DNA of 32,000 bases. Origin: Ignicoccus islandicus DSM 13165 (GTDB taxonomy: Archaea > Thermoproteota > Thermoprotei_A > Sulfolobales > Ignicoccaceae). The notes beneath the pieces were generated by a model. It was given only the letters and a program-made list of their open reading frames with translations. It had not been told where the DNA came from and did not search any database. Position 1 is the first letter of the stretch; each line of letters opens with the position of its first letter. The position numbers and the translations under genes are program-made. Location of the stretch: positions 1,350,001 through 1,382,000 of the forward strand of contig NZ_CP006867.1 of NCBI RefSeq assembly GCF_001481685.1. The letters run 5' to 3'. Positions 1 to 32,000 of this stretch are shown here, one piece after another.

Positions 1-176
1 GGATCGACCAATATGGTTATACCAGGATAACTAGCGGAACCCTCGCCTTCTCCAGTCCATTCCTCTTCTATGATATTTAGAACTCTCTGAAGGTTCTCTT
101 TACTTATATTAACTGAGTTCTCCATATCAGATAGAAGTTCTTTTAGACTATTGTACTTCTTTACTTCTAAAGGCAT
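1..176 (-). CDS. hypothetical protein, N-terminal fragment (gene runs off the left edge)
   Basis: Hand translation of the minus strand from ATG at 176..174 gives MPLEVKKYNSLKELLSDMENSVNISKENLQRVLNIIEEEWTGEGEGSASYPGITILVD with no stop before position 1. It is co-directional with the aminopeptidase and begins 24 nt downstream of its stop. No motif recognised. Confidence 0.35.
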   Translation of the reverse strand, partial: MPLEVKKYNSLKELLSDMENSVNISKENLQRVLNIIEEEWTGEGEGSASYPGITILVD

Positions 177-200
177 TTCCACCAAACCCCTTCTGTAAAT

Positions 201-1559
201 TTATATTGATTCAAACGACTTTAGCATAAGTCGTGTACCCCAACCCGTCGGATAGGGCGAGGCCCACCTTACGTTAGCTTCGTGGGCCATGGCTGGTCCC
301 GCTATATCGAGGTAGACCCATGGGTCTGGAGCAAACTCTTTCAAGAATAACGCACCTATGATACTTCCAGCTTGTCTCTTAGATGAAATGTTGGTCATAT
401 CAGCAACTGGATGATCTAAGTCGCTCCTATATTTTTCGTAGAGAGGCATTCTCCAGACGAGTTCGCCTGTGTACTTAGATGCCTCTTCAATTAGTTTAGC
501 GTAGTCGTCGGAGGTTGAGTATAATGCTGCAATATCGTAACCTAGAGCGATTATTTGCGCGCCAGTTAACGTTGCCAGGGTAAAAGTGACTTGAGGAGAG
601 AATTTCTTGATGTAAGTTAGGGCATCAGCCAGTATAAGTCTTCCTTCAGCGTCAGTATTGCCTATATGTACGTATTTTCCAGAATAGCTCCTTATCACGT
701 CTTCCATCTTATATGCCCTACCAGAAACGAGGTTTTCAGCTAAGGGAACGATGGTAGTTAGCTTCACTTTCAAGCCTAGTTTGGCTGCCCAGATAGTTGC
801 TGCCGCAGCGACAGCAGCGCCTGACATATCAGCATGCATATTCTTCATATAGTTCGCGGGCTTCAGGTTGTAACCTCCAGAATCGAAGGTAACTCCCTTT
901 CCTACCAGCCCTACCCTTCTTCCTTCTCCATCATAGTGAAGTATCAGTAACTTCGGTGGTATGTCGGAGCCCTTGCCTACTGCTAGTAGTAACTCTAACC
1001 CCTCTTTTTTGAGATCATCTTGATCTAACACCGTAACGTCTATAGGTAAACCCTTCGCTTGATCCATTACTAATTTAGGAAAGGTTGAAGGGTTGAGTTG
1101 GTTAGGAGGTTCCGATGCTAGTTCTCTTGCGAACATCTGTGCTTCTGAATGAAGCAATGCTCTCTTAACTTCACCTCTCTCGCAGTTATCTACGACGAAA
1201 TATATTCTTCGTTCCTTTTTATTGGATTTATACTTATCGAACTGCCATGAAGTTAGTGCAGTACCCGTGATGATGGGGTAGGGATCATCCACATCTCGCA
1301 AATCAACTACCGAAACCCTGAAGCTTTTCAAGGATCTGCCTATCTTATAGCCGGTCTCTATGTCATTCTTCTTTCCTAAGACCAGTAGTTTTAATTCAGT
1401 GCCTTCCTTGTAAAGGACCGGTTCTATTGACTCGACGTCCTCTGGTAAGACCAGCTGCGGAAGGGTATTCTGGAACTCGTTTCTATCTTCAATTATGTTT
1501 ACCTTAATACCGGGTATGGAAGAGGGATCCGAAGTCGTGCATTTGATTTCTAGAGGAAT
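201..1559 (-). CDS. pepA: leucyl aminopeptidase, peptidase family M17
   Basis: M17 catalytic-domain motifs are present: VGKGVTFDSGGYNLKP, MKNMHADMSGAA, NTDAEGRLILADAL. The canonical-start ORF is 201..1331 (TTG). The frame stays open 77 further codons up to 1562 and encodes an M17 N-domain-like segment. I model the start at ATT 1559..1557, preceded by GGTGAG plus a 6-nt spacer (see findings). Confidence 0.85.
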   Translation of the reverse strand: MPLEIKCTTSDPSSIPGIKVNIIEDRNEFQNTLPQLVLPEDVESIEPVLYKEGTELKLLVLGKKNDIETGYKIGRSLKSFRVSVVDLRDVDDPYPIITGTALTSWQFDKYKSNKKERRIYFVVDNCERGEVKRALLHSEAQMFARELASEPPNQLNPSTFPKLVMDQAKGLPIDVTVLDQDDLKKEGLELLLAVGKGSDIPPKLLILHYDGEGRRVGLVGKGVTFDSGGYNLKPANYMKNMHADMSGAAVAAAATIWAAKLGLKVKLTTIVPLAENLVSGRAYKMEDVIRSYSGKYVHIGNTDAEGRLILADALTYIKKFSPQVTFTLATLTGAQIIALGYDIAALYSTSDDYAKLIEEASKYTGELVWRMPLYEKYRSDLDHPVADMTNISSKRQAGSIIGALFLKEFAPDPWVYLDIAGPAMAHEANVRWASPYPTGWGTRLMLKSFESI

Positions 1560-1613
1560 TTTTTACTCACCGTGTATACCCTTTACGTGAAGGGGAAATT
1601 ACTGTTTTCATAT

Positions 1614-1669
1614 GCGATGAGGAGACCACGGCAAGACTGAAGAAGTGATGTATCAGAGTTACGCTGAGC
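1614..1669 (+). ncRNA. candidate box C/D sRNA (2'-O-methylation guide)
   Basis: Layout: C box ATGAGGA 1617-1623, 13-nt guide, D' CTGA 1637-1640, 4-nt spacer, C' GTGATGT 1645-1651, 12-nt guide, D CTGA 1664-1667. A short GC/GC terminal pairing has a one-nt G spacer before the C box. It lies in the gap between two minus-strand genes. Confidence 0.55.
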
Positions 1670-1682
1670 TCAAACTAATTCC

Positions 1683-2036
1683 TTAGACTATTCCAAGCAG
1701 AATTAGAAATATATACATAATGAGCGCAATTAGTATTGATTGGACTATCGACTTTAGATCTATTTTACTTTCCGTAAAACCTCTACCTGCTAATACCATT
1801 AGAATAAGGCCAAGAACGTTAGTAAACGAATAACCTATCCAGTAGCCGATTTTCGTGTCTATCATGCAACATACTTGAAGTATCTTTGATATTGCAAGAG
1901 ATAATGGGACGTTAACGAATGCGTCGTTCCATGGAGTTAATGGCGATAACAACCATCCAATAATTCCTATGGATATGCGGATCAGTTGCGCCGGGCGTTT
2001 TCGTCCTCCCGAAGTCCTTCCGGAGCTCTTCATCAT
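1683..2036 (-). CDS. small integral membrane protein (3-4 predicted TM segments), function unknown
   Basis: 117-aa ORF with a basic N-terminus (GRTSGGRKRPAQ) followed by hydrophobic stretches (ISIGIIGWLL, VLGLILMVLAG, ILIALIMYIFLILLGIV). GGAG lies about 9 nt upstream of the ATG. Co-directional with the nurA-side gene string. Confidence 0.6.
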   Translation of the reverse strand: MMKSSGRTSGGRKRPAQLIRISIGIIGWLLSPLTPWNDAFVNVPLSLAISKILQVCCMIDTKIGYWIGYSFTNVLGLILMVLAGRGFTESKIDLKSIVQSILIALIMYIFLILLGIV

Positions 2037-2075
2037 CTACCTAAACTCCGAGACCTTCGATAATCTATAAGCATT

Positions 2076-2252
2076 TTAGTCGCGCATAAACCCTGTACAG
2101 TATATACATTTGCAGTTACCGCTTTGCTCGTCGAAAACCAACGCGTAGCAGAAGTTCTCTTGGCATATTTTAAAGCATTCCTTCTCTGACTCGACTTTTC
2201 CAATTTCTATATCTTTAACGGCCGGTTCTATTTTACTCCTTTCTTTACTCAC
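2076..2252 (-). CDS. small Cys-rich protein (58 aa, six Cys), not in the ORF track
   Basis: Hand translation gives MSKERSKIEPAVKDIEIGKVESEKECFKICQENFCYALVFDEQSGNCKCIYCTGFMRD. Its GTG start overlaps the TGA stop of the upstream 101-aa ORF as GTGA (2252..2249), which suggests translational coupling. Confidence 0.5.
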   Translation of the reverse strand: MSKERSKIEPAVKDIEIGKVESEKECFKICQENFCYALVFDEQSGNCKCIYCTGFMRD

Positions 2253-2554
2253 TCTAAACCCTCTAGTAGTTCCTCTGGTATGTAAGAGGAGGGAGACCTT
2301 AATGCTTCTCTAGCCAATCTCCGTACTTCGGGCTTGAGTTTCTTGAAATCCTCCGAATCTATGGAAATAGTCTTTATCTTACCCTTTAGCTTGTCCTTCT
2401 TCTCTTCGAATTCTTTAGGAGGTATTACGAACGAAGCTATTTTCGGATGGGTCTCCGATGGAACTCTACCTACTGCAACTGCTATAGCAACTTCGCCGAA
2501 AGTTCCCCTTTTTGCCTTTATGAGATAGACGTCGACGTCCACCGGTTTGAGCAT
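2249..2554 (-). CDS. hypothetical protein (101 aa)
   Basis: ORF with ATG start and GAAGGGAT 6 nt upstream. It begins 35 nt downstream of nurA on the same strand. The C-terminal half is Lys/Glu-rich. No family recognised. Confidence 0.6.
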   Translation of the reverse strand: MLKPVDVDVYLIKAKRGTFGEVAIAVAVGRVPSETHPKIASFVIPPKEFEEKKDKLKGKIKTISIDSEDFKKLKPEVRRLAREALRSPSSYIPEELLEGLE

Positions 2555-2589
2555 TTTCAGATCCCTTCGTAGCCACTCAAGCTCTGATA

Positions 2590-3657
2590 TTAAAGGGCTT
2601 CCCTTCCGGTTCTAATTAACTCTGAAACGAATGTGGGTAATGCCCTACTAAGTATTAAATCGCATTCAGCGTTACTTATTTTGCTTTTCCTGTGGGCTTG
2701 AGTTAGTGGTAGTGGATAGCCTTTCAAAGAGGTTCGCCTTAGAAAGTTAAATATCTTGTTCATTTCGACTTCATCGTAACTACCTATAACTTCGACCGTT
2801 AGTGGAGCGCCGTTCTTCGAGAGCTTCATATAGGATCTAGTAAGTGTAACCTCTTTCCTGTATTTCTTACAACCTACGACCGTTGTTATCCTCTGTGGTT
2901 TAGTCATACCAACCTTATCTTTAGCCAAGATATTTATAATTCCAATATCCGTTAAGATGTTGTCCCCAAAGAGCTCGTTACTTAGAAACGACTTTCCAAC
3001 ATATATGGTTAGTACGTTATTTGCCCGTTCGGCTACTTCTTTATATAAGTTTTTCTTCCATCCGCATTCTATTTTTATCGCTGTACCCGCATCTAAGTTA
3101 TTAGATTTTATGTAATCTAGAAGTTCAACTAGCCCTCCATCGAAGGGCTCGCAACCATATTTCTCTAAGACTTCTTTGCATCTACTTGCTACGCTGAACA
3201 TACCATCCATTAACATTAATTCAATACTTCTTAATCGATCCACTGTGAAGCCATGTATTTCAGCTTCTAATCCTTCCATATAGAGTATCGTTCTATCTTC
3301 ATACTTCTCATGGGGTATTAATACATCCATTTTCTCTAATATAATAGGTAAGGTATTTCCATTTTTTGAAAATGGTATCGATACTGCCCTTACAGCGAAA
3401 ATTGGATAGGCTTGAAGTTTTTGATTACATTTAGAACCATCAACTGCGCTAAGAGATGACACTTTTAGCTTTAAGTCAGTATCCATATCGCTCTGATCTA
3501 TCCACAATTTATCGAAATCGTCCCTATGTCTCTCAATTACTTCCTTTAGGAAATTCCTATGGACGTGCTTTCTTCGAAAAGCGATGGCATCAGCTAATAT
3601 GCCCTTGTATCGTCTCTCTTCTTCGTTGGCAGACTCGTTGATGAACTTAAAAGCCAC
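2590..3657 (-). CDS. nurA: NurA-family 5'-3' nuclease
   Basis: 355 aa. It carries the NurA-type catalytic Asp motif in LSAVDGSKCNQ, and its size and divergent pairing with a HerA ATPase fit the family. GTG start. Confidence 0.7.
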   Translation of the reverse strand: MAFKFINESANEEERRYKGILADAIAFRRKHVHRNFLKEVIERHRDDFDKLWIDQSDMDTDLKLKVSSLSAVDGSKCNQKLQAYPIFAVRAVSIPFSKNGNTLPIILEKMDVLIPHEKYEDRTILYMEGLEAEIHGFTVDRLRSIELMLMDGMFSVASRCKEVLEKYGCEPFDGGLVELLDYIKSNNLDAGTAIKIECGWKKNLYKEVAERANNVLTIYVGKSFLSNELFGDNILTDIGIINILAKDKVGMTKPQRITTVVGCKKYRKEVTLTRSYMKLSKNGAPLTVEVIGSYDEVEMNKIFNFLRRTSLKGYPLPLTQAHRKSKISNAECDLILSRALPTFVSELIRTGREAL

Positions 3658-3668
3658 CTTTCTTCCCT

Positions 3669-5450
3669 ATGGTAATACCGGAGGATAATGTATATATGGA
3701 GAGAGAGAACAACGAAAGTATCGGATTTGTTATTGGAGAAAGCACGACTAATTACGTCACGGCATCGTTCAACGATTTCGTTCAGCGCGGACAATATGTG
3801 GTACTAAAAACAACCAAGGGTGACGTAATAGGACTTGTGGAAGAAGTAATTAGCAAGAATCCCGTATTCGATAGACCTCTGAGCTTGGAGGACATTTCTT
3901 CATTAATGAATCTTGACGAAAGTATATTGTCGACGAACGATATCGCAATCTATGCGAAAATAAAACTATTAGCACAAATAGAAATTAGCGAAGGCGATTC
4001 CAGAATACGTCTAAGTCCACCTACCACAGCACCGGAACCACTAAGTGAAGTAAGGAGAGCACCAAACGATGTTCTAGAAAAGATATTTTCAAAGAGTCTA
4101 GAGAGAAACGTCATAAGAATAGGTAGGCTTTCAGCTCATCCAGAGGTAAGCGTTTACGTGGATGTTAATAAGATGGTAAGTAGGCACTTAGCTATACTAG
4201 CAGTTACTGGTGCCGGTAAAAGCAACACAGTCACTATCATATCTTCGAGACTCGTTGAGAAGGGAGGTACTATTCTAATATTTGATATGCATGGCGAATA
4301 TTCCAGCGCTTTCGAATCTGATAAAATTAACTTAATACAAGCTAAGGTGAATCCGGCTAAACTAGATATCAGCAGTTTCTCTAAACTAATTGGGTTAAGA
4401 GACGCTCCAAAACAAGAGCTCTACTTGCGCAACATACTCTCAGCATGGGAAGTAATGTATTCTGCGCAAATATATACGAGGGAATCACAACTATTTGATT
4501 TCATTACAACGGCATTAATTGAATTAATGAATGCCTCTAGTAAGGTAGCTTTACCTATTATAAGAAATAGAGAAGTCGTGAGGAAAGTATTGGAAGAATT
4601 AAAAGGAAAGGTCGACCCAAACAAGCCTATTAGGTCATTAAATGATATAGCAAGGCTTTTAGGTAGGGACGATATCGTAAAGACCTTGCAATCATGTTCT
4701 AACTACGATCCATCCATTTGCGAGCATTCCATCGCTCTTCTAGATATAAGCTCAAGTGACAGAAATACTACGTTGCCCTCGCTTTTAGTCAAAATAGAAG
4801 AAAGCCGAAACAGGTACGAAAACATTATAGATTTCAACGTACCTAAAGTAGTTAGCCAAATAGAGCCCGGTAAAGTAAATGTAGTAGATCTAAGTCAAGT
4901 CGATGAGGAAGCAGCAGATATAATAGTAAGTACTATCTTAAGAGACATCCTTCAAGCAAGAAAGGCTTATGTCCAAAAAAGAGATTCAATCAACGGCCTC
5001 GAATACCCTATCTTCTTGGTTCTTGAAGAAGCACACATATTGGCGCCTAAAGATCGTACCACTCTAACCAAATATTGGACAGCTAGAATAGCTAGGGAAG
5101 GAAGGAAGTTCGGTGTAGGTATATGTTTAGTATCACAACGACCTAAGGGCTTAGATCAGGATACCTTAAGTCAAGCGAATAACATGATAGTAATGAGGCT
5201 TATAGAACCAATGGATCAGAAACACGTTCAAGCTAGTAGTGAAAGCTTGAGTGACGACCTACTGAAGCAACTTCCATCGCTCGATGTAGGTGAAGCAATA
5301 CTCCTAGGCCCTATGACACCCCTCCCGGCCATTGTTAAAATAGATAAGGCAGAAGGTAAGAGTCTGGGTAGCGATATAGATATAGTAAGTGAATGGCAGA
5401 ATATCAAAAAGAAGCGCGAATCATATCTCGAGGAGGAGGACGTGTGGTAG
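3669..5450 (+). CDS. herA: HerA-family (DUF87/FtsK-HerA superfamily) hexameric ATPase/helicase
   Basis: N-terminal HAS-barrel-like IGFVIGESTT...GQYVVL, Walker A LAVTGAGKSNTV, Walker B IFLVLEEAHILAP, and the HerA-typical RKFGVGICLVSQRP and VMRLIEPMDQ. An alternative start at ATG 3696 (MERENNESIGFVIGE) has GGAGG 11 nt upstream. Confidence 0.85.
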   Translation: MVIPEDNVYMERENNESIGFVIGESTTNYVTASFNDFVQRGQYVVLKTTKGDVIGLVEEVISKNPVFDRPLSLEDISSLMNLDESILSTNDIAIYAKIKLLAQIEISEGDSRIRLSPPTTAPEPLSEVRRAPNDVLEKIFSKSLERNVIRIGRLSAHPEVSVYVDVNKMVSRHLAILAVTGAGKSNTVTIISSRLVEKGGTILIFDMHGEYSSAFESDKINLIQAKVNPAKLDISSFSKLIGLRDAPKQELYLRNILSAWEVMYSAQIYTRESQLFDFITTALIELMNASSKVALPIIRNREVVRKVLEELKGKVDPNKPIRSLNDIARLLGRDDIVKTLQSCSNYDPSICEHSIALLDISSSDRNTTLPSLLVKIEESRNRYENIIDFNVPKVVSQIEPGKVNVVDLSQVDEEAADIIVSTILRDILQARKAYVQKRDSINGLEYPIFLVLEEAHILAPKDRTTLTKYWTARIAREGRKFGVGICLVSQRPKGLDQDTLSQANNMIVMRLIEPMDQKHVQASSESLSDDLLKQLPSLDVGEAILLGPMTPLPAIVKIDKAEGKSLGSDIDIVSEWQNIKKKRESYLEEEDVW

Positions 5451-6199
5451 TAGGAATAGCAATTGGTGGCGTAAGCGGTATCGTTCCAATAATCCTGAGG
5501 AAATCTGACCTTAAGAAGATATTAGTATTGCGAAATTGTAAGTACAAGGAAGTTAAATGGGCTCGTAAAGTCCTACCAACAATTTTTGAAGTTAACCCTA
5601 GTACAGTTATCTCTAAAAAAGAAAGCTTAGAAGGTCAGCTAGCGTCAAAAGGTTTTACTGTATACGTTCAATGCATGAAGTCTCCATGGAAACTCGTACT
5701 CGAGGATTTCGAGAGGTTCCTTAACGGTGAAAGAATCATCGTTGGAGACGTTTCATGTATTGGAAGTTTCTTTCCAAGCAGATGTCAACCTTCAGCGTTG
5801 GGTTTAGCGGTAATTGATGGACGAGAAGGCGAGTTAGTTACGCTACGACTTGGCAAACCACCTTCTGATATTATATGCGTAGCTCAAGTTTTGAAAAAGG
5901 TATCTTCATGTTTAAGGGAAATAATGAGAACGGATACTCAATCGGTTGAAAACGTAAGAAGGATTATAGATTACTTAGTCGCCAAGAACCCGAATATGAT
6001 GTTATTAGAATTTAAGCGCGAATTGAGCAACAATGAAAAGATATACGTGTTCGATCTTAAATGTTTTTATGAGAAGTTAACGTATCTAAGGGATTTAAGA
6101 GATCATGGTCCTCAGTATCTAAGAAACTTGAGGTGCGAGCTAAGTGAAGGTGAGAGGGATCAATTGTTAGAGTTCTTTAGAAAGTTCGTTGGTGATTAA
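5444..6199 (+). CDS. hypothetical protein coupled to herA (251 aa from GTG 5444; 268 aa if ATG 5393)
   Basis: The ORF is in the -1 frame relative to herA and overlaps its 3' end. AGGAGGAGGA (5431-5440) sits just upstream of in-frame GTG 5444, while ATG 5393 has no SD. The N-terminus is hydrophobic (VVGIAIGGVSGIVPIIL). No family recognised. Confidence 0.6.
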   Translation: MVVGIAIGGVSGIVPIILRKSDLKKILVLRNCKYKEVKWARKVLPTIFEVNPSTVISKKESLEGQLASKGFTVYVQCMKSPWKLVLEDFERFLNGERIIVGDVSCIGSFFPSRCQPSALGLAVIDGREGELVTLRLGKPPSDIICVAQVLKKVSSCLREIMRTDTQSVENVRRIIDYLVAKNPNMMLLEFKRELSNNEKIYVFDLKCFYEKLTYLRDLRDHGPQYLRNLRCELSEGERDQLLEFFRKFVGD

Positions 6200-6856
6200 C
6201 GATCCATAATATCCCTTTACTATAGCATTATAAACATTAAGTGGATCTGAACCGTTTACTATAGCTATAGGTATCTTGCTTCTTTTAGCTATATGAAGAG
6301 ATAATAGGTCGAATAGTTCATACCTTCCAGGCTCTTGTTTCCATTGGGTAGACGATAAAATCCTTAGAGCCTCGTCGTAACTTACCTTGAGCAACTTCTT
6401 AGCTGTAGGATCGCTAGGTGGCTTGTCGTAAAGAGCGTCTACGGTAGTGGCGTTGACTACAAGTTCTGCACCCACTAGCTCAGCAATTAATAAGGAGACA
6501 GCATTGGTTGACTGACCTGGTTGAAGGCCTCCACTTATTATCGCCTTCCGGAAGTTGAGTGAGTATAACTTTAACAAATCATCAATACTCTCGGGTATTC
6601 TCTTAATTGAATGTTTCATTGTATATGCAAGAGCCCTTGCGTTTAATCTAGAAGCTTCAATACCGATTAGGTCTTTCAAGAAATTGTTCGAGTTTACGAG
6701 ATCTATATATTTCCTTGCTATCGATCCGCCACCGACCACCACGAACAACTCGTGACCTTCTTCTATTATTTGATCTAGTGTTTTAGCATATTCTCTTACT
6801 AATGGTTTATCTATAGGTGAGATAAATTTTCCGGAAATTTTCACTACAACCTTCAT
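6167..6856 (-). CDS. pyrH: uridylate (UMP) kinase, archaeal type
   Basis: Motifs KISGKFI, VVVGGGSIARKY and GGLQPGQSTNAVS. The ORF track starts at GTG 6868, but GAGGTG overlaps that codon. ATG 6856 (MKVVVKISGK) lies 9 nt after the SD and matches the usual N-terminus. Confidence 0.85.
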   Translation of the reverse strand: MKVVVKISGKFISPIDKPLVREYAKTLDQIIEEGHELFVVVGGGSIARKYIDLVNSNNFLKDLIGIEASRLNARALAYTMKHSIKRIPESIDDLLKLYSLNFRKAIISGGLQPGQSTNAVSLLIAELVGAELVVNATTVDALYDKPPSDPTAKKLLKVSYDEALRILSSTQWKQEPGRYELFDLLSLHIAKRSKIPIAIVNGSDPLNVYNAIVKGYYGSLITNELSKEL

Positions 6857-6878
6857 TTGAACGTACACACCTCTTTAC

Positions 6879-7604
6879 CTACGCCTCTTTTAGGCCCAAG
6901 TATAGTTTCCCTATTTCTGGATGCTCCAGTATCTCCCTTGCTGGACCGGTGTAAGCAACCTTTCCAGTTACTAGAACGTAGCCTCTATCACCTATCTCTA
7001 GACCTTTCCTGGCGTTCTGTTCGACCAGTATTATTGTGACACCAGAATCTCTTATCTCCTTTATTTTATTTAAGACCAAGTCTACGTATTTAGGTGAGAG
7101 AGCGGCAGTCGGTTCGTCTAATAGCATAACACTCGGTTTTGCCATTAATGCCCTTGCCATGGCTAACATTTGCCTTTCTCCTCCCGAGAGGCTACCAGCC
7201 AACTGATTGAGTCGAACCCTTAGGTCTGGGAATATTTCCAAAACTTCCTCCATCCGCTTTTTAACTTCGTTTTTATCCTTTATAATATACGCTCCCATTT
7301 CCAAGTTCTCTTTTACAGTTAAGTTTGTAAAAACGTTATTCGTTTGTGGTACATAACCTATACCCATTCTGCTTATTCTATCGAGTCTCTCGTTTGTAAT
7401 ATCTTTCCCCTTATATAGAACTTTTCCGGATATAACCTTAGCTATTCCTAATATTGCTTTAAGTAACGTACTTTTTCCCGATCCGTTTGGACCTACTATT
7501 GTAACTATTTCTTTTTCATAAACATAGAAATCGATTCCGTGGAGTATGACCATCTTTCCGTATCCAGCAACTAAGTTTATGGTTTCTATTACTTTCTCGG
7601 GCAT
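6879..7604 (-). CDS. livF: branched-chain amino acid ABC transporter, ATP-binding protein LivF
   Basis: Walker A GPNGSGKSTLLK, signature LSGGERQML, Walker B MLLDEP. 241 aa. The start overlaps the livG stop by 1 nt. Confidence 0.9.
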   Translation of the reverse strand: MPEKVIETINLVAGYGKMVILHGIDFYVYEKEIVTIVGPNGSGKSTLLKAILGIAKVISGKVLYKGKDITNERLDRISRMGIGYVPQTNNVFTNLTVKENLEMGAYIIKDKNEVKKRMEEVLEIFPDLRVRLNQLAGSLSGGERQMLAMARALMAKPSVMLLDEPTAALSPKYVDLVLNKIKEIRDSGVTIILVEQNARKGLEIGDRGYVLVTGKVAYTGPAREILEHPEIGKLYLGLKEA

Positions 7605-8368
7605 TATGCCTCACCTAAATATATTTCTATAACTACAGGATTCTCTACAATTTCTTGAGGGGTTCCCTCTGCAACTATACGACCTCTACTCATTACGTAA
7701 ACGTAATCGACGTAATCGAAAAGTATATCGAGTCTATGTTCTATGATTAACATACTCATACCTTGTTCCTCTCTTAACTTCCTAAGGAATTGAAATATTT
7801 GATGGGCCAGTGTTGGATTAACACCTGCTGCAGGCTCGTCTAAGAGTAACATTTTCGGATCGCTCATCAAGCCTCTAGATATTTCAAGGAGTTTCATTTG
7901 TCCTCCGCTTATTGCCGCAGACATGTTTCGAGCTATGTGGAAAATTTTCAGGAGCTTCATTGTATCTATTGCCTTATTAGATATTTCTATCTCCTTGTTC
8001 CTCCAGATATGCCTCAAAAGCGATTTAAAGAAGCTCTCACCGGGGTTCCCTCTTGCGGCAGTTAGGACGTTTTCATAGACGGTCATTCCTTTAAATACTT
8101 TAGGTATCTGGAATGTTCTGACGAGACCTTTATGGTATATCTTCTCTGGAGGCCAACCAGTTATATCAGTTCCATCGAACAAGACCTTTCCTCTATCTGG
8201 TTTATATACGCCTGCAATAACGTTGAAGAGAGTAGTTTTGCCGGAACCATTAGGTCCTATTAGCGCCGTCATGGTCCCTCTTTCGATACTCATACTGACA
8301 TCATCTAGTGCTACTACACCACCGAAGGTTTTCCTAACATGTTCGACTTCGAGTATCTTGTCACTCAC
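7604..8368 (-). CDS. livG: branched-chain amino acid ABC transporter, ATP-binding protein LivG
   Basis: Walker A GPNGSGKTTLFN, signature ISGGQMKLLEISRGL, Walker B LLLDEP. GTGA overlap with the livM stop. Confidence 0.9.
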   Translation of the reverse strand: MSDKILEVEHVRKTFGGVVALDDVSMSIERGTMTALIGPNGSGKTTLFNVIAGVYKPDRGKVLFDGTDITGWPPEKIYHKGLVRTFQIPKVFKGMTVYENVLTAARGNPGESFFKSLLRHIWRNKEIEISNKAIDTMKLLKIFHIARNMSAAISGGQMKLLEISRGLMSDPKMLLLDEPAAGVNPTLAHQIFQFLRKLREEQGMSMLIIEHRLDILFDYVDYVYVMSRGRIVAEGTPQEIVENPVVIEIYLGEA

Positions 8369-9396
8369 TGATTCTCACCTCCGCTTTTCCTTTCTTCCTC
8401 TTCCAATACCTTCCATGCCGGCGTTCTAACTACCTTTTCTGGGACCAGACCTTGCGGTCTGAACATTAAGAATAGGATGATCAACAGACCAACTAATATA
8501 GCTTGGAAATAGTTGGGTTCGAGAGGTAGGTTAATGTAGTCCTTGGCTATTTGGGTGAGTCTGTTTATTAGTATTATTATAGCAGTTCCAATTACGACAC
8601 CAGCGTTATTTGCCATACCGCCAACTATTACCATAACCCAAATAATGAAGGTTATAAGTGGTAGGAAAGTGTCTGGGTTTAAGTAGAGGAAATAGAACGC
8701 GTATAGCGCTCCAGCGATACCAGCTATAGCACTGCCTAGTGTTAATGAAAGTAGCTTATATCTATATGTGAACTTACCAATGCTTTTCGATGCGAGTTCT
8801 TCGTCTCTAATGCTTTTCAAGACTCTACCTAAAGGCGAGTTACCCCACCTTTCTAGTAACAAATAGATTACGAAGAACAACCCCACACTGAATCCGACGT
8901 ACGTCAACAATCTCAACGTCGGATTTTCTATGAAGTTAAACGGTGGCGAGATACCTCTTAAACCGAAGACGCCTCCCCAGACGCTGTTCGTTGGTGTGTT
9001 TCTGAGAAGTATCCTTATCATTTCACCTATTATTATAGTTGACATACCTAAGTAGTCCTCCTTTAGCCTAACTGTAGGTAGAGCTATTGCGAACCCAACG
9101 GCTGCCGCGGCGATAGCTGCAGCTATAATACACACTATCATAGGTAAATGAAATGCCGCTGAAAGAACGCCAGCGGTGTATGCACCTACCGCAATGAATC
9201 CTACTTTTCCGAAGTTACTTAGTCCGGTATATCCATATTCCAAGTTAAGGCTAAGCGCAGCGATACCGTAAAAAGCTAGGAAGAATATTAGATCTAGTGT
9301 GTAACTTACATTAACTGTAGCGAAAGAAGCTATTATACCAGCTACTATTATACCTATAATTAATCCAGTTCTGTCTAATTTTAGAGAAGCCTTCAC
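8365..9396 (-). CDS. livM: branched-chain amino acid ABC transporter permease LivM
   Basis: 343-aa polytopic membrane protein in the canonical position between livH and livG. Ala/Gly-rich TM helices typical of the LivHM family. Confidence 0.85.
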   Translation of the reverse strand: MKASLKLDRTGLIIGIIVAGIIASFATVNVSYTLDLIFFLAFYGIAALSLNLEYGYTGLSNFGKVGFIAVGAYTAGVLSAAFHLPMIVCIIAAAIAAAAVGFAIALPTVRLKEDYLGMSTIIIGEMIRILLRNTPTNSVWGGVFGLRGISPPFNFIENPTLRLLTYVGFSVGLFFVIYLLLERWGNSPLGRVLKSIRDEELASKSIGKFTYRYKLLSLTLGSAIAGIAGALYAFYFLYLNPDTFLPLITFIIWVMVIVGGMANNAGVVIGTAIIILINRLTQIAKDYINLPLEPNYFQAILVGLLIILFLMFRPQGLVPEKVVRTPAWKVLEEEERKSGGENQ

Positions 9397-9407
9397 CTCA
9401 CATCACC

Positions 9408-10739
9408 TCATGCCTTTCTAGTCTTTAGGCCAGCTAGGCCCTCAGGTTTCAGGTACAACACTAAGAGGAAGACAGTGAATGGTATCAAGAACCTGTAACC
9501 CGTGTATTGAGGATCTATCGATGCCAATAACGTAACTCCGAACTGCTCTGCAAATGCTAATATATAACTTGCTGCAAAAGTTCCCCAGAAACTGCCTAAA
9601 CCACCTAGTACTGCCACTGCGAACGCATTCAGAAGTATCATCCATCCGAGTTCCGGATAGATCTGTGTTTGCATAGCCCAGAATAAGCCTCCTAGACCAG
9701 CTAACGCGCCAGCAACTAGCCAAGCCAAGTTCACTACGCTATCAATATCAATACCGCAAGCGGCTGCTAGGACGGGATTGTTGGCAACAGCTCTCCAAGC
9801 CTTTCCTATTTTCGTTTTCTTAAACATTAGTGTTAGTAATATAACAGTTGCTAGAACAGTGGCGGACGACCATATGTATAAGTCAGTAAACGATATCAAT
9901 GGTTGAGGGAAATTAAACAGTACCTCGAATGCATCTAACTTCTTGAATGCAATACCAGTAGGTGATATCTCTATTGCTGGTATGAATTCCGATGTTTCAG
10001 TTAAGGAAGGCTTTGCAATTAGAAGCGTCCCGTTCATTATCCATGCTTGGAAGTTAGAGAGTTGAACACCGAACGATTGATAAGCTATCTCAGTTTTTAG
10101 GAACTGTCTGCTGTACCAAGTCATTTCATACAGGCTATACCTTATTATCAGAGCAACACCTATGCTTGCTACCATTAACTGAACTAACGTTGCACCCTTA
10201 TTCGAAAGGGGCTTATATACTAGTATATGTGATAGTAATGAGATTATAGCACTTACTATTAGTGCTTCAGCGGCAATTAAAATTAGGTTTTGTGGTAAGA
10301 CATACGTACCTATTCCAAGTATAGCAGCCGATATTAAGATCGCTACTCCGAGCATTAGGAATGTACTGTTTCTCTTTATCTTACCAAAGTAGCTCAGTAC
10401 GGCTCCAATAACCACTCCAGTAATGAAAATCGGTTGAACGATACCGTTTACTGCACCGTTAACTATTGCGAAGTTGTACAAAAGATACGCTGCATACGCT
10501 CCAACTGTTGCAACGTCACCGTGTGCGAAGTTGGCGAACTTAGCTACGCTAAAGGTCATTGTTATCCCTATCGCAATAAGGAAGTAAAGGTTTCCTAGTA
10601 GTATTGTATCAACTAGCACTTGAGGGAGTTGCGAGTAGCTGGTGCCCCATGCCTCCTTAGGCACGAGCGAATATACGAGGATCAGTAATGCAATAATAAC
10701 TATTATACCAATAGCGAACTTCTTTTGCAGCAGCGTCAT
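9408..10739 (-). CDS. livH: branched-chain amino acid ABC transporter permease LivH, expanded form (443 aa)
   Basis: LivH-like blocks NFAHGDVATVGAY, IGKAWRAVANNPVLAAACGID and AVAVLGGLGSFWG. It carries an extra N-terminal TM segment and internal insertions relative to the usual protein of about 300 aa. Confidence 0.8.
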   Translation of the reverse strand: MTLLQKKFAIGIIVIIALLILVYSLVPKEAWGTSYSQLPQVLVDTILLGNLYFLIAIGITMTFSVAKFANFAHGDVATVGAYAAYLLYNFAIVNGAVNGIVQPIFITGVVIGAVLSYFGKIKRNSTFLMLGVAILISAAILGIGTYVLPQNLILIAAEALIVSAIISLLSHILVYKPLSNKGATLVQLMVASIGVALIIRYSLYEMTWYSRQFLKTEIAYQSFGVQLSNFQAWIMNGTLLIAKPSLTETSEFIPAIEISPTGIAFKKLDAFEVLFNFPQPLISFTDLYIWSSATVLATVILLTLMFKKTKIGKAWRAVANNPVLAAACGIDIDSVVNLAWLVAGALAGLGGLFWAMQTQIYPELGWMILLNAFAVAVLGGLGSFWGTFAASYILAFAEQFGVTLLASIDPQYTGYRFLIPFTVFLLVLYLKPEGLAGLKTRKA

Positions 10740-10806
10740 TGTTTAGTGCCCTTTTCCGTGAGGAGGAATGAGTATATATTAGGCTACTTTTGGTAAACCG
10801 AATACT

Positions 10807-10826
10807 TAAGATACGAACATATCTTA
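10807..10826. promoter_or_regulatory. perfect 7-bp inverted repeat TAAGATA-N6-TATCTTA upstream of the liv operon
   Basis: Read directly: taagata cgaaca tatctta. It lies about 68-87 nt upstream of the livH ATG and about 30 nt upstream of a TATA-like AATATATAC (minus-strand reading). Confidence 0.25.
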
Positions 10827-10861
10827 TATTGTATATTGTGTAATTGGGTATATAGGTTATG

Positions 10862-11743
10862 CTAAAATAACTTGAACGGCATACTCCCTTGACTTAGAGA
10901 TACAGTATAGCTTCTGGAGCTGCTTTCAACTAGAACCAACGTATTCTCATTTTCGAACAAATCAGAGAGCATATATCTATATGATTTTAAAGCGTCTAAT
11001 AATTCTCCACTCACTATCTCCGCAAATGGAACTAAGTCCTTAAATTCCTTAGCACTCATGACTTGCTCTCGAAGTTCTACTTTTAAGAGAAGTCTATCAA
11101 GTATTTCGTTTATTTTCTCTTCGGGTATTCTTCCCTCCAATAGATCCACTATTAGTTTTTCAACGTAGTTGACGGACCTTCTCGAAAGTTCGTATTCATA
11201 GTACATACCCGAGACTGATAGCGCGTGTAGTATTTGGGCTTTACCACTCACACCCTCTTTTGGTATAGAAACCATTATTTGGTCAACAAGTTCCTTAACA
11301 ATCATCGCATCTTTCGTGGAAATCGGGCTTGAATGTATGTAAGGTACAGCCGACCCAATTAAACTCCAGGGCGTTAGTTCTATGTTGTCAGCACCGAGAA
11401 GCGTTAATACACCTAAGTTCAACGCAAAGTCAAGAACTATTACCTTCAGTTCTGTTACACCTATTCCACGCATTTGTTTAAGTAAGTAGTCGGCGAAGTA
11501 TAGCGTAGATCCAGTGGTATTGTAAAGTAAGGCGACCTTTTCACAGTTACCTTTAATCACTAGTGATAGTATATTACTTACGTCCCTGATATGCGAAAGT
11601 AGTACGTTCGGTGAAGACGAAGGATCTATTCTAGGATTGTTTGAGATCGCTATTACACAGTATTCGTTGTCCCAATACTCTTCTAACTGTTGAAGTAAGT
11701 ATTTCCTTGTAGGCGGGTGACTAGGCATCACTGATCTTTTCAC
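10862..11743 (-). CDS. Clp-fold (ClpP/SppA/'SDH' PF01972-like) protein, possibly lacking the catalytic Ser
   Basis: 293-aa ORF. By-eye resemblance to Clp-fold serine proteinases: LLYNTTGSTLYFADYL resembles hTPGG..A, and FALNLGVLTLLGADNIEL resembles yAmSgGtliALaaDeI. In this by-eye alignment Asn occupies the expected Ser position. The CDS call is solid; the function is weak. Confidence 0.45.
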   Translation of the reverse strand: MKRSVMPSHPPTRKYLLQQLEEYWDNEYCVIAISNNPRIDPSSSPNVLLSHIRDVSNILSLVIKGNCEKVALLYNTTGSTLYFADYLLKQMRGIGVTELKVIVLDFALNLGVLTLLGADNIELTPWSLIGSAVPYIHSSPISTKDAMIVKELVDQIMVSIPKEGVSGKAQILHALSVSGMYYEYELSRRSVNYVEKLIVDLLEGRIPEEKINEILDRLLLKVELREQVMSAKEFKDLVPFAEIVSGELLDALKSYRYMLSDLFENENTLVLVESSSRSYTVSLSQGSMPFKLF

Positions 11744-11770
11744 CAGTCCCCTCTAAGGGGCATAAGACAA

Positions 11771-12184
11771 TTATAAGAGTCGGAAAGCGCTTACCTTCCT
11801 GGAAATCAAAAAGGCAGAATAGGCATGTCTCCCTAGTTTCTTTGAGAGCATAGCCTTTCTGAACTTACTTGTTCCAACGGAAGTGCGTGGTTCATCTACG
11901 AGATATAGAGGAATAGATTTCTTGCTGGCGATTTCCATTAGAGCAATAATTAACTGCGTTGATGTATCAATGTTTCCATTGCCTACCATTATTCTAGAGA
12001 CTTCTATTTCATTTAACACTCGCTCAATGGTATCGATTAGTAGGTCTTTAGGACCTTCCCATGAAAACAATATTACGTCTCTCAATCTTACGATAAGACC
12101 GCAATTCTCTCCGGGATCAATTCCTATTATCGGAAGATCCTTTTCATCTAAACATTTAGCGAGTAATTTATATGTACAAGACAA
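11771..12184 (-). CDS. RNase H-fold nuclease, YqgF/RuvX-like
   Basis: IIGIDPGENCGLIV (first beta-strand Asp motif), RIMVGNGN and LYLVDEPRTS resemble the YqgF blocks GlDvG, vVGlP and vDERlTT. TTG start with no SD. The frame is open a further 44 codons upstream (see findings). Confidence 0.5.
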   Translation of the reverse strand: MSCTYKLLAKCLDEKDLPIIGIDPGENCGLIVRLRDVILFSWEGPKDLLIDTIERVLNEIEVSRIMVGNGNIDTSTQLIIALMEIASKKSIPLYLVDEPRTSVGTSKFRKAMLSKKLGRHAYSAFLISRKVSAFRLL

Positions 12185-12316
12185 ATACGATTTACAGACA
12201 TGTAGAACAGAATCGCAATAGATCTTGCATTTAGGAATTTCCGAGATAGGTTCTTGAAGGCAAACGTCTCGGAATAACTTGAAGTAGTTCTTACTTATAT
12301 TCTTTTTAATATTACG

Positions 12317-12583
12317 TTACCTCCTTCCAGATAGCTTTCTCGCCTCTCTTTCAGTTTCTCTAAGTATTAGAATATCACCTACTCTTACTGGACCCTTGAC
12401 GTTCCTTGTCAAGATTCTTCCTTTATCTCTACCCTCAAGCACTCTTGCTCTCACTTGGGTTATCTCACCAGTTACACCAGTTCTTCCTATTATCTGGATT
12501 ACCTCTGCAGGAAATCCTATTTCTTCTGTGATCTTTATTTCTTCGATCCAATCCCCTACATATATTTTCTTCTTCTCAGTCAC
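12317..12583 (-). CDS. rps28e: 30S ribosomal protein S28e
   Basis: [60 protein letters not shown] is the conserved S28e core. GTG start with an N-terminal extension of about 15 aa. Confidence 0.9.
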
Positions 12584-12637
12584 TTCCTTCTAACCCGGAT
12601 TCGTACTCTGGAATATCCTTTTTAAATCTGAAATTCC

Positions 12638-12832
12638 ATGGTGGAACGGGGACGGAAAGTGCAACATAGAGTGTGCTCATTTTGTGGTAGAGAAATTGAG
12701 CCAGGAACGGGTATAATGTTTGTTAGAAACGATGGATCGATTTTGTGGTTCTGTAGCAGCAAGTGTTTCAAGAACTATAAGATGGGAAGGAAGGCGCGTA
12801 AGTTACCTTGGACAGCAAATTACGGAAGGTGA
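12638..12832 (+). CDS. rpl24e: 50S ribosomal protein L24e
   Basis: The zinc-ribbon pattern [31 protein letters not shown] is typical of L24e. 64 aa. Confidence 0.9.
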
Positions 12833-12839
12833 TTGAGTA

Positions 12840-13286
12840 ATGAGCGTCGAATTAGAGTTCGTGATGATAAAGCCGGATGGAGTTAAAAGAGGGTTAATAG
12901 GAGAAATAATCTCAAGAATCGAAAGGAAAGGTTTAAAGATAAAGGCATTGAAAATGATTAAAATGAGTAAGGAGATGGCAGAGGAACTTTACGCTGAACA
13001 TAAAGGCAAACCGTTCTTCAATGACTTGGTTGAATACGTTACCTCGGGTCCAGTAGTAGTAATGATTGTAGAGGGTCCAAAGGCGGTTCAAGTTGTTAGG
13101 AAAATGATCGGTGCTACCGACGGCGCTGAAGCTGAACCCGGAAGCATACGCGGTGATTTCGCCTTGAGTAAAGCGAGGAACATAGTTCATGCTACTGACT
13201 CACCGGAAAAAGTTGAGAAGGAGGCATCGATATTCTTTAAACTAGACGAACTCGTGGATTACGATTACCTACACGCGATTTACTAA
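12840..13286 (+). CDS. ndk: nucleoside diphosphate kinase
   Basis: [43 protein letters not shown] and NIVHATDS (active-site His). GGTGA lies 7 nt upstream of the ATG. Confidence 0.95.
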
Positions 13287-13337
13287 ACGATTCGTTTTAG
13301 TTATTAAACAGAGCAAATAAAGAACCATATTTCATTA

Positions 13338-14243
13338 TCATTGAACGTTCTCTTCTTTACCTCTAATCGATGCTATCGATTTAGCTAAGTCGACCGTCAT
13401 TAGTCCTCGCGTAGAAATTGTACATACTTGTGGACGACCCTTCCCCCATATTAGATAGGCTATACATTCTAGAAGCACTTGGACCTCGGAACTTTCCCAT
13501 AATATTCTCTTATAAAGTTTGCTCATAAATGGAATTGTTAAAACTTTGACGTTTCTAGCAACTATATTCATTATTTCATTCATTAATAACCTTCTTTCGT
13601 TAACGTCAGTAAGTATTCTCGGAGTTATTTGGTTGATTACGAATATGTCAGGTAGAGTTCCCATAGCAGCCTCTGCTATTCTAAGCGTCCTTTCAATCTC
13701 GGTAATGCTAGCTTGGGACAGGAGAACACTTCTTGCGTTTAGAGACTCAATAACGCACTTCAAAATTGGTATATCTGCGAAACTAGCAGCAGGAGTATCG
13801 AAGACTATTAAGTCGTAAAACTCCGATATTTCGAAGAGAGTCTGTGCGACTTTTCGCGCTGCATGCGGAATACCATATCTCATTATCTCTTCTGAGTATT
13901 TGATTGCTGAATCCAGCGTTCCTGAAGGTATAACGTGTAGTAATCCATCACCAAGAACGTGAGTGTAGTCATCAAGGGAACCTCCTATTTCTAATACGTC
14001 ATACCACCCCTTCAAGTTCCTGGCCCGTTCTCCTAAGAAGAATCTCGATGCGCCGTCTCTAAAGTCAGCATCTATTAGCAGAGTTCGACGCTTACTCTTG
14101 AATGCCGAGCTAGCAGCTATTAATGCACTCGTTGTTGACTTTCCTACACCTCCTTTGATGCCCCACACAGTAATAACGTTCTCACGCTTAAGCAATGGTT
14201 CGCAATGGAACTTTACCTTGCTTTTCTTAATCTTCAATCTCAA
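13338..14243 (-). CDS. ParA/MinD-family P-loop ATPase (orphan)
   Basis: Deviant Walker A WGIKGGVGKSTTS, Walker A' LIDADFRDG and Walker B LIVFDTP. 301 aa, TTG start. No ParB/SegB-like partner gene is adjacent. Confidence 0.8.
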   Translation of the reverse strand: MRLKIKKSKVKFHCEPLLKRENVITVWGIKGGVGKSTTSALIAASSAFKSKRRTLLIDADFRDGASRFFLGERARNLKGWYDVLEIGGSLDDYTHVLGDGLLHVIPSGTLDSAIKYSEEIMRYGIPHAARKVAQTLFEISEFYDLIVFDTPAASFADIPILKCVIESLNARSVLLSQASITEIERTLRIAEAAMGTLPDIFVINQITPRILTDVNERRLLMNEIMNIVARNVKVLTIPFMSKLYKRILWESSEVQVLLECIAYLIWGKGRPQVCTISTRGLMTVDLAKSIASIRGKEENVQ

Positions 14244-14281
14244 TACCTATTCAGATGTCAGCAATTCAAGTTATAATACCC

Positions 14282-14324
14282 TATAGTACCACTATTCCAA
14301 TTCCCCATATAGTACTTTACTATT
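14282..14324. promoter_or_regulatory. two copies of a TATAGTAC...ACTATT element (ATAGT-N3-ACTAT and ATAGT-N5-ACTAT) upstream of parA
   Basis: Read directly: tatagtaccactatt at 14282-14296 and tatagtactttactatt at 14308-14324. They lie just beyond a TTATAA TATA-like box (14271-14276) located about 28 nt upstream of the parA start. Confidence 0.3.
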
Positions 14325-14355
14325 TTTAACGTAGATACTAGTTAAAAAAGTATAA

Positions 14356-14380
14356 TTGCGAATTAAACTTCCGTTCGCAA
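14356..14380. promoter_or_regulatory. 7-bp inverted repeat TTGCGAA-N11-TTCGCAA next to the fumarate hydratase TATA box
   Basis: Read directly. It abuts the TATA-like TTTAAAA (14385-14391), which lies about 40 nt upstream of ATG 14430. Confidence 0.25.
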
Positions 14381-14429
14381 ATTGTTTAAAATTACCTTCG
14401 ATTTGTATAAACCTAATGGTGTTTTAACA

Positions 14430-15920
14430 ATGATAAAAGCTAAGCTCAAGGAGGCAATAAAGGAAGGTATTAGGATCGCCGAAACTGCACTGCCTAAGTG
14501 GATCTATGATTATTTAGTAGAAGCCTACGAGAATTCGGAAGGTAGAGCTAAAGCCCAGTTAGGGGCTATCCTAAGAAACATTGAGTTAGCAGTAAAGGAA
14601 CGTAAGCCTATGTGTCAAGACACAGGTCTTTTGGTATTTAGCATAAAGTTAGGCCGCGACTTCCCTATCTCTTATAGAGATCTAATAGGAATAATAGAAG
14701 AGAGTTTACGTGAAGCTACGTCAGAGATACCAATACGTCCGAACACTATGGATCCCCTTACTGGATTTAATCCAGGCGATAATACTGGCAAGGGCATGCC
14801 AATTGTCGAGATAGAAGAAATAAACGAGGGCGACGCACTTGAGATATCGATAAGACCGAAAGGCGGTGGAAGCGAATATCCATCTAAGCTATGCATGATT
14901 CCTCCATCAATGGGATTAAAGGGAGTAAAGGAATGCTTGTTTAAAGCAATACTCGATGCTGGAGGAAAACCGTGCCCCCCTGGAATTGTGAGCGTAGCCT
15001 TCGGCGGTACAGTAGAAGAGGCAGTTAAGCTCTCAAAAAGTAACCTATATAGGAAAGGAAAACATCTCGAGGAAAGAATAAGCAAGCTTGAAGAGAAATG
15101 GAAGCAAGAAATAAACGCCCTTAATATAGGTCCCATGGGACTAGGTGGCACGCCAACGATACTTGACTTAAAAATAGATTATAATTATCGTCACCCCGCA
15201 TCTTATCCAGTAGCAGTTACGTTCAACTGTTGGGCTGCTAGGGAATCTCGGATAAGAATAAAGAGAGATGGCTCATGGGAAGTAATAAGCGAAAACGTAA
15301 CTAGCAAAGACTTACTTCACATAGAAGACATTAATGTTCAAGCACGTGAACTTAAGCTACCTGTCGATAGTAACGAGGTAAGAAAATTGAAGGCTGGTGA
15401 CGTAGTCTACGTTACCGGAACCATAGTTACCGCTAGAGACGAAGCACATAAAAAGATAATTGAAGAAGGTAAACCTCCAATAGACTTGAAGGGTCTAGCT
15501 ATTTACCATTGCGGCCCCGTGGTAAAGAAGGAAGGAACTGAATGGAAAGTTATTGCAGCGGGACCAACCACTAGCGCTCGAATGAACGAACTGGAAGCGA
15601 AAGTCCTTGAAATAACGGGTGCCAAGCTGGTTATAGGTAAAGGTGGAATGAAAAGAGATCTCCTTGATACGTTCAGTAGGTACGGCGCTGCTTATTTGGC
15701 CTTTCCAGGAGGGGCAGCGTTGTTAGCTGCTAAGGCTATAAAGAGAGTCAAGGGAGTATATTGGTTAGAGGAGTTAGGAATTCCAGAGGCTATGTGGGTC
15801 TTTGAGGTTGAAAGGTTTGGTCCGTTAATAGTTGCGATGGATTCCCATGGTAATAGTCTTTATGAAGAAGTAAACAAGGCGGCAGTAGAAAACGCTAAAC
15901 GGTACTTAAAGGAAATATAG
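14430..15920 (+). CDS. class I (Fe-S) fumarate hydratase, fused alpha+beta domains
   Basis: N-domain motif PMCQDTGL; C-domain motifs GTIVTARDEAHKK, GPTTSARM and KGGM. The ORF track starts at TTG 14382. I prefer ATG 14430 (MIKAKLKEAI), which has GGTG 8 nt upstream and a TATA-like box inside the 14382 extension. Confidence 0.85.
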   Translation: MIKAKLKEAIKEGIRIAETALPKWIYDYLVEAYENSEGRAKAQLGAILRNIELAVKERKPMCQDTGLLVFSIKLGRDFPISYRDLIGIIEESLREATSEIPIRPNTMDPLTGFNPGDNTGKGMPIVEIEEINEGDALEISIRPKGGGSEYPSKLCMIPPSMGLKGVKECLFKAILDAGGKPCPPGIVSVAFGGTVEEAVKLSKSNLYRKGKHLEERISKLEEKWKQEINALNIGPMGLGGTPTILDLKIDYNYRHPASYPVAVTFNCWAARESRIRIKRDGSWEVISENVTSKDLLHIEDINVQARELKLPVDSNEVRKLKAGDVVYVTGTIVTARDEAHKKIIEEGKPPIDLKGLAIYHCGPVVKKEGTEWKVIAAGPTTSARMNELEAKVLEITGAKLVIGKGGMKRDLLDTFSRYGAAYLAFPGGAALLAAKAIKRVKGVYWLEELGIPEAMWVFEVERFGPLIVAMDSHGNSLYEEVNKAAVENAKRYLKEI

Positions 15921-15931
15921 ACCCTTTAAAA

Positions 15932-17623
15932 TTACTTGTTTGTTAGTTGTAATAATGTATATACATGCATTGCTGAGAGTTCGTAAAACAGCACGGAACT
16001 CGCAGGATCTGATGAAGATAACTTGCGTGCCGAATACTGGTATATCTCAGCGATTACAGGATTTAATTTATTGGATTTCGCAAGAGATAATGCTATTCCG
16101 GAGGCGTATTCACTTTTCTTAAGAACGTTTTCTAAACTAATTGAGTAGTTGACGTGAAGTTCGTAAGTAAGGATAGCATTCAAGTACATGCCAGCAGCCA
16201 TCTTTTGAAGAGGGCCTTCGGATGATGCTAGTTTATATATCCCTATGGCCTCTTCACCGCTTCTGTCTAAGTTTATGTTCATTGCAAGTATGTAGGCCAG
16301 AATAGTATTAGCAGAAGAATAGACCGCTTCAGCAGTCTTGGTGAACCTTCCTTTATCTATACTCTCACCTTTACTGAAAACGTTGGCTAGTTGTAACCAC
16401 GTTCGTGTTGCAAGAGCGTAGTATTTAGAGTATATTAGATACTGAAGTATGTCGTTTAGTTCCGTTGAATTGAGTGCTTCGTGATAGTAATACTTTGCAC
16501 GTAAGTACCTATTTGCTGACGTGAGAAGTATATCTATATGGTTAGAATCAAAGTATTCATAACTATATTGGTTAAGTAACCCTCTAACCTCTTTTAAGAG
16601 ACTCTCTACGTTGTCTGCCAATTCTATTAAGCTCTTAAATCCATTTAGAACCATCTTCTCATACCAGTAGGCAGTTTCAGCTCTTATTGCGGCAGTGAAC
16701 GCGTAGTTTACCGAACTATACACATCAGTAGATCTCAGTTCATCCGCTTTCTCTGCAGCAGTTCTCGCTTGATCTATTAGTTCAACGCTTACATGCGTGA
16801 GGCCTTTAACAGACCTTTCATATTTTCTATACATAGATAGATAGTAATCAACCCAATTCGTCATAACGTCTCTTACCTCCTTTGGCAATTCGCTTACCAG
16901 TAAGGGTCGAGGTACTATTGGAGGATTGTTTAGCCAGTATCTTAGTGCTTCGAATATTGTTTTCACGGGAACTACTTTAACTCCTAATTTCTTACCAAAG
17001 TCTATTAAGTTAACTTCTTCAGACTTTATCGTTTTGATTACCCCGAAAGGTGAATTAATGGTAGTGGCTCTACTGATTGTAGCGTTTTCTTCACCGAATG
17101 GTAAGAGGAATACCGTATAACCTTTCTCTGCAGCAGCTTGTAGTTTATAATACGTGCCTCCAACGGGCCCTATCGTTCCGTCTGGACTTATCGTACCTGT
17201 GCCAGCTACGTTAGTCTTCGGTTTTTGGTTAGTTAACGCTGCGTAAACAGCTACCGTCATTGCCATGCCGGCACTCGGTCCGCCTACGATTACGCTAGGA
17301 GTCTTGAAGCGAAAGAAGAAGTCATACTTAGTCCAATCCTTCTTTGCTATTGCGGAAGCCACCAGAACAGCTATTCTTGCTATACCCTGGGTGTCCACTT
17401 GGGTTAAAGGTTCCGAAGATACGTAGATAGAACCGGATCCCGGATATGCTACTACTACTGTTAAGTTTCCGACCACACCTTCCATTCCGTTCTCAGTGAA
17501 AGTTACACCGATTACTGGAACAGTTACAGTAGAAGCCTTTTCGTAACACTTACTAAATGCATAGGCGCTACCACTTGCGAGAAGAATCAAAACGAGTGAA
17601 ATTGTAAGCGACTTGATACTCAA
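15932..17623 (-). CDS. secreted or membrane-anchored Lon-like serine protease (S16 domain) with a long C-terminal helical domain
   Basis: N-terminal signal-like segment SLVLILLASGSAYA. S16 catalytic Ser motif VIVGGPSAGMAMTVAVYAAL and Lys motif GPVGGTYYKLQAAAEKG. About 330 further residues are rich in predicted helices, Tyr and Ala. No AAA+ domain. Confidence 0.75.
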   Translation of the reverse strand: MSIKSLTISLVLILLASGSAYAFSKCYEKASTVTVPVIGVTFTENGMEGVVGNLTVVVAYPGSGSIYVSSEPLTQVDTQGIARIAVLVASAIAKKDWTKYDFFFRFKTPSVIVGGPSAGMAMTVAVYAALTNQKPKTNVAGTGTISPDGTIGPVGGTYYKLQAAAEKGYTVFLLPFGEENATISRATTINSPFGVIKTIKSEEVNLIDFGKKLGVKVVPVKTIFEALRYWLNNPPIVPRPLLVSELPKEVRDVMTNWVDYYLSMYRKYERSVKGLTHVSVELIDQARTAAEKADELRSTDVYSSVNYAFTAAIRAETAYWYEKMVLNGFKSLIELADNVESLLKEVRGLLNQYSYEYFDSNHIDILLTSANRYLRAKYYYHEALNSTELNDILQYLIYSKYYALATRTWLQLANVFSKGESIDKGRFTKTAEAVYSSANTILAYILAMNINLDRSGEEAIGIYKLASSEGPLQKMAAGMYLNAILTYELHVNYSISLENVLKKSEYASGIALSLAKSNKLNPVIAEIYQYSARKLSSSDPASSVLFYELSAMHVYTLLQLTNK

Positions 17624-17674
17624 CCTCCGACACGCCCAGACTCTTCAGATTATCTAAGCGATTAAAGTTTGGTA

Positions 17675-18991
17675 TTAGTCTCCTATCAGCCCATTTAAGA
17701 TTGTCCTTAGTTGGGTCAAGTCCTTCGCGAAAATCCTAATCATTGCTTCCTTCCCATAGAAACCTCTATCGTAAATTACTTGGGGTATTTCGTTATACTT
17801 GTTATAGACGTACTCTACAAGCCATTTCATAGTCTTCATTCCACGTTGTTGAAGGGATCTATCAATCTCAACTACTTTTAACCCCATCTCTCTTAATCTT
17901 TGGACATTCTCTTCCGAGTATTTTATATTAATTGCAACTTTGTAATCGCTATATTTCATGGCATTAACGAGAAGGCGAGCTAAATGGTTTGAACCACCCC
18001 ACCACGGACAGTCGCATTTCCTTAAACCTCTCGGAGTCAAATGAAGCCGACCAGGTACACCTATTACTGTAGACACACCCCGGGATACTTCTTTTGGAAT
18101 AGAACAAGCTACATTCAAACCTACCTCTGGCGCAATCTTCTTGGCCTTTTCAAAGGGCAGAGATTCAAGCCACTTTATGAAAGCTCTATACTCTTCGTGA
18201 CATTCAAATCTATAGTAAGCTAACCTAAAACTGGTCAAAACGTCGCCTACGTATCCACCATCTAAGCTTTTCACGAATCGGTGTACCACTCTCGTATAAC
18301 CTATAGAGTACCTTGCTGAAGTTATTGGGTCTTTGCCAGAGGCAAGTAAGCTCGTTAGTGATGCTGCTAAGATGCTTCCGGAACCGTGAATGTTAATTGG
18401 TATTCGTTTACCTTTCATTATTAGTTCTTTTCCATTCCATCTAACGTAGTCGATAATATATTCCTCGTCTGTTCCGAAATGTCCGCCTGTAATTATCACT
18501 AGTTCTGGACCCAACTTCTGGAGTTCTTCAGCCGACCACCTTATGTCTTCTATCGAGCGAATTTTAATACCTAGGATTCTCTCCACTTCTTTTATATTAG
18601 GTGTAACTGCGTAAGACCTCTTTAGGAGTTCAAGTAGACTATTCAGCCTTCCAGTATACAATTTGCCACCAGCAGACGCTTCTAGAACTGGATCAAGAAC
18701 GACCTTCGATCTAAATTCATCAACTAGGTTAGCAAGCGTATCAGCAATTGCCTCATTACATAGAGCTCCGACTTTCCATGTATCTACCTTTTCTAGATAG
18801 TTTTCCATTTGGGCTAGTAAAACTTCCTTATTAACACACGTTCCTCCAGCGAACATAGAAGTAGTTTGAAAAGTTATCATTGTAACAATTGGATGGAAAT
18901 GAACATTGAAAACCTCTCCAACTTTCACATCGGTCTCTATACCGGCTCCAGCCGACGGATCAAGGCCACCAATGGTAAGTGCTCTTCTCAA
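17675..18991 (-). CDS. thiDN: bifunctional ThiD (HMP/HMP-P kinase) / ThiN (thiamine-phosphate synthase) protein
   Basis: The N-terminal LTIGGLDPSAGAGIETD and GHFG motifs indicate ThiD. The C-terminal region of about 170 aa has the size and position of ThiN in archaeal ThiDN fusions. TTG start with GGTGAG 5 nt upstream. Confidence 0.8.
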   Translation of the reverse strand: MRRALTIGGLDPSAGAGIETDVKVGEVFNVHFHPIVTMITFQTTSMFAGGTCVNKEVLLAQMENYLEKVDTWKVGALCNEAIADTLANLVDEFRSKVVLDPVLEASAGGKLYTGRLNSLLELLKRSYAVTPNIKEVERILGIKIRSIEDIRWSAEELQKLGPELVIITGGHFGTDEEYIIDYVRWNGKELIMKGKRIPINIHGSGSILAASLTSLLASGKDPITSARYSIGYTRVVHRFVKSLDGGYVGDVLTSFRLAYYRFECHEEYRAFIKWLESLPFEKAKKIAPEVGLNVACSIPKEVSRGVSTVIGVPGRLHLTPRGLRKCDCPWWGGSNHLARLLVNAMKYSDYKVAINIKYSEENVQRLREMGLKVVEIDRSLQQRGMKTMKWLVEYVYNKYNEIPQVIYDRGFYGKEAMIRIFAKDLTQLRTILNGLIGD

Positions 18992-19026
18992 TATAACTCA
19001 CCAGATAGCCGTGGGGTGTTAGAATA

Positions 19027-19866
19027 ATGAATTTTAGAAAGTATCCAGTGAAAGGGAGCAAAGTTTGTTTGAAGAGCAATAAAATAGCAGTTCTGCGACG
19101 AGAAGGTGGTCTTGCAATTATTGATGTTAATAGCAATAGCGTTAGGTTAATAGGAGGTTTCTTCGTATTCAAGGACTTTGCATGGGGGACGAACCGAATT
19201 GCTGCTTTAACTCATAACGTAGCGATGCTATATGATCACGATGGAACCCTTTATAAAGTAATTAAGTTCGACAGTGAGGCGTCAACTGTTGCATACCTAA
19301 ATAATTTCTATTTAGTTGGTACAACTGATGGTAACTTAGTTAAATTCAATGAAGACGGACAAGTTATCTGGAAGAAGAAAATATGGGATGGTAGCATAGA
19401 TAGAATAGATCTAACGCAGAGTGGATACATCATAGTGGTCGCATCTTCAACAAATATGGTTCTACTTAATCAAAATGGGGATGTGATTACAACTCATAGT
19501 TACCAATGGGATCTAACTAGAGTTGCTTGGACCAGTGATTTGAGCTTCCTAGCGGTGCCTGTTCAAAACTATGTTATTATATATAGATGGGATGAGAAAC
19601 AAGGGTACGTTAAGGACAAGGAAATTAGAGTAAATAGCGTTAGGAAGCTCAAGTGGTGTGAAAATAAACTTGCCATTGCTGATTACAAGGAATTTCTTGT
19701 CCTTGAGTACTCTAAATCATCTATATCGTTGCGTCTAAGGCTTGAGGTTATAGACTTCAGTTGGAATGAAGAATGTAGAGATCTAACCTTACTATCCCCA
19801 AATTACCTCTACTACTTGAAAGACGTAAATTCAATTGCAACAAGTATATCATCTTCATCAGCGTAA
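19027..19866 (+). CDS. beta-propeller repeat protein (about six blades), function unknown
   Basis: About six recurring units of roughly 40 aa, each with hydrophobic strand pairs and D/N-G turns (for example LVGTTDGNLVKFNEDGQVIW and IIVVASSTNMVLLNQNGDVI). GGGGTG lies 8 nt upstream of the ATG. Confidence 0.55.
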   Translation: MNFRKYPVKGSKVCLKSNKIAVLRREGGLAIIDVNSNSVRLIGGFFVFKDFAWGTNRIAALTHNVAMLYDHDGTLYKVIKFDSEASTVAYLNNFYLVGTTDGNLVKFNEDGQVIWKKKIWDGSIDRIDLTQSGYIIVVASSTNMVLLNQNGDVITTHSYQWDLTRVAWTSDLSFLAVPVQNYVIIYRWDEKQGYVKDKEIRVNSVRKLKWCENKLAIADYKEFLVLEYSKSSISLRLRLEVIDFSWNEECRDLTLLSPNYLYYLKDVNSIATSISSSSA

Positions 19867-20924
19867 TCACTTGGTCTTACGGGTTCAACTTCATTTAAGT
19901 TTACGATCTTTGCTATTATGTGGACATATCTCTTATTAAGCTTTGAAAGTCTTTCTGAGAGTTCAATGACGTTGATTGGAACCTTTCGGCCTATAGGGAT
20001 AAATTTATTACCTATTTGTGCGAAAGTCATTCCAAATGGTCCACGCTTTAGCTTTATTTCAATGAGATTAGGTTTACCCTCGGAAAGGGCTGAAAGGAAC
20101 ACAGCCGAAATGGGGTCTTCAAACGATTCCAAGAATAACTTACTTATGTTACTGGATGGTACAATTACATCAATTGATAGTAGTTCGCTCAATATTCTAT
20201 ATCCCCTCTTGGAGTAAGCTAACGCTAAAACTGTTGGTGGGAAAAGCCTCCTCATTTCATAGCTCTTTACTATCAGAGCTATACTGACGCTCTCGTCATC
20301 GTCTTTACCACATATTATAATTTTCTTGCAATTATCGATGTCTCCTCTACGATAAGTTTCTAAGAGGGTTAGCTTTCCCTTTATAACAACTATTTTATAG
20401 GATCTTGCCAAAGCTATTAGTTTCTCATCCGTATCCAAGGAAGCAATCCAAACTACTCTGCTCCTTCCGGAGAGTTCCTTTAACCTTTTAGCTAACTCGA
20501 CACAAGAAGGCGACGAACCTACGACTAATACATCGCTTCCCTTTACTTTACCACCTCCCTCTCTCTCAATGATGGTCCTAGTAATCATCTCATGCGAGAT
20601 CAGACTGACTATTGCGCTTATACTCATGAAACCGACTATTGCTAATGCCATTGCTATTAACTTTCCAATAAAAGTAGCCGGTACAATATCTCCGTAGCCT
20701 ACGGTCGTCACTGTTATTATAGCCCAATATATTGCTTTAAACATAGATAATGATTCTACATGTGAGAATAGTATGCTTATTATTGTGATAGTGAGTATTA
20801 GTGCTAGTGTAAGGAGGATTGGTGCCTTACTCAGAGCAGTTGAATAGAACCATATCACTGATAGCCTAGTAATCTCATAGTACTTTCGTATTATGTATAC
20901 TAGATTTTTAACTCTCCTTCTCAA
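19812..20924 (-). CDS. potassium channel, 2TM pore plus RCK/TrkA-like cytoplasmic domain
   Basis: K+ selectivity filter TVTTVGYGD between two TM helices, followed by a Rossmann-like VLVVGSSPSCVELAKRL. 370 aa, TTG start. Confidence 0.85.
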   Translation of the reverse strand: MRRRVKNLVYIIRKYYEITRLSVIWFYSTALSKAPILLTLALILTITIISILFSHVESLSMFKAIYWAIITVTTVGYGDIVPATFIGKLIAMALAIVGFMSISAIVSLISHEMITRTIIEREGGGKVKGSDVLVVGSSPSCVELAKRLKELSGRSRVVWIASLDTDEKLIALARSYKIVVIKGKLTLLETYRRGDIDNCKKIIICGKDDDESVSIALIVKSYEMRRLFPPTVLALAYSKRGYRILSELLSIDVIVPSSNISKLFLESFEDPISAVFLSALSEGKPNLIEIKLKRGPFGMTFAQIGNKFIPIGRKVPINVIELSERLSKLNKRYVHIIAKIVNLNEVEPVRPSDYADEDDILVAIEFTSFK

Positions 20925-20965
20925 TCGCTATCGGAAGGACCTCCGGGGAAGGATAGTTAAACGTT

Positions 20966-21022
20966 TCGCGATGATGAAGGTTAAAAGCTGTGAACGATGA
21001 TCGAGGGCCAAGCACTGAGCGG
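20966..21022 (+). ncRNA. candidate box C/D sRNA
   Basis: Layout: C box ATGATGA 20971-20977, 12-nt guide, D' GTGA 20990-20993, 3-nt spacer, C' ATGATCG 20997-21003, 11-nt guide, D CTGA 21015-21018. A 4-bp terminal stem TCGC/GCGG has a one-nt G spacer. It sits in a GC-rich island 70 nt upstream of aIF5B. Confidence 0.6.
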
Positions 21023-21090
21023 TAAAGTTACGAACCTACACTTATAACTAATGTCATCAATGAACCCAAAGGTAGTGAGGTGAGACTGAA

Positions 21091-22893
21091 ATGAGCGAGA
21101 AGAGACTAAGGCAACCTATAGTCGCCGTCTTGGGACACGTCGACCACGGCAAGACTACTCTCTTAGACCGCATTCGAGGTACCACAGTTGCTATGAAAGA
21201 ACCAGGCAAAATAACTCAGCACGTAGGCGCCAGTCTAGTACCTACGGAAGTTATTGAAAAAGTCACGGAACCCCTTAAGAAACTAATACCAACCGTAAAA
21301 TTAGAACTACCTGGCCTCTTGTTTATCGACACTCCGGGTCACAGTATATTTAGTAACTTAAGGAAGAGAGGAGGAGCAGTAGCAGATTTAGCAATACTCG
21401 TGGTCGACGTGATGGAGGGCTTCCAACCACAAACGATTGAAGCAGTAGAGATATTAAAGCAAAGAAAAGTCCCGTTCATTGTTGCAGCTAATAAAATAGA
21501 TAAGATACCTGGTTGGAAGAGTATTGAAAACGTGCCTTTCCTAGTAAGCGTGAGGCATCAGGATAAATCCGTTGTTGAATATCTAGATAATAGGATATAT
21601 GAGATAATGGGAAGTTTGGCTGAATTAGGTTTCGATAGCGATAGATTCGATAGAGTTAAGGATTACACTAGGCAATTAGCCATAGTTCCAGTATCTGCTA
21701 AGACAGGCGAAGGTATACCGGAACTTCTAGCGCTTCTCGCGGGTCTAGCACAGAGGTATATGAAGGGACGTCTAAAGTACGTTGAAGGACCAGCTAAAGG
21801 CGTAGTAATGGAAGTAAAGGAGGAGCCCGGTTACGGAACAACTCTAGATACAATAATTTACGATGGGATAATACGTCAAGGTGACGTTATTGTAGTTGGG
21901 AGCTTAGAAGGGCCAATTGTAACTAAGGTCAGAGCTCTGTTATTACCTGAACCTCTACAAGAGATTAGAGCAACTAAGAAATTTAGAGTTGTGGACGAGG
22001 TTTCAGCAGCTGCAGGAGTTAAAATAGTGGCGCCAAACTTGGAGAATGCAGTAGCTGGTGCGCCGGTATTTGTAGTTTCTGACGAGAGTCAATTAGAGAA
22101 GGTTAAGGAGGAGGTTATGAAAGAAATAGAAGATGTCCTTATCGAAACCGATAAGGAAGGCGTTGTTGTGAAAGCAGACACGTTAGGGACCCTTGAAGCC
22201 CTAGTCCAATTCTTGAAGTCTAAGGACATACCCGTGAGAATGGCGAAAGTGGGTCCAGTTACTAAAAGGGATGTGATGGAAGCAATGGTTTCGAAAAGAA
22301 TGAATAAAGAGTATGGTGTTATATTAGCATTTAATGTGAAAGTATTGCCCGAAGCGAAAGAACTTGCAGAGAAAGAAGATATTAAGATCTTCGTACATGA
22401 TGTAATCTATAAGTTAATAGAAGACTTCGAGAATTGGGTCAAAGAACTACGAGAACAAGAAAAGAGAAAGGAGTTGGAGCAATTAGTTCGACCAGGAAAA
22501 TTGAGGATCCTACCTGGGTTTGTGTTCAGAAGGAGCGATCCCGTCATTGTTGGTATTGAAGTCTTAGGAGGAACTCTAATGCCGGGTTATCCTCTAATGA
22601 AGGAAAGCGGTGAAAAGGTGGGTAAGATTCTACAAATACAAGATAAAGGCAAATCAGTGAAAGAGGTAAAAGCAGGTCAACAAGTAGCCATCTCTATTAA
22701 AGGACGAGTTATGGTTGGCAGGCACTTATTCGAAGGCGATGTTTTGTATACAGATGTACCTTCGTCCCATGCTAAACTATGGCTCACAAAGTATAAAAAT
22801 GAGCTAAGCGAGGACGAACGCTACGTTTTAAACGAAATAATAAAGATTAAGAGAAAGACGGATCCGCTATATGGTTTAGCCGTTGGAACTTGA
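21091..22893 (+). CDS. infB: translation initiation factor aIF5B (IF2 homolog)
   Basis: GTPase motifs GHVDHGKTTLLD, DTPGH, NKID and SAKTG. 600 aa, no intein-sized insertion. GAGGTGA lies 7 nt upstream of the ATG. Confidence 0.95.
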   Translation: MSEKRLRQPIVAVLGHVDHGKTTLLDRIRGTTVAMKEPGKITQHVGASLVPTEVIEKVTEPLKKLIPTVKLELPGLLFIDTPGHSIFSNLRKRGGAVADLAILVVDVMEGFQPQTIEAVEILKQRKVPFIVAANKIDKIPGWKSIENVPFLVSVRHQDKSVVEYLDNRIYEIMGSLAELGFDSDRFDRVKDYTRQLAIVPVSAKTGEGIPELLALLAGLAQRYMKGRLKYVEGPAKGVVMEVKEEPGYGTTLDTIIYDGIIRQGDVIVVGSLEGPIVTKVRALLLPEPLQEIRATKKFRVVDEVSAAAGVKIVAPNLENAVAGAPVFVVSDESQLEKVKEEVMKEIEDVLIETDKEGVVVKADTLGTLEALVQFLKSKDIPVRMAKVGPVTKRDVMEAMVSKRMNKEYGVILAFNVKVLPEAKELAEKEDIKIFVHDVIYKLIEDFENWVKELREQEKRKELEQLVRPGKLRILPGFVFRRSDPVIVGIEVLGGTLMPGYPLMKESGEKVGKILQIQDKGKSVKEVKAGQQVAISIKGRVMVGRHLFEGDVLYTDVPSSHAKLWLTKYKNELSEDERYVLNEIIKIKRKTDPLYGLAVGT

Positions 22894-22933
22894 ACGTCAT
22901 CACATCATCTTAATAATTATTTTGGAAATCTAA

Positions 22934-22997
22934 CGGGATGACGAATAAGGGAGTCAGGCGAAGTAGATGTGATGTGCATAAACGGAACTTCTGACCG
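22934..22997 (+). ncRNA. candidate box C/D sRNA (weaker internal boxes)
   Basis: C box ATGACGA 22938-22944, possible D' GCGA 22958-22961, C' GTGATGT 22969-22975, D CTGA 22991-22994. A 3-bp terminal stem CGG/CCG has a one-nt G spacer. The second guide would be 15 nt, which is longer than usual. Confidence 0.4.
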
Positions 22998-23060
22998 CGA
23001 TGAAGAAGCTAGAAAGGGGAGAAGGTTAGTATTGGGATGATCGGTGGTCGGGCGCTGAGC
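22997..23060 (+). ncRNA. candidate box C/D sRNA, directly abutting the previous one
   Basis: Layout: C box ATGAAGA 23000-23006, 12-nt guide, D' GAGA 23019-23022, C' ATGATCG 23037-23043, 11-nt guide, D CTGA 23055-23058. The C' sequence and the 11-nt spacing to CTGA-GC match the candidate at 20966-21022. Confidence 0.5.
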
Positions 23061-23068
23061 AAATCTGT

Positions 23069-24088
23069 TCAGAAGGTGGGGGTTCCTCCAGAAGCTTCTA
23101 CTATTCTCCTTACCTTTTCGATTACGTCCACGGAATCTACGAATTCCTTAATGCTACTGGCAGCGTCTTTAATATCTATACCACTCACAACGTGAAGCGC
23201 CAATGAAGCATTTACCAATAAGAACGTAAATTCGGGTTCATTTCCGCTGAGGGCCCTCAGTACCTTTTCCTTGGACTCCTCCACACTCTTAACCCTTAAC
23301 GGATCCAAGGATTCCAAAGGCCTAATGCCGAAATCCTTCACATCAATAACGGTCTTTGTAATATCGCCCTTGTTAACGAGAACAACCTCAGTTGACGCAA
23401 TTGGCGAAACCTCATCTATACCAGGGAAACCATGAATGACTGCTGCTCTTTCAACGTTAAATTGAGTAAGGGCTTCTGAAATTGGTTGCAACATCCACTC
23501 TTCTGCTACTCCAACTACTTGATATCCAGGCGAGGCTGGATTCGAGAGAGGACCAATTAGATTAAATATGGTTCTTATACCAAGTTTCTTTCTAACTGGC
23601 ATCACGTTCTTCATTGCTGGATGATATAGAGGAGCGAAAATGAATGCGAAATTGCTACTATTTAATGCTATCTTAACTTCCTCTGGTGTGAGATTTATTT
23701 TATAACCTAGGCTCTCCAACAAATCGGCACTACCACTGGTTCCGGAAATACTTCTATTGCCATGTTTTACAACTTTGTAACCCATAGCGGCTAGAAGAAG
23801 GGCAGTTGCCGTACTAACATTATATAAAGATGCATTGTCGCCACCAGTACCGGCTGTGTCTAATGCCTCCGGGAATGGACCCACTTTAACCGCCAGATCT
23901 CTCAGTGCTTTAGCAAAGCCTGCTATCTCGGTATATTTTTCTCCCTTACATCTTAATGCAACCAATATCGCCGACTTCAATATATCGTCTATCTCGTTCT
24001 TAGTGATTTTCATTGCTATTTCATACGCTTCCTCGAGAGGGAGATTGTTACCTTTCAAGAGAGTCTCTAGAACTTCTTTAAATTCCAT
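23069..24088 (-). CDS. trpD: anthranilate phosphoribosyltransferase
   Basis: Motifs DTAGTGGDN, KHGNRSISGTSGSADLLESLG and RTIFNLIGPLSNPA. 339 aa. No other trp gene is present in the window. Confidence 0.9.
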   Translation of the reverse strand: MEFKEVLETLLKGNNLPLEEAYEIAMKITKNEIDDILKSAILVALRCKGEKYTEIAGFAKALRDLAVKVGPFPEALDTAGTGGDNASLYNVSTATALLLAAMGYKVVKHGNRSISGTSGSADLLESLGYKINLTPEEVKIALNSSNFAFIFAPLYHPAMKNVMPVRKKLGIRTIFNLIGPLSNPASPGYQVVGVAEEWMLQPISEALTQFNVERAAVIHGFPGIDEVSPIASTEVVLVNKGDITKTVIDVKDFGIRPLESLDPLRVKSVEESKEKVLRALSGNEPEFTFLLVNASLALHVVSGIDIKDAASSIKEFVDSVDVIEKVRRIVEASGGTPTF

Positions 24089-24268
24089 AAGTAAGACCCT
24101 AGGTTGTGGGATAGATTAGCATTTAAAAAATAACTTATGGGTTTATCAAGCCTTGGGTTTACAAACAACCGGTGCATTTGGGCCTTGGTCTTCACAGACA
24201 AGGACTACTTCGCTGGCTTCTTGAGTGGCGCTCATGGCTATCTCCAGAGAGGGTAGATTTAGGAGCCA

Positions 24269-25054
24269 CTATTTAAGTAATGCGTTGAGAAACTCAATTT
24301 GTTCATAGAACTTAATAGGATCGAATTTGTCCGGGGTGTCTTCTAATGAACCTAGCCATTGGCTCCTTCCTCCAACGACAATCCTTCCATTTGAGAAGTC
24401 AAAGACGTTATCTGAAAGACCTAGTCCATCTACTTCGATTATCGAAGAACAATATTGCTCAAATATCTCCATTAAAGATCTTGCCTTAAACCAACGAGGA
24501 ATGAATAGTAAAGTTCTGGACGTACTTGAGTAATAAGAGAATAATATAAGTGAAGTTAGACTATGTCCATAACCATACCATAACGCATCATAGTACGTGA
24601 AGAGACATGTTTCATCGCCCTCTCTAATTAGAATTGGTAGTTTGGTTTCGATTAATTCAGACACAACGTTTGCGAAAAACTCACCCTCCCTTAAACTGCG
24701 TAAAATTTTATTCTTATATTCGACAGCTACTGCTATAGCGGGATTCCACGTAAGGACGTCGACTTTTGGAACAATTTTTCCGGAAAAGTATAATATACCA
24801 CCGTAGCTCTCAACAGGTTTATCTGATATTACATCTATTTTCCCGCTACTCATACCTGAGGGTAAGCACGGTATTCTATTTGGTATATACACATCACATT
24901 TCCAGTCGCTTACGATTCTAACATCAACTTTCTCCACTACAAATTCACTAAATGAATTCCAAAGATACTGCAATCGCAACGATATATGGTCTAGAGGTCT
25001 CATACTGAATGAAACCAACTCCGTGCTCCTTTCAAAGAGCGATTTTAACATCAC
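24269..25054 (-). CDS. hypothetical protein (261 aa) coupled to the hyuB homolog
   Basis: GTG 25054 overlaps the hyuB TAG stop by 1 nt; an alternative ATG at 25051 lies 2 nt after it. No family recognised. Confidence 0.6.
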   Translation of the reverse strand: MMLKSLFERSTELVSFSMRPLDHISLRLQYLWNSFSEFVVEKVDVRIVSDWKCDVYIPNRIPCLPSGMSSGKIDVISDKPVESYGGILYFSGKIVPKVDVLTWNPAIAVAVEYKNKILRSLREGEFFANVVSELIETKLPILIREGDETCLFTYYDALWYGYGHSLTSLILFSYYSSTSRTLLFIPRWFKARSLMEIFEQYCSSIIEVDGLGLSDNVFDFSNGRIVVGGRSQWLGSLEDTPDKFDPIKFYEQIEFLNALLK

Positions 25055-26568
25055 TACTTATGGCCCCCAGCCCCGGGTGTTTCTAGACGAACTCTATCTC
25101 CTTTCTTTAGGTTAAGTTCGAGATATCCGTTTGTTTGTACAACTTCGCTTCCACTTCTGTAAACAACTATCCTACCAGGACTACCGTTCGTACCACCTAT
25201 GCCGTAAGAAGGGAATCGAGTTTGTGACAATAGGGTAATTACAGTTATATCATCTAGCGATTCAAACTCCCTTACTATTCCGTCTCCTCCCTTCCTTCTT
25301 CCTTTACCACCACTGTTACGTCGAATGCCATATTCTGTAAATAGTATAGGTAACTCTGATTCTATTACTTCGATAGGTGTGTTTAATGTGTTAGTCATTC
25401 CCCACTGTACGCCGTTTTCACCATCTTCCCACTTGGTGGCTGACCCACCGCCACCATTGGTTTCGTAATATGTCCTATCTTTATAGGATATGATGAGGTT
25501 AGACATTGTCCCAGGACCTAAAGATGGTACTTCATCAGTTATTTTGGAAAACGCTAGAATAATACTTTGCAAGATTCTCTGAGATGTTTCTAGGTTACCG
25601 GCACCAACTGCCCGTGGATAGTTAGGATTTAGTATACTACCCTTTCGAGTTTTTACATGTATCACATCATATAGGCCTTGATTAACGTCCTTTTGTGCCC
25701 CGAAAAATGATTTAATGAAGAAAGAAGCCGCAGCATAAGATATTCCCTCTACAGCGTTAAGATTGTAATCAACTTCGTCATCACTCTCTGTAAAATCGAA
25801 GAACACCTTTTCTGTATCTATTTTTACGCTAAGACGTATATGAGCAATATCTAAGTTAGGTAGCTCCAATGGTATTTCAGAGGATCCATGGGTTCCTGCT
25901 AAAGGTATTAATGTTTGGGCATAGCTTTCCCTAGTAATCTCTATATAGCTATCTATGGCGCTTTTTATGAAATCCAGGGTCTTCTTTTCAATGAACTCTT
26001 TTAATTGCATGTAGCCCCAACGTATAGATGACAATTGGGCATTAACGTCAGCTACGAAAAGTCGAGGATTTCTAACTGACCTTGCTAAATTAGTAGCTTC
26101 TTTAGAGAGGACCCAGTTGGATGCTGCCCTAATTGGTTTTATAACTATGCCTTCTTCGTATAAGTACTTGGCGAAAGGATTTAATGAACCGGCTTTGGGC
26201 CCTCCTATGTCCACGTAATGTGCTTTCACAGCTATATAGAAATCACTATATCGCGACACCATTGTAACGTCATTTAAATGGGTTCCAGTAAGATAAGGGT
26301 CATTAGTCATAAGCACGTCTCCAGAACCTAGGCCTAAAGATTCGTATGCTTCTATGAGCTTCTTAGAGGCCCATGCCATGCTACCTAAGTGTACGGGAAT
26401 GTGTTCAGCCTCTGCGACAACTCTTCCGTGAGAGTCAAATATAGCACAAGAGAAGTCTAGTCTTTCTCTTATGTTTGGAGATGAAGACGAGTTTCTTAGG
26501 ACTACTCCCATTTCTTCTGATATGTAGGAAAGTGTTTTTTGTACTATACCAACTTTAAGCTCATCCAT
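25054..26568 (-). CDS. hydantoinase B / oxoprolinase family protein (HyuB-like)
   Basis: The N-terminal block SEEMGVVLRNSSSSPNIRERLDFSCAIFDSHGRVVAEAEHIPVHLGSM, the ETNGGGG block and the GGKGRRKGGDGIVREF block are typical of the Hydantoinase_B family. 504 aa. Confidence 0.8.
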   Translation of the reverse strand: MDELKVGIVQKTLSYISEEMGVVLRNSSSSPNIRERLDFSCAIFDSHGRVVAEAEHIPVHLGSMAWASKKLIEAYESLGLGSGDVLMTNDPYLTGTHLNDVTMVSRYSDFYIAVKAHYVDIGGPKAGSLNPFAKYLYEEGIVIKPIRAASNWVLSKEATNLARSVRNPRLFVADVNAQLSSIRWGYMQLKEFIEKKTLDFIKSAIDSYIEITRESYAQTLIPLAGTHGSSEIPLELPNLDIAHIRLSVKIDTEKVFFDFTESDDEVDYNLNAVEGISYAAASFFIKSFFGAQKDVNQGLYDVIHVKTRKGSILNPNYPRAVGAGNLETSQRILQSIILAFSKITDEVPSLGPGTMSNLIISYKDRTYYETNGGGGSATKWEDGENGVQWGMTNTLNTPIEVIESELPILFTEYGIRRNSGGKGRRKGGDGIVREFESLDDITVITLLSQTRFPSYGIGGTNGSPGRIVVYRSGSEVVQTNGYLELNLKKGDRVRLETPGAGGHK

Positions 26569-26602
26569 CGTTCTTCTAACACCATAGTTCTATTAGGATT
26601 GT

Positions 26603-26644
26603 GAGGCAAAAAGTCCCCCCTCTCATTCCGAGGCTTTTTGCCTC
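26603..26644. other. GC-rich hairpin: perfect 11-bp stem GAGGCAAAAAG/CTTTTTGCCTC with a 20-nt loop
   Basis: Read directly: stem arms at 26603-26613 and 26634-26644. It is embedded in a GC-rich island of about 90 nt (26601-26690) inside an otherwise AT-rich 636-bp gap, 35-76 nt upstream of the hyuB start. It could be an ncRNA, a terminator or an operator. Confidence 0.3.
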
Positions 26645-26751
26645 CGTCCGGGGGTCGGCGCGCTCGAGACGAAGGTTCCCGAAGATGAATAAAAGTTTTG
26701 ATTCTGTTAGTAAGCTAGATGGATTCTTCCGAAGACTAAATGGGCTTCTGA

Positions 26752-27201
26752 ATGTTTACTATGTCACACTTCCAGAGTTCGATTACTTTTCCATTATTCA
26801 CTCTGATTATATGGAGTTGGAGCAATGACTATCTCATACATACTTCTAAATCGGTAGTTCGAAACAGTATAATAATATCTAGTACCAACGACTTCTTAGT
26901 ACTTAATGTTACTTCGCTGGTTGTAGCATTAGATGGATATACTCTTTATCGAATAATTGCTACTGAACCACCCGTTACTGTATATAAATTGGCAAATGTG
27001 TTCAAGTTACGTGATTCTACCATAATATTCTTCCGAATAGTTGAGAATACTACTTTGATGTTCGATAGCACACAGTTACAGTACTACAATAAGCCCAATT
27101 CAGGTCTTAATGTTATTATTGATATGAAAAACGTCATCGGCTTCATAGTTATATTAGTAGAGATAGTTAGACGTGCAATGGCTTTAGAGTATAGAGGGTG
27201 A
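26752..27201 (+). CDS. doubtful hypothetical protein (149 aa) with hydrophobic N- and C-terminal segments
   Basis: It is the only ORF of 60 aa or more covering most of the gap. It has hydrophobic ends (ITFPLFTLIIWSW, VIGFIVILVEIV) and N-x-T sequons. I saw no SD and no TATA box at a suitable distance, and the region is very AT-rich. Confidence 0.3.
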   Translation: MFTMSHFQSSITFPLFTLIIWSWSNDYLIHTSKSVVRNSIIISSTNDFLVLNVTSLVVALDGYTLYRIIATEPPVTVYKLANVFKLRDSTIIFFRIVENTTLMFDSTQLQYYNKPNSGLNVIIDMKNVIGFIVILVEIVRRAMALEYRG

Positions 27202-27204
27202 GAG

Positions 27205-27525
27205 CTAGAGTAGTATATCACTCAATTTTATAAGAGATTCATTGCATATTTTCATCTTACAGAACCTAACGCCTTCCAACTCCAGTAACCTCTTTTTGAA
27301 CTCTCTTCCGAGTTTGTAACCACCTACGTCTAAGTCTTTTGGAACAACTCTATGACATGGCACTACTATCAGTTTTTCATTGGATGCTAACATTTTCGCG
27401 ATCGCTCTAGGATGTGTATTCAAAATATTGGCTAGGTCTGAATACGTTACGACTTTACCTATGGGTACTAAATTGAGGATTACTTCTAGTAACTCCCGTT
27501 TCGTAGTTTTATCTAAGGTTCCCAC
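27205..27525 (-). CDS. ogt: methylated-DNA-protein-cysteine methyltransferase, short form (C-terminal DNA-binding/active-site domain only)
   Basis: Active-site motif VVPCHRVV, preceded by a helix-turn-helix-like VTYSDLANILNTHPRAIAKML. At 106 aa it lacks the usual N-terminal domain. GTG start. Confidence 0.8.
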   Translation of the reverse strand: MGTLDKTTKRELLEVILNLVPIGKVVTYSDLANILNTHPRAIAKMLASNEKLIVVPCHRVVPKDLDVGGYKLGREFKKRLLELEGVRFCKMKICNESLIKLSDILL

Positions 27526-27549
27526 CTCTGATTAGACGGTGGTTAAGAA

Positions 27550-27750
27550 ATGGTTATGTATTGGTATCGTTGTATTAGCGGAATTTACGATCCTGTAACT
27601 AGGTGCAATCTACTAGATACAGACGTCTCAGCCCACTTCTGTCTAATATGTCCTTTACGAGGTAAGGAGTGTAAGGATCCAGTGTGGTTTAATGATATGA
27701 AAGAAGATTCATTGAAGAAATTATTTGACAAGCTAAGCTCGGTGGAGTAA
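27550..27750 (+). CDS. small Cys-rich protein (66 aa, five Cys; possible metal-binding)
   Basis: GGTGG lies 7 nt upstream of the ATG. Cys residues at positions 8, 19, 31, 34 and 41 include a CLIC pair. The stop is 4 nt before the next gene. Confidence 0.55.
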   Translation: MVMYWYRCISGIYDPVTRCNLLDTDVSAHFCLICPLRGKECKDPVWFNDMKEDSLKKLFDKLSSVE

Positions 27751-27754
27751 AAAG

Positions 27755-28534
27755 ATGATATTTATTTATCTCGATGAGCTCAGTAAGGAGATAGCTCGAT
27801 TATGTTCCTTAATATACAGTGAGCTATCTCACAAGCTCTCTATAGTTTTCGATCCGATATCCTTCGTTAACTACTTCATGATTTATATCGAACCTACTGT
27901 TTTGAGCGATATTGTCGTGATCGGGGTCATGCCAAAATTCGATGTTAACGTAGCAGTGAGATTGGCAAACTCCTTTAGAGCCTTTTCCCTAGAGCCTAAG
28001 AACCTAATTATTAATGCCGAATCGTACGTAGAGGTTATAAATCTCAAGACCCCAGGAACGGATTTCTTTAGAAACTCGAAGGTTGTGTCTGCTCATAACT
28101 ACGTTCAGTTAACTTATAAGACTTTGGAAACGTGCTTCAAATACGTACTGGAAGACATTAAACCTTCACCGCGATTAGAGCTTTTTCAAGAGGATTTAGA
28201 GAGCGTCCGAACTCTTCAACGTTCGGATCAAGTTCCAGAAAGTCATTTAAACTCTTTGTTAAAGATAGTTGAAAGCTCCAATCCAATTCTCACTACACCT
28301 TCTGTAAATCTGTTCGCTAAAGTACTTAGTTTTGAAACGAAAAGGGAAGTAAAAGAATACATAGAATTTAGCAAGGAAAAAATATTCGAATATGATATTT
28401 TAACTACTACCTCAGAAGAACATTGGATAAAACATCTCTCACGATATGCCCACATTTATGTTTCACTTAACGTCGATCCACTCATTGCATCGTATTACCT
28501 CTTGAAGATATACGAAATTCTAAAACAAATCTAA
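27755..28534 (+). CDS. hypothetical protein (259 aa)
   Basis: GGTGGAG lies 7 nt upstream of the ATG. Tightly linked to the 66-aa ORF. No family recognised. The 3' end overlaps gatD convergently by 15 nt. Confidence 0.65.
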   Translation: MIFIYLDELSKEIARLCSLIYSELSHKLSIVFDPISFVNYFMIYIEPTVLSDIVVIGVMPKFDVNVAVRLANSFRAFSLEPKNLIINAESYVEVINLKTPGTDFFRNSKVVSAHNYVQLTYKTLETCFKYVLEDIKPSPRLELFQEDLESVRTLQRSDQVPESHLNSLLKIVESSNPILTTPSVNLFAKVLSFETKREVKEYIEFSKEKIFEYDILTTTSEEHWIKHLSRYAHIYVSLNVDPLIASYYLLKIYEILKQI

Positions 28535-29836
28535 TGTTCGTCTCGATGAAATTTCGCCTGCTATTGGTTCTAACATTTTCCTCTTTACGACCTCTATGTC
28601 GTCTCCGAAGTTTCCTAATACCCACATGAGCTTGACTAATGCTGTTTCAGATAGCATATCACCTAAAGGCGTTACTCCAACCTCTAAGAGCTTCCTCCCC
28701 GTTGCATATACGTTTAGGTTCGTGGTACCGTAAATGCATTGAGTAGTCATACCTACGAAAATACCATCTTTAATGAGATTCCTGATCGTACTAAGTAGAT
28801 CTTCAGAGATATGACCCATACCAGTACCTTCTATTATTATACCCTTATAACCTCTTTCTTTAATTATATCAAAAATGTCGCTTTTCATTCCAGGGAACAT
28901 TTTGACTAAGAAGGCGCGTTCATCGAATTTGTTAAGTAATCTAGGAATAGAATTAGACCTCTTTCTAAGATCTTTTTCTATGACCTTTAACTCATAGATC
29001 CAAGGCCAAACGAGCGCTATGGGCTTGGAGCATATACTCTTAAATGCATCTCTTCGCGTGGAGTGCATTTTTCGTGTCCTCGTGGCTCGATGAACGACGG
29101 CGTACGTGTCACCGGTCTCACCGTGCATTGTAATGACGACCTCTGCAAACGGAGCCCTTGCAGCGACTAGGGTGGCTGCAAGTAAGTTGAAGGCAGCATC
29201 ACTCGAAGGTCTGTCAGAAGACCTCTGGGCTCCTACGAACACTACTGGTTTATTCAACTCTTGAATGGCAAAAGAGATGGCAGCCGCTGTATAGCTCATA
29301 GTATCAGTGCCATGAGCTACAATTATCCCTTTAACATCGTCCCTTAACAGTTCCTTATGCACTTCTAATGCTATCCTTTCCCAATTTTTCGGTTTCATGT
29401 TCTCTGAAAGTATATCTAATAGTTGTTCAGTTTCTAGATCAGCTATTTCTTTTATTTCCGGAATATCTTCAATGAGCTCATTGGCGCTTAGGTAAGGTTT
29501 AACTGCACCAGTTTCGTAATCTATCTTCGATGCAATTGTTCCGCCAGTCCCAATTATTTTTACTAAAGGGAATCCAGGTCTCCTTTCGACCCTCTTACTT
29601 TCTCGGTGTGAAACTTTCTTCTCATACTTTCCAAGTACCTCTATCCTTTCGATATTTTCTTTCTTTATACCTATGTTGTAACCATTATCTAACTTAATTA
29701 CTATGGTGTCATCGCTTCTTGCAAGTGGTAATACTAGGCCACTAACCTCTAAACCGTCTTTTCTTACTACTTTCACGTAAGTTAAAGGTTCTATTTCATT
29801 ACCCACGTTCAAAATCTTCTCCCGCCGTATTTCCAT
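28520..29836 (-). CDS. gatD: Glu-tRNA(Gln) amidotransferase subunit D
   Basis: Asparaginase-type motifs IIGTGGTIAS and VAHGTDTMSYTAAA, preceded by the N-terminal domain of about 90 aa typical of archaeal GatD. 438 aa. gatE is not adjacent. Confidence 0.9.
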   Translation of the reverse strand: MEIRREKILNVGNEIEPLTYVKVVRKDGLEVSGLVLPLARSDDTIVIKLDNGYNIGIKKENIERIEVLGKYEKKVSHRESKRVERRPGFPLVKIIGTGGTIASKIDYETGAVKPYLSANELIEDIPEIKEIADLETEQLLDILSENMKPKNWERIALEVHKELLRDDVKGIIVAHGTDTMSYTAAAISFAIQELNKPVVFVGAQRSSDRPSSDAAFNLLAATLVAARAPFAEVVITMHGETGDTYAVVHRATRTRKMHSTRRDAFKSICSKPIALVWPWIYELKVIEKDLRKRSNSIPRLLNKFDERAFLVKMFPGMKSDIFDIIKERGYKGIIIEGTGMGHISEDLLSTIRNLIKDGIFVGMTTQCIYGTTNLNVYATGRKLLEVGVTPLGDMLSETALVKLMWVLGNFGDDIEVVKRKMLEPIAGEISSRRTLDLF

Positions 29837-29942
29837 CTTAGTAGCGAATTTAGAATTTGGTCTTTTACCGCTCGTTTAAGTAAAAATTATAGCTTTGACT
29901 CACATTCCAATCTTTTCGGAAAGTAGAGAGGTGTAATTAGTA

Positions 29943-31808
29943 GTGACCGAGTTCACCCTTTTACGAATAAACTTAAGCTCCGGTAAGTCTAAAGACGAGA
30001 AGGTTGATGAGAAGACTTTGAGAAAGTTCTTGGGAGGTAGAGGTCTCGGAACCTATTTGGCACTTAAGGAAATACCTAGGAACGCTGATGCTTTAGGTCC
30101 AGAAAACAAACTCTTCATTATGTCTGGACCTGTAACTGGAACTGCTGAAGGTTTCGAAGCTGGTCGAACCCACGTAGTGGCCAAGAGCCCCCTTACGGGA
30201 CTTATTGGAGAAAGTAACATGGGCGGTAGGTTCGCTCCATGGATGAGGTTCTCTGGATATGATGGTCTAATTATAGAAGGTAAAAGCGAGGAACCAGTTT
30301 GGATAAGTATAGTAAATTCCGAGATTACCATCCACAGTGCAAAGGATATTTGGGGGCGGGGAACTCATTATACCGAACACTATATCAGGAAGAAACTAGG
30401 CGTAACGCCGAAAGAAGGTGCTGTTCTAGCAATAGGACCAGCAGGTGAAAATAAAGTTAGATTAGCTAACATAATTCATGCTGGTGGACGTGCTGCCGGA
30501 AGAACTGGTCTAGGCGCCGTAATGGGTTCTAAAAACTTGAAGGCGATTTACGTATACGGAGAAAGGAAGCCCGAAATAGTTGACAAGGAGAGGTTCGAAA
30601 AAGGCGTCAAACTTCTAAAGGAAAAGATAGGCAACCATCCAGTAAGGAAGGCTCTGAACAATTACGGAACTGCGGTTTTAGTTAATATAATCAATGAAAT
30701 AGGTGCATTACCTACTAAGAACTGGACTAAGGGTACTTTCGAAAAGGCTGAAGAGATAAGCGGTGAAAAAATGGCTGAGAAGTACTTGGTTAAAAGCAGG
30801 GGATGTTGGGGTTGTCAAATCGAATGTGGTCGATTGGTCAAAACCTACTCGCCGGAATGGGGTGTACCTGAGGGATCCAAAGGTCCTGAGTACGAAACTA
30901 TATTTGCAATAGGATCCAATTTAGAGCTTTCAAACTTAGAAGCAATAATTAGACTTAACCATGTTCTAAACGACGTTGGTATGGATACAATAGAATTCGG
31001 TAACACCGTAGCTGTCTTAATGGAACTCTACGAAAGGGCACAGAAGGGCGAGCTACCCCAAGATAAGGCGGAGGAACTATTTAAATTACTCGATGGTCTT
31101 AGGCCAATCTGGGGCACACCAAATCCGGTCCTTGAACTTATCTACAAGGTAGCTACAAGAGACGGAATTGGCGAATACATGGCAGAAGGAGCGAAAAGGT
31201 TAGCTGAGAGATTTGGATGCAATTGCGTTGCGGAGGCCAGGGGCATGAGTTTACCAGCGTATGATCCTAGAGCTATAAAGTCTATGGCATTAGCCTATGC
31301 AACGGCAAACAGGGGAGGTTGTCATCTCAGGGCGTACGCCGTGAGCTTTGAAGTCCTAGGTATTCCTAAGAAAACTGATCCGCTAGAGGTCAACGTAGAG
31401 AAGGCTAAAATGGTTAAGGAACAACAAGACTTCTTTGCAGCGATAGATAGTATGATAGTATGTAAGTTCAACACATTCATGACACCGTCTCCCGAGGACT
31501 ACGTTGACCTATTGGCCGGTGTGACCGGATGGGACGTAACAGCGGAAGAGATAATGAAGATAGGAGAGAGAATCTACAACGTAGAGAGGCTGTTTAACGT
31601 ACGTGAAGGCGATCCCGGTGATTACTTAAGCAGAAGGTTGATAGAAGAGAAGCTACCCGATGGCCCGGCTGCGGGTCACACTGCAAAGGACGCTCTAGAA
31701 GTAATGCTCCCGGCTTACTATGAGTATAGAAAATGGGAGAACGGAATCCCATCAAAGGAAATATTAAGAGAGCTAGACTTACAAGAGTTCGAATACATAA
31801 TTGCTTGA
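29943..31808 (+). CDS. aor: tungsten-type aldehyde:ferredoxin oxidoreductase family protein
   Basis: AOR N-domain (LRINLSSGK...GGRGLG...GPL), Fe-S Cys cluster CWGCQIEC plus a later Cys in GGCHLRAY. 621 aa. GTG start with GAGGTG 9 nt upstream. Confidence 0.9.
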   Translation: MTEFTLLRINLSSGKSKDEKVDEKTLRKFLGGRGLGTYLALKEIPRNADALGPENKLFIMSGPVTGTAEGFEAGRTHVVAKSPLTGLIGESNMGGRFAPWMRFSGYDGLIIEGKSEEPVWISIVNSEITIHSAKDIWGRGTHYTEHYIRKKLGVTPKEGAVLAIGPAGENKVRLANIIHAGGRAAGRTGLGAVMGSKNLKAIYVYGERKPEIVDKERFEKGVKLLKEKIGNHPVRKALNNYGTAVLVNIINEIGALPTKNWTKGTFEKAEEISGEKMAEKYLVKSRGCWGCQIECGRLVKTYSPEWGVPEGSKGPEYETIFAIGSNLELSNLEAIIRLNHVLNDVGMDTIEFGNTVAVLMELYERAQKGELPQDKAEELFKLLDGLRPIWGTPNPVLELIYKVATRDGIGEYMAEGAKRLAERFGCNCVAEARGMSLPAYDPRAIKSMALAYATANRGGCHLRAYAVSFEVLGIPKKTDPLEVNVEKAKMVKEQQDFFAAIDSMIVCKFNTFMTPSPEDYVDLLAGVTGWDVTAEEIMKIGERIYNVERLFNVREGDPGDYLSRRLIEEKLPDGPAAGHTAKDALEVMLPAYYEYRKWENGIPSKEILRELDLQEFEYIIA

Positions 31809-32000
31809 AAAATACTTCTTCAATAATTCTGCCATTAAAGTCAATCCGGATAATGCTATGCCAACTATTTAATTATTTTTATTCTATTCGATTTTAAGTC
31901 AAGGTAGAAGTTAATGTAAGATATTACGTGCGAAGCTAAATAACTCTTTTTACCGATTGATATTACTTGTGAAGGACGTACGTCGCTGGGTAAGTCTATA

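Follow-up and report, generated by a model that had tools for sequence, protein, structure and literature searches.

Layout of the locus

In the window, which is the whole 32-kb stretch of Ignicoccus islandicus DSM 13165 DNA that was analysed, a nurA gene (355 aa; 2590–3657, minus strand; Pfam NurA) and a herA gene (593 aa; 3669–5450, plus strand; Pfam DUF87 and HerA_C) form a stand-alone, head-to-head pair. The herA product is a predicted hexameric DNA-translocating ATPase and the nurA product a predicted nuclease. Three further ORFs are found on the minus strand beyond nurA. In order of coordinate, these encode a 117-aa membrane protein (1683–2036), a 58-aa protein with six cysteines and a GTG start (2076–2252), and a 101-aa protein (2249–2554). 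The gaps on this strand are 39, −4 and 35 nt. On the plus strand, the gene for a 251-aa Cys-rich protein, EYM_07735 (5444–6199), overlaps the herA stop by 7 nt. All six ORFs and the gap lengths agree with a sequence-only reading of this DNA, as does the lack of mre11 or rad50 in the 32-kb window. Orthologues of these ORFs occur in the other Ignicoccus-like genomes that were fetched.

The divergent nurA/herA intergenic region (3658–3695, not assigned to a strand) was read directly from the sequence and compared across orthologous loci. It is 11–38 nt long, depending on which HerA start is chosen. The true start is probably M10 (nt 3696), in agreement with the 584-aa GenBank model. Putative back-to-back promoters must be accommodated here. 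A/T-rich boxes are found at 3683–3695 and at approximately 3646–3652, the latter within the first nurA codons.

The window is 93% coding and has a median same-strand gap of 11 nt; pyrH and livF, which are unrelated genes, are only 10 nt apart. The tight spacing around the HerA-NurA pair is therefore not above background, and the earlier suggestion that it marks partnership is not upheld. The whole region, including its housekeeping flanks, is syntenic in seven Ignicoccus-like lineages.

HerA and NurA

The window HerA matches Pfam DUF87 (147 bits) and HerA_C (36 bits). A HAS-barrel-like N-terminus had also been proposed; it is matched at 24.1 bits, slightly below the Pfam cut-off of 25.2. The Walker A (GAGKSNT; residues 181–187, nt 4209–4229) and Walker B (LVLEEAH; residues 450–456, nt 5016–5036) motifs are both located as claimed, and these and the REGRKFG motif are kept. 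The protein has the architecture of repair-type HerA, with a HAS-barrel, a helical insertion domain and a RecA-like ATPase that has both Walker motifs. Among all NCBIfam HerA models the highest score is to NF040937 HerA_Thermprot (407.6 bits), although this is short of the equivalog cut-off of 800 bits. Among PDB entries, the best score is to S. solfataricus HerA (4d2i), which aligns over the full length at 331.6 bits. By these sequence scores, the window HerA is closest to repair-type HerA. The orthologue in I. hospitalis (Igni_0735) is syntenic, 585 aa long and 46% identical, and is listed as arCOG00280 'HerA helicase' (PMC3149612 Table S1).

The nearest non-Ignicoccus HerAs are canonical. 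The HerA of Pyrolobus (P0027; 40% identity) is encoded in a herA-mre11-rad50 cluster. Against the canonical assignment, Pyrolobus is a fellow member of the Desulfurococcales, yet the window HerA, at 41% identity, is no nearer to the Pyrolobus HerA than are the HerAs of the euryarchaeal Methanobrevibacter (42–47%).

The window HerA contains a lineage-specific insertion of approximately 70 aa (residues ~292–361; nt 4542–4751, plus strand), as defined by a MAFFT alignment with canonical HerAs of approximately 500 aa. It falls between the two Walker motifs, within the helical domain, and C343 and C351 in it form a conserved C-x(5-8)-C pair. Residues 246–362 align with residues 215–265 of 4d2i in the PDB alignment. 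The insertion is common to the Ignicoccus clade and P0017/L009.

The NurA-like nuclease claimed in the sequence-only reading is confirmed: the LSAVDGS motif is found at residues 69–75, and the match to Pfam PF09376 (36.1 bits) exceeds the cut-off of 21. NurA also matches NCBIfam NurA_Sulf over its full length at 69 bits, which is short of the equivalog cut-off of 400 bits, and PDB entry 2ygk at 33.6 bits. D73, E128, D151 and H322 are invariant across six orthologues of just 24–45% identity; NurA is thus fast-evolving but retains its active site. The I. hospitalis orthologue, Igni_0736, is an arCOG00367 NurA (PMC3149612 Table S1). In loci from both HerA clades of a simple neighbour-joining tree, nurA is found directly upstream of herA. 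The equivalog scores of the pair (HerA 408 versus 800 bits; NurA 69 versus 400 bits; NCBIfam) run against its assignment to the HerA-NurA end-resection core.

HerA-based defence systems are known, and the sequence-only reading had proposed a defence-type module. Under that proposal the locus would be an anti-phage system of HerA plus effector, in which NurA and the small proteins serve as sensors or effectors. PADLOC HerA models do match the window HerA (best PDLC04105, 223 bits), and such systems have NCBIfam models of their own (NF042943 and NF042944). However, these two models score 172.9 bits (cut-off 850) and 123.3 bits (cut-off 800), compared with 408 bits for the repair model, and the PADLOC matches are to generic HerA only. 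Neither NurA nor the small proteins have a PADLOC or PHROGs match. The neighbours contain no effector domain, whether SIR2, DUF4297 or another. The locus is fixed in housekeeping synteny genus-wide, without island-like variability, and G+C composition is uniform. The anti-phage explanation is close to refuted.

Neighbouring genes

The start of the six-Cys ORF overlaps the stop of the 101-aa ORF by 4 nt (GTGA), as described earlier, and the six-Cys ORF is translationally coupled to the 101-aa gene. The 101-aa protein, encoded by the first gene of this two-gene unit, is basic (pI 9.2) and 57–65% identical across the genus. Searching 1.84 billion representatives exhaustively with phmmer yields only two clusters. 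A TATA-like box, TTTAATAT (2587–2594, minus strand), overlaps the nurA stop codon and precedes the start codon of the 101-aa gene by 33–40 nt. All six orthologous loci have an A/T-rich box at a comparable distance upstream of this start. We infer that the TATA-like box is the unit's own promoter. In I. hospitalis, the orthologue of the 101-aa protein (Igni_0737) has an RSpC of 281.8 versus 6.0 for NurA, a difference of approximately 47-fold (PMC3149612 Table S1).

The 58-aa protein has the pattern C-x3-C-x4-C-x11-C-x-C-x2-C, and all six cysteines are invariant (alignment A2). It contains no signal peptide and is probably cytoplasmic. A PAN/Apple domain was considered for this protein and rejected (Pfam PAN_1, 20.1 bits, below the cut-off of 21.4). 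On a 1.9-kb contig of the outgroup L091, the 101-aa and six-Cys genes occur in the same arrangement, with all six cysteines (six-Cys gene at 1523–1681) and without nurA or herA. Because the pair has its own TATA-like box, is found without HerA-NurA in an outgroup and yields an abundant 101-aa protein in I. hospitalis, the 101-aa and six-Cys genes are an autonomous unit independent of HerA-NurA.

The 117-aa membrane protein is assigned to DUF7980 by a precomputed PF25937 match rather than a local Pfam scan, and this match extends to the I. pacificus and L008 orthologues. A hydropathy scan gives at least three hydrophobic segments. Of the seven lineages compared, I. islandicus, I. pacificus and L008 have the gene, and the other four (I. 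hospitalis, L010, L012 and L094) lack it. It varies between lineages and is thus not a core part of the locus.

The small ORFs are real genes, in that the 101-aa, six-Cys and 251-aa ORFs all have orthologues in each of the six other Ignicoccus-like lineages fetched. Their proposed co-occurrence with HerA holds within the Ignicoccus-like genomes but fails beyond them: at approximately 85 non-Ignicoccus HerA loci, none of the small genes adjoins HerA. Given the outgroup pair without HerA or NurA and the patchy membrane gene, the 101-aa, six-Cys and 117-aa genes are not specifically tied to HerA-NurA, although their products had been taken for recruited subunits.

The 251-aa gene is the sole neighbour consistently coupled to herA. 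It overlaps herA or is at most 2 nt away in all six loci with gene calls, so the start/stop coupling noted earlier is always kept. Seven cysteines are invariant among its orthologues, and the protein is basic (pI 9.1). The family has only 10 members among 5.8 billion proteins, and all are from Ignicoccus-like organisms. In seven members searched, there is no sequence-level Pfam match to any model. The AF2 model (pLDDT 93.2, pTM 0.90) predicts an alpha/beta Rossmann-like N-domain and a helical C-domain. With Foldseek, this model matches a DUF1152 protein (PF06626, uncharacterised) with an E-value of 9e-9, probability of 1.0 and TM of 0.63/0.52. The match is to one predicted viral structure (Hyperionvirus A0A3G5AD54), and Pfam gives no DUF1152 match at E up to 1 in the seven members. 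Unlike the matched protein, the 251-aa protein is approximately 65 residues shorter and has the seven invariant cysteines. No mention of DUF1152 was found in the literature searched.

A different structural match would make the 251-aa protein a Csa3-like regulator of the divergent nurA/herA promoter, with a Rossmann/CARF sensor and a helical DNA-binding domain. When the full-length model is compared with the PDB, S. solfataricus Csa3 takes the first two places (2wte and 6w11), with an E-value of 7.4e-4, probability of 0.85 and 242 aligned columns for 2wte. The protein's basic character is compatible with this role, and Csa3a of S. islandicus binds and activates the herA and nurA promoters (PMC5587795). 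However, TM to Csa3 is just 0.29–0.33, and the full-length match fails at the domain level: the N-domain alone reaches a best E-value of 0.08, and Csa3 comes 26th and 32nd, with a TM of approximately 0.39. The seven members give no Pfam Csa3_N signal, and the DUF1152 match is much better. The Csa3/CARF identity is not supported, and such a regulatory role is very improbable.

Among the neighbours, only the 251-aa protein could plausibly assist or regulate HerA as a partner. A more specific and rather doubtful proposal is that the Ignicoccaceae HerA-NurA motor gained this protein as a dedicated lineage-specific subunit. It might dock on the ~70-aa HerA insertion and could partly replace or regulate the coupling to dispersed Mre11 and Rad50. 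If true, this would be the first functional context for the DUF1152 fold, which is uncharacterised.

Origin of the pair and comparison with known systems

Neither Mre11 nor Rad50 is encoded in the window or in the 6–10-kb flanks fetched for any Ignicoccus-like locus. Among the non-Ignicoccus archaeal HerA loci in the tree, 20 of 26 have Mre11 or Rad50 within 6 kb. The presence of both proteins is known from the congener I. hospitalis only, through published tables, where Mre11 (Igni_0278, arCOG00397) and Rad50 (Igni_1385, arCOG00368) are encoded elsewhere in the genome and were detected by proteomics (PMC3149612 Table S1). In I. hospitalis, gene clusters that are conserved in archaea are broken up, and Mre11 and Rad50 are not among its genes listed as lost (PMC2614490).

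I. hospitalis also has extra HerA/NurA genes (Igni_1170, Igni_0221 and Igni_0403), including a second arCOG00280 HerA of 601 aa (Igni_1170) and a second arCOG00367 NurA (Igni_0403; PMC3149612 Table S1). Paralogy, which the sequence-only reading had proposed, is therefore real in this sister species. The window pair itself would, on one view, be a paralogous machine for another DNA task with lineage-specific partners, at least the 251-aa protein, while the dispersed copies of the Igni_1170 and Igni_0403 type would serve Mre11-Rad50. Consistent with this are the two HerAs and two NurAs of the same arCOGs, the HerA insertion, the below-threshold equivalog scores and the conserved herA/251-aa overlap. 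Within the genus, NurA is 24–45% and HerA 46–53% identical, versus 64–74% for the M17 peptidase. On the other hand, the window HerA is much nearer to repair-type models than to any other HerA family, and the nurA-herA adjacency typical of canonical loci is retained. Igni_1170 is not among the best 120 matches of the window HerA, and its gene lies beside those for an Lhr helicase and a Zn-ribbon protein rather than beside a nurA. Of the four proposed partner genes, three are not specific to the pair. The window-type pair is the only physically linked herA/nurA pair in I. hospitalis, and Mre11 and Rad50 are expressed from elsewhere. A paralogous machine is unlikely.

The locus is probably a HerA-NurA end-resection core that was separated from Mre11 and Rad50 by genome scrambling and now lies amid mostly unrelated, genus-specific genes. 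The resection mechanism is known from Sulfolobus, Pyrococcus and Thermococcus enzymes. By homology, the hexameric HerA ATPase would thread dsDNA into a NurA nuclease dimer, which would degrade it. An ancestral nurA-herA-mre11-rad50 cluster probably fragmented in Ignicoccus genomes, with mre11 and rad50 relocated to separate places. The nurA-herA adjacency would have been kept and inverted to head-to-head around the short promoter region. HerA would have acquired its insertion, and both proteins evolve fast but retain their catalytic residues. The neighbouring small genes are Ignicoccus-restricted orphans in a densely coding genome, the membrane gene being gained or lost between lineages. With the pair split off by scrambling and most neighbours not specifically tied to it, the locus is largely ordinary. 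The sequence-only reading is thus partly supported, and the circumstances that it named as counting against itself (a sole pair, mre11-rad50 elsewhere and unconserved small genes) are largely those found, the first two in I. hospitalis and the third at the non-Ignicoccus HerA loci.

Compared with canonical HerA-NurA (4d2i and 2ygk; arCOG00280 and arCOG00367), the window pair has the same HAS-barrel, RecA-like ATPase with helical insertion and NurA fold. Walker motifs, the NurA D/E/D/H residues and nurA-herA adjacency are common to both, and the I. hospitalis orthologues are filed in the same arCOGs. The window genes are head-to-head, whereas canonical genes are co-directional. The window locus also differs in its HerA insertion with a Cys pair, its unusually fast-evolving NurA and its scores below the NCBIfam equivalog cut-offs, and it lacks the adjacent mre11 and rad50 of the canonical herA-mre11-rad50-nurA cluster. 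With SIR2-HerA and DUF4297-HerA it shares a HerA-family hexameric ATPase and a nuclease-type partner, but it is surrounded by conserved housekeeping genes and not embedded in a defence island. Stand-alone nurA-herA operons are co-directional, their HerA is in another clade of the tree, and they have neither the insertion nor the 251-aa gene. Like the window pair, those of Thermodiscus/Desulfurococcales MAGs (L017, L019 and L020; p27 Zn-ribbon, nurA, herA and pyrF) have no mre11 or rad50 in the fetched flanks, and the S. islandicus operon SiRe_0094/0095 likewise stands apart from Mre11-Rad50 (PMC5587795).

Layout and surroundings of the locus

The divergent nurA-herA pair is most likely the Ignicoccus HerA-NurA resection core. 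The nurA gene (2590-3657, - strand, 355 aa in the ORF list) is followed by a 101-aa ORF (2249-2554, -) that starts 35 nt past it, a six-Cys ORF of 58 aa (2076-2252, -) with a GTG start and a 4-nt overlap with the 101-aa stop, and a hydrophobic 117-aa ORF (DUF7980; 1683-2036, -) 39 nt beyond the 58-aa ORF. On the other strand, herA (3669-5450, +, 593 aa in the ORF list) is followed by a 251-aa ORF (5444-6199, +), with a 7-nt overlap at the herA stop. The sequence-only reading described the locus accurately, and its anatomy agrees exactly with the ORF list for all six ORFs. Since the GenBank model of HerA has 584 aa, the true start is probably M10 (nt 3696); the divergent spacer is 11-38 nt, according to the HerA start used. 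The same reading placed no Mre11 or Rad50 beside the pair, and neither is found anywhere in the 32-kb window.

The remaining genes of the window are housekeeping genes, including an M17 peptidase, pyrH, a liv ABC transporter, fumarase and aIF5B. Scans for tRNAs and Rfam families across the window return no feature. The coding share of the window is approximately 93%, genes on the same strand are separated by a median of 11 nt, and the unrelated genes pyrH and livF lie 10 nt apart. The short gaps for which the partner genes had been called tightly coupled therefore carry no meaning here.

The comparison covers the gene contexts of HerA relatives in I. hospitalis, in I. pacificus and in the four uncultured, Ignicoccus-like L008, L010, L012 and L094. 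All have the order M17 peptidase, [DUF7980], six-Cys, 101-aa and nurA, then divergently herA, 251-aa, pyrH and livFGMH, with the DUF7980 gene in only three of the seven compared lineages. Identity to the window protein is 64-74% for the M17 peptidase, 57-65% for the 101-aa protein, 51-63% for PyrH, 46-52% for HerA, 30-59% for the six-Cys protein, 28-43% for the 251-aa protein and 24-45% for NurA. A scan of JGI metagenomes with the 101-aa profile returns one further syntenic Ignicoccus-like locus and no more. Synteny is as strong in the housekeeping flanks as in the small genes; co-occurrence within this group is therefore uninformative on function, and the co-occurrence with HerA that was proposed as a sign of a module demonstrates no functional link inside it. 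In a heavily rearranged hyperthermophile genome with this coding density, neither short gaps nor genus-level synteny marks a functional module.

Several other genes of the window have unusual features. The pyrH gene is convergent to the 251-aa gene and their 3' ends share 33 nt (6167-6199); each of the other five loci that have gene calls shows a similar convergent overlap. The M17 leucyl aminopeptidase ORF (201-1560, -) has a TTG start at nt 1331 and 376 aa, compared with 434-468 aa in orthologous ORFs. The 77 in-frame codons upstream of this TTG appear coding (…IIEDRNEFQNTLPQLVLPEDVES…) and contain no ATG, GTG or TTG; the 5' end could reflect a non-canonical start, a truncation or a sequencing error. 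A 279-aa protein (19027-19866, +) has a weak beta-propeller/WD40-type match, in line with the expansion of the WD40-repeat family that PMC2614490 reports for I. hospitalis. A 106-aa protein (27205-27525, -) consists solely of the DNA-binding C-terminal domain of O6-methylguanine-DNA methyltransferase (PF01035, 71.8 bits). The only Pfam match of a 563-aa protein (15932-17623, -) is the Lon protease C-terminal proteolytic domain (residues 92-179), and the Pfam scan finds no AAA+ module in it.

The suggestion of a defence-type module finds no support, and an anti-phage function is very unlikely. PADLOC and PHROGs return nothing at the locus except generic HerA, and no effector domain is present. 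Window composition is uniform, and the locus has a fixed position within housekeeping synteny.

Orphan genes flanking the pair

The 101-aa protein is basic and forms a conserved, translationally coupled pair with the six-Cys mini-protein. It has no significant match in Pfam, NCBIfam, PADLOC, PHROGs or PDB sequences. The only match near threshold in these collections is PAN_1 on the six-Cys ORF, and it stays below the cut-off; the six Cys could be metal ligands or disulfide partners. With the 101-aa protein as query, exhaustive phmmer over 1.84 billion representatives returns only two clusters. One of these, P0132, is 53% identical and comes from small contigs of an organism with 52.5% G+C; a gap of 2 nt separates it from a downstream gene for a 52-aa protein that has the same six Cys. 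The flanking genes of this outgroup pair (L091 1233-1681, the counterpart of window 2076-2554, -) are iorA-like, TIP49-like and one of 157 aa, and its 1.9-kb contig carries no NurA or HerA. An A/T-rich TATA-like box precedes the 101-aa start codon by approximately 30-45 nt in each of the six Ignicoccus-like loci examined, at the nurA stop codon or just after it. The I. hospitalis orthologue Igni_0737 (103 aa) has an abundance of 281.8 RSpC, approximately 47-fold above NurA (PMC3149612). The box and this abundance mark the 101-aa/six-Cys pair as an autonomous transcription unit. As a conserved unit with a member abundant in the I. hospitalis proteome, the pair is of modest interest.

The 251-aa protein (EYM_07735 of Ignicoccus islandicus DSM 13165) belongs to a family with only 10 members among 5.8 billion proteins (word-indexed profile search), all Ignicoccus-like. 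It has no significant match in Pfam, NCBIfam, PADLOC, PHROGs or PDB sequences. Its I. hospitalis orthologue, Igni_0734 (271 aa), is not detected in the proteome (PMC3149612). Seven Cys residues are invariant, as are the GG motif that follows strand 1 and the GD motif that follows strand 4. The AlphaFold2 model from the 10-sequence alignment (pLDDT 93.2, pTM 0.90) pairs a six-stranded alpha/beta N-domain with a helical C-domain. The top two PDB matches of the full model are Csa3 (E 7.4e-4, TM about 0.3); in Sulfolobus, the family member Csa3a binds the promoters of herA and nurA (PMC5587795). Membership in Csa3/CARF was dropped because the isolated N-domain model (pLDDT 81.6) has only generic Rossmann-like matches and because a DUF1152 protein among predicted viral structures (BFVD) matches the full model far better (E 9e-9, TM 0.63). 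On the strength of that match we describe the 251-aa protein as DUF1152-like; a literature search for DUF1152 returned nothing useful in main texts. By hhalign, the 251-aa profile is unrelated to the gene downstream of Thermodiscus herA, which is pyrF.

In all six loci with gene calls, the 251-aa gene either overlaps herA or is at most 2 nt away from it. Among the neighbours that had been read as partners recruited to HerA-NurA, it is the one that may be a genuine HerA partner; the autonomy of the 101-aa/six-Cys pair and the patchy distribution of DUF7980 argue against the others. It is of modest interest as a confidently modelled, Cys-rich orphan.

Resection genes in Ignicoccus hospitalis

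Genome-level data on Mre11, Rad50, HerA and NurA come from published tables for I. hospitalis, a congener, and not from I. islandicus itself. Abundances are RSpC values from Giannone et al. 2011 (PMC3149612, Table S1). Both SbcD/Mre11 (Igni_0278, arCOG00397, 384 aa) and SbcC/Rad50 (Igni_1385, arCOG00368, 878 aa) are detected there, so in I. hospitalis they are present, expressed and dispersed, even from one another. Neither is in any lost-gene table of Podar et al. 2008 (PMC2614490), where the families listed as lost in Table S2 include arCOG00282 and arCOG00285 (HerA paralogues) and arCOG00287 (NurA-like). Literature searches on Rad50 or Mre11 in Ignicoccus gave no useful main-text results.

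HerA and NurA are each duplicated in these tables. The window-type genes are Igni_0735 (arCOG00280 HerA, 585 aa, RSpC 38) and Igni_0736 (arCOG00367 NurA, 342 aa, RSpC 6.0), which form the sole linked herA/nurA pair in Table S1. The second copies are Igni_1170 (arCOG00280 HerA, 601 aa, RSpC 45) and Igni_0403 (arCOG00367 NurA, 366 aa, RSpC 17.7). Igni_1170 has a Zn-ribbon protein, a beta-lactamase-fold hydrolase and an Lhr helicase as neighbours, and a further HerA-family ATPase, Igni_0221 (arCOG00286, 402 aa), is not detected (PMC3149612). I. hospitalis thus does have second herA and nurA genes, as a paralogous pair would imply, but only one pair is linked, and mre11 and rad50 lie elsewhere. 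It is unlikely that, of two HerA/NurA sets, that of the window is the paralogous one: such paralogues do exist, but Igni_1170 is not among the best 120 matches of the window HerA in the large protein search. A genome-collection scan with HerA returns I. pacificus once, by an exact-peptide-pattern method that a second HerA could escape.

For the resection core favoured here, the proposed history is that fragmentation of conserved clusters, already described for Ignicoccus (Podar et al. 2008, PMC2614490), would have parted HerA-NurA from Mre11 and Rad50 and left it embedded among lineage-specific orphans. The lack of mre11-rad50 beside herA-nurA would then reflect operon fragmentation and not a new system. 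With its double-strand-break resection genes all dispersed and both HerA and NurA present in duplicate, Ignicoccus offers a natural test of the extent to which the four resection proteins need co-regulation.

HerA and NurA compared with canonical clusters

The names that the sequence-only reading gave to NurA and HerA are backed by Pfam and PDB sequence matches. NurA scores 36.1 bits against Pfam NurA (cut-off 21), and its top PDB match is NurA 2ygk (33.6 bits). D73, E128, D151 and H322 are invariant although NurA changes fastest of the proteins compared. HerA scores 147 bits for DUF87, 36 bits for HerA_C and 24.1 bits for HAS-barrel, with S. solfataricus HerA 4d2i as its top PDB match (331.6 bits). 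Its NCBIfam scores, all four under the model cut-offs, are 407.6 bits for HerA_Thermprot, 284.7 for euryarchaeal repair HerA, and 172.9 and 123.3 for two anti-phage HerA models. The paralogous HerA-NurA machine envisaged earlier is in keeping with the second copies in I. hospitalis, but by these scores the window HerA is closest to the repair type.

The large protein search ranks canonical HerAs of approximately 500 aa from many archaeal phyla (378-420 bits) immediately after the Ignicoccus clade (575-605 aa). The extra length is an insertion of approximately 70 aa (residues 292-361) within the helical domain; it has a conserved Cys pair and is common to the Ignicoccus clade and the stand-alone HerA P0017. 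This protein (L009 4759-6522, 587 aa, 40% identical) is the closest non-Ignicoccus HerA with the insertion; its gene sits between asparaginase and epimerase genes without NurA, and a Csa3_N-domain gene (L009 8838-9491) lies 2.3 kb downstream. In a neighbor-joining tree, which is indicative only, the Ignicoccus clade and L009 form a long branch next to the Mre11/Rad50-linked clade of Pyrolobus type.

The Pyrolobus HerA (P0027), 40% identical to that of the window, is a member of a herA-mre11-rad50 cluster. Mre11 or Rad50 lies within 6 kb of herA in 20 of the 26 non-Ignicoccus archaeal loci in the tree, whereas none of the Ignicoccus loci has this linkage. Both canonical HerA clades include loci with NurA directly upstream of herA; the conserved core is therefore nurA-herA adjacency, of which Ignicoccus retains an inverted version. 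In Desulfurococcales and Thermodiscus MAGs (L017 4271-8269; L019 2661-6881), a p27-type Zn-ribbon gene is followed by nurA, herA and pyrF with no Mre11 or Rad50 nearby, and split clusters thus also exist outside Ignicoccus.
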